64,000 nucleotides of DNA from Candidatus Latescibacterota bacterium (GTDB lineage Bacteria; Krumholzibacteriota; Krumholzibacteriia; WVZY01; JAKEHA01), in assembly GCA_963707635.1 (NCBI GenBank), contig OY970173.1:704001-768000 (forward strand). Reading direction: 5' to 3'. Shown here piece after piece: positions 1 to 64,000 of the stretch. The notes under the pieces were generated by a model that saw only the letters and a list, made by a program, of their open reading frames with translations, was not told the DNA's origin and searched no databases. Made by a program: the position numbers and the translations under genes. Numbering within the stretch: the first letter of the stretch is position 1; each line of letters opens with the position of its first letter.

Positions 1-1
1 G

Positions 2-298
2 GTGGGCGATGCGCCGGTCGCCGCGGCGCGGCTCGAACAGAACATTCCCAACCCCTTCAACCCGACCACGACGATCCGATTCGAGCTGGAATCACGCGAG
101 CGCGTCACGCTGGCGGTGTACGACGCGGGCGGGCGACTGATACGGACGCTGGTGAACGACACGCGCGGGCCGGGGACTCACGAGGCCCAGTGGGACGGCC
201 GGAACGGGAGCGGCGCGGCGCAGGCGTCGGGGGTGTACTTCTATCGCATCACGGCCGGGGGTTTCAACGAATCGAAGAAGATGGTGCTGTTGAAGTGA
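2..298 (+). CDS. C-terminal fragment of a secreted protein with a FlgD Ig-like / T9SS-type C-terminal domain (5' truncated by window edge)
   Basis: LEQNIPNPFNPTTTIRF...VYDAGGRLIRTLV...WDGRN...ASGVYFYRI...KKMVLLK is the typical FlgD-Ig/CTD signature. Confidence 0.85.
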   Translation: MGDAPVAAARLEQNIPNPFNPTTTIRFELESRERVTLAVYDAGGRLIRTLVNDTRGPGTHEAQWDGRNGSGAAQASGVYFYRITAGGFNESKKMVLLK

Positions 299-397
299 TA
301 TTTCGGAGGGCGTGAGTCGCTCTCCCGCTCAGGTCCTCGCGCGCGACTGTTGAAAGCGCGCTGCGGATTCGCGTCCGAGCGACTCCTCCGTTGGCTC

Positions 398-3300
398 TTA
401 CCCCCGCGTTCCATTCCTAATCGCCGCATCCTCTCCGGCCATGCCATGACGCGTGGCGCTCCGTTCCTTCGACAGGTACGAATACACGGCCGGCACCACG
501 TACAACGAGAGCCCGGTCGCGAAGAGCATCCCGCCCACGACCGCGATACCCATGCTGACACGGCTCGCGGAGCCGGCGCCGAGGCCGAGTGCGACCGGCA
601 GAATGCCGAGCATGGTGGAAAAGCTGGTCATCAGGATGGGCCGGAAGCGCGCGACGGATGCCCCGCGGATCGCCTCGGCAACCGAGAGCCCCGCGTGCTT
701 GCGCTGATTCGCGAACTCGACGATCAGGATGCCGTTCTTCGTCACCAGCCCGATCAGCATGATGATCCCGATCTGGCTGAAGATGTTGATGGTCTGGTTG
801 AAGTACCACAGCGACAAGAGCGCGCCCGCCAGCGCGAGCGGGACGGTCAGCATGACGATGAAGGGGTCGCGAAAGCTCTCGAACTGGGCGGCGAGCACCA
901 GGTAGGTGAGCACGAGTGCCAGCAGGAACACGAACACGAGGCTCGACGAGCTCTCTGAGAAATCACGCGCCGCGCCGGCGAGCGAGGTTCGATACGACTC
1001 GTCGAGCACCTGGTGCGCGATCTGATCCATCGCGGCGATGCCGTCGCCCAGCGTGTACCCCGGCGAGAGGCCGGCCGAGACGGTGGCGGAGACGTAGCGG
1101 TCGAACCGGAACAGCTGCGGCGGGTTCGACTGCTCGGAGACGCGGATCACGTTGTCGAGCTGCACCAGCGTGCCGTCGCGTGCGCGCACGAAGATCGAGG
1201 CGAGGTCCTGGGGATCGTCGCGGTTGACGCGCGCGAGCTGGCCGATGACCTGGTACTGCTTGCCGTCCTTGTTGAAGTAGCCGTAGCGCTGGCCGCTCAA
1301 GCCGAGCTGGAGCGTCTGTGCGATGTCGCTCACCGACACGCCCAGCGAACGGGCGCGCTCGCGGTCGATCTCGACCACCAGCTCGGGCTTGTTGAACTTG
1401 AGATTCACGTCGGTCACGTTGAATTCGGGCCGCGCGTCGGCCATCTCCTGGAAACGCGGCAGCACGTCCTTGAGCTTCTGGAGCGTCGGCGCCTGCACGA
1501 CGTACTGCACGGGCAGGCCGAAGCGGGCGATGCCGCCGCCCACGCTGATGGTCTGCTCCTGGGTGACGAACGTGCGCACGTTGGTCAGGCCCCGGAGCGA
1601 GCGCGCGAGTGCAGCCGCGATCTCCTGCTGCGAGCGCTCGCGTTCGTCGGGCGGAATCAGGGTGACGGTGGTGTTGCCGGCGTTGGCGCCGCCGGCAAAA
1701 CCGGAGGTGTTGGCGAGCACGACATCCGCCTCGGGCACCTCGCGCTTCACCAGGTCGATGATCGCGTCCATGTTGCGGTCCATCCGCTCGAACGACGTCC
1801 CCTCCGGGGCGGTCGCCGTGATGCGCAAGCGGCTGCGGTCCTCGAGCGGAGCCAGCTCGCGCGGCATGGTCGAAAGGAAGAGCCACATCAGGCCCACCGC
1901 CGCCACCACGATTACCGGCGCCAGCCAGCGCCGGAGCAGGAATCCGTTCAGCGAGCGGCCGTAGCCGGCGATCATCCGCTCGAAGAATGGCTCGGTCCGG
2001 CGATACAGCCAGCTGTGATGCGCGTGCGGCTTGAGCACGTGCGCGCCCAGCATCGGGGTCAGCGTGAGCGCCACGAACGCGGAGATGGCCACCGCGCCGC
2101 CGATCACGACTCCGAATTCCTTGAAGAGCCGCCCGGTCAGCCCCTGCAGAAACACGATGGGGAGGAAGACGGCGATCAGGGCGACCGTGGTCGAAATTAT
2201 GGCGAAGAAGACTTCGTGCGCGCCTCTCTGTGCCGCCTCGAAAGGGTTCATCCCGTCCTCGATCTTGGCGTAGATGTTCTCGAGCATCACGATGGCGTCG
2301 TCGACCACGATCCCGATCGCGAGCACCAGGCCGAGCAGCGTGAGCACGTTGATCGAAAAACCGGCGAAGTACATGACGACGAACACGCCGATTAGCGAAA
2401 TCGGGATCGCGAGCACCGGGATCATGGTGGTGCGCCAGTCGCGGAGGAACGCGAAGATGATGAGCACGACCAGCGCGAACGCGGTCAGGATGGTCTCGCG
2501 CACCTCGTGGATCGACTTGCGGATGTAGCGCGTCGTGTCCCACGCGATGCCGAGCACGACGTCGTCGGGCAGCTCGCGGTCGATCTGCTCGACGCGCCGG
2601 TTGAACTCGTCCGCGATGGCGATGTGGTTGGAACCGGGCTGCGGGATGATGGCGACGGCGACCCGCGGGCCCGTGCGCCCCTTGGACACCTGGCGTTCGT
2701 TCTCGGGTCCGAGCATCGCTTCGCCCACGTCGCGGAAGCGCAGGATGCGACCGCCGCTCTCGCGCAGAATGAGGTCGTTGAACTGCTCCGGGGTCTCGAG
2801 GCGGCTCAGCGTCCGCACCGGCAGCTCCACATCGTTGCCCTCGATGCGCCCGGAAGGAAGCTCGACGTTCTCCGCATTCAGCGCCGTCCGCACGTCGAGC
2901 GGGGTCACGTCGTGCGCGGCGAGTTTCTGCGGGTCCATCCACAGGCGCATCGCGTAGCGCTTCTCGCCGAAGATGCGCACCTCGCTCGCGCCCGGGATCG
3001 TCTGCAGGCGCTCCTTGAACACCTTGTTGGCGAGGTCGCTGAGCTGGAGCAGGTCGCGCGAGGGGCTGCTCACGTTAAGCACGATGATTGGCGTCGCGTC
3101 CGCGTCCGCCTTGGAGACGACCGGCGGGTCCACGTCGGTGGGGAGCGACCCGATCGCGCCGGCCACCTTGTCGCGCACGTCGTTGGCGGCGGTCTCCAGG
3201 TCGATGCCGAGCTCGAACTCGATCGTGATCTGGCTGCGGCCCTCGCGGCTCACCGAGCTGATCGTGCGAATACCGGCAACGCTGCTGATGTCTTCTTCGA

Positions 3301-3499
3301 GCGGCTGCGTGATCTGGGAGTCGATGACGTCGGCGTTGGTGCCGGTGTAGTTCGTGGTCACCGTAATGACGGCGGGGTCGACGTTCGGGTACTCGCGCAC
3401 GCCCAGGAACGTGAACCCGATGGCTCCGAAGATGAGGATGACGATCGAGAGAACGATCGTGAGAACCGGGCGCTGGATGGAAACGGCGGAGAGGCTCAC
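398..3499 (-). CDS. RND efflux transporter permease subunit (AcrB/MdtC family)
   Basis: GTG start (MSLSAVSIQRPVLT); GIVVDDAIVMLEN, GLVTKNGILIVEFAN and RFRPILMTS motifs. Confidence 0.95.
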   Translation of the reverse strand: MSLSAVSIQRPVLTIVLSIVILIFGAIGFTFLGVREYPNVDPAVITVTTNYTGTNADVIDSQITQPLEEDISSVAGIRTISSVSREGRSQITIEFELGIDLETAANDVRDKVAGAIGSLPTDVDPPVVSKADADATPIIVLNVSSPSRDLLQLSDLANKVFKERLQTIPGASEVRIFGEKRYAMRLWMDPQKLAAHDVTPLDVRTALNAENVELPSGRIEGNDVELPVRTLSRLETPEQFNDLILRESGGRILRFRDVGEAMLGPENERQVSKGRTGPRVAVAIIPQPGSNHIAIADEFNRRVEQIDRELPDDVVLGIAWDTTRYIRKSIHEVRETILTAFALVVLIIFAFLRDWRTTMIPVLAIPISLIGVFVVMYFAGFSINVLTLLGLVLAIGIVVDDAIVMLENIYAKIEDGMNPFEAAQRGAHEVFFAIISTTVALIAVFLPIVFLQGLTGRLFKEFGVVIGGAVAISAFVALTLTPMLGAHVLKPHAHHSWLYRRTEPFFERMIAGYGRSLNGFLLRRWLAPVIVVAAVGLMWLFLSTMPRELAPLEDRSRLRITATAPEGTSFERMDRNMDAIIDLVKREVPEADVVLANTSGFAGGANAGNTTVTLIPPDERERSQQEIAAALARSLRGLTNVRTFVTQEQTISVGGGIARFGLPVQYVVQAPTLQKLKDVLPRFQEMADARPEFNVTDVNLKFNKPELVVEIDRERARSLGVSVSDIAQTLQLGLSGQRYGYFNKDGKQYQVIGQLARVNRDDPQDLASIFVRARDGTLVQLDNVIRVSEQSNPPQLFRFDRYVSATVSAGLSPGYTLGDGIAAMDQIAHQVLDESYRTSLAGAARDFSESSSSLVFVFLLALVLTYLVLAAQFESFRDPFIVMLTVPLALAGALLSLWYFNQTINIFSQIGIIMLIGLVTKNGILIVEFANQRKHAGLSVAEAIRGASVARFRPILMTSFSTMLGILPVALGLGAGSASRVSMGIAVVGGMLFATGLSLYVVPAVYSYLSKERSATRHGMAGEDAAIRNGTRG

Positions 3500-3510
3500 G
3501 ACCGCCTTCC

Positions 3511-4581
3511 TTACTCCGCCGGGGCGATCGTGACCGCGGCCCCGGACTTGAGCTGCAGGAGCGACGACGTGATCAGGGTATCGCCCACGTCGATGCCGCG
3601 GACGACCTCCACGCGATCCTCCGAGCGGGTCCCGATCTCGACGCTGCGCGATTCCGCCTTGCCCCCGCGATAGAGGAAGACGAGGTGCCCCTTCAACTCG
3701 GGGACGATCGCGAATGACGGGACGGAGATCGCCTCGCGCTCGGCAAACACGACTTCGACGTTGGCGAAGGCACCTGGGATCAGCGCGCCGTCGTCGTTGG
3801 GGCTGGTCGCGCGGATGCGCAGCGCCCGCGTGACCGGGTCGATGGCCGCTTCGCGCGCGTAGATCGTGCCCTGAAAGGCCGTTGGCGATCCCTCCACCGT
3901 AAATGCGATCCGGTCGCCGACCCGGATACGGCCGGCGTAGCGCTCCGGCACCGCGAATTCGATCTTCACCGGCGTGAGGTCCTGGAGCGACGCGATCGGG
4001 GTCGACGGGGAGACGTAGCTGCCCTCGCTCACCGAGCGCAGTCCGATCACGCCGTCGAAGGGCGCGCGAATCTCGGTCTTCTGGAGCTGGGCGCGGATCA
4101 GGTCGGCTTCCGCCCGGGCGATGCCGGCCTCGTTGGCGGCATTGCTGTAGTCGCGCGCGCTGGTCAGGCTGTCGGCGTGGAGGTGCTCCTGCCGGTCCGC
4201 CTCCTCCACGGCGATGGCCAGGCGCGCCTGCGCGCGCGCGAGCTGCGCGCGGAGTTCCGCGTCGTTGATCTTGATGAGGATCTCTCCGCGGGAGACCTTC
4301 GAGCCCTCGCGGAACGCGACCTTTTCGACCTTGCCCGAGACCTCGCTCCGAATCTGGACTTCCTCGTTGGACCGGATGGTCCCGATGGCGGTGATCCGGT
4401 CGGCCAGCGGCGCGGCGCCGACCACATAGATTTCGACCGGCGCGGCCCCCGCCGCCTGCCCGCCGCCGGCGCGCTGGCCGCGCGGCGCGGAATCGCCGCG
4501 CAGGATGGCGACGCGCGCGATCGCGAGCGCCGCGACCGTCAGCACCGTTCCCGCGATGACCCATGCGCGTTTCGAGGTCAT
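3511..4581 (-). CDS. RND efflux periplasmic adaptor (membrane fusion protein)
   Basis: Start MTSKRAWVIAG; N-terminal TM; IRSEVSGKV...EGSKV..G and IRAPFDGVIG lipoyl-like motifs; lies upstream of the RND permease. Confidence 0.93.
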   Translation of the reverse strand: MTSKRAWVIAGTVLTVAALAIARVAILRGDSAPRGQRAGGGQAAGAAPVEIYVVGAAPLADRITAIGTIRSNEEVQIRSEVSGKVEKVAFREGSKVSRGEILIKINDAELRAQLARAQARLAIAVEEADRQEHLHADSLTSARDYSNAANEAGIARAEADLIRAQLQKTEIRAPFDGVIGLRSVSEGSYVSPSTPIASLQDLTPVKIEFAVPERYAGRIRVGDRIAFTVEGSPTAFQGTIYAREAAIDPVTRALRIRATSPNDDGALIPGAFANVEVVFAEREAISVPSFAIVPELKGHLVFLYRGGKAESRSVEIGTRSEDRVEVVRGIDVGDTLITSSLLQLKSGAAVTIAPAE

Positions 4582-5642
4582 CCGATCTCCAGCATGCGAT
4601 CGAGCGCGCGCCTGGCGCGAACCCGGGTCTCCTCGGGGACGTCGATCACGTAGCGATTGTGTTTGAGCGCCGCGAGCGTGTCTTCGAGCGTGATCTCGTT
4701 CATGTGCGGGCAGCGGATGCTGCACAGCCGCACGGTCTCCTTGTCGGGATTCTCGGCGATGATGTTGTCCCCCATGCTGCACTCGGTGAGGAGCAGGAAG
4801 CGCGGCGCCTTCGTCTTCTTCACAAACTCGATCATCCGGGTAGTGCTGCCGGAGAAGTCCGACGCCTGCACGACCTCGGCGCTGCACTCGGGGTGGGCAA
4901 GCACGACCACGTCCGGGAACTGCTTGCGCACCGCGACGATGTCGTCGACCGTGAATTTCTCGTGCACCTCGCAGCGCCCCCGCCATCCAATGAGGTGGTA
5001 GTGGAGATTCGCGGGCGCGGCCGCGCGCGCGTCGGAAGACTTCGGCTGCTTGGAAGGAAAGATCACCTGGCGCCCGGTCTCGCGCGCGACGTTCTGCGCC
5101 AGGTACTCGTCGGGCAGGAAGATGACGCAGTCCGACCCCAGCGACTCGACAACGCGCGCGGCGTTGCTCGACGTGCAGCACACGTCGGTCTCCGCCTTGA
5201 CGTCCGCGTAGCAATTGACGTAGGTGACGACCGGCACGCCCGGGTACTGGCGCTTGAGCTCGCGAACGTCTTCCGCGGTGATGCTGGCCGCGAGCGAGCA
5301 GCCGGCGCGAGCGGAGGGGAGCAGCACGGTGCGCGTGGGGTTGAGGATCTTGGCGGTCTCGGCCATGAAGCGCACCCCGCAGAACACGATCGGATCGCGA
5401 TCGGTCTGCGCGGCTTTGCGCGAAAGCTCGAGCGAATCGCCGACCACGTCCGGAACGGTGTGGTACAGCGCCGGCTCCATGTAATTGTGGCCGAGGATGA
5501 TGGCGCCGCGTTCTTCCTTGAGACGGTTGATCTCGAAGACGAGGTCCGCCTTGTAGCGAAGCTCCGCGTCGGGGACGACGCGCGAGAGTTTCTCCACCAT
5601 CAGGTGGTAGGTCTCTTCAACGGTTGCAGCGCGGATGCTCAT
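4578..5642 (-). CDS. nadA: Quinolinate synthase NadA
   Basis: ILGHNYM, GDSLELS, FCGVRFMAETAKILNP, GCSL, YVN, CEVH, LAHPEC and CPHMN motifs. Confidence 0.96.
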   Translation of the reverse strand: MSIRAATVEETYHLMVEKLSRVVPDAELRYKADLVFEINRLKEERGAIILGHNYMEPALYHTVPDVVGDSLELSRKAAQTDRDPIVFCGVRFMAETAKILNPTRTVLLPSARAGCSLAASITAEDVRELKRQYPGVPVVTYVNCYADVKAETDVCCTSSNAARVVESLGSDCVIFLPDEYLAQNVARETGRQVIFPSKQPKSSDARAAAPANLHYHLIGWRGRCEVHEKFTVDDIVAVRKQFPDVVVLAHPECSAEVVQASDFSGSTTRMIEFVKKTKAPRFLLLTECSMGDNIIAENPDKETVRLCSIRCPHMNEITLEDTLAALKHNRYVIDVPEETRVRARRALDRMLEIG

Positions 5643-5763
5643 CGGTTTGTTGTGGTGAAGGGCGTGCGGTATGTCGGGCGAAGTGCGATTTCGCGAGTCG
5701 CGCATACCAGCTGATCCGCGCGAGCGCATGAGCGCGGAGCCCGATATGCCGCGCGCCCAGCGG

Positions 5764-6912
5764 CTAAGAATCCAGGTGACCCGGCATTTCCGATTCGGCC
5801 ACCCAGCGGCCCACCGTCGACGCGTGAGTCGTGTCGTCCGACTTTCCGTCGCCCCAGCGAGCCTCGATCTCCTTCATCAGCTCGGCGACCATGTCCTCTT
5901 CCTTGACCTTGCGGCTGATCTTGCCGTCGATATAGATCAGACCCTCGCCGTCGCCGGCCGCGATTCCGATGTCGGCCCCGGCGGCCTCGCCCGGCCCGTT
6001 CACCGCGCACCCCATGACGGCGATGTTCAGCGGTTTGCGCAGGTGCGCCGTGCGCCGCTCGACTTCCTCGGCGATGCGGAAGAGGTCGATGCGGTTGCGC
6101 GCGCAGGTCGGGCACGCGATGATGCGGGGCGTGTTGGATTGTATGTGCAGCGCCTGCAGAATCTTCTGCGCGACTCGCACCTCGTCCACGACGTCGGCGG
6201 CGAGTGAGACGCGCATGGTGTCGCCGATACCTTCGTGGAGCAGGATGCCCAGGCCGACCGACGAGATCACCGACCCGCTGAGTGCGGGGCCCGACTCGGT
6301 GATCCCGATGTGGCGCGGGTACTGCGACTGCCGCGAAAAGAGCCGGTAGGCGGCGAGCGCCAGCGGGACGTGCGAGGCCTTGAGCGAAACGATGATGTCG
6401 GTGAAGTCGTGCTCTTCCAGCACGCGAATGTGGCGGAAGGCGCTCTCCACCATGGCCTCCGGAGTGGGGAAGCCGTACTTCATCAAGAGGTCCTTCTCGA
6501 GCGAACCCGCGTTTACGCCGATCCGCATCGGAAGCCTGTATTCCTTTGCCTTCGCGACCACCGCCGCGACGCGCTCCGGGCTCCCGATGTTGCCCGGGTT
6601 GATGCGCAGCTTGGCGATCCCGGTGCCGGCCACCTCGACCGCCATCCGGTAGTTGAAGTGGATGTCGGCGACCAGGGGCACCCGGATCTGCCGGACGATC
6701 TTCTCGGTCGCGCGCACGCTCTCGATGTCGGGAACGCTCACGCGCGCGATGTCGACGCCCGCCTCCTCCATGCGGTGGATTTCATCGACCGTACGCTGGA
6801 CGTCGGTCGTGGGGGTGGTGGCCATCGACTGGATCGAGATGGGCGCCCCGCCCCCGACGGGGACGCGGCCTACCATTACCTGGCGCGTGGGGAGATAGGT
6901 GTGCTTGCTCAC
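5764..6912 (-). CDS. ispG: (E)-4-hydroxy-3-methylbut-2-enyl-diphosphate synthase
   Basis: PISIQSM, PLVADIHF, RINPGNIG, RIGVNAGSL, GIGDTMRVSL, CPTCAR and MGCAVNGPGE motifs. Confidence 0.97.
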   Translation of the reverse strand: MSKHTYLPTRQVMVGRVPVGGGAPISIQSMATTPTTDVQRTVDEIHRMEEAGVDIARVSVPDIESVRATEKIVRQIRVPLVADIHFNYRMAVEVAGTGIAKLRINPGNIGSPERVAAVVAKAKEYRLPMRIGVNAGSLEKDLLMKYGFPTPEAMVESAFRHIRVLEEHDFTDIIVSLKASHVPLALAAYRLFSRQSQYPRHIGITESGPALSGSVISSVGLGILLHEGIGDTMRVSLAADVVDEVRVAQKILQALHIQSNTPRIIACPTCARNRIDLFRIAEEVERRTAHLRKPLNIAVMGCAVNGPGEAAGADIGIAAGDGEGLIYIDGKISRKVKEEDMVAELMKEIEARWGDGKSDDTTHASTVGRWVAESEMPGHLDS

Positions 6913-7381
6913 TGGGTGTCCGGCCCGGAACGTCTGAAGGGACAAGGACAATGCAAAGGTACACTGCCCGTGAAGCGGGACGCAAGGGGTGCGGAAACAA
7001 AGAAACCCGAAACAGGTCTCGAGGCTGCGCGCTCCCGTCAAAGAGGGAGTGGAAAACGGGTGCGCGCTTTCGAGAAGAGTCTCGGGTTTCTGGAGAAGTT
7101 TTTCCGGCGGGTGGGTCGGGACTCCCGAACCGCAGATCCCGATCCCGGTGTTGCACTTGGGATGTATCCACCCCGCCGGAATATCTCACGAAGTAATTTT
7201 ATTCCGGTGGCCGGCCCCTCATGGACTTTCGCCCCCACCGTCCACTCGGGCAGTACTACACCCGGCCACCGGAACTAGACATTCAGCTCGCGCCTATCAA
7301 ACGGGATTCAAGCCCACACGACAATGAGGCTTTATAGGGTACGGATAGGGTATAGTCCGTATCCGCATATGTAGTAATGTG

Positions 7382-8611
7382 TTATCTAGACCGAAGGAAC
7401 GTCGCGAGGTTGATTTCCCGGTGATCGATCTGGAGCTTGCGCCGGATCGACTGACGGTGCTTGTGGATGGTCTGGGAGGAGAGGCCGAGGGCGTCGGCAA
7501 TCTGTTTCGACGAGCGCCCGACGCGGATCATCTCGAGGATGTCCAGCTCGCGCGGCGTGAGCTTGGAGACGTTGTTTCGATACTGGTCGATATGCCGGCC
7601 GGTCACCTCGTCGAGGCTGCGCTGGAGGAATTCGATGTCGCGCCGCTCGAGGCGCCCCTGGTCGCTGAGCTTGCGCAGCATCGGACGAAGGAGATTGTCT
7701 ACGTTGGAGGCGATTTCGTGGCGATAGCCCTGCTTTTCCACTTCGATGTGCTGGAGCACCTCGTTGAGGGCCACGTTCTTGCGCACGAACTCGACCTGGT
7801 CGCGGCGCAGCGTCTCGCTCAATTCGCGCAGCTGCGCCTCCGCTTCGCGCTGCCGGGTGACGTCGCGCGTGACCGCGAGAATACAGCCGCGCCCCCCGAT
7901 CTCGATGCGCTCGGCGGACACCAGGCACGACCGGACCGATCCGTCGCGGACCACCACTTCCACGGCGAAGTCGCGCACACTCCCCGCCGCGGTCAATTCG
8001 CGGTTCAGCTCGTCGCGGCGCGAGGGGTCGCGCCAGAGCCCCATGTCCAGCGACTTTCGGCCGATGACCTCGCTGCGGACGTAACCGGTCATGCGCTCGA
8101 ACCCTTCGTTGGCTTCGATAAACTCGCCGGTGTCTCCCGAGGTGATCGTGATCGAGTCGGGGCTGCTGCGGAACGCCTTCTCGTAGCGCTCCTGGAACAC
8201 GCGCACCCGGCGTTCCGCCTGCACGCGCTCGGTGACGTCGCGGTAGTTCATCACGAACCCGCCCACGTCGGTGTCCTCGCGCAGGTCCTGGACGATGACA
8301 TCCACGTTGCGCCACGAGCCGTCGCGGTGACGGGCGCGCACGGTGGTTCGATTGGTCTCGCCGTCGCGCGCGATGCGCTGGAGGAATTCGGTGGCCTGCT
8401 GGACGTCGTCGGGGTGGACGAAGTCCAGGGGATTGGTGCCGATCAGGTCGCGCGGCTGGTGGCCGAGGACACGCTCCACCGACGGGCTCACGAAGATGGT
8501 GCGGAAGTCGCGGTCGACGACCTTGATGACGTCGAACGCGTTGCGGATGAGCGCCTGGAACAGGAGCGCCATCAAAGCCGCATCGGAAGTCTCTGGGCGT
8601 TGTGTGTTCAC
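7382..8611 (-). CDS. PAS-PAS / LuxR-type HTH transcriptional regulator
   Basis: Two PAS domains (FVSPSVERVLG...FVHPDD; ANEGFERMTGY) and C-terminal LTPRELDILEMIRVGRSSKQIADALGLSSQTIHKHR. Confidence 0.9.
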   Translation of the reverse strand: MNTQRPETSDAALMALLFQALIRNAFDVIKVVDRDFRTIFVSPSVERVLGHQPRDLIGTNPLDFVHPDDVQQATEFLQRIARDGETNRTTVRARHRDGSWRNVDVIVQDLREDTDVGGFVMNYRDVTERVQAERRVRVFQERYEKAFRSSPDSITITSGDTGEFIEANEGFERMTGYVRSEVIGRKSLDMGLWRDPSRRDELNRELTAAGSVRDFAVEVVVRDGSVRSCLVSAERIEIGGRGCILAVTRDVTRQREAEAQLRELSETLRRDQVEFVRKNVALNEVLQHIEVEKQGYRHEIASNVDNLLRPMLRKLSDQGRLERRDIEFLQRSLDEVTGRHIDQYRNNVSKLTPRELDILEMIRVGRSSKQIADALGLSSQTIHKHRQSIRRKLQIDHREINLATFLRSR

Positions 8612-8733
8612 GTGCTCATGGGGGGTTTTGGGTACGGCTCAAGGATAGGCGGTCTGGGCACAGGAATCAAGCACCGGAATAGTCCGCTATGTGCTATCTT
8701 TTTACAGGACCTGATGATACGCGAGGAAACCCG

Positions 8734-10566
8734 ATGAGCGACGGCACCCCGATCGACCGTCTGAAAGCGGCGGCGGACAGTTTTCCCACCGAGCCCGGGG
8801 TCTATCTCTTCAAGGACGAAGTCGGCCGCGTGCTCTACGTGGGCAAGGCGCAGTCGCTTCGAACCCGCGCCCGGAGCTACTTCCGCGAGGGCGGCGACGG
8901 TCGCGCGAGCATCGAATTCCTCCTCCAGAAATCACGCAGCCTCGACTGCATCGTCACCGGAACCGAGCAGGAAGCGCTGATCCTCGAGAACAACCTCATC
9001 AAGAAACACCGGCCGCGCTACAACGTCGTGTTCAAGGACGACAAGACCTACGTCAACCTGCGTCTCAATACCGACCACCCGTTCCCGCGCATCACCGTGG
9101 TGCGCCGCCCCCGGCGCGACGGCGCGCAATACTTCGGACCGTTCGCGTCGGCCGGCTCGGTCCGGCACACGCTGCGCACGCTGGGGCGCATCTTTCCGAT
9201 GCGCACGTGCACCGACGCGGAGCTGGAGAGTCGCACGCGGCCGTGCCTCTATCACTACATCAAGCGCTGTCCGGCGCCGTGCGTTGGAAAGATCGACGCG
9301 CAGGAGTACGCGGAAACGGTCAAGCGCGTGACCATGTTTCTCAAGGGGCGCAACCAGGAGCTGCTAAAGACCCTGCGCGATAAGATGGAGCTGCAGTCGG
9401 CGGAGCGGAGGTACGAAGACGCGGCGCGCACGCGCGATCAGGTGTACTCGATCCAGCGCGTGATGGAAAAGCAGCACATCTCGTCGCCGCGGCGCGCCGA
9501 GCGCGACGTGTTTGCCACCTGCCACCGCCACGAGCGGCTGGTGATCCAGATGCTGGCGGTGCGGGGCGGGGAGGTTTCCGGGGCGGAGACCTTTGCCTTC
9601 TCGAGCGCGGTCCAGCCGACCGGGGAACACCTGGGGTCGTTCCTGAACCAGTACTACCAGAGCGGCGCGACGATTCCCGACGAGGTGCTCACCGCTGACG
9701 AGATACCGGATGCGGCCCCGCTCGAAGCCCTGCTGTCGGAGCGGGCGAAACGCGCGGTGTCGATCACCCGGCCGAAACGCGGCGAACGCGTGACCCTCGT
9801 CGAGCTGGCCCGGCGCAACGCCCGCGTCGCGTTCGACGAGGGCCGCGGGGGTGAACGCAACCGCGAGCTTCTGGAGGACCTGCAGGAGCTCCTCTCGCTC
9901 GAGCATTACCCGCGGCGGATCGAGTGTTTCGACATTTCGAACCTGCAGGGGACGAAGGCGGTCGGGTCGGGGGTCGTGTTCATCGACGGCGCGCCGGCGA
10001 AATCGGCCTACCGGCGCTATCGGATTCGCACCGTCGAGGGTTCCGACGACACCGGGATGATGCGCGAGGTACTGGAGCGGCGGGTGGCCCGCGGCCTCAA
10101 GGAGGGAGACCTTCCGGACCTGCTCATCGTCGACGGCGGGCGCGGGCAGCTGAACGTGGCGCGGGACGTCCTGCACCGCCTCGGGGCCGACGTCGTCGCC
10201 GCCGTCGGGATGGCGAAGGTCCGGGAAGGAGAGGGGCGCAAGGTGCGCGGCAAGGAGCGAATCTACCTCCCCGACGTAGCCGAGCCCCTATTCCTCGAGG
10301 GGGCATCCCCGGCGCTCCATCTCCTGGAACGGGTCCGAGACGAGGCGCACCGATTCGCGATCGCGTACCACCGGGAATTGCGCGGGAAGGCCATGGGGCA
10401 GTCGAAACTCGACTCGGTTCCGGGCATCGGCCGGGTGCTGAAGCAGAGACTCCTGCAGGAGTTCGGAAGCGTCGAACGCATCCGGCGCGCCCCTATCGAG
10501 GTGCTGGCCGCCGTCCCGGGAATGTCCCCACGGCGGGCGTGGGCGGTGAAGGACGCCCTCGGTTGA
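8734..10566 (+). CDS. uvrC: Excinuclease ABC subunit C
   Basis: GIY-YIG domain (PGVYLFKD..LYVGKA..LR.R), RIECFDISN, PDLLIVDGGRGQ, RDEAHRFAI, C-terminal HhH. Confidence 0.97.
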   Translation: MSDGTPIDRLKAAADSFPTEPGVYLFKDEVGRVLYVGKAQSLRTRARSYFREGGDGRASIEFLLQKSRSLDCIVTGTEQEALILENNLIKKHRPRYNVVFKDDKTYVNLRLNTDHPFPRITVVRRPRRDGAQYFGPFASAGSVRHTLRTLGRIFPMRTCTDAELESRTRPCLYHYIKRCPAPCVGKIDAQEYAETVKRVTMFLKGRNQELLKTLRDKMELQSAERRYEDAARTRDQVYSIQRVMEKQHISSPRRAERDVFATCHRHERLVIQMLAVRGGEVSGAETFAFSSAVQPTGEHLGSFLNQYYQSGATIPDEVLTADEIPDAAPLEALLSERAKRAVSITRPKRGERVTLVELARRNARVAFDEGRGGERNRELLEDLQELLSLEHYPRRIECFDISNLQGTKAVGSGVVFIDGAPAKSAYRRYRIRTVEGSDDTGMMREVLERRVARGLKEGDLPDLLIVDGGRGQLNVARDVLHRLGADVVAAVGMAKVREGEGRKVRGKERIYLPDVAEPLFLEGASPALHLLERVRDEAHRFAIAYHRELRGKAMGQSKLDSVPGIGRVLKQRLLQEFGSVERIRRAPIEVLAAVPGMSPRRAWAVKDALG

Positions 10567-10680
10567 CCCCCCGGTGCATTGACTTTCGAGGGGCACCCCC
10601 TTATGATGCGTGTGGCCTGGCAGTTGCGCGAGGCCGCCCCACCACCGTCTTTCAACGCAGCATTTCCGGAGGTTCAGGAG

Positions 10681-11760
10681 TTGAATTCGACACGTGCGTT
10701 CGTCGTTGTGGCGTTGGGTGTGCTCGCAGTCGTTGCGGCCTGTAGCGAAACCACCCTGCCTCCGCCTCCCGGGCTACCCCCCCAGATCGAGACCCTGGCG
10801 TCGTACTCGTATTCGAACACCGGCCTGACCAACAACGACGTGTACGCCTTCCTGGCGGTGAGCAACGGCGAGTTCTGGATTGGCGGCGCGTCCGGCATCG
10901 CCAGGTTCCCCGATGAGAACGCCACCTCGCGCGACCCGGATGCCTACGTGAGCGAGATCACCGGGCTGCCCAACTCGAAGGTCCGCGTGATGGTCGAGTA
11001 CAGCGGCAAGGTCTATGTCGGCACCTGGGGCGGTGGCGTCGGCGTGTACGACGTTGCCGGCGGCACGTGGACGGCGATCCAGCAGAGGACGAACGGGCTG
11101 CGCAACAACAGCATCGCCGACATCGAGGTGTCCGCGGAGTCGGGGGGCCGCATCTACTTCGCCACCAACGACGGGGTGAGTATCTACAACCCGGCCACCC
11201 AGACGTTCACCAGCGTCGTTACGCCGCCGCTCCTCGACAAGCTGGTTTCGAGCATCGAGGTCGTCGACTTCAGCGGGACCATCAATCGCTGGTACGGCCC
11301 CCGCAACGAGGTAAGGTTGACACCCGCCCAGATCCTCGTCCACGGGATCACGGTGACCCGGACCCCCGGGACGACATACACGTACACGCCCGCCAACTCC
11401 GGCATTGCGGAGCCCAATGTGAACGACATCCTCTACGACAGCGACCGCCAGTCGTACTGGGTGGCGTACGGGTCGAAGGGGATCGCCGAGGTCAGCCTGA
11501 CACAGAAGACGTGGACCACGGACACGTTGGTGCAGGGGCTTCCGTCCAATACGGTGTATTCGATCACGCGCGCCAACGGCATCATGTGGGCGGCCACCCT
11601 GAACGGCCTGGCCAAGCGCGTGGGCGAACACAAGTGGCAGGGGTATGATCGCGGCGGCGGGCTCCAGGCGGACCGCGTACGCGCCGTCTATTCGCCAGAC
11701 GGGGATCGCCTCTATGTCGCCTTCATGGACGGTGGCGCCGCACGCGTCCAGACGCACTAG
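10681..11760 (+). CDS. Lipoprotein with beta-propeller repeats (two-component regulator propeller-like)
   Basis: TTG start after GGAG; lipobox-like VAAC; repeated GLPNSKV/GLRNNSI/GLPSNTV...W.AT..G blades. Confidence 0.75.
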   Translation: MNSTRAFVVVALGVLAVVAACSETTLPPPPGLPPQIETLASYSYSNTGLTNNDVYAFLAVSNGEFWIGGASGIARFPDENATSRDPDAYVSEITGLPNSKVRVMVEYSGKVYVGTWGGGVGVYDVAGGTWTAIQQRTNGLRNNSIADIEVSAESGGRIYFATNDGVSIYNPATQTFTSVVTPPLLDKLVSSIEVVDFSGTINRWYGPRNEVRLTPAQILVHGITVTRTPGTTYTYTPANSGIAEPNVNDILYDSDRQSYWVAYGSKGIAEVSLTQKTWTTDTLVQGLPSNTVYSITRANGIMWAATLNGLAKRVGEHKWQGYDRGGGLQADRVRAVYSPDGDRLYVAFMDGGAARVQTH

Positions 11761-11782
11761 GCTCGAGGCGCGGGCCTGCCGG

Positions 11783-12928
11783 TCAGGCGATTTCGAACGT
11801 CTTCGGGAAGCGCGTCAGGTTGACGATTCCGCGTCTGGTGACCAGGACCGTATCCTCGATACGAACCCCGCCGTGCGGGTGGTAGTACAAGCCCGGCTCG
11901 ACCGTCACCACCATCCCCGATTCCAGCACCACGTCGTTGTCCGCGATCCGCGGAGCCTCGTGAATCTCCAGCCCCAGCCCGTGGCCGGTCCCGTGGAAGA
12001 AACCCTGCATGCGCCCGTCGATCTTGCCGGTTGGAAACCCCCGCGCGTCGAACAGCTTGAGAATACCGCGGTGGATGTCGCGCGCGCGTGCTCCGTGGCG
12101 GATCGAGCGCAGCGCCAGGCGCTGGCCGGCGAGCACCGCATCGTACATGCGGCGAACGCGGTCGCTCGGCGCGCCCTTGACCACGGTGCGGGTGATGTCC
12201 GCGAAGTAGCCGGTCGCCTCGGAGCGCGGGAAGATATCAATGATGATGGGGTCGCCGGCCCGGATGTGTCCGCCGCCCACATCGTGCGGGTCGCACCCGC
12301 GGCGTCCCGCCGCGACGATGGTGTGGGCCGGCATGCACCCGCGCGCGAGGATCTCGAGATTGGCAGTGCGGCGCAGGGACTCGGCCGTGAGCCGCTTGCC
12401 ACCGCTCACCACCCAGCCACCGGCCACGCGCGATTGGCGCAGCACGTCGATCGCCGCGCCCAATCCCGCCTCGGTGGCGCGCATGGCGGCGCGAACCGCG
12501 GCGGTTTCGGCGGGCGACTTGTGCAGTCGTTCCGGGAACAGCGGCCCGTCCGCGATGCGCACGCGCACGCCACGTGAGCGCAGGCGCTCCACCATCCCGG
12601 CCGGAAAGCGCGCCGGCACCAGGACCGCGCGTATGGACAAGTCGCGCAGCACCTCGGCGACGACGTCGGCGGGCGCGGGTTCGGAACCGAGCCGCGCCTT
12701 CGCCCGCTCGACATAGCGCGAGAACGAGAGCACGCGGTGGGCCTTCGCCTGCGCGCGCGTCCGATCGATCTCCAGATCGCTCATCACGAAGATGCGGCGG
12801 CCGCCGGCGCTCCGGATGAACACGAACGGATCCGGGCAGAAGAAACGCGTCGCGTACCACACATCGGCGTCGGATTCGCTGGACGCATAGAGTAGAATGG
12901 TCTGGCCGTTGGCGGCCGCTCGAGGCAT
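11783..12928 (-). CDS. Xaa-Pro peptidase, M24 family
   Basis: IIIDIFP..GYFADITRT, FHGTGHGLGLEIHE, TVEPGLY, GGVRIEDT. Confidence 0.92.
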   Translation of the reverse strand: MPRAAANGQTILLYASSESDADVWYATRFFCPDPFVFIRSAGGRRIFVMSDLEIDRTRAQAKAHRVLSFSRYVERAKARLGSEPAPADVVAEVLRDLSIRAVLVPARFPAGMVERLRSRGVRVRIADGPLFPERLHKSPAETAAVRAAMRATEAGLGAAIDVLRQSRVAGGWVVSGGKRLTAESLRRTANLEILARGCMPAHTIVAAGRRGCDPHDVGGGHIRAGDPIIIDIFPRSEATGYFADITRTVVKGAPSDRVRRMYDAVLAGQRLALRSIRHGARARDIHRGILKLFDARGFPTGKIDGRMQGFFHGTGHGLGLEIHEAPRIADNDVVLESGMVVTVEPGLYYHPHGGVRIEDTVLVTRRGIVNLTRFPKTFEIA

Positions 12929-13029
12929 GGACGTCTCCTTTGGTGCGCGGGTTGCCGGGCGTGCGCCCGGTTTCGCGCCGGCGCCGATCATCGCAGCACC
13001 GCGCGGCCGTGTAAAGCCGTGAACTGGTC

Positions 13030-13866
13030 ATGAACGACAAACGCATCGATCTGCACATGCACTCCCACCACTCGGACGGCGTCCACGCGCCCTCCGTGCT
13101 GGTCGACCTCGCGAAGTGGAAGGGGATCTCGGCCATCTCGCTCAGCGATCACGATTCGCTCGAGGGGTATCCGGAGCTCGCGTCGGCCGCGGAAGCGGCC
13201 GGGATAGAAGTGATGACCGGGGTCGAGCTCTCGTGCGAACACGGGGGCCGCGACCTGCACGTGCTGGCCTACGGGGTCGACTTCGACAGCGAAAACCTCC
13301 AGGGGCTGCTGCGCGAGTTTCGCGCCGCGCGCGAGGAGCGCGGGATCCGCATCGTCGAAAAGCTCGCCGAGCAGGGCGTGCGCCTCGACATCGCGAAGGT
13401 AATGGCCAAGGCTGGAGGGGGAGCGCTCGGCCGGCCCCACATCGCGGCCGCGCTGCTCGAGGCTGGCTACGTGGGGGACCACGCGCAGGCGTTCGTGAAG
13501 TACATCGGCGAGGGGTGCCCCGCCTACGTCGAAAAATTCAAGCTCAGCCCGGCCCAGGCGGTCGACTGCATCCAGGCGGCCGGCGGACTCGCGTTCGTCG
13601 CCCACCCCGGGTACTATCTCGACGACCTCGATTCCTTCACCGATCTGCTCGAGCTCGGGTTCGACGGCATCGAGGTCTACCACCCGCACCACACCGCCGC
13701 CGTGACGACGCGCCTGCTCACCATCGCGCGCGACGCCGGCCTGCTGCTCTCCGGCGGCTCCGACTTCCACGGATTCGCGGGGCGCGACAACCTGGGCGAA
13801 CCGCCGGTGCCGTACGCGCTGTTCGAACGCATCCAGGAACATCTCGACGAAACGAGGCGACCATGA
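13030..13866 (+). CDS. PHP-domain phosphoesterase (TrpH/YciV-like)
   Basis: DLHMHSHHSDG, SDHD, GVELS, GRPHIA, AHP and GGSDFHG motifs. Confidence 0.92.
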   Translation: MNDKRIDLHMHSHHSDGVHAPSVLVDLAKWKGISAISLSDHDSLEGYPELASAAEAAGIEVMTGVELSCEHGGRDLHVLAYGVDFDSENLQGLLREFRAAREERGIRIVEKLAEQGVRLDIAKVMAKAGGGALGRPHIAAALLEAGYVGDHAQAFVKYIGEGCPAYVEKFKLSPAQAVDCIQAAGGLAFVAHPGYYLDDLDSFTDLLELGFDGIEVYHPHHTAAVTTRLLTIARDAGLLLSGGSDFHGFAGRDNLGEPPVPYALFERIQEHLDETRRP

Positions 13867-14315
13867 TCGAAGCAGGAGACTTGGCCCCCGACTTCACGCT
13901 GCTCGCTGACGACGGCTCGCGCGTCACGCTGTCCGCGCTGCGGGGCCGGCCCGTCATTCTGTTCTTCTTCCCCAAGGCCGACACCCCCGGCTGAACGGCC
14001 GAAGCATGCGATTTCCGGGACGAAATCGCCGCATTCCAGCGCAAGCGCAGCGTCGTGCTCGGCGTCAGCAAGGACTCCGTCAAGGCGCAGGCGAAGTTCA
14101 AGGAGAAGTACCAGCTCCCCTTCCCGCTCCTGAGCGATCCCGACGCGACGGTGTGCAACGCCTACGGGGTGATCAACGAGAAGAGCATGTACGGGAAGGT
14201 GGTGAAGGGGATCGAGCGCTCGACCTTCATCGTCGACGCCGAGGGGCGCATCGCGAAGGTGTACCGGAAGGTCAAGGTGGCCGGCCACGCCCGGGCCGTG
14301 CTCGACGACCTCTAG
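13863..14315 (+). CDS. bcp: BCP/PrxQ peroxiredoxin, probable selenoprotein (in-frame TGA at codon 44)
   Basis: One continuous frame: MIEAGDLAPDFTL...FFPKADTPG-(TGA 13992-13994)-TAEACDFRD...GVSKD...FPLLSD...GIERSTF; the TGA sits at the peroxidatic Cys position. Confidence 0.88.
14008..14029 (+). promoter_or_regulatory. Putative bacterial SECIS hairpin
   Basis: Perfect 8-bp stem GCGATTTC/GAAATCGC with loop CGGGAC; the loop starts 22 nt after the TGA. Confidence 0.7.
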
Positions 14316-15064
14316 CGCCGTCCCGCGACGGCCCGCCGGCGGGGCCTCCCGCCGCGAGAGCGCCGTGGCGGCGAACCCGCCGCGCTCACGACACGATAGT
14401 GCAAGAACACTTCGCTGCCGACGCGCTTGAGCGACACCAGCGCGAGGCGCGGGTGATCTTTCCACAGGAAGCCTTCGCCGTCCAGGAACGACGGAGCCTG
14501 CTTGCCGCCGATCAGCTGCGGTGTCAGCGTGACGTAAATCTCCGCCACCATCCCCGCCTTCGCGAACGCGAAGTGCACCTCGCCACCGCCCTCCAGCAGG
14601 CAGCGCTTGAGCCCGCGCGCGCGCAGCTCGGCCAGCACCCGCACGGGGGACAGCGATCGCCCCGGCAGCACGATCACCTCCGCGACGCGCTGGAAGCGCT
14701 TCACGCGCGCGGGCGGGGCCGAACGCGTGGTAAAGACAAGCTTGCGCGTGGCATCGCTGGCGAAGAAGCGTGACGTGACGGGCAGATCGAGGAGGCGGCT
14801 CAATACGACGTTGACCGGGTGGGGTGAGCGGCCGCGCGCCGAACGCGCCTCGCGCAGGTCCTCGTAGCGCAGCAGGATCGGATACCCGTCGTGACGGACG
14901 GTCCCCGCACCCACGATCACCGCGTCCGCACGCGAGCGCAGTTCGTCCATCAGACGACGGTCGTGCTCGCTGCCGAGCGGAAAGCGCTCGCGTTTGCGCG
15001 TCGTGATGCGGCCGTCGACGCTGACGGCCATGTTGACGATCACTCCGCGAGGAATCGATTTCAT
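14312..15064 (-). CDS. RibD C-terminal domain (DHFR-like reductase) protein
   Basis: NMAVSVDGRI, LRSRADAVIVGAGTVR, LLEGGG. Confidence 0.88.
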   Translation of the reverse strand: MKSIPRGVIVNMAVSVDGRITTRKRERFPLGSEHDRRLMDELRSRADAVIVGAGTVRHDGYPILLRYEDLREARSARGRSPHPVNVVLSRLLDLPVTSRFFASDATRKLVFTTRSAPPARVKRFQRVAEVIVLPGRSLSPVRVLAELRARGLKRCLLEGGGEVHFAFAKAGMVAEIYVTLTPQLIGGKQAPSFLDGEGFLWKDHPRLALVSLKRVGSEVFLHYRVVSAAGSPPRRSRGGRPRRRAVAGRR

Positions 15065-15232
15065 GATGCCAATTGACGGCGCGGGTCCTGTCGCCGACAG
15101 CCCGCGTTCCGAGCGACTGCGCGGGTCCTGTCATCTCGCCACCCCGCGGGCTTCGCCGCGCGGGGCCCCGTCTCGATGCCACCCGCTTGAGCGTGTGACG
15201 CCGCCGGGCGCCTGTCGGCGACACCCGCGTGT

Positions 15233-16462
15233 CTACCGGAAGATCCGTCGGAACCTCTCGGCCGCTTCCTCGATCACCGGCACCGGCGTGGCCGAGAAGG
15301 AAATGCGGACGTGATCGGTGAAGTGGCGGCCGAAGCACGAGCCGTAAACGGTCGCGATCCCGTTCTCCATCAGCAGATTGTAGATGTAGTGATTCCGTTC
15401 GTCCGCGGACAGGTCGCCCGGTATGACGTCGGCGAAGTTGGGGAACATGTAGAACGCCCCCGCCGGGCGGTCGACGACCACGCCGCGCAGATCCTTGAGC
15501 CCCTCGTGGAGCGCGTCGCGGCGGCGCTCAAACTCCTGCACCATCCCGTCGATCGCGCGCCGGCTTTCCGGCAGGTTGGACAGCGCCTCCGCGGCGGCGT
15601 GCTGGAGAAACGCCGGGACGCCGGCCGTCTGCGTGTAGTTTCCGAGACGCAGAAGCCTGGCGATCCGGGCGTGACGGGTCACGGCGTAGCCGAGCCGCCA
15701 CCCGGTCATCGCGAACGTCTTGGAAAGGGTGAACACCGTGATGATGTTGTCCTGCGGCACGCGAGCGAGCGAATAGTGCCGGCCGCCGTCGTAGACGATC
15801 TTCTCGTACGCCTCGTCGGAGATGACGAACACTCCGTTGCGGGTGCAGATGTCGACGATGCGCAGCAGCTCGTCCTCGGTGAACACCTTCCCGGTCGGGT
15901 TCTGGGGGTTGTTGAGATAAAAGAAATCGCGGCCGCGAATCGCTGCTTCGACGCGCTCGTAGTCGACGGAGAAATCGCGATTGAGCGGCACCTCGGCGAA
16001 GTCGATCTGTGCGAACGGAACGAAGTTTTCGAGCGCGCAGCTCCAGGTCGGGGAAAACCCGGCTCCGCTCGAGAAGAGTTTGAACGAGAGCTCCAGCCCT
16101 TCCTGTCCGCCGCAGGTCGCGACCACGTGCGCGGGTTCGAGGTCGGTGACCTCCTGGTCGGCGCGGAGCCGTCGGATGACCGCCTCTTTGAAGAACTCTT
16201 CGCCGCCGGACTTGGGATACTTGGTGAGGCCCAGGTCGAGCCCGCGCTTGGCGGCGTCGACGATGAACGGCGGGGTCGGAAAGTCGATTTCGCCGCGCTG
16301 GAAGAAAACGAACTTGCGTCCGGACTTCTCGAATTCCACCGCCCGCTGCTTCGCCTCCTCGCTGATGGAGACGATGGGCGACATGCGTATGTCTTCGAGC
16401 GCGTGGTTGAAGGTGGCGCGCAGCGGCGTGCGCGGGGCCGTCGGTTCGGTGGTCGGTTGCAT
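15233..16462 (-). CDS. PLP-dependent aminotransferase class I/II
   Basis: NNPQNPTG, ISDEAYE, SKTFAMTGWRLGY, PAGAFY. Confidence 0.93.
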   Translation of the reverse strand: MQPTTEPTAPRTPLRATFNHALEDIRMSPIVSISEEAKQRAVEFEKSGRKFVFFQRGEIDFPTPPFIVDAAKRGLDLGLTKYPKSGGEEFFKEAVIRRLRADQEVTDLEPAHVVATCGGQEGLELSFKLFSSGAGFSPTWSCALENFVPFAQIDFAEVPLNRDFSVDYERVEAAIRGRDFFYLNNPQNPTGKVFTEDELLRIVDICTRNGVFVISDEAYEKIVYDGGRHYSLARVPQDNIITVFTLSKTFAMTGWRLGYAVTRHARIARLLRLGNYTQTAGVPAFLQHAAAEALSNLPESRRAIDGMVQEFERRRDALHEGLKDLRGVVVDRPAGAFYMFPNFADVIPGDLSADERNHYIYNLLMENGIATVYGSCFGRHFTDHVRISFSATPVPVIEEAAERFRRIFR

Positions 16463-16528
16463 CGGGCCTTTCGATGGTCGCCTCTCCGCCCGGCTGCGCT
16501 TGCCGCGCGGCCGATGGGAGAAGCGAGG

Positions 16529-16849
16529 CTAGGGTTTTGCCTTGTGGCGTGCGGCGCGGCGCAGCTTGCGCCGGTAGCGCCGCAGCGCCGTGTTGAACTC
16601 GTCGACTTTCGCTCGCTGTACTTTTTCCGCCGCCGCCGCGCGGTCCTTCTTGAGCGAACGGATTCTCTGCTTCAAGTCGGCGCGGGTGAGCGGGCCGCTC
16701 CTGCCCGACGCACCGCCGGCCGCGCCCCCGGAGAGCAGGGCCACGAGGCCGTCCTTCTTCATCGTGGCGAGACCCTTGACGTCGCCGAGCTTTTTCGCTT
16801 CCTCGCGGAGTTCCGCCACCGTCATCTTCTTCAGAGCATCGGCATCCAT
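16529..16849 (-). CDS. Small basic protein with a Rho N-terminal-like domain
   Basis: LKKMTVAELREEAKKLG..G...MKK..LV resembles Rho_N; basic helical C-terminus; AGGA RBS. Confidence 0.65.
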   Translation of the reverse strand: MDADALKKMTVAELREEAKKLGDVKGLATMKKDGLVALLSGGAAGGASGRSGPLTRADLKQRIRSLKKDRAAAAEKVQRAKVDEFNTALRRYRRKLRRAARHKAKP

Positions 16850-16930
16850 CGCGGTTCCTTTCGAATGGTGTTTTGATCGAGGCGGGCGTATGATACAACA
16901 CCCCAAATCCCGTCAACAAGGGCGGTCACG

Positions 16931-19348
16931 ATGAATCGATTTTTTGCCGCGCGCGCACTCGTCGTCGCGCTCGCACTGGCGGCGTCCTGCGCGCAGCAGG
17001 AACAGGCCCCGACGGCGGAAGCGCCCTCGAAATCGCTCTCCGAGGGCGAGGCGCGCCGCTTCGACCAGCTCACCATCCGGCTGATCATGCAGGGCCCCGG
17101 CCTCGTCGGCACGCCGCCGACCAGCCCGTGCTTCTCGGCCGACGGGTCGAACCTGTTCTTCCAGTGGAACCCGCCGGCGCGGCTCGATTCGCTGAGCGCG
17201 AGCGATCCCGAAAACGCGTACGACCACTACCTGGATCTCGAGCGCGAGGCGGGGACCTATCGGCTCGACGTGGCGACGCGCAAGCTGGAGAAACTCTCGG
17301 ACGCGGTCGCGGACACGACCGTGCCGGACGAATTCGCGTGGGATCGAGCGCGGCGGCGGCGCGCGGAAATACGAAACGGCGACCTCTGGCTGGTCGACCT
17401 CGCGGGGGGGCGCACCCGCCGGATGACCCAGACCGCAGAGGAGGAACGCACGCCGCAGATCTCGGCCGACGGCGCCACCGTCTACTTCGTGCGCGGCGGC
17501 AACGCGTTCGCGCTCCCCTTCGGCGGCGGGACGATCCGGCAACTGACCCAGGTCGAGACCTCCGACGCCCCCGACGAAGGCAAGCCCAACCCGCAGCGGA
17601 AATTCCTGATCGACCAGCAGAAGGCGCTGTTCGTGGAGTTCAAGGACCGCGGCGAAAAGGAGAAAAAAGAGAAGAACATCGCCCACCCACGCAAGCTCTA
17701 CGTCGGCAGCGGATTCACGGTGCAACGGGTGCTGGTGTCGCCGTCCGGCGCCTACGTCGCGATGGCGCTGAGCCGCGAATCGTCGAACGCGCGCAAGCCG
17801 GTCATCCCGGTGGTGGTGACGGAAAGCGGCTACGCCGAGACCGAGGAGGTGCGCACCCTGGTCGGCGACGCCCAGGAAGAGACCCGGATCGTGTTCGTCG
17901 ACGTCGCCGCCGATTCGCTCGTGTGGATGAAGAGCGACGCCACCGCCACCGTCGAAGTGAAGGCGTGGTCGCCGACCGAGGACGTGCTCCTCGTGCGCGA
18001 GTTGCCCGCGCACTGGCACGAGCGCCGTTTTTCGCTGGTCTCGCCGCGACAGCGCGACGTCGAGGGCAAGGCCGTGCCGAGGCTGCTCGACCGTTTCCAC
18101 GACGACGCGTGGGTAGACGGGCCCGACTTCGACGATACCGGCGCCTGGCTTCCGGACGGCAGCGGGGTCTACTTCATCTCCGAGGCGGGCGGGTGGGGGC
18201 ACCTGTATACGGTGTCGGTGACGGGACGGCAGAAGCAGCTCACGCGCGGCGCCTTCGAGGTATACGACGCGATTCTCGACGCAGCGCACGAGCGCTGGTG
18301 GCTCGTGAGCAACGAGGGACGCCCGGGTTCGCACCGGCTCTGGACGATGGACCTGGACGGGGCGAACCGCCGTCTGCTCACGCCGAATGCCGGCAACTAC
18401 GAGGTCGTGCCCGCTCCGTCGATGGCGCTGGCCGCGATCACCTACTCGAGCGCGACACATCCACCCGAACTCTACCTCCTCGACGCGTCCTCGGGTTCAC
18501 TCGACGGCCCGTTCACCGAGTCGACGACGAAGGCGTTTCGCGCCTATCCATGGCTCGAGCCCGAAACCGTCGCGTTCAAGGCCTCTGACGGGGTCGAGGT
18601 GCCCGCGCACCTGTTCCGCCCCGAGCGCTTCGGCGGGACGCCCAACGGCGCGGGTGTGATCTTCGTCCACGGCGCCGGCTATCTTCAGAATGTCATCGAC
18701 GGGTGGAGCTACTACTATCGCGAGTTCATGTTCAACAGCTTTCTGGCCGCGCACGGGTACGCGGTGCTCAACGTGGACTACCGCGGGTCCGCCGGTTACG
18801 GCCGCGATTGCCGCACGGCGATCTACAAACACATGGGCGGGCGCGACCTCGACGACGTGATCGACGGCGCGCGCTACCTCGTGCGCGAACACGGCGTGGG
18901 CGAGAAACAGGTCGGGATGTATGGCGGGTCGTACGGAGGGTTTCTGACCTTGATGGGCATGTTCAAGTACCCGGACGAGATCGCCGCCGGCGCCGCACTG
19001 CGGTCGGTGACCGACTGGGCGCATTACAACCACGGGTACACGGTGCGGATTCTGGGTACACCGGCCGAGGACCCCGAGGCGTATCGCCGCTCGTCGCCGA
19101 TCTATTTTGCCGAGGGTCTGGCGGGGAACCTGGTCATGCTGCACGGGCTTCGCGACGACAACGTGCTGGCCGAGGATGTGCTGCGCTTGAGCCAGCGACT
19201 CATCGAGCTCGGCAAGGAGAACTGGGACCTGGCGCTGTATCCGGTGGAACGGCACGCGTACCGGCGGGCGTCGTCGTGGACGGATCAGATGACGCGCGCC
19301 TACAAGGTATTCGAGCGCACGCTCCCCGCGCGTCCCCCCGCGCCGTAG
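16931..19348 (+). CDS. S9 family peptidase (DPP IV/prolyl oligopeptidase), lipoprotein
   Basis: Lipobox LAASC; VHGAGY, DYRGSAGYG, GGSYGG nucleophile, DDNV Asp, ERH His. Confidence 0.92.
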   Translation: MNRFFAARALVVALALAASCAQQEQAPTAEAPSKSLSEGEARRFDQLTIRLIMQGPGLVGTPPTSPCFSADGSNLFFQWNPPARLDSLSASDPENAYDHYLDLEREAGTYRLDVATRKLEKLSDAVADTTVPDEFAWDRARRRRAEIRNGDLWLVDLAGGRTRRMTQTAEEERTPQISADGATVYFVRGGNAFALPFGGGTIRQLTQVETSDAPDEGKPNPQRKFLIDQQKALFVEFKDRGEKEKKEKNIAHPRKLYVGSGFTVQRVLVSPSGAYVAMALSRESSNARKPVIPVVVTESGYAETEEVRTLVGDAQEETRIVFVDVAADSLVWMKSDATATVEVKAWSPTEDVLLVRELPAHWHERRFSLVSPRQRDVEGKAVPRLLDRFHDDAWVDGPDFDDTGAWLPDGSGVYFISEAGGWGHLYTVSVTGRQKQLTRGAFEVYDAILDAAHERWWLVSNEGRPGSHRLWTMDLDGANRRLLTPNAGNYEVVPAPSMALAAITYSSATHPPELYLLDASSGSLDGPFTESTTKAFRAYPWLEPETVAFKASDGVEVPAHLFRPERFGGTPNGAGVIFVHGAGYLQNVIDGWSYYYREFMFNSFLAAHGYAVLNVDYRGSAGYGRDCRTAIYKHMGGRDLDDVIDGARYLVREHGVGEKQVGMYGGSYGGFLTLMGMFKYPDEIAAGAALRSVTDWAHYNHGYTVRILGTPAEDPEAYRRSSPIYFAEGLAGNLVMLHGLRDDNVLAEDVLRLSQRLIELGKENWDLALYPVERHAYRRASSWTDQMTRAYKVFERTLPARPPAP

Positions 19349-19358
19349 GCAACCGCGC

Positions 19359-19394
19359 GCGGCGCCACCGGTCCGGCGAACGCCGCTTTTTTTT
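19359..19394 (+). terminator. Intrinsic terminator of the S9 peptidase gene
   Basis: GCGGCG...CGCCGC stem followed by T8. Confidence 0.65.
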
Positions 19395-19399
19395 GCGGT

Positions 19400-19428
19400 T
19401 TGAAGCCGGCGGACCCAGGTGCTAAGAT
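19400..19428 (+). promoter_or_regulatory. sigma70-type promoter
   Basis: TTGAAG-17 bp-TAAGAT with extended TG. Confidence 0.55.
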
Positions 19429-19433
19429 ATCGC

Positions 19434-19579
19434 GCTGAATATGCAAGGACGACCGCGGACGACCGGCGTGTGGGTCGTTCGCCAAGGGCAGGTCCTTCCC
19501 CTCGTTGCACGGGTTCCACATGAGACACTCTTTCTCCCCGGAGCGTCTCGACCGTCGCAGCGGGGGGAAGGCTTTTTTT
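19434..19579 (+). ncRNA. Candidate small RNA (about 145 nt)
   Basis: Own promoter, internal 10-bp hairpin 19455-19482, terminator stem 19530-19571 plus T7; no ORF contained within it. Confidence 0.45.
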
Positions 19580-19594
19580 CGTGCTCGCGGCCGG

Positions 19595-20845
19595 CTACGG
19601 CTGCGGGGGAGCGGGGTCGTAGAGGTCGAGGTCGAGGTCGTTGGGGAGCGACACCAAGAGCCGCGCGACCCGGGCTTCGTCGTCGCTGATGTCGGCCGGG
19701 AGCGGCTGACCCGCGTACATGATGAATCCATCCGGAAGGTGCGAGAGACGGACGGTGTGCCCAAACTCGTGCATCATGATGGAGTAGAGCGTCTGTTCGT
19801 CGGAGAAGTCGTCGACGATCTTGATACGGTCGAGCTGCGGGTGTCCCTCGGCGTCGTTGGAATGCTCCGTGATCCCGTTCTGAATGCCCATCACGCTGCG
19901 GGAAAGAAACTGAACGGTTACGCCCACCGGCGGCGGCGCCGCCGCCGCGACGAAGATCTCCATCCCGGTTCGCTCGTTCCAGCGGGACGCGGCCCGTTCG
20001 GCGATCGCGCGATAGTCGAGACCATTCGAGTTGACGAAGTCCGCGCTGTACCAGGCGATCGGGTAGTTCGCCCACCGCTTGACCGTGTTCCCCGGCCCCG
20101 CGCGGACCAGCGCGTCGAGCAGGATCTCCAGGACGCTCTGGTAGAGCGGGGAGGCGGGACGGGCGTACTCGATCATCGGGTACGCGACCGAGCGGTCGCC
20201 GTCGATCACGAACGCGTCGGCGACGGAGTGATAGGAGGCCGCCGCGCTGCCGCGCTCGATGCGCACACCGATCGCCCCCTCGGTCACGTCGAAGAGTGAC
20301 ACGCGCCCGGCGCCGTCGGTGGTGAGCCGCTGCGACGAGCGCGACGTCACCAGCACGGCGAGCCCCGGCACGGGCGTCTGCGAGATCGCCTCGATACACG
20401 TGGCCTCGAGCGTCACCCCGGGGATGCGCACGTGCGCAACGTTCGAGAACGGCGAGGCGTTGCCCGCCGGGTCGTAGGCGCGAACGGCGGCGTAGAGGTC
20501 TCGTCCCCGGGTCGCGCCGGTGAGCGTGTAGAGCTGCGGCGACCCGGCCGCCAGCGGGTCCGGGCTCGACGGTGTCGCGGTCGAACGATCCCACGAGAAC
20601 GGTTCCGCGTAGGCGATGCGAATCTCGTAGCGGCCGACGCGGTCGCGCGCGAGTCCGTCGCGCGGAGCCGTCCAGGTGAATTCGACCTCATCCGTCGCGT
20701 CGTGGTACGCGAGGACGAGGTCGAGCACGGGGTCGGGCGGGAGACGATCCTGACCTCCCGGGTGCGGCGCCGAAACGTCGTCGTCGCACGCCGCGACGAG
20801 CACGAGCGAAACGGCCAGCGACTGCAGGAGACGTAATCTCACCAT
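19595..20845 (-). CDS. Lipoprotein with FN3-like, carboxypeptidase-regulatory-like and matrixin (metzincin) domains
   Basis: Lipobox LVAAC; FTWTAP...YAAVRAYD.AGN.S..SN; HEFGHTVRLSH plus Met-turn IMY. Confidence 0.8.
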   Translation of the reverse strand: MVRLRLLQSLAVSLVLVAACDDDVSAPHPGGQDRLPPDPVLDLVLAYHDATDEVEFTWTAPRDGLARDRVGRYEIRIAYAEPFSWDRSTATPSSPDPLAAGSPQLYTLTGATRGRDLYAAVRAYDPAGNASPFSNVAHVRIPGVTLEATCIEAISQTPVPGLAVLVTSRSSQRLTTDGAGRVSLFDVTEGAIGVRIERGSAAASYHSVADAFVIDGDRSVAYPMIEYARPASPLYQSVLEILLDALVRAGPGNTVKRWANYPIAWYSADFVNSNGLDYRAIAERAASRWNERTGMEIFVAAAAPPPVGVTVQFLSRSVMGIQNGITEHSNDAEGHPQLDRIKIVDDFSDEQTLYSIMMHEFGHTVRLSHLPDGFIMYAGQPLPADISDDEARVARLLVSLPNDLDLDLYDPAPPQP

Positions 20846-20963
20846 GGATCACCCGTCGAAGGAGCGGAGAGGGGACGCGACACGCCGGGCGCGCGGGGCC
20901 GGCCCCTTGACTTCCGCGCAAACCAGAGTATAGTCAACGGCTTACTGATCCGAAAGGGTGTTC

Positions 20964-21887
20964 ATGGAGGGTGTCAGAGACATCATCATTCTGGGCTCGG
21001 GGCCGGCTGGATTGACGGCCGCCATCTACGCCGCGCGGGCCGACCTGAAACCGCTCGTCATCGAAGGAACCCAGCCGGGCGGACAGCTCACCATCACTAC
21101 CGACGTCGAGAACTACCCGGGATTCGAGCAACCGGTGATGGGGCCGGAGCTCATGGACATCATGAAACGGCAGGCGGCGCGCTTCGGGACCGAGTTCGAG
21201 TTCGAGTCGATCGATCGCGTCGAGCTGGACGGTCCGGTCAAGACGCTTCACGCCGGCGGGAAGACGTATCGTTGTCGCGCGCTCGTCATTTCGACCGGCG
21301 CGACCGCGCGCTGGCTCGATCTCCCCAGCGAAGAACGGCTCAAGGGTCACGGCGTCTCCGCCTGCGCGACCTGCGATGGATTCTTCTTCAAAGGGCAGGT
21401 GATCGTCGTCGTCGGCGGCGGTGACACCGCGATCGAGGAAGCGACGTACCTCACCAAGTTCGGGTCGAAAGTCTTAGTCGTCCACCGCCGCCACGAGCTG
21501 CGCGCCTCGAAGGCGATGCAGGACCGCGCCCTCAAGAATCCGAAGATCGAGTTCATCTGGAACTCGGTCGTGAGCGAGGTCATCGGGGACGGCAAGGTCG
21601 CCGGCGTGCGGCTCAAAGACGTGACGACGGGCAAGGAGCGCACGCTCGACTGCGGCGGCCTGTTCGTCGCCATCGGCCACACTCCGAATACGTCGCTGTT
21701 CAAGGGCATGGTGAAAATGGACGAGAACGGGTACCTGATCGTCGAGCCCGGAACGAGCCGTACCAACGTCGCCGGCGTCTTCGCGGCCGGCGACGTCGCC
21801 GACCACGTGTACCGGCAGGCGGTCACCGCCGCCGGCATGGGCTGCATGGCGGCGCTCGACGCGGAGCGGTTCCTGGTGGGGCACTAG
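20964..21887 (+). CDS. trxB: Thioredoxin reductase
   Basis: [34 protein letters not shown]. Confidence 0.97.
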
Positions 21888-21926
21888 CCGGAGGGTGCGG
21901 TTGCTCTGGACCGCGGAAAGGACGCC

Positions 21927-22628
21927 ATGCGCAAGTACGGGTTCGCACTGGTCGTGTTCGCGTGTCTGGCCGGGAGTTCCTCGCGCGCCCGCGCGCAGGA
22001 GAGTTTCGGCTGGGATGGCGTCCTCTACGGAGGATGGAGTCATGCCCGGTTGAGCGGGAGCAGCCAGCCGTTCGAAAGCTCGGACGCGCGCGACGCAGGG
22101 ACCGGTGGGGTGGGGTTTGTCCTGCGGGTTGAGGACGAGTTCGGCATCGAATTCGGAATTCGCGCCACGCAGAAAGGCGCCTCGGGGGAAGTCGATCTCA
22201 CCGATTACACCGCGGACGTCAACACGTCGACGCCACGAATCCTCGGCGAAGGCACCACCGCGCTCACCTATCTCGAACTCCCGCTCACCTTCGCCGGCTA
22301 TATGAGCGCCGGTCAGAAGGCGTACCTGCGCGGTTATCTCGGCGTCTCGCCGAATTTCCTCCTGAAGGCGAACTTCACCGGCACTCTCGAAGGCAGCAGC
22401 GCCGACGTGGACATCAAGGACGCGCTCAAGGGGTTCGACTTCGCGTGGGTGATCGGAGCCAGCGCGACGCTCGACAAGACGAGCTACAGCCTGTGGCTGG
22501 ATGGGCGCTACGTGGGTGGGGTGCGCTCGATCGACAATTCCGGATCGGACTACGACGTGAAGACGAACGCGTTCGAAATGGCCCTGGGCGTGGGAATCCC
22601 GCTCGTGCGGGAAGTCGAAGCACAATGA
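21927..22628 (+). CDS. Outer-membrane beta-barrel protein (porin/PorT-like)
   Basis: Signal peptide; QKG...YLELPL...GVSPNFLL pattern; alternating beta strands. Confidence 0.7.
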   Translation: MRKYGFALVVFACLAGSSSRARAQESFGWDGVLYGGWSHARLSGSSQPFESSDARDAGTGGVGFVLRVEDEFGIEFGIRATQKGASGEVDLTDYTADVNTSTPRILGEGTTALTYLELPLTFAGYMSAGQKAYLRGYLGVSPNFLLKANFTGTLEGSSADVDIKDALKGFDFAWVIGASATLDKTSYSLWLDGRYVGGVRSIDNSGSDYDVKTNAFEMALGVGIPLVREVEAQ

Positions 22629-23200
22629 CGACACGCCGAGCGAAACCTCCCCGGGACAAGCTGGTCGAAGCCGCCCGCGGCTTTCTCGCCGCGCTCGAGG
22701 TCGACCCGGCCGGGCTCGAGGCGACGCCCGAGCGCGTCGCCGAGGCGTGGCGCGTGTTCACGCGCGGCTACGCGGGCAGTGCGCGCGACGTGTTCGCGGA
22801 GGGTGTGTTCGAAGAGACGCACGACGGCATGGTGCTGGTGCGGGACATCGACTTTTTCAGTGTGTGCGAGCACCATCTGGTCCCGTTCTACGGCCGTTGC
22901 CACGTGGCGTACCTCCCCGCGGGACGGATCGCGGGCTTGAGCAAGCTCTCGCGTCTGGTCGACCTCCATGCCCGGCGGCTGCAGGTGCAGGAACGAATGA
23001 CGCGCGACATCGCGCGCGACCTCCAGACCCACCTCAAGCCGCGCGGCGTCGCCGTGCAGGTCGAGGGCCGCCACCTGTGCATGGCGATGCGCGGGGTGGA
23101 GCAGCGCAACGCCGACGTGGTGACGACGAGTTTTCTGGGGTCGTTCCGATCCGACCCGGCCATGGCCATGGAGTTCCGGGCGGCGATCGCGCGCCGGTAG
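22625..23200 (+). CDS. folE: GTP cyclohydrolase I
   Basis: [36 protein letters not shown]. Confidence 0.95.
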
Positions 23201-23228
23201 CCACAACCAACGAAACGGAGAAGAGGCA

Positions 23229-23786
23229 ATGTCGATCAAGCCCGACAAGTGGATCGCGCGGATGGTCAAGGAATACCGGATGATCGAGCCGTACGTCGAT
23301 TCGCAGGTGAAGGACAACACGGTCTCCTTCGGGGTGTCGTCCTACGGCTACGACATCCGCATCGCGGACGAGTTCAAGATCTTCACCAACATCAACTCCA
23401 CCGTGGTGGATCCGAAAAACTTCGACCCGAGGTCGTTCTTCGACTTCAAGGGCGACATCTGCATCATTCCGCCCAACTCGTTCGCGCTCGGGCGCAGCGT
23501 CGAGTACTTCCGCATCCCGCGCAACGTGATGACGATCTGCGTGGGCAAGTCCACGTACGCCCGCTGCGGCATCATCACCAACGTGACCCCCTTCGAACCG
23601 GAGTGGGAGGGGTTCGTGACGCTGGAGATCTCGAACACGACGCCGCTGCCGGCGAAGATCTACGCCAATGAGGGCATCGCCCAGGTGCTCTTCTTCCAGA
23701 GCGACGAGGACTGCCTGATCTCGTACGGCGACAAGAAGGGCAAGTACCAGAAGCAGACCGGGATCACGCTGCCCAAGGTGCCGTAG
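23229..23786 (+). CDS. dcd: dCTP deaminase
   Basis: [34 protein letters not shown]. Confidence 0.96.
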
Positions 23787-23857
23787 GCGTGCGGCCCGGG
23801 GCCGGGCCCGGATCGGCCCGGGAAGCCCGACGCCGGGGGTCTCAGGCGATTTTGTGT

Positions 23858-23886
23858 TTGACAGCCCCCCGCCTTCCTGTTAGACC
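23858..23886 (+). promoter_or_regulatory. sigma70-type promoter of the histone-fold gene
   Basis: TTGACA-17 bp-TAGACC with extended TG. Confidence 0.6.
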
Positions 23887-23954
23887 CACACCGTAACGAG
23901 GCTCTCTGGAGCCTCATTCTGGCAAAGGTTCACACTACTGGGAGGAACGTAGAA

Positions 23955-24152
23955 ATGGCAAAAGCTGCGAAGAAGGCTGCCGGTGCCGAGCTGATCATCT
24001 CCAAGTCTCGCACCAAGGCCGCCGCGAAGGGCTACAACGTGTCGGGCGACTTCTACGGCGCGCTCGACAAAGCGGTCCGTATGATCGTCAAGGAAGCGGG
24101 CGAGCGCGCCAAGGCGAACAAGCGCAAGACGCTCAAGCCCAGCGACATTTAG
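23955..24152 (+). CDS. Bacterial histone-fold protein (Bd0055/face-to-face-like, truncated alpha3) with Lys-rich N-terminal tail
   Basis: LIISKSRTK..AK.GYNVSGDFYGALDKAV..IV.EA.ERAKANKRKTLKPSDI; RKT...D histone motif; GGAGG RBS; own terminator. Confidence 0.85.
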   Translation: MAKAAKKAAGAELIISKSRTKAAAKGYNVSGDFYGALDKAVRMIVKEAGERAKANKRKTLKPSDI

Positions 24153-24188
24153 TCGAATTGCCGGGTGACTGTCACCCGCGCGCCAGAG

Positions 24189-24219
24189 GGCCCGGCCTGC
24201 CGGCCGGGCCTTTTGTTTT
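24189..24219 (+). terminator. Intrinsic terminator after the histone gene
   Basis: GGCCCGGCC-TGCC-GGCCGGGCC followed by TTTTGTTTT. Confidence 0.85.
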
Positions 24220-24352
24220 CACACCGAACCGGACGCGGGCGGCGTTGGCGCCGTCCACGGGCCTCGCGGGCGCCCCCCGCGCCGATTACGCGCCTTGCGT
24301 CATCGGGAGCGGCGTGTTACCTTTGCTCAATTAACCCGGAGGATCTCCCGCG

Positions 24353-25816
24353 ATGCCCGATAAGATCATCGGGACAGGAATCACGTTCGACGACGTGCTC
24401 CTCGTGCCCGCCCGCTCCTCATTTCTGCCCGCAGATACCGACGTCTCCACGCGACTGACCAAGAAGATCCGGCTCAACATCCCGATCGTTTCCGCCGCCA
24501 TGGATACGGTGACCGAGGCGGGGTTTGCCATCGCGATGGCGCGCGCGGGCGGCATCGGCTTCGTGCACAAGAACATGACGCCCGAGCGCCAGGCCGAGCA
24601 CGTGGACATGGTGAAGCGAAGCGAGAGCGGCGTCATCTCCAGCCCGATCACCCTTGGGCCCGGGGCGCTGGTGCGCGACGCGCAGGCGCTCATGAAAAAG
24701 TACGGCGTCTCGGGGGTGCCGATCACCGACAAGAACGGCGTGCTGGTCGGGATTCTCACCGCGCGCGACCTGCGCTTCAACGAAGACGACACGCTTCTCA
24801 TTCGGGAAGTAATGACGTCGAAGGGACTGGTCACCGCACCGGTCGGCATCAAGATGGAAGAGGCCAAGCGGCTGCTGCACGAGCACCGCATCGAGAAGCT
24901 CCCGGTGGTCGATTCGAAGCAGCGCCTTCGCGGCCTGATCACGGTCAAGGACATCCAGAAGAAGCTGGATTTCCCGCTGGCGTGCAAGGACGCGCAGGGG
25001 CGTCTGCGGGTGGGCGCCGCGGTCGGCATCGGCAAGGACGCGCTGCACCGCGTGGATCTGCTGGTGGACGCGGGCGCCGACGTGATCGCCATCGACACGG
25101 CGCACGGGCACACCACCAACGTCATCGATACGCTCGCGCGGGTGAAGAAGCGCCACCGCTCGACTCCGGTGGTGGTGGGCAACGTCGCCACCGCGCAGGC
25201 CACCCGCGACCTGGCGAAGGCTGGCGCCGACGCGATCAAGGTCGGCATGGGTCCGGGCGCGATCTGCACGACACGCGTGGTCGCGGGAGCCGGGGTTCCG
25301 CAGGTCACCGCCATCATGAACTGCGCACCGGTCGCCGCCCAGGCCGGTATCCCGCTGATCGCCGACGGGGGCATCAAGTACAGCGGCGACATCGTCAAGG
25401 CGATCGCTGCCGGCGCCGACGTGGTGATGATCGGGAGCCTTTTCGCCGGCACCGACGAAACCCCAGGGGAAATCGTCCTCTACGAGGGTCGCAGCTTCAA
25501 ATCCTACCGGGGCATGGGGTCGATCGAAGCCATGAAGGAAGGCAGCAAGGACCGCTACGCGCAGGCGGACGTCGAGGAATCGAAACTCGTCGCCGAAGGG
25601 ATCGAAGGACGCGTGCCCTACAAGGGGCGCCTGGCGGATTCGATCTTCCAGCTGGTTGGCGGGCTCCGGTCCGGGCTCGGCTACTGCGGGGCGCGCACAG
25701 TAGGGGAACTCCAGGAACGCGGGCGCTTCATGCTGATTACCGCCGCCGGGTTGCGCGAGAGTCATCCGCACGACGTCATCATCACCAAGGAAGCCCCCAA
25801 CTACCGCTTGAGCTGA
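24353..25816 (+). CDS. guaB: IMP dehydrogenase
   Basis: [19 protein letters not shown] pair, [24 protein letters not shown]. Confidence 0.98.
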
Positions 25817-25818
25817 CG

Positions 25819-26730
25819 ATGCGCGCGAGCAACGAATCCGGCATGACGTGGCACGGTCAGATCAACCGGACCATCTGGGAGATCAACGAGGCGATCAAGA
25901 AGGCGCCCGACAATCCGCGCCTGCGCCGCGAGCTGCTGCGCGCGCAGTTTCTGCAGCACTTCGAGTTCGACAAGGCCTACCACGTTCCCCGGGACGATCG
26001 GACCTTCCTGTTTCTGCACGACGCCGACGCGCCGATCGTGCTGTTGCTGCACGGATCGCAGGGAACGCCGGCCGAGATGCGGGAGCTGGGCAACCATCTC
26101 CACTCCCGGGGGATTTCCGCGTACTGCCCGCGCTTCACGCGCACGAGCGGCAAGGACGAGCCGGTGTCGTGGGAGTCGTGGGTGACGCAGGCGCAGATCG
26201 CGCTGGAGAGCGTATGCACGTGCTCGCCGGCCGCGTTCGTGTGCGGCTTGAGCCTGGGCGGGACGGTCGCGCTGATCCTGGCGGAGCACGCGCCGCTGGC
26301 CGGGATGATACTGCTCGCGCCGGCGCTCTATCCGCGCATGGGTCTGAAGGCCCGTTGCCTGCAGCTGACCCGGGTGGTCACGCCCACCGTCTTCTATCAC
26401 TTCGCGGGCTGGACGGGCGAGGTCCTGAAGGCGATGGACCACGCGCGCAAGCAAACCCGTGAGCTCAAACTGCCCGTGCTGGCGCTGCAGTCGGCGGACG
26501 ACCGGCACCTGTCGCCGCGCGGACTCAAGTTCCTCCGCCGCCGTGGGGGCCACCCGGGCAGCGACTTCCGCCTGCTGGCGGAGGGTTCGCACGCGATCAT
26601 GCGCGGCGCCGCGAAGGCCGAGGTGTTCGAGGCGGTGTCCGGGTTCGTCGAGCGCAACGCGCGCGGGGTCAAGGTGGTGGCGGCGGTCCCCGACGCGCCG
26701 GCCGCGGAGTCTATATCTGATCCATCGTGA
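25819..26730 (+). CDS. Alpha/beta hydrolase (carboxylesterase-like)
   Basis: LLHG..G, GLSLGG nucleophile, ADD Asp, GSH His. Confidence 0.85.
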   Translation: MRASNESGMTWHGQINRTIWEINEAIKKAPDNPRLRRELLRAQFLQHFEFDKAYHVPRDDRTFLFLHDADAPIVLLLHGSQGTPAEMRELGNHLHSRGISAYCPRFTRTSGKDEPVSWESWVTQAQIALESVCTCSPAAFVCGLSLGGTVALILAEHAPLAGMILLAPALYPRMGLKARCLQLTRVVTPTVFYHFAGWTGEVLKAMDHARKQTRELKLPVLALQSADDRHLSPRGLKFLRRRGGHPGSDFRLLAEGSHAIMRGAAKAEVFEAVSGFVERNARGVKVVAAVPDAPAAESISDPS

Positions 26731-27484
26731 AGCGGAACGATTCGTCGAGACGCTGAATCTTCTTCACCAGTTCGCGCAGTTTTTCCCTCAGCTCCGGGTC
26801 TTTCCCCTTCATGTACGACGAATAGAGGTCCAGGAACTCGTCCTGGAGGGCGCGCAGCTCGCGATCGGATTCGATGCGATCGATCGAGCGCTCCAGGTGA
26901 TACACGTCGCCCGACGATAGTCGCTCGAGGATGTTGAAGTACTCCCCGCGCATGTGGCTCAGGATCTGGACGTACTGCTCGAACCCGCGCGAGAGCTTCT
27001 CGAGAACCTCGCTGATGGCGGTCGCCTTGCGGAACATCGCCTGGCTGTACGAGTAGGCGAACTGGTAGTAGGCTTTCGCCCGCCCCACGTAGACCTCTTC
27101 GTTGTCCTTCATGAACGCATCCTTCGACCCCGGCCGCGAGACGTCCGGGTTGCGGAAGATGCCGATTGATATGAGCAGGAAGTCCGCGTTGGTCTTGTAG
27201 ATCGTGTACTTCAGGCGCACGTCCGGCGAATTGCGGATCTTCTCGAAGAGGTCGCTGTCATAGCGCGACAGGAACTTGCGGGTGCGCTCGTGGTAGTCCG
27301 GATTCATGAAGGACGTGAGCAGATTGGCGAGGTAGACGTTCACGTCCTCGTCGTAGTAGGTCTGGTTCGAGGGGTTTCCGGACTCGAGCCGGCTGTAGAG
27401 CAGACAGTTCATCATGAAGAAGAACGTCGGCTCGAGGTCGCGACCGCCGCCCGGCCCGATGGTGATATGGGTTCCGCCGTCCAT
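26711..27484 (-). CDS. Hypothetical protein (all-helical, DEDVNVYLANLL motif)
   Basis: Protein-like composition with GC3-rich codons; preceded by a sigma54-type site. Confidence 0.75.
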   Translation of the reverse strand: MDGGTHITIGPGGGRDLEPTFFFMMNCLLYSRLESGNPSNQTYYDEDVNVYLANLLTSFMNPDYHERTRKFLSRYDSDLFEKIRNSPDVRLKYTIYKTNADFLLISIGIFRNPDVSRPGSKDAFMKDNEEVYVGRAKAYYQFAYSYSQAMFRKATAISEVLEKLSRGFEQYVQILSHMRGEYFNILERLSSGDVYHLERSIDRIESDRELRALQDEFLDLYSSYMKGKDPELREKLRELVKKIQRLDESFRFTMDQI

Positions 27485-27572
27485 CTCGCGTCCGTTTTGT
27501 CTCCGTCGCTGTCGGTGTGCCGCGACCGATGAGTCCCACCGGTCCGCCGCGATTGCCGGCAGGGGCGAAATC

Positions 27573-27588
27573 TGCAAGCCCCATGCCA
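27573..27588 (-). promoter_or_regulatory. sigma54 -24/-12 promoter
   Basis: Minus strand TGGCATG-GGGC-TTGCA, about 90 nt upstream of the start at 27484. Confidence 0.7.
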
Positions 27589-27843
27589 CGGATTTCCGCG
27601 CGAGGGCTCCGGTGGCGCCCGACCGTCGCCAACCGTTGATTCCGCCTCTTGCTACTAAGATACCGGCAGAGATGGCCGGCCGATAGCTGCCGCGCCGCCG
27701 GAGCGGCTCCCCGGGGTGCAACATATTGTCAAATTGATGATTATGTCAGGCGGCCGGCTCCCCCGACTCGTGCCGCCGATTCCGTTTCGAAAATGCGGGT
27801 GAGTTGGGGTATAATGGCTCCGGCGACGGCATCGATTTCATTG

Positions 27844-27856
27844 TAACTGGTTGATA
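27844..27856 (-). promoter_or_regulatory. IHF-consensus site
   Basis: Minus strand TATCAACCAGTTA matches WATCAANNNNTTR. Confidence 0.4.
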
Positions 27857-27937
27857 TGAAATCGAATGCGCGTCCGGTACGGTGGCGGTCGACGGGCGAA
27901 GAACTCCGTCCCGCCGCGCCCGATTAGGGGGTTCCGC

Positions 27938-28744
27938 GTGAAAATCGGTTTTCTGCAGTTGCGTCCGCAGTTCGGACGCGTGAAGGAAAATGTCCGCGCT
28001 GCCCGCTCGATGCTCGCGGGCGTCACGGACGCCACCGTCGTCCTCCCCGAGCTGTTCAACACCGGCTACCTGTTCCGCAACATGGAAGAGGTGCGCGACC
28101 TCGCCGAATCCACCGCGAACGGTTTCACCGTCGTGGAGTTGAAGAAGGTCGCGCTCGCGCAGCGCCTGAACCTCGTCTTCGGCATGGCGGAGGCGAAGAA
28201 TCGGAAGTACTTCAATTCGTCCGTCCTGATCACGTCCAAGGGCAAGATTCACGTGTATCAGAAAGCGCATCTGTTCGACCGCGAGAAACTGTTTTTCCAG
28301 CCGGGCACGGGCAAATTCGACGCGCACGCGGTGGACGGCGGGAAGATCGGCATGATGATCTGCTTCGACTGGTTCTTCCCCGAGGTCGCGCGCGTGCTGG
28401 CGCTCGAGGGCGCGCAGGTGATCTGTCACCCCGCCAATCTGGTGCTGCCGTGGTGCCAGGACGCCATGCGCACGCGCTCCATCGAGAATCGCGTCTTCTC
28501 CGTGACGGCCAATCGCATCGGCGCGGAGAAGCGCGGCAACATCGCGCTGACGTTCACCGGCAAGAGCCAGATCGTCACCCCGAAGGGGGAGGTCCTCGCG
28601 CAGGCGAGCGAACGCAGCGAGTCGCTCAAGGTCGTCGAAGTCGACCCGGCGGAGGCGCTCGACAAGCACGTGACCCCGAACAACGACCTGTTCAAGGATC
28701 GCAAGGTAACGCTCTACAAGCCTCTCCTTCGCAAGGTCGTTTGA
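27938..28744 (+). CDS. Carbon-nitrogen hydrolase (nitrilase superfamily)
   Basis: LPELFNTGY (Glu), YQKAHL (Lys), ICFDWFFPE (Cys) triad; TATAAT at 27810. Confidence 0.92.
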   Translation: MKIGFLQLRPQFGRVKENVRAARSMLAGVTDATVVLPELFNTGYLFRNMEEVRDLAESTANGFTVVELKKVALAQRLNLVFGMAEAKNRKYFNSSVLITSKGKIHVYQKAHLFDREKLFFQPGTGKFDAHAVDGGKIGMMICFDWFFPEVARVLALEGAQVICHPANLVLPWCQDAMRTRSIENRVFSVTANRIGAEKRGNIALTFTGKSQIVTPKGEVLAQASERSESLKVVEVDPAEALDKHVTPNNDLFKDRKVTLYKPLLRKVV

Positions 28745-28886
28745 TCCCGAAAAAGCAACGCGACGGAGCGACCGTCCGTGCAAACTGCATGTGAGCGCCC
28801 CCGGGTTGCGCGTCGCGCCGAGCTTCCATCCGCTTCGAATATCGTGATTTAGCACGGCACGACCGGCCCCTCCACCGGTCGATCGC

Positions 28887-28901
28887 TGGCATGTTCCTTG
28901 C
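28887..28901 (+). promoter_or_regulatory. sigma54 -24/-12 promoter
   Basis: TGGCATG-TTCC-TTGC, 87 nt upstream of the GTG at 28988. Confidence 0.7.
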
Positions 28902-28987
28902 GTGACGGGACCGCGCCTCCACACGCGCCGGACCGTTCTCGACACGCCGATTTCACACCGGCGGCGCCAAACGCAAGGAGTCACATC

Positions 28988-37406: not shown

Positions 37407-40058
37407 ATGACAACGCAACGCACACAAGACGCGGGCGCGGTGAGAAAGAAACTCCCCAACGGACTGACCGTCATCCTCAAGGAGGACCACTCGTCTCCGA
37501 TCGTGGCCGTCAACGTCTGGTTCGGTGTGGGGTCGGTCCACGAGACCGAGGCAATGAACGGGCTCGCGCATTTCCAGGAGCACATGGTGTTCAAGGGAAC
37601 GCGGAAGTACGGAGTCGGCGATATCGCGCGCATCGTCAAGTCGGCCGGCGGGAATCTGAACGCCGGCACCAGCTATTCCTACACCATGTACTACGTCGTG
37701 CTCCCGTCGCGCTCGTTCGCGACTGCGCTGGAAGTGCAGGCGGACGCGATGATGAATTCCACCTTCGACCCCGACGAATTCAAGAAGGAACGCCTGGTCG
37801 TGATCGACGAGGCGCGCATGTACGACGATCGCCCGGAGTCGTTCACGTTCTACCGCACGATGGAGCTGGGGTTCGAGAAGCACACGTACCGTCGCCCGAT
37901 CGCGGGCTACCAGCACATCGTCGAGAAGATCACGCGCGACCAGCTGGTGGAGTTCTATCGCAACTACTATCGCCCCTCGAACGCGGTGCTGGTGGTGGTG
38001 GGGGACGTGGAACCCGACGACGCGATGGCGCGGATCGAATCCGTGTACGGCGGGTGGCCGAACGCCCGCGTGGTGGTCAGCGAGCCCCCGGCCGAGCCGG
38101 CGCAGCAGGCGCTGCGGCTCAAGGCGTTCGAGGGCACGACGGACCACGCCTATCTGGGCGCCGGCTTCCACGTCCCGAGCGTCCTCGACGAAGACTACCC
38201 GGCGCTCCAGATGCTCGCGGAGCTGCTCAGCGCCGGGAAGAGTTCGCGTCTCTACCGGCACGTGCGCGAAGACAAGCGCCTGGTCACCTCCGTCGGCGCC
38301 GAGCTCCTGGCCGAGAAATGGCCCGGGTTCTTTCTGGTGGCGGCGTCGATGCCCCCGTCGAAGTGGGAAGACGCCTGCCAGGCGATTTTCCACGAGGTCG
38401 AACGTTTCAAGCACGAGCGCGTGGCGGACGACGAGCTGGAGAAGGCGCGGCGGCAGGTGGAACGCTCGATGTACCTCGAGCTCGAAACCATGGAGGGGCA
38501 GGCCTCGAACCTCGGCTACTACGAGTTGCTCGGCGACTACCGGCTGGCCGACCGGCACCGCGAGGCAGTCAAGCGCGTCGTCGCGGATCGGGTCGCGGAG
38601 GTCGCGCGGCGCTACTTCCACCCCGACAATCTTTCGCTGGTTGGCTACCTCCCGAAGGCGAACGGGCACGGCGCGCTGGATGAAGCCCGGGTCCGTCAGA
38701 CGGTCGCCTCGACTTTGAGCGCGGACGGCGCCGTCCACGACGTGGCGGGCGCGTCGAAGACCGCTTCGCACGCACCTGTCTCCGAGGCGCGCCGCGCACC
38801 CCGGACGAGCGCCGATGCGTCCGACGATCGCGTCAGCCGCTTTCGTCTGGACAATGGCGTGCGCGTGCTGCTGAAACCGCGTCCCGACGTGCCGCTGGTA
38901 TCCGTGCTCGCGGTATTTCCCGGCGGAGGCCGATTCGAGCCCGCCGGGAAATCGGGGCTCGCGATGCTGACCCACCGTTCCCTCACCAAGGGAAGCGCGC
39001 GATTCGGCGCCGAAGAAATCGCGACGCGCATCGAGGGACTCGGCGGGGGCCTCGAGAGCTTCTCGTCGTTCGATACCGGCCGCGTCTCCATGGGCGTGCT
39101 GTCCGAGCACGCGGAAGAGGCGGCGGAAATCTTCCGCGACGTGCTGCGCGCGCCGACGTTCGACGGGGCGCGCGTCGAACAGGAAAAGGCGCGTCTCATC
39201 GAAGAGCTGGCGCGGCGTCACGACAACCCGATCCAGTTCGCGCTGGACCACCTGTTCCGCTCGGTCTTCGGCGACCACCCGTACGCGTACCCGTTCCTCG
39301 GGGATGCCAGGGAGGTCGCCGGGCTCTTCGACCGCGATTGCCGGGAGTGGTTCACGAGCCTGCTCGCGCCCGATGCGCTGGTGCTGTCGATCGTGGGAGA
39401 CATGGGCATGGATCGCGCGCGCGCGCTGGCCGGGCGCGTGCTGGGCGACCTGGGCCCCGGCCGCCAGCCGGCGCCGAGGCCGGATCCGCCGGCTGTGCCC
39501 GTGCGCCCAGGCGAACAGGTGCTGCGCCGGGCGGGTATCAAGCAGGCGGTGACGTTCGTCGGCTTCACCGCACCGCGCCTGATGTCGGACGAAGCGAAGG
39601 CGCTGGAGGTCTTGAACGGAGTGCTCACGGGGCTGGGTGGCCGTCTCTTCGTCGAGTTGCGCGACAAGCGCTCGCTGGGTTACATGACGGGCTCCGCGTT
39701 CAACCCGTTTTTCCAGGGCGGGATTTTCTTCGGCTACGCGAACCCGACCGCCGACGGCGTCGAGGAAGCGGTCCGCGTCATCCTGCACGAGCTGGAGCGG
39801 GTGACGAAGGAGTCGGTGGGCGCCGAAGAGCTCTCGCGCGCGAAGGAATGGATTGCCGGCTCGCACGTGATGGAACTGCAGCGCAACGCCGCCCAGGCGG
39901 CGGAGTACGGGGCGTTCGAGGCGCTCGGCTTCGGCTTCGAAACCGTCGAGCGGATCCCGGAATGGATCCGCTCGGTCACCAGCGAGGACGTGATGGCGGT
40001 GGCACGGCGGGTCTTCGTCCCGGCCAACGCGGTAATCGTGCGGATGCTGCCGGAGTAA
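37407..40058 (+). CDS. M16 family zinc peptidase (pitrilysin-like, two-module)
   Basis: LPNGL, GS..E..NGLAHFQEHMVFKG inverted zincin motif; second module LDNG lacks HxxEH. Confidence 0.92.
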   Translation: MTTQRTQDAGAVRKKLPNGLTVILKEDHSSPIVAVNVWFGVGSVHETEAMNGLAHFQEHMVFKGTRKYGVGDIARIVKSAGGNLNAGTSYSYTMYYVVLPSRSFATALEVQADAMMNSTFDPDEFKKERLVVIDEARMYDDRPESFTFYRTMELGFEKHTYRRPIAGYQHIVEKITRDQLVEFYRNYYRPSNAVLVVVGDVEPDDAMARIESVYGGWPNARVVVSEPPAEPAQQALRLKAFEGTTDHAYLGAGFHVPSVLDEDYPALQMLAELLSAGKSSRLYRHVREDKRLVTSVGAELLAEKWPGFFLVAASMPPSKWEDACQAIFHEVERFKHERVADDELEKARRQVERSMYLELETMEGQASNLGYYELLGDYRLADRHREAVKRVVADRVAEVARRYFHPDNLSLVGYLPKANGHGALDEARVRQTVASTLSADGAVHDVAGASKTASHAPVSEARRAPRTSADASDDRVSRFRLDNGVRVLLKPRPDVPLVSVLAVFPGGGRFEPAGKSGLAMLTHRSLTKGSARFGAEEIATRIEGLGGGLESFSSFDTGRVSMGVLSEHAEEAAEIFRDVLRAPTFDGARVEQEKARLIEELARRHDNPIQFALDHLFRSVFGDHPYAYPFLGDAREVAGLFDRDCREWFTSLLAPDALVLSIVGDMGMDRARALAGRVLGDLGPGRQPAPRPDPPAVPVRPGEQVLRRAGIKQAVTFVGFTAPRLMSDEAKALEVLNGVLTGLGGRLFVELRDKRSLGYMTGSAFNPFFQGGIFFGYANPTADGVEEAVRVILHELERVTKESVGAEELSRAKEWIAGSHVMELQRNAAQAAEYGAFEALGFGFETVERIPEWIRSVTSEDVMAVARRVFVPANAVIVRMLPE

Positions 40059-40079
40059 TGAGCGCTGGCGCGTGCGGTG

Positions 40080-40874
40080 CTACAGGTGGGGATGGGGGGC
40101 AGTCTGCCAGCGCTCGTCGCGCATGATGCCGAAGCTCCGCAGCAGTTCGGCGCGCAACGTGGTGAGATCGACCTTGCGGTAGAGTTTCCCTCCGTCGGCG
40201 TACGCGATGGCTCCGGTCTCCTCCGAGACGACGATCACCAGCGCGTCGGTCTCCTCAGAAAGCCCGAGCGCGGCCCGGTGGCGGGTGCCCAGCGCTCCCG
40301 CGAGGCGCTCGTCCTGCGACAGGGGCAGGATGCAGCCGGCCGCGGTCACGCGGTCGTTCTGGATGATCACGGCGCCGTCGTGCAGCGGCCCCGGCGGCGT
40401 GAAGATGGTGCCGATGAGCTCGGTCGTCACGCGCGCGTCGACCGGGGTCCCGGTCTCTGCGTAGTTCTTCAGCCCCATGTCTTTCTCGAGCACGATCAGC
40501 GCCCCCGTCCGTTTCTCCGACAGGTCCTGCACACTCTTCACGATCTCGGGGATCACGCCGCTCTCGCGCACGTGCACGAAGCGCGACACCATCCGGTTCT
40601 GCCCGAGCAGCGCGAGCGCGCGCCGCAGCTCGGGCTGGAAGATGATGACGAACGCGATCACCCACACCGTGCGCAGGCTCGAAATCAGCCAGTTCACCGC
40701 GATCAGATTGAGCCACTGCGCCACGACCGAGAGGATGAAGAGCGCAATGAGTCCGAAGAACATGTGCACGGCGCGCGTGCCCCGCATCAGGGAAAACAGG
40801 CGGTAGAGCAACAGCGACACGATCAGCACGTCGACGGCGTCGACCACGAGCTCCATGGGAACGGGGGGCATCAT
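40080..40874 (-). CDS. cdaA: Diadenylate cyclase CdaA/DacA
   Basis: Three TMs, FQPELRRAL, GALIV, PLHDGAVII, LGTRHRAA, VSEETG. Confidence 0.95.
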   Translation of the reverse strand: MMPPVPMELVVDAVDVLIVSLLLYRLFSLMRGTRAVHMFFGLIALFILSVVAQWLNLIAVNWLISSLRTVWVIAFVIIFQPELRRALALLGQNRMVSRFVHVRESGVIPEIVKSVQDLSEKRTGALIVLEKDMGLKNYAETGTPVDARVTTELIGTIFTPPGPLHDGAVIIQNDRVTAAGCILPLSQDERLAGALGTRHRAALGLSEETDALVIVVSEETGAIAYADGGKLYRKVDLTTLRAELLRSFGIMRDERWQTAPHPHL

Positions 40875-41734
40875 CGGGCTCCGGGGGGTTGTGCTTCCGG
40901 GTGCTCCACCGCGTCGAGCACGCGGAAGAGGTCGACGGTTTCGCGTACGTCGTGGACGCGCACGAGGCGAACGCCATGCGCGCGGCAGTGGGCGGCGACG
41001 GCCAGGCTGCCCGCGAGGCGCGCGCCCGTCGGGGCACCGCGGAGCAGCGTGCCGATGAACGACTTGCGCGACGCGCCCACCAGCACGGGATATCCCAGCG
41101 CCACCAGGTCGTCAATGCCTTTCAGGATCTCCAGATTATCCTGTACGCGCTTGCCGAAGCCGATCCCGGGATCGAGCACGATGCGTTCGCGGGCGATCCC
41201 CGCGGTCTCGAGCGCGGCGGCGCGCAGGGCCAGGAACGCCGCGACTTCGCCCGCGGCGTCGTCGTAGGCCGGCTCGACCTGCATCGTCTTCGGCTCCCCG
41301 AGCATGTGCATGAGGATCACGGGGACGTCGGCGTGGGCGCGCAGGACGTCGGCCATCGCGCCGGCCTGCGCGGCGGTGATGTCGTTTACGATCGTGCAGC
41401 CCGCCGCGAGCGCCGCCTCGGCCACCTCCGGCTTGCGGGTGTCGATCGCGAGCGGCACCGATGGGCGCGGCCGCGACAGCGCCTCGATCACCGGCAGCAC
41501 GCGGTCCATTTCCTCGCGGGCGGACACCGCGTCCGCGCCGGGCCGGGTGGACTCGCCGCCGATGTCGATCATGTCCGCCCCCTCGGCCACCATCCGCAGC
41601 GCGTGTTCCACCGCCGCCTCGCGGCGCACGAACTTCCCGCCGTCGGAGAAGGAATCCGGCGTCACGTTGAGCACACCCATGACCAGCGGAGAACGGCGAA
41701 AAAGAATGGTGCGATCGCCGCAGCGGAGAAACAT
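40871..41734 (-). CDS. folP: Dihydropteroate synthase
   Basis: MGVLNVTPDSFSDGG, DIGGESTRPG, LDPGIGFGK, SRKSF, RVHDV. Confidence 0.97.
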   Translation of the reverse strand: MFLRCGDRTILFRRSPLVMGVLNVTPDSFSDGGKFVRREAAVEHALRMVAEGADMIDIGGESTRPGADAVSAREEMDRVLPVIEALSRPRPSVPLAIDTRKPEVAEAALAAGCTIVNDITAAQAGAMADVLRAHADVPVILMHMLGEPKTMQVEPAYDDAAGEVAAFLALRAAALETAGIARERIVLDPGIGFGKRVQDNLEILKGIDDLVALGYPVLVGASRKSFIGTLLRGAPTGARLAGSLAVAAHCRAHGVRLVRVHDVRETVDLFRVLDAVEHPEAQPPGAR

Positions 41735-41747
41735 GCGCGGGGTCGAG

Positions 41748-43805
<2,058 letters not shown>

Positions 43806-43826
43806 AACGGGTTATCTCAATACCAC

Positions 43827-44375
43827 CTAGCGGGCCGACTCCGGGTCGAGCGCTGCCACGAACGGAAGATGGCGAAAATTTTCGCGGTAGTCCAGACCAT
43901 AGCCCACCACGTACTCGTCGGGGATATCGTAACCGAGGTAGCGGATGGGGATCCCGGCCTGGTTGGGCACGCGTTTGCGCAGAAGGGCGCAGATCTCGAG
44001 GCTCCCGGGATTCCGTAACCTCAACATGTCCACAATATAAGCCAGAGTCGTGCCAGTGTCTATGACATCCTCGACAAGCAGGACGTCCCGTCCGACCAGG
44101 TCGATCTCGAGGTCCCCGACGATCCGGACGACCCCGCTGGTGCGGATCGCGCCGTCGTACGACGACACCCGGAGAAACTCGATGTGGTGCGGGATCGTGA
44201 TCTGGCGGATCAGGTCCGCCAGGAACACCACGCCCCCTTTCAAGAGACTGATGAGCACGGGGTGCCGCCCCGCGTAGTCATTCGTAATCTCGCGGCCCAG
44301 GCGCGCCACGATGGCGGCGATATCGGGTGCCGAGAGGAGGACGCGGCCCGGGACGGGATGATCGGGGTGGGTCAT
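43827..44375 (-). CDS. hpt: Hypoxanthine phosphoribosyltransferase
   Basis: LKGG, VSSY, VLLVEDVIDTGTT, VVGYGLDY. Confidence 0.95.
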   Translation of the reverse strand: MTHPDHPVPGRVLLSAPDIAAIVARLGREITNDYAGRHPVLISLLKGGVVFLADLIRQITIPHHIEFLRVSSYDGAIRTSGVVRIVGDLEIDLVGRDVLLVEDVIDTGTTLAYIVDMLRLRNPGSLEICALLRKRVPNQAGIPIRYLGYDIPDEYVVGYGLDYRENFRHLPFVAALDPESAR

Positions 44376-45835
44376 GCCGCATCCCCCTGACCGTCGAACC
44401 GGTCCGCGCAATGGGCGACCAAGCAGACGGCGCCCTCGGTGTCCGGGCCGACCCGGGCCGATTCGCCCGTGACGACCCCGGGAACCCACACGATCTCACC
44501 GTTTCGTTCCACGACCGGGCTGGCGGCGCGTCTGCGAAACGGAATCCGCGCGTCGATGAACACGTCGCTCAACTTTCGATGCCCGCGCATGCCGAGCGGG
44601 CGCACGCGATCACCGGCGTGTGGCGCGCGTACGCGGAATTCATCACCCTCGGCCGTTGCCACGAAGGCGACGTGTGAGAACGGCGTCCCGCCGTCGCCGC
44701 GCGACGTCGTCAGGCGGGCGCGCGCATCCGCACCCGTGGTGCGATCGCCACGGATCGACCACCCCGCGATGTGGACCTCTCCCGGAATCTCCATTGGCTG
44801 CTCCACGATTGCCGGGCCGTCCGGCGCCGCGCCGGTTCGAACCGTGAACACCAGCGCGTCGTGCTCGCGCCGCACGCGCACGCGCGGCAAGTCGATCGAG
44901 GCGCCGACTTTGATCGACGCCAGGGCCTCGTAGTGGACCCGCGCCACGTCGTCGCGGCGATCGACGCGCTCGAGCACGTCGCCGATCATTGTTACGGTTG
45001 CTTCAGGGTCCAAGTCCGCCAGCGCCCACGCGCGCAGCGCCCACGATCCGGAAGCCTCGCGCTCCAGGGCCGCGTCGATTCGCGGCGTCGTGACGCGTCG
45101 AATCGCATCCAACTCCTGCGCTGCGGAATCCGCCAGGCGCACCAAGACGTTGTCTATAGATGGAAACACGCGACGCAGCGCCGGCAGGGTGTCGTGTCGA
45201 ATGGCGTTGCGCGAGAAACGGCGGTCGTCGTTGGATGGGTCGTGCACCCACGCGACACCGCGCACGGCACAATAGTCGGTCGTGTCCCAGCGCGTGACGC
45301 CGAGCAGCGGGCGCACGATGGCGCCGCGACACGCGGCAATCCCCACCAGCCCGCGGGTGCCGGCGCCGCGGAGGATGCGCATCAATACCGTCTCCGCCTG
45401 ATCCGACCTCGTGTGCGCGGTCGCAATCCAGTCGGTGGATTCGCGCCGCGCCGTTTGGAGCAGGAAATCGTAGCGCGCGCGGCGCGCGACCGCCTCGATC
45501 GACTCCCCGGTCCGGAGCGCCTCGGCGGCTACGTCGCCGGACCCGCAGACCGAGCGGATGCCGAGCCGCTCCGCGTGGGACGCCACCGCGTCGAAGTCAC
45601 GACCGCTGTCCGCGCGCAGGCGGTGGTCGAAGTGCGCCGCAATCACGCGCAGGCCCGGGCGCGCGCGTGACAGTGCACCCAGCGCATCCAGCATGGCCAT
45701 GGAGTCGACGCCGCCGGACACCGCCGCCAGCACGACGTCGCCTGCGCCAAACCACGGCGCGGCGAGCAGCGCGTGCTCGACCGGGTGCGTGGCGCTGGAG
45801 AGATCGCGTGCGGAAATCGTGCGGGAATCCGGCAT
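44372..45835 (-). CDS. tilS: tRNA(Ile)-lysidine synthetase
   Basis: AVSGGVDS, ARRARY, TAHTRSDQAETVLMR, RPLL, DPSN..RN; C-terminal KLSDVFID. Confidence 0.95.
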   Translation of the reverse strand: MPDSRTISARDLSSATHPVEHALLAAPWFGAGDVVLAAVSGGVDSMAMLDALGALSRARPGLRVIAAHFDHRLRADSGRDFDAVASHAERLGIRSVCGSGDVAAEALRTGESIEAVARRARYDFLLQTARRESTDWIATAHTRSDQAETVLMRILRGAGTRGLVGIAACRGAIVRPLLGVTRWDTTDYCAVRGVAWVHDPSNDDRRFSRNAIRHDTLPALRRVFPSIDNVLVRLADSAAQELDAIRRVTTPRIDAALEREASGSWALRAWALADLDPEATVTMIGDVLERVDRRDDVARVHYEALASIKVGASIDLPRVRVRREHDALVFTVRTGAAPDGPAIVEQPMEIPGEVHIAGWSIRGDRTTGADARARLTTSRGDGGTPFSHVAFVATAEGDEFRVRAPHAGDRVRPLGMRGHRKLSDVFIDARIPFRRRAASPVVERNGEIVWVPGVVTGESARVGPDTEGAVCLVAHCADRFDGQGDAA

Positions 45836-45874
45836 GAACGTCACTATACCACGCGTGCGAACTGGGAAAGGAAA

Positions 45875-45951
45875 TGGTGGCGGAGCAGGGATTCGAACCC
45901 CGGACACGCGGATTATGATTCCGCTGCTCTAACCAACTGAGCTACTCCGCC
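45875..45951 (-). tRNA. tRNA-Met(CAU), probably elongator (Ile2 not excluded)
   Basis: GGCGGAGTAGCTCAGTTGGTTAGAGCAGCGGAATCATAATCCGCGTGTCCGGGGTTCGAATCCCTGCTCCGCCACCA. Confidence 0.93.
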
Positions 45952-45954
45952 ACC
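45910..45954. repeat. 45-bp direct repeat, copy 1 (5' half of the tRNA)
   Basis: ggattatgattccgctgctctaaccaactgagctactccgccacc, identical to 48195-48239. Confidence 0.95.
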
Positions 45955-46007
45955 GAATGTCGAGTGAACGTGACCGCAGGACGTGATGCGGGTACGAAGC
46001 GGCCTAG

Positions 46008-46036
46008 AATCTAGCGGACGGGCTCGACACTGTCAA
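46008..46036 (-). promoter_or_regulatory. sigma70 promoter of the intact tRNA
   Basis: TTGACA-17 bp-TAGATT on the minus strand. Confidence 0.7.
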
Positions 46037-46076
46037 CCGGGCTAGATTCGTGCGAAGATAACGGTTCGGAGAAAGT

Positions 46077-48059
46077 TTGAAAAACCGGCCAAACATACTC
46101 CTGCTCTCGATTCTGACCCTTGCGGCGGGGTTGCGAATTTATGGCCTCGACTGGTCACTACCGCATACCTACGAGGAGGCGACACCGCTCCGCGTCGCGA
46201 TCGGCATGTGGGGCTGGCAGGCCAACGGACCAACGACACTCAACCCGCAGTTCTTCAACTATCCCAGCCTGACTTTCTATATCCACTTCCTGGCTCAGGG
46301 TGTCGTCTTTCTCTGCCTCCGCCTCGCAGGCGAGATCAAGTCGGTCAGCGACTGGGCTGTCCTGTATCTCACAAACCCTACGTCCCAGTACATTGGTTCG
46401 CGGCTGGTTGGTGTTTGTTTCGGCGTTGCGACAGTCTTCTTCCTCTACAAGCTCGCGAGGTCCGTGACAACAACTCACGGCGCGCTCCTTGGCGCGCTGC
46501 TGTTGGCGACAAGTCCGTTCCACATCGCGCGCTCGCAGATGATCGAAGTTGACATTCCGCTGACATTCTTTGTCGTTTTGGCTCTCTATGGCGTCATGAA
46601 CATCATCGAGCAGGGTCGATGGCGCGACTATGTTCTGACCGGTATCGCGATCGGGCTCGCCACATCGGCCAAATACACAGGCTTTTTTCTCGCCATACCT
46701 TTCATTGCTGCTCAGACTCTGACGTTCAAGTCAGAAGACGTTAAGCCTTCAGATAGGTGGAAGCGCATTGTTGGAGCGGTGTTTCTCGCGTTTGCGACGT
46801 TCGCCGCCACGTCGGCCTATGTGCTTGTGGATTTGCGGCAATCGTGGGCCGGGCTGTCGGTCGAGCGAGAACATATGGAGCTGGGTCACTTTGGCGTCAC
46901 GCAGTCTGCGTGGCGATTCTACGGCCATGCGCTCACGCACAGTTTGCTCGGCCTGTTGGGACTGGCGATGGGGATGGTAGGCACGACCTACACATGCATC
47001 AAACGATCGTCAAAGCCGGCCCTAGTCCTGGTGATCTTTTGCGTCATATATGTTTGCGTGATCGCGACCTGGTCGACAAAGGCCGACAGGTACCTTCTTC
47101 CCGTTTTTCCACCTCTGCTTGCCTTGGCCGCCAGCGGTGTACTAGTCACGACGGAATCCATCATGCGCGCTCTCGGTCGTCCTCAGGCAGCGACTATCGC
47201 GGCCGTTCTTCTCGTGCTGGGCTTGCTGACCTGGAATCTTGGAGGAATCAAACAGTACCGGGCAGAGATCCAGCACGATACGCGGACTGATGCTCAGAAC
47301 TGGATTGAGTCCAACCTTCCGAGCGGAGCTTTCATTGTTACGGAGGGCTACGGTCCCGACCTCTTGGACCCGTCAACAGTTTTGCAGCTTGATCCCCAGA
47401 TTCGGAAGCGCGTCCTTGAACGTTGGCGAGAACGACCCATTTTCGCAGTTAGCGCACTTCCCATGTACCAAACGCATCCGGAGCGGTCTGCTCCTTTCTA
47501 CACACTGTCGCTGTATCCCGACGCTGACTACTTCATAACGAGCAGTTCGATTCAAGGCCGATATGTGAGCGAGCCTAAACGATTTCGTGAGCAGACAGAC
47601 TTCTACGCGCAGCTCCAGAAGAGTTACAACTTGGTGCGTGAGTTTTCTCCGCGGCAGCCGGGCGGGATCCATTTGGCAGTGTATGAAACCAGTGAACACG
47701 ACCGCCCGTTCGGAGCGCGCGACTCTGTGACTGCTCCGACGCAACTTCAGCGCACGCCCGAGAACGCTACCGGTCGAGAAGCAGGCTTCTATTTCACGAT
47801 GGGTACGAATTACGAGTACTTCCATCACCCTGCAGAAGCAGCGGCCGCCTACAAGCTTGCACTCGAGTATCGTACTTCCAATCCACAGTTATTCTTGCAG
47901 TGCGTCTTGGGATACACACGTTGCCTAGTCAGGTCGGGACATGCCGACGAGGCTCTTCAGGTTCTCGACCAAATGAGCAGAGAGATCGACGACAAGCGCC
48001 TCAAGGGAGTACTCGCGCAGCTACGGGGCCAGATTAAAAGCGCGATTCAGAGGCGCTAA
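46077..48059 (+). CDS. GT-C glycosyltransferase (PMT/ArnT, GT39-like) with C-terminal TPR-like region
   Basis: LRIYGL..SLP..YEE, NPQFFNYP, multiple TMs, GLATSAKY, RYLLP. Confidence 0.82.
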   Translation: MKNRPNILLLSILTLAAGLRIYGLDWSLPHTYEEATPLRVAIGMWGWQANGPTTLNPQFFNYPSLTFYIHFLAQGVVFLCLRLAGEIKSVSDWAVLYLTNPTSQYIGSRLVGVCFGVATVFFLYKLARSVTTTHGALLGALLLATSPFHIARSQMIEVDIPLTFFVVLALYGVMNIIEQGRWRDYVLTGIAIGLATSAKYTGFFLAIPFIAAQTLTFKSEDVKPSDRWKRIVGAVFLAFATFAATSAYVLVDLRQSWAGLSVEREHMELGHFGVTQSAWRFYGHALTHSLLGLLGLAMGMVGTTYTCIKRSSKPALVLVIFCVIYVCVIATWSTKADRYLLPVFPPLLALAASGVLVTTESIMRALGRPQAATIAAVLLVLGLLTWNLGGIKQYRAEIQHDTRTDAQNWIESNLPSGAFIVTEGYGPDLLDPSTVLQLDPQIRKRVLERWRERPIFAVSALPMYQTHPERSAPFYTLSLYPDADYFITSSSIQGRYVSEPKRFREQTDFYAQLQKSYNLVREFSPRQPGGIHLAVYETSEHDRPFGARDSVTAPTQLQRTPENATGREAGFYFTMGTNYEYFHHPAEAAAAYKLALEYRTSNPQLFLQCVLGYTRCLVRSGHADEALQVLDQMSREIDDKRLKGVLAQLRGQIKSAIQRR

Positions 48060-48194
48060 TCCCAGCACGAGAGACTAGTATCAACACCCTCTGTACCGCT
48101 CAGAAGCCCTCGTCATCCGCAGTTCGCAAAACGGTTCGCGGTCGAGGGCGCTGCGTAGGTTATGTGATGTTGAGAAGTTAGCAGCGTTGAAAGG

Positions 48195-48239
48195 GGATTA
48201 TGATTCCGCTGCTCTAACCAACTGAGCTACTCCGCCACC
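48195..48239. repeat. 45-bp direct repeat, copy 2 (tRNA 5'-half fragment)
   Basis: Identical to 45910-45954; lacks the T-arm and 3' acceptor strand. Confidence 0.95.
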
Positions 48240-48296
48240 CCTAGGAATTCATCAGGCAGCTCGTGTACTTCGACAAGCCCTGTCGTGCGGGACACC

Positions 48297-48325
48297 ACTG
48301 TAAAGGGCCTCATGGTTGCGGTCAA
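48297..48325 (-). promoter_or_regulatory. sigma70 promoter upstream of the tRNA fragment
   Basis: TTGACC-17 bp-TACAGT on the minus strand. Confidence 0.6.
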
Positions 48326-48457
48326 TAAGCATACGAAGTCCTACAAGGTGCAGTGGCGACCGCCGGGGGTCTGGCCAGATTCGATCACTGGCACCCCAAT
48401 CCTGCGTTACCAGCGTGAGCGATGGGGTATACTAGGCGCCGAACCAGGAGGTTGGAC

Positions 48458-49018
48458 ATGAAACTTCGAAACCGAATCGTGGCCGCCGGTTGGGTCGCTC
48501 TGACCCTGTCGACAGCCGTCTGCGCGCACGCGCAAGAAGTCGTGGACCAGGAGAATCTTCCCAACGGGACGTTGCAGTACGTGAGCTGCGGGGTCGGTCC
48601 CGGCAGCATCTCGCAGGGATTCACGCCCGCCCTCTCGCCGCTCACGGCGGTCGAGATCATGTTGTATCTGGCGCCGCCGCAGGTGGGCTCACGGACGGTC
48701 CGCATCCGATCGGGCGCAGTCGACGGTCCCATCGTCGGCGAGACCAGCGCGGAGAACCAGGCGGGGTGGACGCGCTACGACTTCGCGGGTGGTGTCGTCG
48801 TCGTGCCGGGGCAGCTCTACGTCATCGAGGCGGTGTACGCCGGGACCGGCGTATACACTGCCTGGAACAGCGCGGGCACGTACCCGGGTGGACACGCCTA
48901 CGGGTGCACGAACAACTCAAATCTCAACGGCGACGTGGTCTTCCGGACGTACGCCAACACGACGTTGCCGACGCGAGAGGTGACGTGGGGGACGGTGAAG
49001 ACGCTGTACACAGACTAG
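48458..49018 (+). CDS. Secreted protein with C-terminal WGxxKxxY motif
   Basis: AGGAGG RBS; signal peptide ending AHA-QE; C-terminus LPTREVTWGTVKTLYTD. Confidence 0.8.
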   Translation: MKLRNRIVAAGWVALTLSTAVCAHAQEVVDQENLPNGTLQYVSCGVGPGSISQGFTPALSPLTAVEIMLYLAPPQVGSRTVRIRSGAVDGPIVGETSAENQAGWTRYDFAGGVVVVPGQLYVIEAVYAGTGVYTAWNSAGTYPGGHAYGCTNNSNLNGDVVFRTYANTTLPTREVTWGTVKTLYTD

Positions 49019-49881
49019 AAACTCGAGCGTGCCCGTCGTTGGTTCACTCGCGTCCTTGCAATGCGAATTCCCATCGGAAGCATCAGGACGCCCGGAATCA
49101 CCCAAATCAGCACGTACACCACCCTCTCACCAATCCACTTCCGGTAATGGTACCATCTCGATCCATTTCGACTGATTACCAGGGTCTCTCCCTTTCCATA
49201 GATCCTCATGAGGTTGCTGACCGTCGGCTCGTCGTATCCGGCTTTCGAGTAAGAGTCCGCCACCAATTCCGGATTCTTTTCGATAGTGGATATATCGAAG
49301 GGGATCGTCACGCCGTAGTCGGGATCCGCCACCCACCATGTGCCGCTCTGCTCATCGCTGACCTCGGCTTGCAGAACCACGTGCTCGCCGGACAAGAGAA
49401 TGACTCTCGACTGGAGTCCTTTGCGCCTGAGTACCGCGCCTTCTATGATCACACTCTGAGAACATAGACCGACCCCGCGTTCGATCGCCCGCTTGTAGTT
49501 TGCAAATTCGTACTTCCGGAATCGGCCGGGGAAGACAAAACTCGCGAAGTACAACAGGTAGTTCTCGTGAAACGGGACTCGCAGATGGTACTTGTCGATG
49601 CCTGCGTCCTCCCAGTAATGCGCGATACCCTTGCCCACCGCGTCGGTCAGGTTCTCCACGTAGAGCGGCTTGCGGCCGTCATACGAATTGATCACTTCGT
49701 AGAGCTGCTCTTCTGTCAGCGTGAGATCGGCAGGACTTCGCAGCGTCTCATGGTAGATGGCGGGGTTGCGAAGATTCGTGAATAGACCCACGACGCTCGC
49801 CGCGAGCAAGGCGGCCCCGATGAAAAACGCGGGCACCACGAGTCGTTGGCAGAGAGCGTGAACTCTGGCTGATTTCGTCAA
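49015..49881 (-). CDS. Membrane protein with transglutaminase-like domain
   Basis: N- and C-terminal TMs; GLCSQ, GEHVV and ADPDY form a Cys-His-Asp pattern. Confidence 0.6.
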   Translation of the reverse strand: MTKSARVHALCQRLVVPAFFIGAALLAASVVGLFTNLRNPAIYHETLRSPADLTLTEEQLYEVINSYDGRKPLYVENLTDAVGKGIAHYWEDAGIDKYHLRVPFHENYLLYFASFVFPGRFRKYEFANYKRAIERGVGLCSQSVIIEGAVLRRKGLQSRVILLSGEHVVLQAEVSDEQSGTWWVADPDYGVTIPFDISTIEKNPELVADSYSKAGYDEPTVSNLMRIYGKGETLVISRNGSRWYHYRKWIGERVVYVLIWVIPGVLMLPMGIRIARTRVNQRRARSSF

Positions 49882-50278
49882 CGCTGCCCCCTTTCGGGAG
49901 TTGCAACATCCAGCTAACGAATCCTATCCGCCCCTCGAACTCTTGCCCAAGTCGGGTGACCCTGGGGATTGGCTCCAGAAGGTTAGCAGGCGAGGAAGAA
50001 GAGGGCAAGATTGCCGGCGGTCTGAGTAAAAAATGTTCTGTTGCTCGCGTTCGTTCTGCAATCGTGTACCCGGGCCATCGACATATCGCTCGATGACCCC
50101 GAGTTCTTCGATTTGACCGACGCACCCGGCGGTGTCAACCGGCACGAATGCCGAGCGCGCGTCGTCTGCTCTGGTGTATACTGACCGGCACGCCGTCTGG
50201 GCAGAGGACGCGCATCGGCGCATACCGGTGCGCGTCGGCATTTTGGGTTCGCCCCGGTTGTGGCGCACAGGGACCGCC

Positions 50279-51289
50279 ATGAATTTTTACACGCCCGCCG
50301 ATCTCACTCGCAACCTGCTCGACGGCGCGACCATTGCCGTGCTCGGTTTCGGCAACCAGGGCCACGCGCACGCGCTGAATCTGCGCGACCGAAAGGCGCG
50401 CGTGGTGGTGGGCGCGCGCCGCGCCGGGGCGGGGTGGAACGCGGCCGTGCGCGAGGGATTCGAGACGCGCGAGGTTGCGCAGGCGGTGGCGGAGGCGGAC
50501 GCGGTCGTGGTCCTCCTGCCGGACGAGGTGCAGGGGGAAATTTTCGCGCGCGAAATCGAGCCCGAGCTTAAAGATGGCGCCGTGATCGTGTTCGCGCACG
50601 GTTTTACGATTGCCTTCGGCGTGCTCGCACCGCCGCATGGCCACGACGTCGTGCTGGTGGCGCCCAAAGGGCAGGGGCATTTTCTGCGCCGGGCTTTTCT
50701 CGAAGGCACCGGGTTGCCGTGCCTGATCGCGGTCGCGTCCGACGCGTCGGGTTCGGCGCAGGCGAAGGCGCTCTCGTACGCGCACCTGATCGGCTGCCTC
50801 GACGCTGGCGCGATCGAGACCACGTTTCGCGAAGAAGCCGTCACGGATCTCTTCGGCGAGCAGGCCGTGCTGTGCGGCGGCGTCCCGGAGTTGGTCAAGG
50901 CGGCGTTCGAGACGCTCGTGCAACGCGGCTACGCGCCCGAGGTCGCGTACCTCGAGTGCATGCACGAGCTCAAGATCATTTCCGACCTCATGTACGAGGG
51001 TGGGCTGCACCACATGCGCGAGCGCATCAGCGCGACCGCCGCGTGGGGGAGTTTCGAGAGTGGACCGCGCATCGTGACCGACGAAACACGCCGCGCCCTG
51101 GGGGCGATTCTGGACGACATAGAGTCCGGGAGCTTCGCGCGGGCATGGGCCGAGGAGGCGCGCTCCGGCGGTAAGCGGCTCTCGGCGCGACTTCGCGCCG
51201 AAGCCGACGACCCGATCGAGCACGCCGGGCGCGAGGTGCGTTCGCTCATGCACCGCGCCCATCAACCGCGCAAAGGAAGGCGATCATGA
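50279..51289 (+). CDS. ilvC: Ketol-acid reductoisomerase
   Basis: GFGNQGHAHALNLRD, LLPDE, APKG.G, TTFREE..TDLFGEQAVLCGG, ECMHELK. Confidence 0.96.
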   Translation: MNFYTPADLTRNLLDGATIAVLGFGNQGHAHALNLRDRKARVVVGARRAGAGWNAAVREGFETREVAQAVAEADAVVVLLPDEVQGEIFAREIEPELKDGAVIVFAHGFTIAFGVLAPPHGHDVVLVAPKGQGHFLRRAFLEGTGLPCLIAVASDASGSAQAKALSYAHLIGCLDAGAIETTFREEAVTDLFGEQAVLCGGVPELVKAAFETLVQRGYAPEVAYLECMHELKIISDLMYEGGLHHMRERISATAAWGSFESGPRIVTDETRRALGAILDDIESGSFARAWAEEARSGGKRLSARLRAEADDPIEHAGREVRSLMHRAHQPRKGRRS

Positions 51290-52191
51290 CGAGAAGCAGA
51301 CCGGTTATGTGGGCAGCGGTGATGGCCGTGACACTGGCCGTCGCGTTCGCGGTGGGGGGGTGCGGCGAGAAGAAGGAGCCCGCGAAGCGGGTCACCTACG
51401 TGCCACCACGTTCGCTCGACCGCAACCTGAATCCGATCGAGCTCGACAGCTTGATCCAGATGAAAGTCTCGTACAAGGTCACGCGCGACGAATACTGGGA
51501 CGCCTACGGCGGGGTGCTGGCCAACGACGCCATCGAGGTCTGGTACCCGAAGGGCCGGGTGAACGCCTTCCAGGGCATCAGCGTTCTGAAGCAGATGGAA
51601 CTGGCCCGCCGCAACACGGAGAAGCTCTTCGGCCGGGCGCCGTCGACCCGGCTCACGGTGGTGTGCTCGGGTGATCTCGATATGTTCCGCGCCGCCACCG
51701 GACGCGACTGGTGGAACTACTCACTGATCAAGGGCGACACTCTGAATTTGCAATCGCCGATGGATCTCTTCGCCCGCGGGCTGCTCACGATCGCGGCCCC
51801 GCACGAGTACTACGAGTGGGCGATCAACAACCTTGCCAACCATCGGGCTCCCCGCTGGCTGGATGAGGGGCTGGCGTCGCTGCTCGCGAAAGAAGCGGCC
51901 GTGCTCGAGGGCCAAACCACCGAGTTTGGCGAGCAAGGGACGAACATGTCGTTTCACGACATGGAGAATGCGCTGCGCAGCGAGAAGGACCGCATTCCGG
52001 CCCGCCGTGCGTACTACAACGCGTATCGCATGGTGGAAAAGCTCACGCTGACGCGGGGCCAGTCGGCGGTGCTGGCGTTCGTGCTCGACTGCGGAGAGGA
52101 GAAGAACCTCGACGCCGCGTCGAAGCGCGCCTTCGGGGTGGACTACGACGCCCTTGTCGAGGAAGCGCGCAGCTGGGCGGCGGCGCCGTAG
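51286..52191 (+). CDS. Lipoprotein, peptidase MA-like fold (degenerate HExxH)
   Basis: Lipobox VGGC; HEYYE...PRWLDEGLA. Confidence 0.65.
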   Translation: MTRSRPVMWAAVMAVTLAVAFAVGGCGEKKEPAKRVTYVPPRSLDRNLNPIELDSLIQMKVSYKVTRDEYWDAYGGVLANDAIEVWYPKGRVNAFQGISVLKQMELARRNTEKLFGRAPSTRLTVVCSGDLDMFRAATGRDWWNYSLIKGDTLNLQSPMDLFARGLLTIAAPHEYYEWAINNLANHRAPRWLDEGLASLLAKEAAVLEGQTTEFGEQGTNMSFHDMENALRSEKDRIPARRAYYNAYRMVEKLTLTRGQSAVLAFVLDCGEEKNLDAASKRAFGVDYDALVEEARSWAAAP

Positions 52192-52299
52192 CCCGATGAG
52201 GGGGGACTATGCGCGAATTCTCCGCTCATGCACTTCGCGCGCGATAGTTGAAAGCGCGCCGCGTGAATTCGCCTCGAACTCGCGAGTAGTCCCCGGACT

Positions 52300-53523
52300 C
52301 TACCTGACGACGCGCATCGCCGACTCGAGCTGCGCCAGGCGCTGCTCCAGCGAGCCCGTGATCCCTACCGACAGACGCACCAGACCCGGGGAAATCCCGG
52401 CCCGCCCTAGGTCCACGGTCGACATCTCGCTCGAAGTCGAGCTCGCGGACGCGGACATGAGCGTGTCCGTGAAGCCCAGGCTTACCGCGATGAATCCGAA
52501 CTTCTCCCGGTGCTGCAGGTGCTCCATGAACCGGTTCGCGCGCTCGCTGGTTCCGAGGTCGACGGCGACGATACCGCCCCAGCCGTAACCCTCGTTCATG
52601 AGGCGCGCGAGGCGCTGGTGGTGCGGATGACTGGCCAGGCCGGGGTAGCGCACGTCGAGTCCCGCGCGCGCCAGCACCTCGGCCATCGCCAGCGCGCGGC
52701 GCCCGTGTTCGGCCATGCGTACTCCCAGGTGGGGCAGGCGCGTGCTCAATTCGAAGGCCACGCGCGGGTCCATGGTCGGGCCGACCAGCATCAGGGCCCC
52801 GCTGTTCACGTCCATCATCCTCGACACGAGTTCCTTCGACCCGCACACGACGCCCGCGATGATGTCGGAAGATCCGCTGACGAACTTGGTCAGGCTGTGC
52901 ACGACGACGTCGGCACCGTGGCGGGCGGGGGTGACGATGAGCGGGGCGAAGGTGTTGTCGACGACGAGCGCCGCTCCGCGGCGGTGCGCCGTTTCCGCCA
53001 GCCGCGGCAGGTCGGCGACCACGAGGGTCGGGTTTGCCATCGTCTCCACGTAGAGGATGCGCGTGCGTTCGCTGAACGCCTGCTCGACGGCGGCAGGGTT
53101 CTCGACGTCGACGAAGGTCGTATGCACGTTGCATCGTTCGGGCAGGAAGTTCTTCATGAGTGCGTAGGTGCCGCCGTAGAGCGTGTCGCTCGCGACGATG
53201 TGGTCGCCGTGCCGGCACGTCTGCAGGAGGGCGGCGGCGATCGCGCTGATCCCGCTCGCCGTGGCGTACGCGGTCTCGGTGGCTTCCATGGCCGCGAGCT
53301 GCCGCGCGAGCGCGTAGACGGTGGGGTTGTAATGGCGACCGTACAGGTAGCAGCCGCCTCCGCGGGCTTCCGGGCCCAGCAGGCCGTGGAAGATGTCGGG
53401 CATGGTGGCCGCGTGCATCACCGTGAAGGTGGTGCTCGCCTCGATCGACATGTTCACGCCGCCGTGTTCCCCGAACTCGTGACGCGTGGCCGCCATGGCT
53501 TCCATCGGATCGAACGGTTTCAT
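52300..53523 (-). CDS. Methionine gamma-lyase-like Cys/Met metabolism PLP enzyme
   Basis: FGEHGGVNMSIE, YGR..NPT, ASG, YGGT, ETMANP, VDNTF, HSLTK, AVSLG, RLSVG. Confidence 0.9.
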   Translation of the reverse strand: MKPFDPMEAMAATRHEFGEHGGVNMSIEASTTFTVMHAATMPDIFHGLLGPEARGGGCYLYGRHYNPTVYALARQLAAMEATETAYATASGISAIAAALLQTCRHGDHIVASDTLYGGTYALMKNFLPERCNVHTTFVDVENPAAVEQAFSERTRILYVETMANPTLVVADLPRLAETAHRRGAALVVDNTFAPLIVTPARHGADVVVHSLTKFVSGSSDIIAGVVCGSKELVSRMMDVNSGALMLVGPTMDPRVAFELSTRLPHLGVRMAEHGRRALAMAEVLARAGLDVRYPGLASHPHHQRLARLMNEGYGWGGIVAVDLGTSERANRFMEHLQHREKFGFIAVSLGFTDTLMSASASSTSSEMSTVDLGRAGISPGLVRLSVGITGSLEQRLAQLESAMRVVR

Positions 53524-54869
53524 TTTCGGCTCCTCGCCGCGGCCATGAACTTCATCCAGGAACGGCGCGGGACAATGAAGCGCGCCAGCAAGAGTCCGGT
53601 CACCAGCGCGACGCCGGTCAGCACCATCGTGAACGCCGTCTGCAACCCCGAAACCGGGTCGCGCGCGATCATGTCGGTAATGCTGCGGAAGCCGACGCTG
53701 CCTGGGACCAGCATCAGGATGCCGGGAGTCGAGGTGACGACGGCGGGTCGATTGAACAGGCGCGAGTGCAGGCCGCTCGCGACGCCCACCAGCATCGCGC
53801 CGATGAAGGCGCCGGTCTCGATGCCGAGCGCCCACGCGCCCGCGCGCGCGCCCGCGAAGGCGAGCGCGCACACCGCGAGAATCCAGCCCACGTCGCGCGG
53901 GTTGGCTTGGAACTGCACGGTCAGCGCGAGCGGCGCGAAAACCAGCGCCAGCGCCAGCGTCCACCCCGGCAGCCCGATCGGCTCGGCGACCACCGCAGGC
54001 GCGCCGAACATCGCACCTCCCGCCTTCAGCCCGAGCACGAGGCCAAACCCGATCGACATGAACAGGATCGCGGCCGCCATCAGGCGCGCGGTGCCGGAGG
54101 CGAGGTGGCTCGTGGCCAGCTCGCCGATCGCGGTGGTGAGGGTCAGCCCCGGGATGAGAACGATGAGGCCGCCGCACATCGCCACGTAGAGCGAGGTCGG
54201 AGGCAGCAGCACCACCGCGGCGGACGCGCACACGCCGGCCACGAACGCGGCGATCGGTTCGAACAGACGGAAACGCGAATCGCGCCGCGCGATCAGCGCG
54301 AGCAACCCGGTCACGAAGCCGATCGCGCCGCACACGACGATCTCGCGCCACCCGCCGCCGAAGAAGCGCGCCGCCGCGGCCGACGCGAACACCGAGGCGA
54401 CGACCCTCGTCTTGCCCTTGTAGCGCGGCGGCGTCGCGCGAATCTCGTCGATCGCGCGTGACGCGTCGGCCGGCGACACCTCGCCCCTGGCCACGGCGTG
54501 CGCGAGCGCGTCGAGGCGCGAGAGCTTGTCGAGGTTGACCGACCCCGGCTCCACACGGATCAGCATGGTCTCGTCGACGTCCTCCGACTCGAGGGACGCG
54601 AAGATCGCGGTCGGGGTCGCGAAGAACTCGCCGCGAAGTCCGAGCCGCCGGGCCACCAGCGTGAGCGCATCCTCGACGTTGGGCGCGGCGTAGCCGTAGC
54701 GGTGCAGCGCCCGCGCGAGCTTGTCGACGAATGCGACCGCCTCGCGGCCCTCCCGCGTGGTCGCACTCGCCCGTCGCGCCGGCGCGGCCGGCATGGCCGG
54801 CTCTGCGAGCGCGCGCGGATCCGGGCGCGGATCGGATCGCCAGAAGAATTCGAGCAGGCGGTTGGGCAT
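53520..54869 (-). CDS. Threonine/serine exporter family (ThrE) protein
   Basis: ALHRYG..A..VE, VNL.KL, about 10 TMs, LIPG and LVPG motifs. Confidence 0.88.
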   Translation of the reverse strand: MPNRLLEFFWRSDPRPDPRALAEPAMPAAPARRASATTREGREAVAFVDKLARALHRYGYAAPNVEDALTLVARRLGLRGEFFATPTAIFASLESEDVDETMLIRVEPGSVNLDKLSRLDALAHAVARGEVSPADASRAIDEIRATPPRYKGKTRVVASVFASAAAARFFGGGWREIVVCGAIGFVTGLLALIARRDSRFRLFEPIAAFVAGVCASAAVVLLPPTSLYVAMCGGLIVLIPGLTLTTAIGELATSHLASGTARLMAAAILFMSIGFGLVLGLKAGGAMFGAPAVVAEPIGLPGWTLALALVFAPLALTVQFQANPRDVGWILAVCALAFAGARAGAWALGIETGAFIGAMLVGVASGLHSRLFNRPAVVTSTPGILMLVPGSVGFRSITDMIARDPVSGLQTAFTMVLTGVALVTGLLLARFIVPRRSWMKFMAAARSRK

Positions 54870-54958
54870 GAGGCGCGCGGCCCTTGATCAAAGCCCGCGT
54901 TGCTGCTACGTTATAGCACCTTTGACGAATTGGGAATCGGCCACGAGCGAATTCCGGT

Positions 54959-55032
54959 TGGGGGGTCGTCTAGTGGCAGGACAACTGACTCTGGATCAGT
55001 TTGCGGGGGTTCGAATCCTCCCCCCCCAACCA
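54959..55032 (+). tRNA. tRNA-Gln(CTG)
   Basis: TGGGGGGTCGTCTAGTGGCAGGACAACTGACTCTGGATCAGT...GGTTCGAATCC...ACCA; U1-A72 pair. Confidence 0.93.
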
Positions 55033-55043
55033 ATCTCCACTCG

Positions 55044-55736
55044 CTACGCGCTCGCCGTCTTCCTTCTGGTGACGGCGAGTACTGCCAGCATCGTTGCCAG
55101 CGCCACCGCTGCGACGAGCAGAATCAGCGGACGATAGTGCCGGACCAGCGACGCATCCGCGGCCGCGCGTTCCAGCGCGGCGCGAATCTCCTTCTGCTCG
55201 AAGAACACGCCGTGGACGTAACCCGATACCGCCAGCGCGGGGGAGAGCACCGCGACCGTGTTCGCGTGGGCGAAGCCACCCTCGGGAAGCGGCGCGTAGT
55301 GAAAGTCGATTGTCTCGAGCAGGCGCGTGAGGTCTTCAGGCGTCGCCGCCGCCGCGAGCCGCCATCCCCGGGGGAGCGCCAGGCGTTCGCGGTACGCGCG
55401 TAGCGCAGCCGGTCCGTCGGCGGGGTCGAACGACACGGTCAGCACCTGGTAGCCGACGCCGGGCTCGCCGATCGCGGCGAGCGCGTCGCGCAGGCTGCCG
55501 GTGATCTCCGAACACGTGGACGGGCAGGTCGTGAAGATCGGGCTCACGAGGATGGGTTTGCCCGCGAGCGTCGAGAGCCGGAACGTGGTGCTGTCCTCAG
55601 AGAGCAGTGCCACGTCGGGCACTACGTTCCCGCGCGTCCTCTTCTCGTCGGGTCGTGGAATCGTCTGGGCGCCCGCGCTCGCGACGAACGCGAACGCTAC
55701 AGAAAGAAGTGCCCATGCCGGCCGGGAGCGGCTCAT
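55044..55736 (-). CDS. SCO family copper chaperone
   Basis: FTTCPSTC, SFDP..D, conserved His (FAH), C-terminal TM. Confidence 0.88.
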   Translation of the reverse strand: MSRSRPAWALLSVAFAFVASAGAQTIPRPDEKRTRGNVVPDVALLSEDSTTFRLSTLAGKPILVSPIFTTCPSTCSEITGSLRDALAAIGEPGVGYQVLTVSFDPADGPAALRAYRERLALPRGWRLAAAATPEDLTRLLETIDFHYAPLPEGGFAHANTVAVLSPALAVSGYVHGVFFEQKEIRAALERAAADASLVRHYRPLILLVAAVALATMLAVLAVTRRKTASA

Positions 55737-55737
55737 C

Positions 55738-56178
55738 CTACCTGGACGCTTCCCCCGTGGCCTCGCGCTTGCGCCGCGACGCGTCGGCCATGTCCGCCAG
55801 CGAGGTGTGCTGGAGGTACTGCCGGATACGCTCGCGGATCGGCTTCCAGCGGTCGTGGAGCGGGCAGGGAACTTCGTCCGAGCATTTCGCGAGGCCGACA
55901 GCGCACGCGTCGAGGTACGTCGAGCCGTCGATCGCGGTATAGATGTCGAAGAGCGAAATGTCCCGTGGGTGCTTCGCCAGCGCGAATCCGCCGCCGGGGC
56001 CCTTGCTCGACTTGAGCAGACCGGCGCGTACCAGGGTCTGAAAGATCTTGCCGAGAAACGGACCCGGGATCCGTTCGTGCGCCGACACGTCGCGCGCGAG
56101 CAAGCGTTGTCCCGGCTCGAAGCCCGCGACATAAGTCATGGCGCGGATGGCGTACTCGCAGGCGCTGGAATGAATCAT
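55738..56178 (-). CDS. Rrf2 family transcriptional regulator
   Basis: YAIRAM, FLGKIFQ.L..AGL..S.KGPGGGF.LA, C-x6-C-x5-C-PLH. Confidence 0.93.
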   Translation of the reverse strand: MIHSSACEYAIRAMTYVAGFEPGQRLLARDVSAHERIPGPFLGKIFQTLVRAGLLKSSKGPGGGFALAKHPRDISLFDIYTAIDGSTYLDACAVGLAKCSDEVPCPLHDRWKPIRERIRQYLQHTSLADMADASRRKREATGEASR

Positions 56179-56258
56179 CGACGACCTCGCGGGATTTTGG
56201 GACCTGAATCTCTCACAATCTAGCATGCGAGGTCATGTCGTGTCAACGCAACGGCTTC

Positions 56259-56287
56259 TTGACACACCGATCCGCGACGAGTATTCT
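56259..56287 (+). promoter_or_regulatory. sigma70 promoter of tRNA-Glu; a divergent TTGACA-18-TAGATT for the Rrf2 gene lies at 56217-56246
   Basis: TTGACA-17 bp-TATTCT. Confidence 0.7.
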
Positions 56288-56301
56288 CCTCGGCGCCGTT
56301 T

Positions 56302-56376
56302 GGCCCCTTCGTCTAGCGGCTAGGACGTATGGTTCTCAGCCATAAAACAGGGGTTCGATTCCCCTAGGGGCTACCA
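56302..56376 (+). tRNA. tRNA-Glu(CTC)
   Basis: GGCCCCTTCGTCTAGCGGCTAGGACGTATGGTTCTCAGCCATAAAACAGGGGTTCGATTCCCCTAGGGGCTACCA. Confidence 0.93.
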
Positions 56377-56384
56377 GCTTTTTC

Positions 56385-56415
56385 GAGACCCGCGTCGAGC
56401 GGGTCTCTTCGTTTT
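56385..56415 (+). terminator. Terminator after tRNA-Glu
   Basis: GAGACCCGC/GCGGGTCTC stem followed by TTCGTTTT. Confidence 0.7.
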
Positions 56416-56447
56416 CCATCCCGCGTCGAAGAAAGGACGCCTGGTTC

Positions 56448-57302
56448 ATGTCCACTCGTTCCGGCGGACGGCGAGTCCGCGCTCGCCCCGCAGCCGCGGC
56501 CGGGCGCCGCGGTCCGAAGTCGCGCGACCCGCACTGGCTCTACGAGCAATCGGTGCAGAGCCCGGAGGTCCACTTTCATTTCTTCGACCGCGTGTACCGG
56601 GAGCGGAACGGCCGCATGCCCGCGAGTCTCAAGGAAGACTTTTGCGGCACTGCGCTGCTGGCGGCGAAATGGGTGCAGTACCGTCGCCGCAACACCGCGC
56701 TCGGCGTCGACCTCGACGCGCCGACGCTGCGCTGGGGCCGGGCGCACAACCTCTCCGCCCTCTCTGCGGACGAACAGGCCCGCGTCGAGTTGCGCCGCGC
56801 CGACGTGCTCCATCCGACCCGGCCGCGAGTGGACCTGGTGGTGGCGTTCAACTTCTCGTTCTACACCTTTCGCACCCGCGAGACGCTGCTGGCGTACTTT
56901 CGCTCCGCGCGCCGCTCGCTCGCTCCCGGGGGTGTGTTCATCGGCGACATGTTCGGCGGGTGGGAAGCGCAGAAGCCCTTGATCGAGCGCACGCGTCACC
57001 GCGGGTTCACCTACTTCTGGGAACTGGAGCGATTCGATCCGTTGGCCAACTTCGGCCGCTTCCACATCCACTTCAAGTTCCACGATGGCGGTGGCATCCG
57101 GCGCGCGTTCACCTATGAGTGGAGAGTGTGGTCGATCGCGGAGGTTCGGGAACTCCTGCGCGAGGCGGGGTTCGGTAACGTCGAGATCTACTGGGAAGGA
57201 TTCGATCCGCGTACCGGCATTGGTAACAGCGTCTTCCGCCGCGTCACCTCCACCCAGAATTCGGCCGGCTGGATCGGGTTCTTCGCCGCGTCCGTCGTCT
57301 AG
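56448..57302 (+). CDS. Class I SAM-dependent methyltransferase
   Basis: LYE.SVQ.P, EDFCGTA, GVDLD, FNFS, L.PGG.FI.D. Confidence 0.85.
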   Translation: MSTRSGGRRVRARPAAAAGRRGPKSRDPHWLYEQSVQSPEVHFHFFDRVYRERNGRMPASLKEDFCGTALLAAKWVQYRRRNTALGVDLDAPTLRWGRAHNLSALSADEQARVELRRADVLHPTRPRVDLVVAFNFSFYTFRTRETLLAYFRSARRSLAPGGVFIGDMFGGWEAQKPLIERTRHRGFTYFWELERFDPLANFGRFHIHFKFHDGGGIRRAFTYEWRVWSIAEVRELLREAGFGNVEIYWEGFDPRTGIGNSVFRRVTSTQNSAGWIGFFAASVV

Positions 57303-57385
57303 AAAGGGCATGACAGCGGCCCCCGGTTGAGGGATGATCGATGCGTTCGACCGTCCCGCGCCGGGGAGGCGCGAGGTGAGCCCCC

Positions 57386-58813
57386 ATGTTTTTCCGACAG
57401 ATTTTTGACCGCAAGCTGGCCCAGTACGCGTACGTGATCGGGTGCCAGGCCACGGGCGAAGCCATCGTGATCGACCCGATGCGCGACGTCGACGTCTACC
57501 TCGAGATCGCGCGCGCCGAGGGTCTCGAGCTGGTCGCCGTCGCCGAGACCCACATCCACGCCGATTTCCTCTCCGGAGCTCGCGAGCTGGCCGAACGCAC
57601 CGGCGCCGTCGTCCACGTGTCCGCCGAGGGCGGCGCGGACTGGCAGTCCGAATGGCTCAAGGGCGGCGACTATCGCCACCGCCTGCTGCGCGACGGCGAC
57701 CACTTCATGATCGGCAATATTCGCTTCGACGTGATGTTCACGCCGGGGCACACGCCCGAACACGTCTGTTATCTCGTGACCGACACGCCGGCGAGGGCGC
57801 CGATCCCGCTCGGATTTCTCTCCGGTGACTTCGTATTCGTCGGCGACGTGGGGCGCCCCGATTTGCTGGAGACGGCGGCGGGCCAGGCAGGCTCGATGGA
57901 ACCGGGCGCGCGCGACCTCTTTGCGTCCATCAGGCGTTTTCGTGAGCTCAACCCGTCGGTCCAGATCTGGCCCGCGCACGGGGCGGGCAGCGCGTGCGGA
58001 AAATCACTCGGCGCGATGCCGATGTCGACCGTCGGCTACGAACTGATGGCGAACCGGTCGATCCTGGCCGCGAGCGATCCCGACGCTTTCGTGGCCTACA
58101 TCCTGGAAGGCCAGCCCGAGCCGCCGCTCTATTTCGCGCGCATGAAGCGCGACAACCGCGTCGGACCCGCCGTGCTGGGCGGGATTCCGGAGGCCAAGCG
58201 GATTCCGCCGAACAAGCTCGCCGACCTCTCGGGCGCGACCGGGGTCGCCGTGCTCGACACGCGCTCGTGGGACGAGTATCGCCACGCGCACCTGCCGGGG
58301 TCGCTGTTCGCGCCGCTGAACACCGCGTTCAACACCGTCGCCGGATCGTACGTGCCGGAGAAGATGCCGGTGATCCTCATCGTCCCGGAGACCCGCGTGC
58401 GCGAGGCGGTGGTCGACTTGATCCACGTCGGGCTCGACCACATCGTGGGCTACGCGACGCCGGACATGTTCGCCGAGTACGCGCGCAAGGGCAAGACCGC
58501 GGCCATCGCCCAGGTCGAGGCATCGGAGATCGAACACGAAGTAAACGGCGGCGCGTTTCTGCTCGATGTGCGGCGGGCGGCCGAGCTGGCCGACGTCGGC
58601 CGCATCCCCGGTTCCCACAACATCGCGCACACCAGGCTGCTCGCGCGCATCCACGAGGTGCCGAAGGATCGGCCAATCGTCGTCCACTGCGGCACCGGCA
58701 GCCGGTCGGCGTACGCGGCGGGGCTGCTCGACCGCCTCGGCTACCGGGTGACCAACGTCTCCGGCGGGTTCGGGGCCTGGAAGGCGAGGGGTGGCGCCGC
58801 GGTGACCGCGTGA
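57386..58813 (+). CDS. MBL-fold hydrolase/rhodanese fusion (CstB-like persulfide dioxygenase-sulfurtransferase)
   Basis: ETHIHADF, TPGHTPEH, GDVGRPDL, PAHGAGSACG, two rhodanese domains (HCGTGSRS). Confidence 0.9.
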   Translation: MFFRQIFDRKLAQYAYVIGCQATGEAIVIDPMRDVDVYLEIARAEGLELVAVAETHIHADFLSGARELAERTGAVVHVSAEGGADWQSEWLKGGDYRHRLLRDGDHFMIGNIRFDVMFTPGHTPEHVCYLVTDTPARAPIPLGFLSGDFVFVGDVGRPDLLETAAGQAGSMEPGARDLFASIRRFRELNPSVQIWPAHGAGSACGKSLGAMPMSTVGYELMANRSILAASDPDAFVAYILEGQPEPPLYFARMKRDNRVGPAVLGGIPEAKRIPPNKLADLSGATGVAVLDTRSWDEYRHAHLPGSLFAPLNTAFNTVAGSYVPEKMPVILIVPETRVREAVVDLIHVGLDHIVGYATPDMFAEYARKGKTAAIAQVEASEIEHEVNGGAFLLDVRRAAELADVGRIPGSHNIAHTRLLARIHEVPKDRPIVVHCGTGSRSAYAAGLLDRLGYRVTNVSGGFGAWKARGGAAVTA

Positions 58814-58844
58814 GCGCGCCCGCACCACCGGGGGAGGAGCAGCG

Positions 58845-59846
58845 TTGAATTTTGTCGTGTATGGCGCGGGTGCGGTGGGGAGCGTGCTCGGCGGCATGCT
58901 GTCGCTGCAGCACTCCGACGTGCTCCTGGTCGCGCGCCAGCCGCTGGTCGACGCCGTGCTCGGCGAAGGCCTGCGGCTCAAATCCGCCACCGGCGAACAC
59001 CTCGCGCACCCGCGGGCCGCGGTTTCTCTCTCTCGCGCGGACGTAGGCGAGGACGCGTGCGTCCTGCTGGCGGTCAAGGCCCACGACGTTTCCGGCGCCG
59101 TCGAATCGCTGACCGCCGCCATCGCTCCCGACACGCCCGTTGTCTGCCTCCAGAATGGGGTCGCCGCCGAGGAGGTGGCCGCCCGGCGTTTCAGCCGCGT
59201 CTACGGCGGCGTGGTGCGCATGACCTGCTCGATGGTCAAGCCGGGCCATGCGTCGTTTCGCACGCTCGGCCGGGTGGTGGTAGGGCTCCACCCGAGCGGT
59301 CCCGACGCCGTGGCGCGCTCGCTTGCGAAGACCTTCGCCGAGGCCGGATTCGACGCGGTCGCCTCGCGCTCCATCGCCTCCGACAAGTGGCTCAAGATGG
59401 CGGTCAACTCCAACAGCGCATTCCACGCGGTGATCGATGCCCGCGACCACGACGCGAACGAGTTCTTCGAGCTCAACGTGGCGATCCTGGAAGAGACGCG
59501 GCGAGTCCTCAAGGCGGCGAAGCTCCGAGCCGCCTCGTGCGACGGCAAGGACCCGTCGATCGAGGAAATGATCGCCGACCTGCGCCGGCCGAAGGCGCGC
59601 CGCGTCGAGCACGGAGTCAAAGTGCACAACTCGCTCTGGCAGGATCTCTACCTCAAACGCCCGCGCATCGAGTCCGAGTTCATCCACGGCCCCCTGATCG
59701 CGCTCGGGAAGTCGCACCGGGTCGCGACCCCCTACAACCTCACCGCCCTGGACGTGGCGCGGCGCTGCCACCAGGACGGCGCCGGTCCGGAGAAGCTCCG
59801 GCTGGCGGACGTGCTGGCGGTCGTCGAGCATTACCGCACGGCATGA
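58845..59846 (+). CDS. panE: 2-dehydropantoate 2-reductase family protein
   Basis: GAGAVG, LAVKAH, LQNGV, WLKM.VN, SLWQD, E.EFIHG. Confidence 0.85.
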   Translation: MNFVVYGAGAVGSVLGGMLSLQHSDVLLVARQPLVDAVLGEGLRLKSATGEHLAHPRAAVSLSRADVGEDACVLLAVKAHDVSGAVESLTAAIAPDTPVVCLQNGVAAEEVAARRFSRVYGGVVRMTCSMVKPGHASFRTLGRVVVGLHPSGPDAVARSLAKTFAEAGFDAVASRSIASDKWLKMAVNSNSAFHAVIDARDHDANEFFELNVAILEETRRVLKAAKLRAASCDGKDPSIEEMIADLRRPKARRVEHGVKVHNSLWQDLYLKRPRIESEFIHGPLIALGKSHRVATPYNLTALDVARRCHQDGAGPEKLRLADVLAVVEHYRTA

Positions 59847-61519
59847 AGACGATCGCGTACGGCGTCTTTCTGGTTCTACTGCTGGTGGCCAGCGTGGTCC
59901 TGCTGCGCTCGATCGAGCCCGCGACCGACGAAAACTCCATGCCGCGGCGCCTGGCCACGCTGGTCGGCGAGGGCAGCACGACTCTCGACCTCGGCAAGCT
60001 GGAAGATGCGAGCGCGGAGGAGCTGTTCGCGCTCGGCGTCGACTACCTGCAGTTCTGGCGGGTGCGCGACGCGACCGTGCTGTTCGAGCACGTGGTCGCG
60101 GCCGACTCCACCCACCACGGGGCGTGGCTCAAGCTCGTCGAATGCTACGCCAACCCGCTGGTGGCGAACGAGGAGGCCGAGCGGCACGCGCTCGAGCGCG
60201 CGGCGGCGACGTCGCCCACCCCCGCCGATACCGCGGTCGTTACCGCGCTGCGCCTGCTCTACCAGGAGTGCGACTACGCCGGTGCGATCGCCGCACTCTC
60301 GGCGATCGTGCGGGGCAAGGACGCGCCGGCCGACGCGCGCTACCACCTGGCGATCGCGTATTTCCTCACCGGCCGGCTCGGCGATGCATCGAAGCAGCTC
60401 GACCCGCTGATGAAAGCCGACGCAACCGTCGGGCCGGTGGCCGAGCTGGCGATTCGGCGCGACGCGGCGGCTCGCGACTACGCCGCCGCCGGCGACGGCG
60501 CCCGCGAGCTCGCGCGCCTCTACGCCGAGGAGCCGTTCCCCTACGTGCTGCTCGCGCAGGTCGAGCTCGCCGCCGGGCGCCGTGAATCCGCGGCCGAGTT
60601 CTGCGGCAACGCGCTCTCGCTCGACCCGCGCTGCGTGCCCGCAATCATCACGCGCGCGTTTCTGTACGCGGAAGCCGGCGAGCTGGAGACGGCTCGCGTG
60701 ACCTTCGAAAAGCTCATGGTGTTCGAGGACACGATGCTCCGCTCCATCGGCCACGAGGGCATCGGGTTCGTCGACTTTCTGGGCGGGGATTTCGAGGCGG
60801 GCGCCGAGGAAATGGACGAGTCGATTCGCCACGCGATGATGGCGGGGTCGACGCGCCGCGGCTTGGCACTCGCGGTCCGGCTGGTGGAATACCTCTGCCA
60901 GCTCGGACAGGCGGACCGGGCGGAGGCGGTTGCGGAACGCTGGGTCACCGGATTCGGGGAGATCCCGATGCGCCTGGCGCGCGCGCGGATTCAGATTCTG
61001 CGCGGCGACTTCGAATCGGCCGGCGACGTGCTCGAGCACTTGCAGGCCGACAAGGACTGGTTGCTGTGGGCGCGGCGGCTCGGGATCGACCCGGTCGAGC
61101 TGGCCGCCCAGGTCGACGTGGGCCGTCAGCGATCCGTGCAGGCGATTGCCGAGCTGGGAGCGGACAGCAAGGTGGTCACACCCGTGGCCGCCGGAGCGTT
61201 CGCACGCCGCGCGTTTCTCACCGGTTTTGCCGCCTTCGAAAACGGCGACGCGGAGGCGGCGGCCAAGTCCTTCACCATCGCCCGCCAGCGGATGTACGGA
61301 CTCGAGTTTCCGGGTCACGGCGACCCGGTGTTGTACGTCCAGTCGGTGTTTTTCCTGGCGGAGTCCGATTTGGCTCGCGGGGGACACGCGGCTGCGCGTG
61401 CGAGCTACGAGGCGTTTCTCGCCTACTGGGGCGAGGCGGCGTGGGACCTGGAAGCGGTGAGTCGTGCCCGCAAAAAAATCGAAGCCCTGGGGGAGACGGC
61501 CGTCCCGCCCCAGGGCTGA
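59843..61519 (+). CDS. Tetratricopeptide repeat protein with N-terminal TM/signal
   Basis: Repeated TPR-like helical motifs; ATGA overlap with panE. Confidence 0.75.
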   Translation: MKTIAYGVFLVLLLVASVVLLRSIEPATDENSMPRRLATLVGEGSTTLDLGKLEDASAEELFALGVDYLQFWRVRDATVLFEHVVAADSTHHGAWLKLVECYANPLVANEEAERHALERAAATSPTPADTAVVTALRLLYQECDYAGAIAALSAIVRGKDAPADARYHLAIAYFLTGRLGDASKQLDPLMKADATVGPVAELAIRRDAAARDYAAAGDGARELARLYAEEPFPYVLLAQVELAAGRRESAAEFCGNALSLDPRCVPAIITRAFLYAEAGELETARVTFEKLMVFEDTMLRSIGHEGIGFVDFLGGDFEAGAEEMDESIRHAMMAGSTRRGLALAVRLVEYLCQLGQADRAEAVAERWVTGFGEIPMRLARARIQILRGDFESAGDVLEHLQADKDWLLWARRLGIDPVELAAQVDVGRQRSVQAIAELGADSKVVTPVAAGAFARRAFLTGFAAFENGDAEAAAKSFTIARQRMYGLEFPGHGDPVLYVQSVFFLAESDLARGGHAAARASYEAFLAYWGEAAWDLEAVSRARKKIEALGETAVPPQG

Positions 61520-61646
61520 TATGGCCGCGCATGGAAAACGAGCGGCGGGATGCGCTCCCTCCGCCGCCGTCCTCCCGCGCACATGTTGACATGCGCGACT
61601 GCGGATTGGCGCCCGAGGGAGCGCGTCCCACCGCTCACCCCGTCGA

Positions 61647-62909
61647 TCAGGGGAAGATCCCGCGCTCCTTGTAGGCCTCTTCGACGCGCGTGAGCGCCAG
61701 CGCCATCGCGGCGGTGCGCGCATCGCACTTGCGCTCGGTCATCTCTTCGATGACCGCCGTGCTGGCCCGCCTCATCATGCGGCCCAGTTCGTCGTCGACC
61801 GTTTCCAGATCCCAGGTCGCGCTGTTCTTGTTCTGCACCCACTCGAAATAGCTCACGGTGACGCCGCCGGAGTTGGCGAGAATGTCGGGGATGACGACGA
61901 CGCCGCGGTCGAGCAGGCGCTTCTCGGCGTCCAGCGTCGTCGGGCCGTTGGCGCCCTCGATCACGTACTTGGCCTTGATGTACCCTTCGGTCTCGACGTT
62001 GACCGTGCACTCGAGGGCGGCGGGAATGAAGACGTCCGCCTTGGTCCCGTAGAACGCCGGCAGCGAGATCTCTTTGGCGCCGGGGTAGCCCTTGACCCCG
62101 CCGGTCTTCGTGACGTGCGCCGCCAGGTCGTCGGCGTCGATCTGGCCCGCGTCGCCGATCGCACCGGTGTGGTCGCAGGCCGAGAGCAGCTTCGCTCCGC
62201 GGCTTTGCATGATCCGCGCGGCGAACGACCCCACGTTGCCGTAGCCCTGCACGAAGAAGGTCGACCCTTTGATCTCGAAGCCGAGGTGCTTGGCCCACAC
62301 GTCCAGACAGTAGACCACTCCCTGGCCGGTGGCCTTGTCGCGCCCGAGGCTGCCGCCGTTCAAGACGCTCTTGCCGGTGACCACGCGGCGCGTCGCATTG
62401 CGGTCCGACGCGTTGAACATGGTCATGTAGGTGTCCATCATCCAGACCATCTCGCGCGAGCCCGTCCCGACGTCGGGCGCGGGGATGTCGTACTCGGGTC
62501 CGATGTTGTTGCCGAGCGCGTACGTGAAGCGGCGCGTGACGCGGCGCAGCTCCGATGCCGACATCTCGCGCGGGTTGAGGGTGACCCCTCCCTTGGCCCC
62601 GCCGAAGGGGATCTGCATCAGCGCCGATTTCCACGTCATCCAGGCGGCCAGGGCCTTGACCTCGGCCAGATTCACGGACTCGTGGTAGCGGATGCCCCCC
62701 TTGTACGGCCCCATGGTGTTGTTGTGCTGGATGCGGTACCCCTTCAGCAGCCGGTAGGCCCCGTTGTCCATCATGACGGGGAAGTTCACGATGATCTCGT
62801 TCTGCGGTTCGGACAGAACCGTCCGCACCATCGGGTCCAGGTTGATCATGTCGGCGGCCTTGCTGAACTGGGCGGTCGCCATCTCGAACAGGTTCATTCG
62901 ATCGCTCAT
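61647..62909 (-). CDS. gdhA: Glu/Leu/Phe/Val dehydrogenase (glutamate dehydrogenase)
   Basis: GPYKGGIRYH, MTWK, PFGGAKGG, DIPAPD, QGYGNVG, EGANGPT, NSGGVTVSYFEW. Confidence 0.95.
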   Translation of the reverse strand: MSDRMNLFEMATAQFSKAADMINLDPMVRTVLSEPQNEIIVNFPVMMDNGAYRLLKGYRIQHNNTMGPYKGGIRYHESVNLAEVKALAAWMTWKSALMQIPFGGAKGGVTLNPREMSASELRRVTRRFTYALGNNIGPEYDIPAPDVGTGSREMVWMMDTYMTMFNASDRNATRRVVTGKSVLNGGSLGRDKATGQGVVYCLDVWAKHLGFEIKGSTFFVQGYGNVGSFAARIMQSRGAKLLSACDHTGAIGDAGQIDADDLAAHVTKTGGVKGYPGAKEISLPAFYGTKADVFIPAALECTVNVETEGYIKAKYVIEGANGPTTLDAEKRLLDRGVVVIPDILANSGGVTVSYFEWVQNKNSATWDLETVDDELGRMMRRASTAVIEEMTERKCDARTAAMALALTRVEEAYKERGIFP

Positions 62910-63516
62910 AGTGTGTTCTTGGATGCTTTCGGCGTGAGTGGTTGATGACGGTCGACCGAAGGGCACGCGGGTTGGGCGCGCGCATTCGATCGGCGGCAAA
63001 AAAACCGTGGCCGGTTACTCTAACAGAAACGAGCGCCGGCCCGCAAGCGGCGGGGACCGGCCCGGGCCCGGGGGCCGGTCCGTATCCTGTTGCCCGGGAA
63101 TGGGTTGAATGCCGGCGGTGGGGCCGCGGCGATCCCTCTGTCTATATATAGGAGCGCGGCCCGGACGCTCCGCGGCCCCGGCCGCGACCAGGCGTTGGCG
63201 CGATAGTGCCGTCGCCGTTTCGATCCGTCTCCTCATTCACCACCAGCACACGATCGATTCACTCCGCGCGCGAAGCGCTCGTGACCGAATCGTCACGTCG
63301 GATGTTCGACGCGCGCGACGCACGCGAACTCGATTGATGCGCGCAATCGTCGCGACGATGCGTGCGCGTCGACGCGCGTGCGTGTCGCGGTGTCGGCGTC
63401 GCGCGATGTCGCGCGTGATCGCATCACGCGATGCTCGGCGCACGCACATGACGCTCGTTCGGGAACCGCTATGGGTGCGAAACGGAAAAAATTCAGCTAC
63501 AACCGAAAATTTCTTG

Positions 63517-63544
63517 TTGACACCCCTGTTTGGTATGCAAAAAT
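63517..63544 (+). promoter_or_regulatory. sigma70-type promoter with AT-rich upstream region
   Basis: TTGACA-16 bp-AAAAAT with extended TG. Confidence 0.5.
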
Positions 63545-63657
63545 CCCCGCAACGGTGAAGTGGCGACCGTGCTGCGACACTCGTTGAACGTTGGTTGGTC
63601 AACCCTGAATGTGGCGACGGAAGGAAACTTCCCTCGTCGAAAAGGAAGGAAACCGTA

Positions 63658-63741
63658 ATGGCAGCTAAGAGGAAGGCGAAAGCCAAAGGCAAGGCCAAGG
63701 GCAAAGCCAAGCGCAAAGCCAAGCGCAAAGCCAAGAAGTAA
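63658..63741 (+). CDS. 27-aa Lys-rich basic peptide MAAKRKAKAKGKAKGKAKRKAKRKAKK (histone H1/protamine-like)
   Basis: AAGGAAGG RBS, clean ATG..TAA frame, downstream terminator; below the ORF-track size cutoff. Confidence 0.75.
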   Translation: MAAKRKAKAKGKAKGKAKRKAKRKAKK

Positions 63742-63780
63742 GTAACTTGGCTCGCGGCCAAGCCAGGCTGCGAATCACGG

Positions 63781-63814
63781 GAAGGGAGACGCCATGTCTC
63801 CCTTCTCTTTTTTT
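63781..63814 (+). terminator. Intrinsic terminator after the basic peptide
   Basis: GAAGGGAGAC-GCCAT-GTCTCCCTTC followed by TCTTTTTTT. Confidence 0.85.
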
Positions 63815-63951
63815 GCCCGGCGCCCGCGCGCCGGCCGCCGCGAGCGGTATTGACACCCCCGGGCGATTCTCCTATATGTTGCGCGGTCTCGAGAATCACC
63901 TCACCCATTTCCAGCCGCCGGAGCGCGGCGTTCCAGACCGAGGAGACGCGA

Positions 63952-64000
63952 ATGGACCTGGTACCCAAGGCGATGTTTCTGACCAAAGGCATGGGACGGC
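63952..64000 (+). CDS. Probable pyruvoyl-dependent arginine decarboxylase, N-terminus only (truncated by window edge)
   Basis: MDLVPKAMFLTKGMGR resembles the VP.k.F.TKG.G.H start of this family; GAGGAG RBS; TTGACA-17-TATATG at 63850-63878. Confidence 0.55.
   Translation, partial: MDLVPKAMFLTKGMGR

Follow-up and report, generated by a model that had tools for sequence, protein, structure and literature searches.

The gene for a small histone in this Candidatus Latescibacterota genome is preceded by a set of phased A/T runs that ends against its own -35 hexamer, and the same pattern stands at the promoters of related histone genes in Krumholzibacteriota, Myxococcota, Planctomycetota and Eisenbacteria. 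As a sequence pattern, this cross-phylum element is real, and at bacterial histone promoters it appears to be undescribed. The protein, 65 amino acids long, is almost certainly an alpha3-truncated bacterial histone belonging to the face-to-face (FtF) subfamily. The best explanation overall, to which we give an even chance, is that the FtF tetramer has a preferred wrapping site here and thereby damps transcription of its own gene. In what follows, "the window" is the whole 64,000-nucleotide stretch of DNA that was analysed, and coordinates refer to it unless a genome is named.

The histone fold and its subfamily

The histone gene (23955-24152, + strand) encodes the protein of 65 residues with a KPSDI end that a first, sequence-only reading had given; its net charge is +10. 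That reading also proposed an alpha3-truncated histone fold, and both a structure model and a fold search bear this out. The model (pLDDT 85) places alpha1 at residues 17-23, alpha2 at 33-54 and a single turn of alpha3 at 62-64, and the top eight Foldseek rows were all HLp, HTkC or HBb chains. Fold comparison returned Z scores of 7.2 for HLp, 7.0 for HTkC and 6.7 for HBb (rmsd 1.1-1.4), values so nearly equal that fold alone cannot separate the three; sequence does. A sequence search of the PDB matched HLp with an E value of 2.5e-5, HTkC with 7e-4 and Bd0055/HBb with 0.07, and a 63-sequence profile matched HTkC at 6e-9, HLp at 3e-6 and Bd0055 at 0.1. Pfam gives the protein no name (PF00808 at 17.6 bits, below the cut-off of 21.4). 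The alpha3 histones are defined by an alpha3 of three to four residues and a shortened alpha2 (PMC11390915, partial text); the fold, the short alpha3 and the shorter alpha2 are all found here.

The FtF histones of Schwab et al. are marked by R41, N45, R47, T49 and D54, together with the carboxyl that closes the chain at residue 55, and the bacterial dimer histones are without the FtF Arg and Asn (PMC11390915, partial text). Our protein carries the corresponding R51-N55-R57-T59-D64 signature and a terminal I65 (24105..24149, +), which would supply the tetramer contacts and the RD clamp. These signature residues are present in 120 of 120 homologues (among the 120 listed of 913 matches), and the whole signature, with the RxTxxxxD motif (R57-T59-D64) in it, is invariant in the 63-sequence alignment, as is K21 of alpha1. 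The kinship with Bd0055 that had been drawn by eye therefore points to the wrong subfamily, since R51 and N55, which Bd0055-type dimers lack, are present and dimer-dimer contacts are predicted.

Among known proteins, HLp of Leptospira perolatii (PDB 9QT0-9QT2) resembles ours in length, in fold (rmsd 1.1 A over 54 residues), in the tetramer residues R49/N53/R55, in the RD clamp and in a short disordered N-terminus, and its DNA-contact positions S14, K15, K17 (Arg here), G29, K54, T57 and R59 (Lys here) are kept (PMC12701072, partial text). The two differ in that identity is about 33%, HLp K21 aligns to Ala, HU/IHF is also present in the host studied here, and the available text of PMC12701072 describes no promoter element for hlp. 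HTkC of Thermococcus kodakarensis (PDB 9F2C), the best profile match, has in R45 an equivalent of R51; unlike our protein it is archaeal and tailless, with the clamp Asp replaced by His. HBb/Bd0055 (PDB 8CMP, 8FVX) shares the alpha3-truncated fold, the RKT loop and the terminal Asp, but it lacks the FtF Arg and Asn, functions as a dimer and matches with E values of just 0.07-0.1.

Predicted as four copies, the protein scored 0.88 against 0.01 for the best control (pLDDT 86), with at least 92% contact agreement between runs and with dimer-dimer contacts at residues 50-51, 54-55 and 61-64. In a calibration on two copies only, 20 of 30 solved pairs came up to the mark for this score, as did 1 of 23 single chains; given the resemblance to FtF complexes already solved, the four-copy score may reflect that likeness and does not show binding. 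The predicted form is a ring-shaped (toroidal) homotetramer, which by analogy with HLp and HTkC likely wraps about 60 bp of DNA through minor-groove contacts. For HLp, about 60 bp are wrapped and 35-72 bp are protected (PMC12701072, partial text). In HTkC, R45 is required for the tetramer, and the minor groove is engaged and narrowed at the contacts (bioRxiv 10.64898/2025.12.06.692711, partial text).

The N-terminal tail

Residues 1-11 (23955..23987, +) form a basic tail with three lysines that is predicted to be disordered (block pLDDT 51), is about as long as the HLp N-terminus and likely adds non-specific affinity for DNA. The Lys-rich tail of the sequence-only reading is thus present, but the eukaryote- or Asgard-like distinction that had been attached to it was rated too high, such a tail being ordinary for bacterial FtF histones, among which positively charged tails are common (PMC11390915, partial text). 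In the 120 homologues listed of 913 matches, tails measure 5-56 residues with a median of 11, the longest probably including mis-called starts, and 118 of the 120 contain at least three K/R. Tailless close homologues are found within the class as well, in its families f3 and f7.

We regard it as very improbable that the protein is instead a Bd0055-like dimeric histone with a modifiable, eukaryote-like regulatory tail. Such a histone would fit the HBb/Bd0055 fold match, which almost equals that of HLp, the MAKxAKK start kept across the genus, and the one HDAC-family and one sirtuin gene in the genome. The FtF residues R51 and N55 speak against it, however, as do tails that are free in length and sequence and missing in f3 and f7. 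HDAC-family and sirtuin genes are moreover widespread among prokaryotes (9 and 10 of 14 controls), and no SET domain was found in the host genome (3.2 Mb in one contig, 96% complete).

Gene neighbourhood and distribution

The histone gene lies between dcd (dCTP deaminase; 23229..23786, +) and guaB (IMP dehydrogenase; 24353..25816, +). Across 30 relative loci, dcd is found 5' of the histone in 29 and guaB no more than 1.5 kb downstream in 19. All three belong to a housekeeping run at 20958-25816 that comprises a thioredoxin-reductase-like gene, an outer-membrane beta-barrel, folE (GTP cyclohydrolase I), dcd, the histone and guaB, and the nucleotide-metabolism neighbours are kept across the order. 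At four loci (L004, L005, L006 and L008), about 1 kb of extra DNA separates dcd from the histone, and the promoter and element are still present. Further along the window, the frame at 26711-27724 (-) has no Pfam family above cut-off, and translation probably begins downstream of the start that is listed. Elsewhere in the host genome, a selenocysteine tRNA was called at G000:C1:1667450-1667544.

Of 181 genomes from the phylum, 124 have a homologue of the histone, as do 106 of 251 Planctomycetota and 42 of 201 genomes of the Myxococcota group. A profile search found no second histone in the host genome, and with this query no relative was found on viral contigs. The host has three HU/IHF genes, so the histone need not be its main chromatin protein; HU/IHF genes were likewise present in all five other histone-bearing genomes checked. 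Tandem FtF copies occur in genome G487 (G487:C50:163422-163793, locus L263), and several f7 genomes hold two FtF paralogues each, one long-tailed and one tailless. The Myxococcota group also has a second histone type of about 70 residues, tailless and with a full-length alpha3 (loci L375-L404). PF00808 is above cut-off for this type in 37 of 301 genomes, often with an FtF gene co-resident, and nucleosomal-type histones have been described as archaea-only (PMC11390915, partial text).

Promoter and transcript

The -35 hexamer, TTGACA (23858-23863, +), is perfect and is kept in 30 of 30 relative loci. An extended -10 TG and a non-consensus -10, TAGACC, follow at 23878..23886 (+); TAGACC stands 17 bp from the -35, matches the consensus at three of six positions and has no T at -7. 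The near-consensus promoter proposed earlier is therefore right for the -35 and wrong for the -10, and a consensus promoter scanner found no promoter at the histone gene. None of the 28 scored dcd-linked loci has T at -7 (one more is unscored), and the sole locus not linked to dcd does; across the host genome, 83 of 104 TTGACA-N17/18-TA sites have it. The loss is lineage-specific, many Myxococcota histone promoters retaining the T. CarD was considered as an activator of the T(-7)-less promoter and rejected, the only PF02559 match being an Mfd-like frame of 1200 aa.

The predicted start lies near 23893. A 7-bp leader hairpin (23898..23915, +) has similar sequence within the genus only; we rejected it as a structured RNA, given that it is no more stable than chance (z = -0.79) and that none was found outside the genus. 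The Shine-Dalgarno GGAGG that had been read from the sequence is there (23941-23945, +; 9 nt 5' of the ATG), and the strong intrinsic terminator said to follow the gene, a G/C stem and T-run at 24189..24219 (+), gave z = -5.2 with none of 200 shuffles as stable. That the gene is monocistronic, as first supposed, is plausible; against it stand the lack of a good terminator in the dcd-histone gap of the window (z = +0.65) and an RNA-library contig, a single one, from a 95%-identical relative that spans both genes. Near-identical RNA contigs (one to four differences, four studies) begin at 23906-23912, just past the predicted start; two contigs depart from this, one starting at 23847 and one reaching across from dcd. 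The eight RNA runs consist of contigs only, which cannot rank genes or show starts, and the contig starts near the predicted start are only a weak hint.

A phased A/T element upstream of the -35

The sequence-only reading correctly gave the gene its own promoter but missed what lies 5' of the -35. There, at 23806..23855, are five A/T runs with G/C blocks between them, a candidate histone-wrapping site. In 61 non-redundant promoters the runs, measured from the first T of TTGACA, are centred at -46.9, -36.8, -26.7, -16.9 and -6.3, with a period of 10.05 bp (bootstrap 10.0-10.15). The A+T fraction is 0.58-0.82 at the peaks and 0.17-0.30 in the troughs, and there are exactly five peaks, with none at -57 or -67. 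Counted from the predicted start, the runs fall at about -42, -52, -62, -72 and -82. A pseudo-dyad lies near -27, upstream runs being A-rich and downstream runs T-rich; the dyad score is best at -27 (0.365), and -31.5 and -21.5 reach 0.34. Base identity between lineages is about 0.37, so it is the rhythm that is conserved and not the sequence.

The element is strong in many relatives. The window copy is weak: its A/T runs are 1-5 bp long, and its AA/TT power of 2.3 is below 3.7, the 95th percentile of promoters in its genome. It nevertheless shows, weakly, the pattern of a histone positioning sequence, namely an A/T repeat of 10 bp that is out of step with G/C and extends over 50-60 bp. A genome-wide 10-bp periodicity in the host was sought and rejected, there being no consistent signal: the best periods were 14.2, 10.3, 10.1 and 10.6 by dinucleotide set, at just 3-4 times the mean power.

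The pattern was scored across lineages in both directions. A matrix was made from 21 loci outside the Krumholzibacterial order, hand-picked from 80; 28 loci without a TTGAC[AT]-type anchor, the Krumholzibacterial loci and two anchored Acidobacteriota-titled loci lacking the pattern were left out. With this matrix, the window promoter ranked 1 among the 354 TTGACA sites of its genome (5 of 354 minus the nearest T-run), and A/T-only models ranked it 3 or 19 of 354. All 30 relatives exceeded the 95th percentile with the matrix, and 26-30 of 30 did so across models. In the reverse direction, an A/T-only model from 18 non-redundant Krumholzibacterial loci, with the window left out, gave anchored scores above 0 in 13 of 18 Myxococcota promoters (20 of 30 anchored), in 5 of 9 from Planctomycetota and in 4 of 7 from f4/f7, with phase coherences of 0.86, 0.77 and 0.91, respectively. 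Four control promoter sets scored above 0 in 1/30, 0/30, 0/29 and 5/215 cases, and phase coherence was 0.77-0.92 at clade histone promoters versus 0.06-0.24 in these controls. When no anchor was imposed, scores above 8 were reached by 19 of 29 Myxococcota promoters and, among Planctomycetota histones, by 5 of 9 close ones and 14 of 21 distant ones, and by 0/30, 0/30, 3/29 and 14/215 in the control sets. The Planctomycetota control promoters are mostly chance matches (a backward control was equally frequent) and hence a weak control. At distant FtF genes, TTGAC anchoring failed (7 of 21 anchored, coherence 0.16). Because the genomes are related, these counts are not independent, and we give no p-values.

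Other promoters mostly lack the element. Scores above 8 were found at none of 13 HU genes, none of 14 Methylomirabilota-type loci and 3 of 16 distant paralogues of the histone's own class; the element was in register at none of 15 loci of the tailless family f3 and present at neither of two Acidobacteriota-titled loci. The second, full-alpha3 histone of the Myxococcota group, from genomes of the same sample, scored above 0 in 0 of 23 anchored cases, and anchor-free scoring gave 0 of 30; it is a weaker control in that many of its promoters abut coding DNA. When rRNA promoters from the class were scored (25 of 30 loci, each by its best candidate), the median was -2.9 with nine above 0, a number that dropped to 3 of 25 without the nearest run; that run is common to rRNA promoters (phase coherence 0.68). 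In the A/T-only model, the rRNA promoter of the host scored 10.2 against 9.5 for the window histone promoter, and about 194 unanchored sites in the host genome scored at least 9.5. A link between tail and element was considered and found not to be strict: tailless f7 homologues have the element, and tailless f3 homologues are mostly without it.

Several further promoters came to light during these searches. At locus L120, a promoter-like site with a high phasing score lies about 740 bp 5' of the histone promoter (G020:C1:251169) and is probably that of dcd. The f3 loci (L224-L238) have a different, highly conserved promoter with an A-run, TTGAC and, at the place of the -10, a recurring TGTCGAG-CGATTGTGTC-like motif, which is possibly an operator or an alternative promoter type. 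The window also contains, at 63658-63741 (+), a stand-alone gene for a 27-aa Lys/Ala/Arg peptide that resembles a histone tail or H1/protamine and has no fold. A TTGACA promoter (about 63517), an RBS and a terminator belong to this gene alone, and its relatives are ORFs of 23-35 aa in the genus and repeats of about 100-190 aa in related genera. Its promoter ranked second of 3478 sites on a combined histone-promoter matrix, with inconsistent scores in relatives.

Discussion

A bounded element of five runs with two-fold polarity is most simply explained as the preferred site of a wrapping tetramer that is itself two-fold symmetric, an inference from the sequence pattern. DNA wrapped by archaeal histone tetramers, in 60-mers, has 10-bp A/T dinucleotide repeats set 5 bp off from G/C over about 60 bp, much as here; that preference, however, is a genome-wide statistical one of nucleosomal histones and is depleted upstream of genes (PMC3691661, partial text), whereas the window element is one fixed site abutting the -35 of the histone's own gene. 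HLp and HTkC bind DNA with no sequence specificity, and the available text of the two papers (PMC12701072; bioRxiv 10.64898/2025.12.06.692711) holds no positioning preference for either protein.

In the mechanism that we propose, the FtF tetramer would wrap the phased element, its putative preferred site. With a perfect -35 and a poor -10, the promoter would depend on its -35 and on upstream contacts. A wrapped tetramer would then block the contacts of the RNA polymerase alpha-CTD at the two nearest runs, about -42 and -52, and blocking these would give negative feedback. We hold this feedback step tentatively, at slightly less than an even chance, and activation by bending could take the place of repression.

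The main rival, unlikely but well worth weighing, is that the same FtF histone does not read the element at all and that the runs are an extended UP element, or a bendable track, for RNA polymerase. The alpha-CTD would then sit at about -42 and -52, DNA further up would be wrapped round the polymerase, and the result would be a strong, possibly supercoiling-sensitive promoter that offsets the weak -10. The two nearest runs lie at the positions of UP elements, the A/T runs keep a fixed register with the -35, and both the high score of the host rRNA promoter and the sharing of the nearest run with rRNA promoters fit such a role. Phased A-boxes far upstream of Helicobacter promoters work through the alpha-CTD (PMC4081817, partial text), and promoters that lack T at -7 do not fire unaided (PMC7703639, partial text). 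Yet the full pattern is missing from 22 of the 25 class rRNA promoters, from HU genes and from other consensus promoters, and neither the sharp stop at five runs nor the A-to-T dyad polarity is obviously needed by a polymerase track. UP and UP-like elements and phased A-tracts likewise have runs at about -42 and -52 with further phased boxes upstream (PMC4081817, partial text), but this element has five short runs, kept apart by G/C and polar about a dyad, and it goes with a single gene family. An UP role and a histone-wrapping role could also share the same DNA.

Two other accounts of the element are improbable. One makes it a terminator for the upstream gene that is coupled to the promoter, its G/C hairpin and U-run doubling as promoter sequence. 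Strong hairpins ending in T-runs do occur at 11 of 30 relative loci (z < -2), and promoter-terminator coupling is reported to be widespread (bioRxiv 10.64898/2026.08.19.745784, partial text); however, just 1 of 21 other-lineage loci folds better than shuffles, the window element folds no better than they do (z +0.65 to +0.8), and a hairpin does not predict a 10-bp period. Termination may at most be a second function of the element in some genera. The other, which we rate marginally lower still, has a different DNA-bending protein (HU/IHF, gyrase or an unknown regulator) bind the element and control the histone gene. Candidates are at hand in the HU/IHF genes of the host and of the five other histone-bearing genomes, and with the distal portion of the matrix one host HU/IHF promoter has the top score. 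Against such a binder, there are no conserved bases beyond the A/T-G/C rhythm, HU genes are without the element, and the 10.05-bp period is shorter than the approximately 11 bp typical of bacterial genomes (PMC4132750, partial text).

We found no description of a promoter element or of autoregulation for bacterial histones, nor of a natural preferred site or regulatory role for any of them, in the literature searched, which was largely without subscription papers and supplements. Nor was a promoter element or autoregulation found in the available text of PMC12701072, PMC10627809 and bioRxiv 10.64898/2025.12.06.692711; material on tails and gene context in the supplements to PMC11390915 and PMC12701072 may be relevant here.

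Returning to the wrapping tetramer, we suggest, again with a little less than even confidence, that FtF histone genes of several phyla carry a natural positioning sequence, one wrap-ready turn set against their own -35. By wrapping it, the tetramer would both gauge and adjust its own level, acting as a one-particle "nucleosome switch" at a bacterial sigma-70 promoter. A reporter and the 7-kDa protein in purified form would be enough to test this feedback idea. Taken by itself, the protein adds a further member to a tailed histone subfamily that is already in print, and the element matters more. If the tetramer prefers the 50-bp element, the element would be a natural positioning substrate for fully wrapped structures, and with it a role of bacterial histones in regulating transcription could be tested directly. 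Such a preference would also speak, from uncultured phyla, for DNA wrapping by these histones in vivo.
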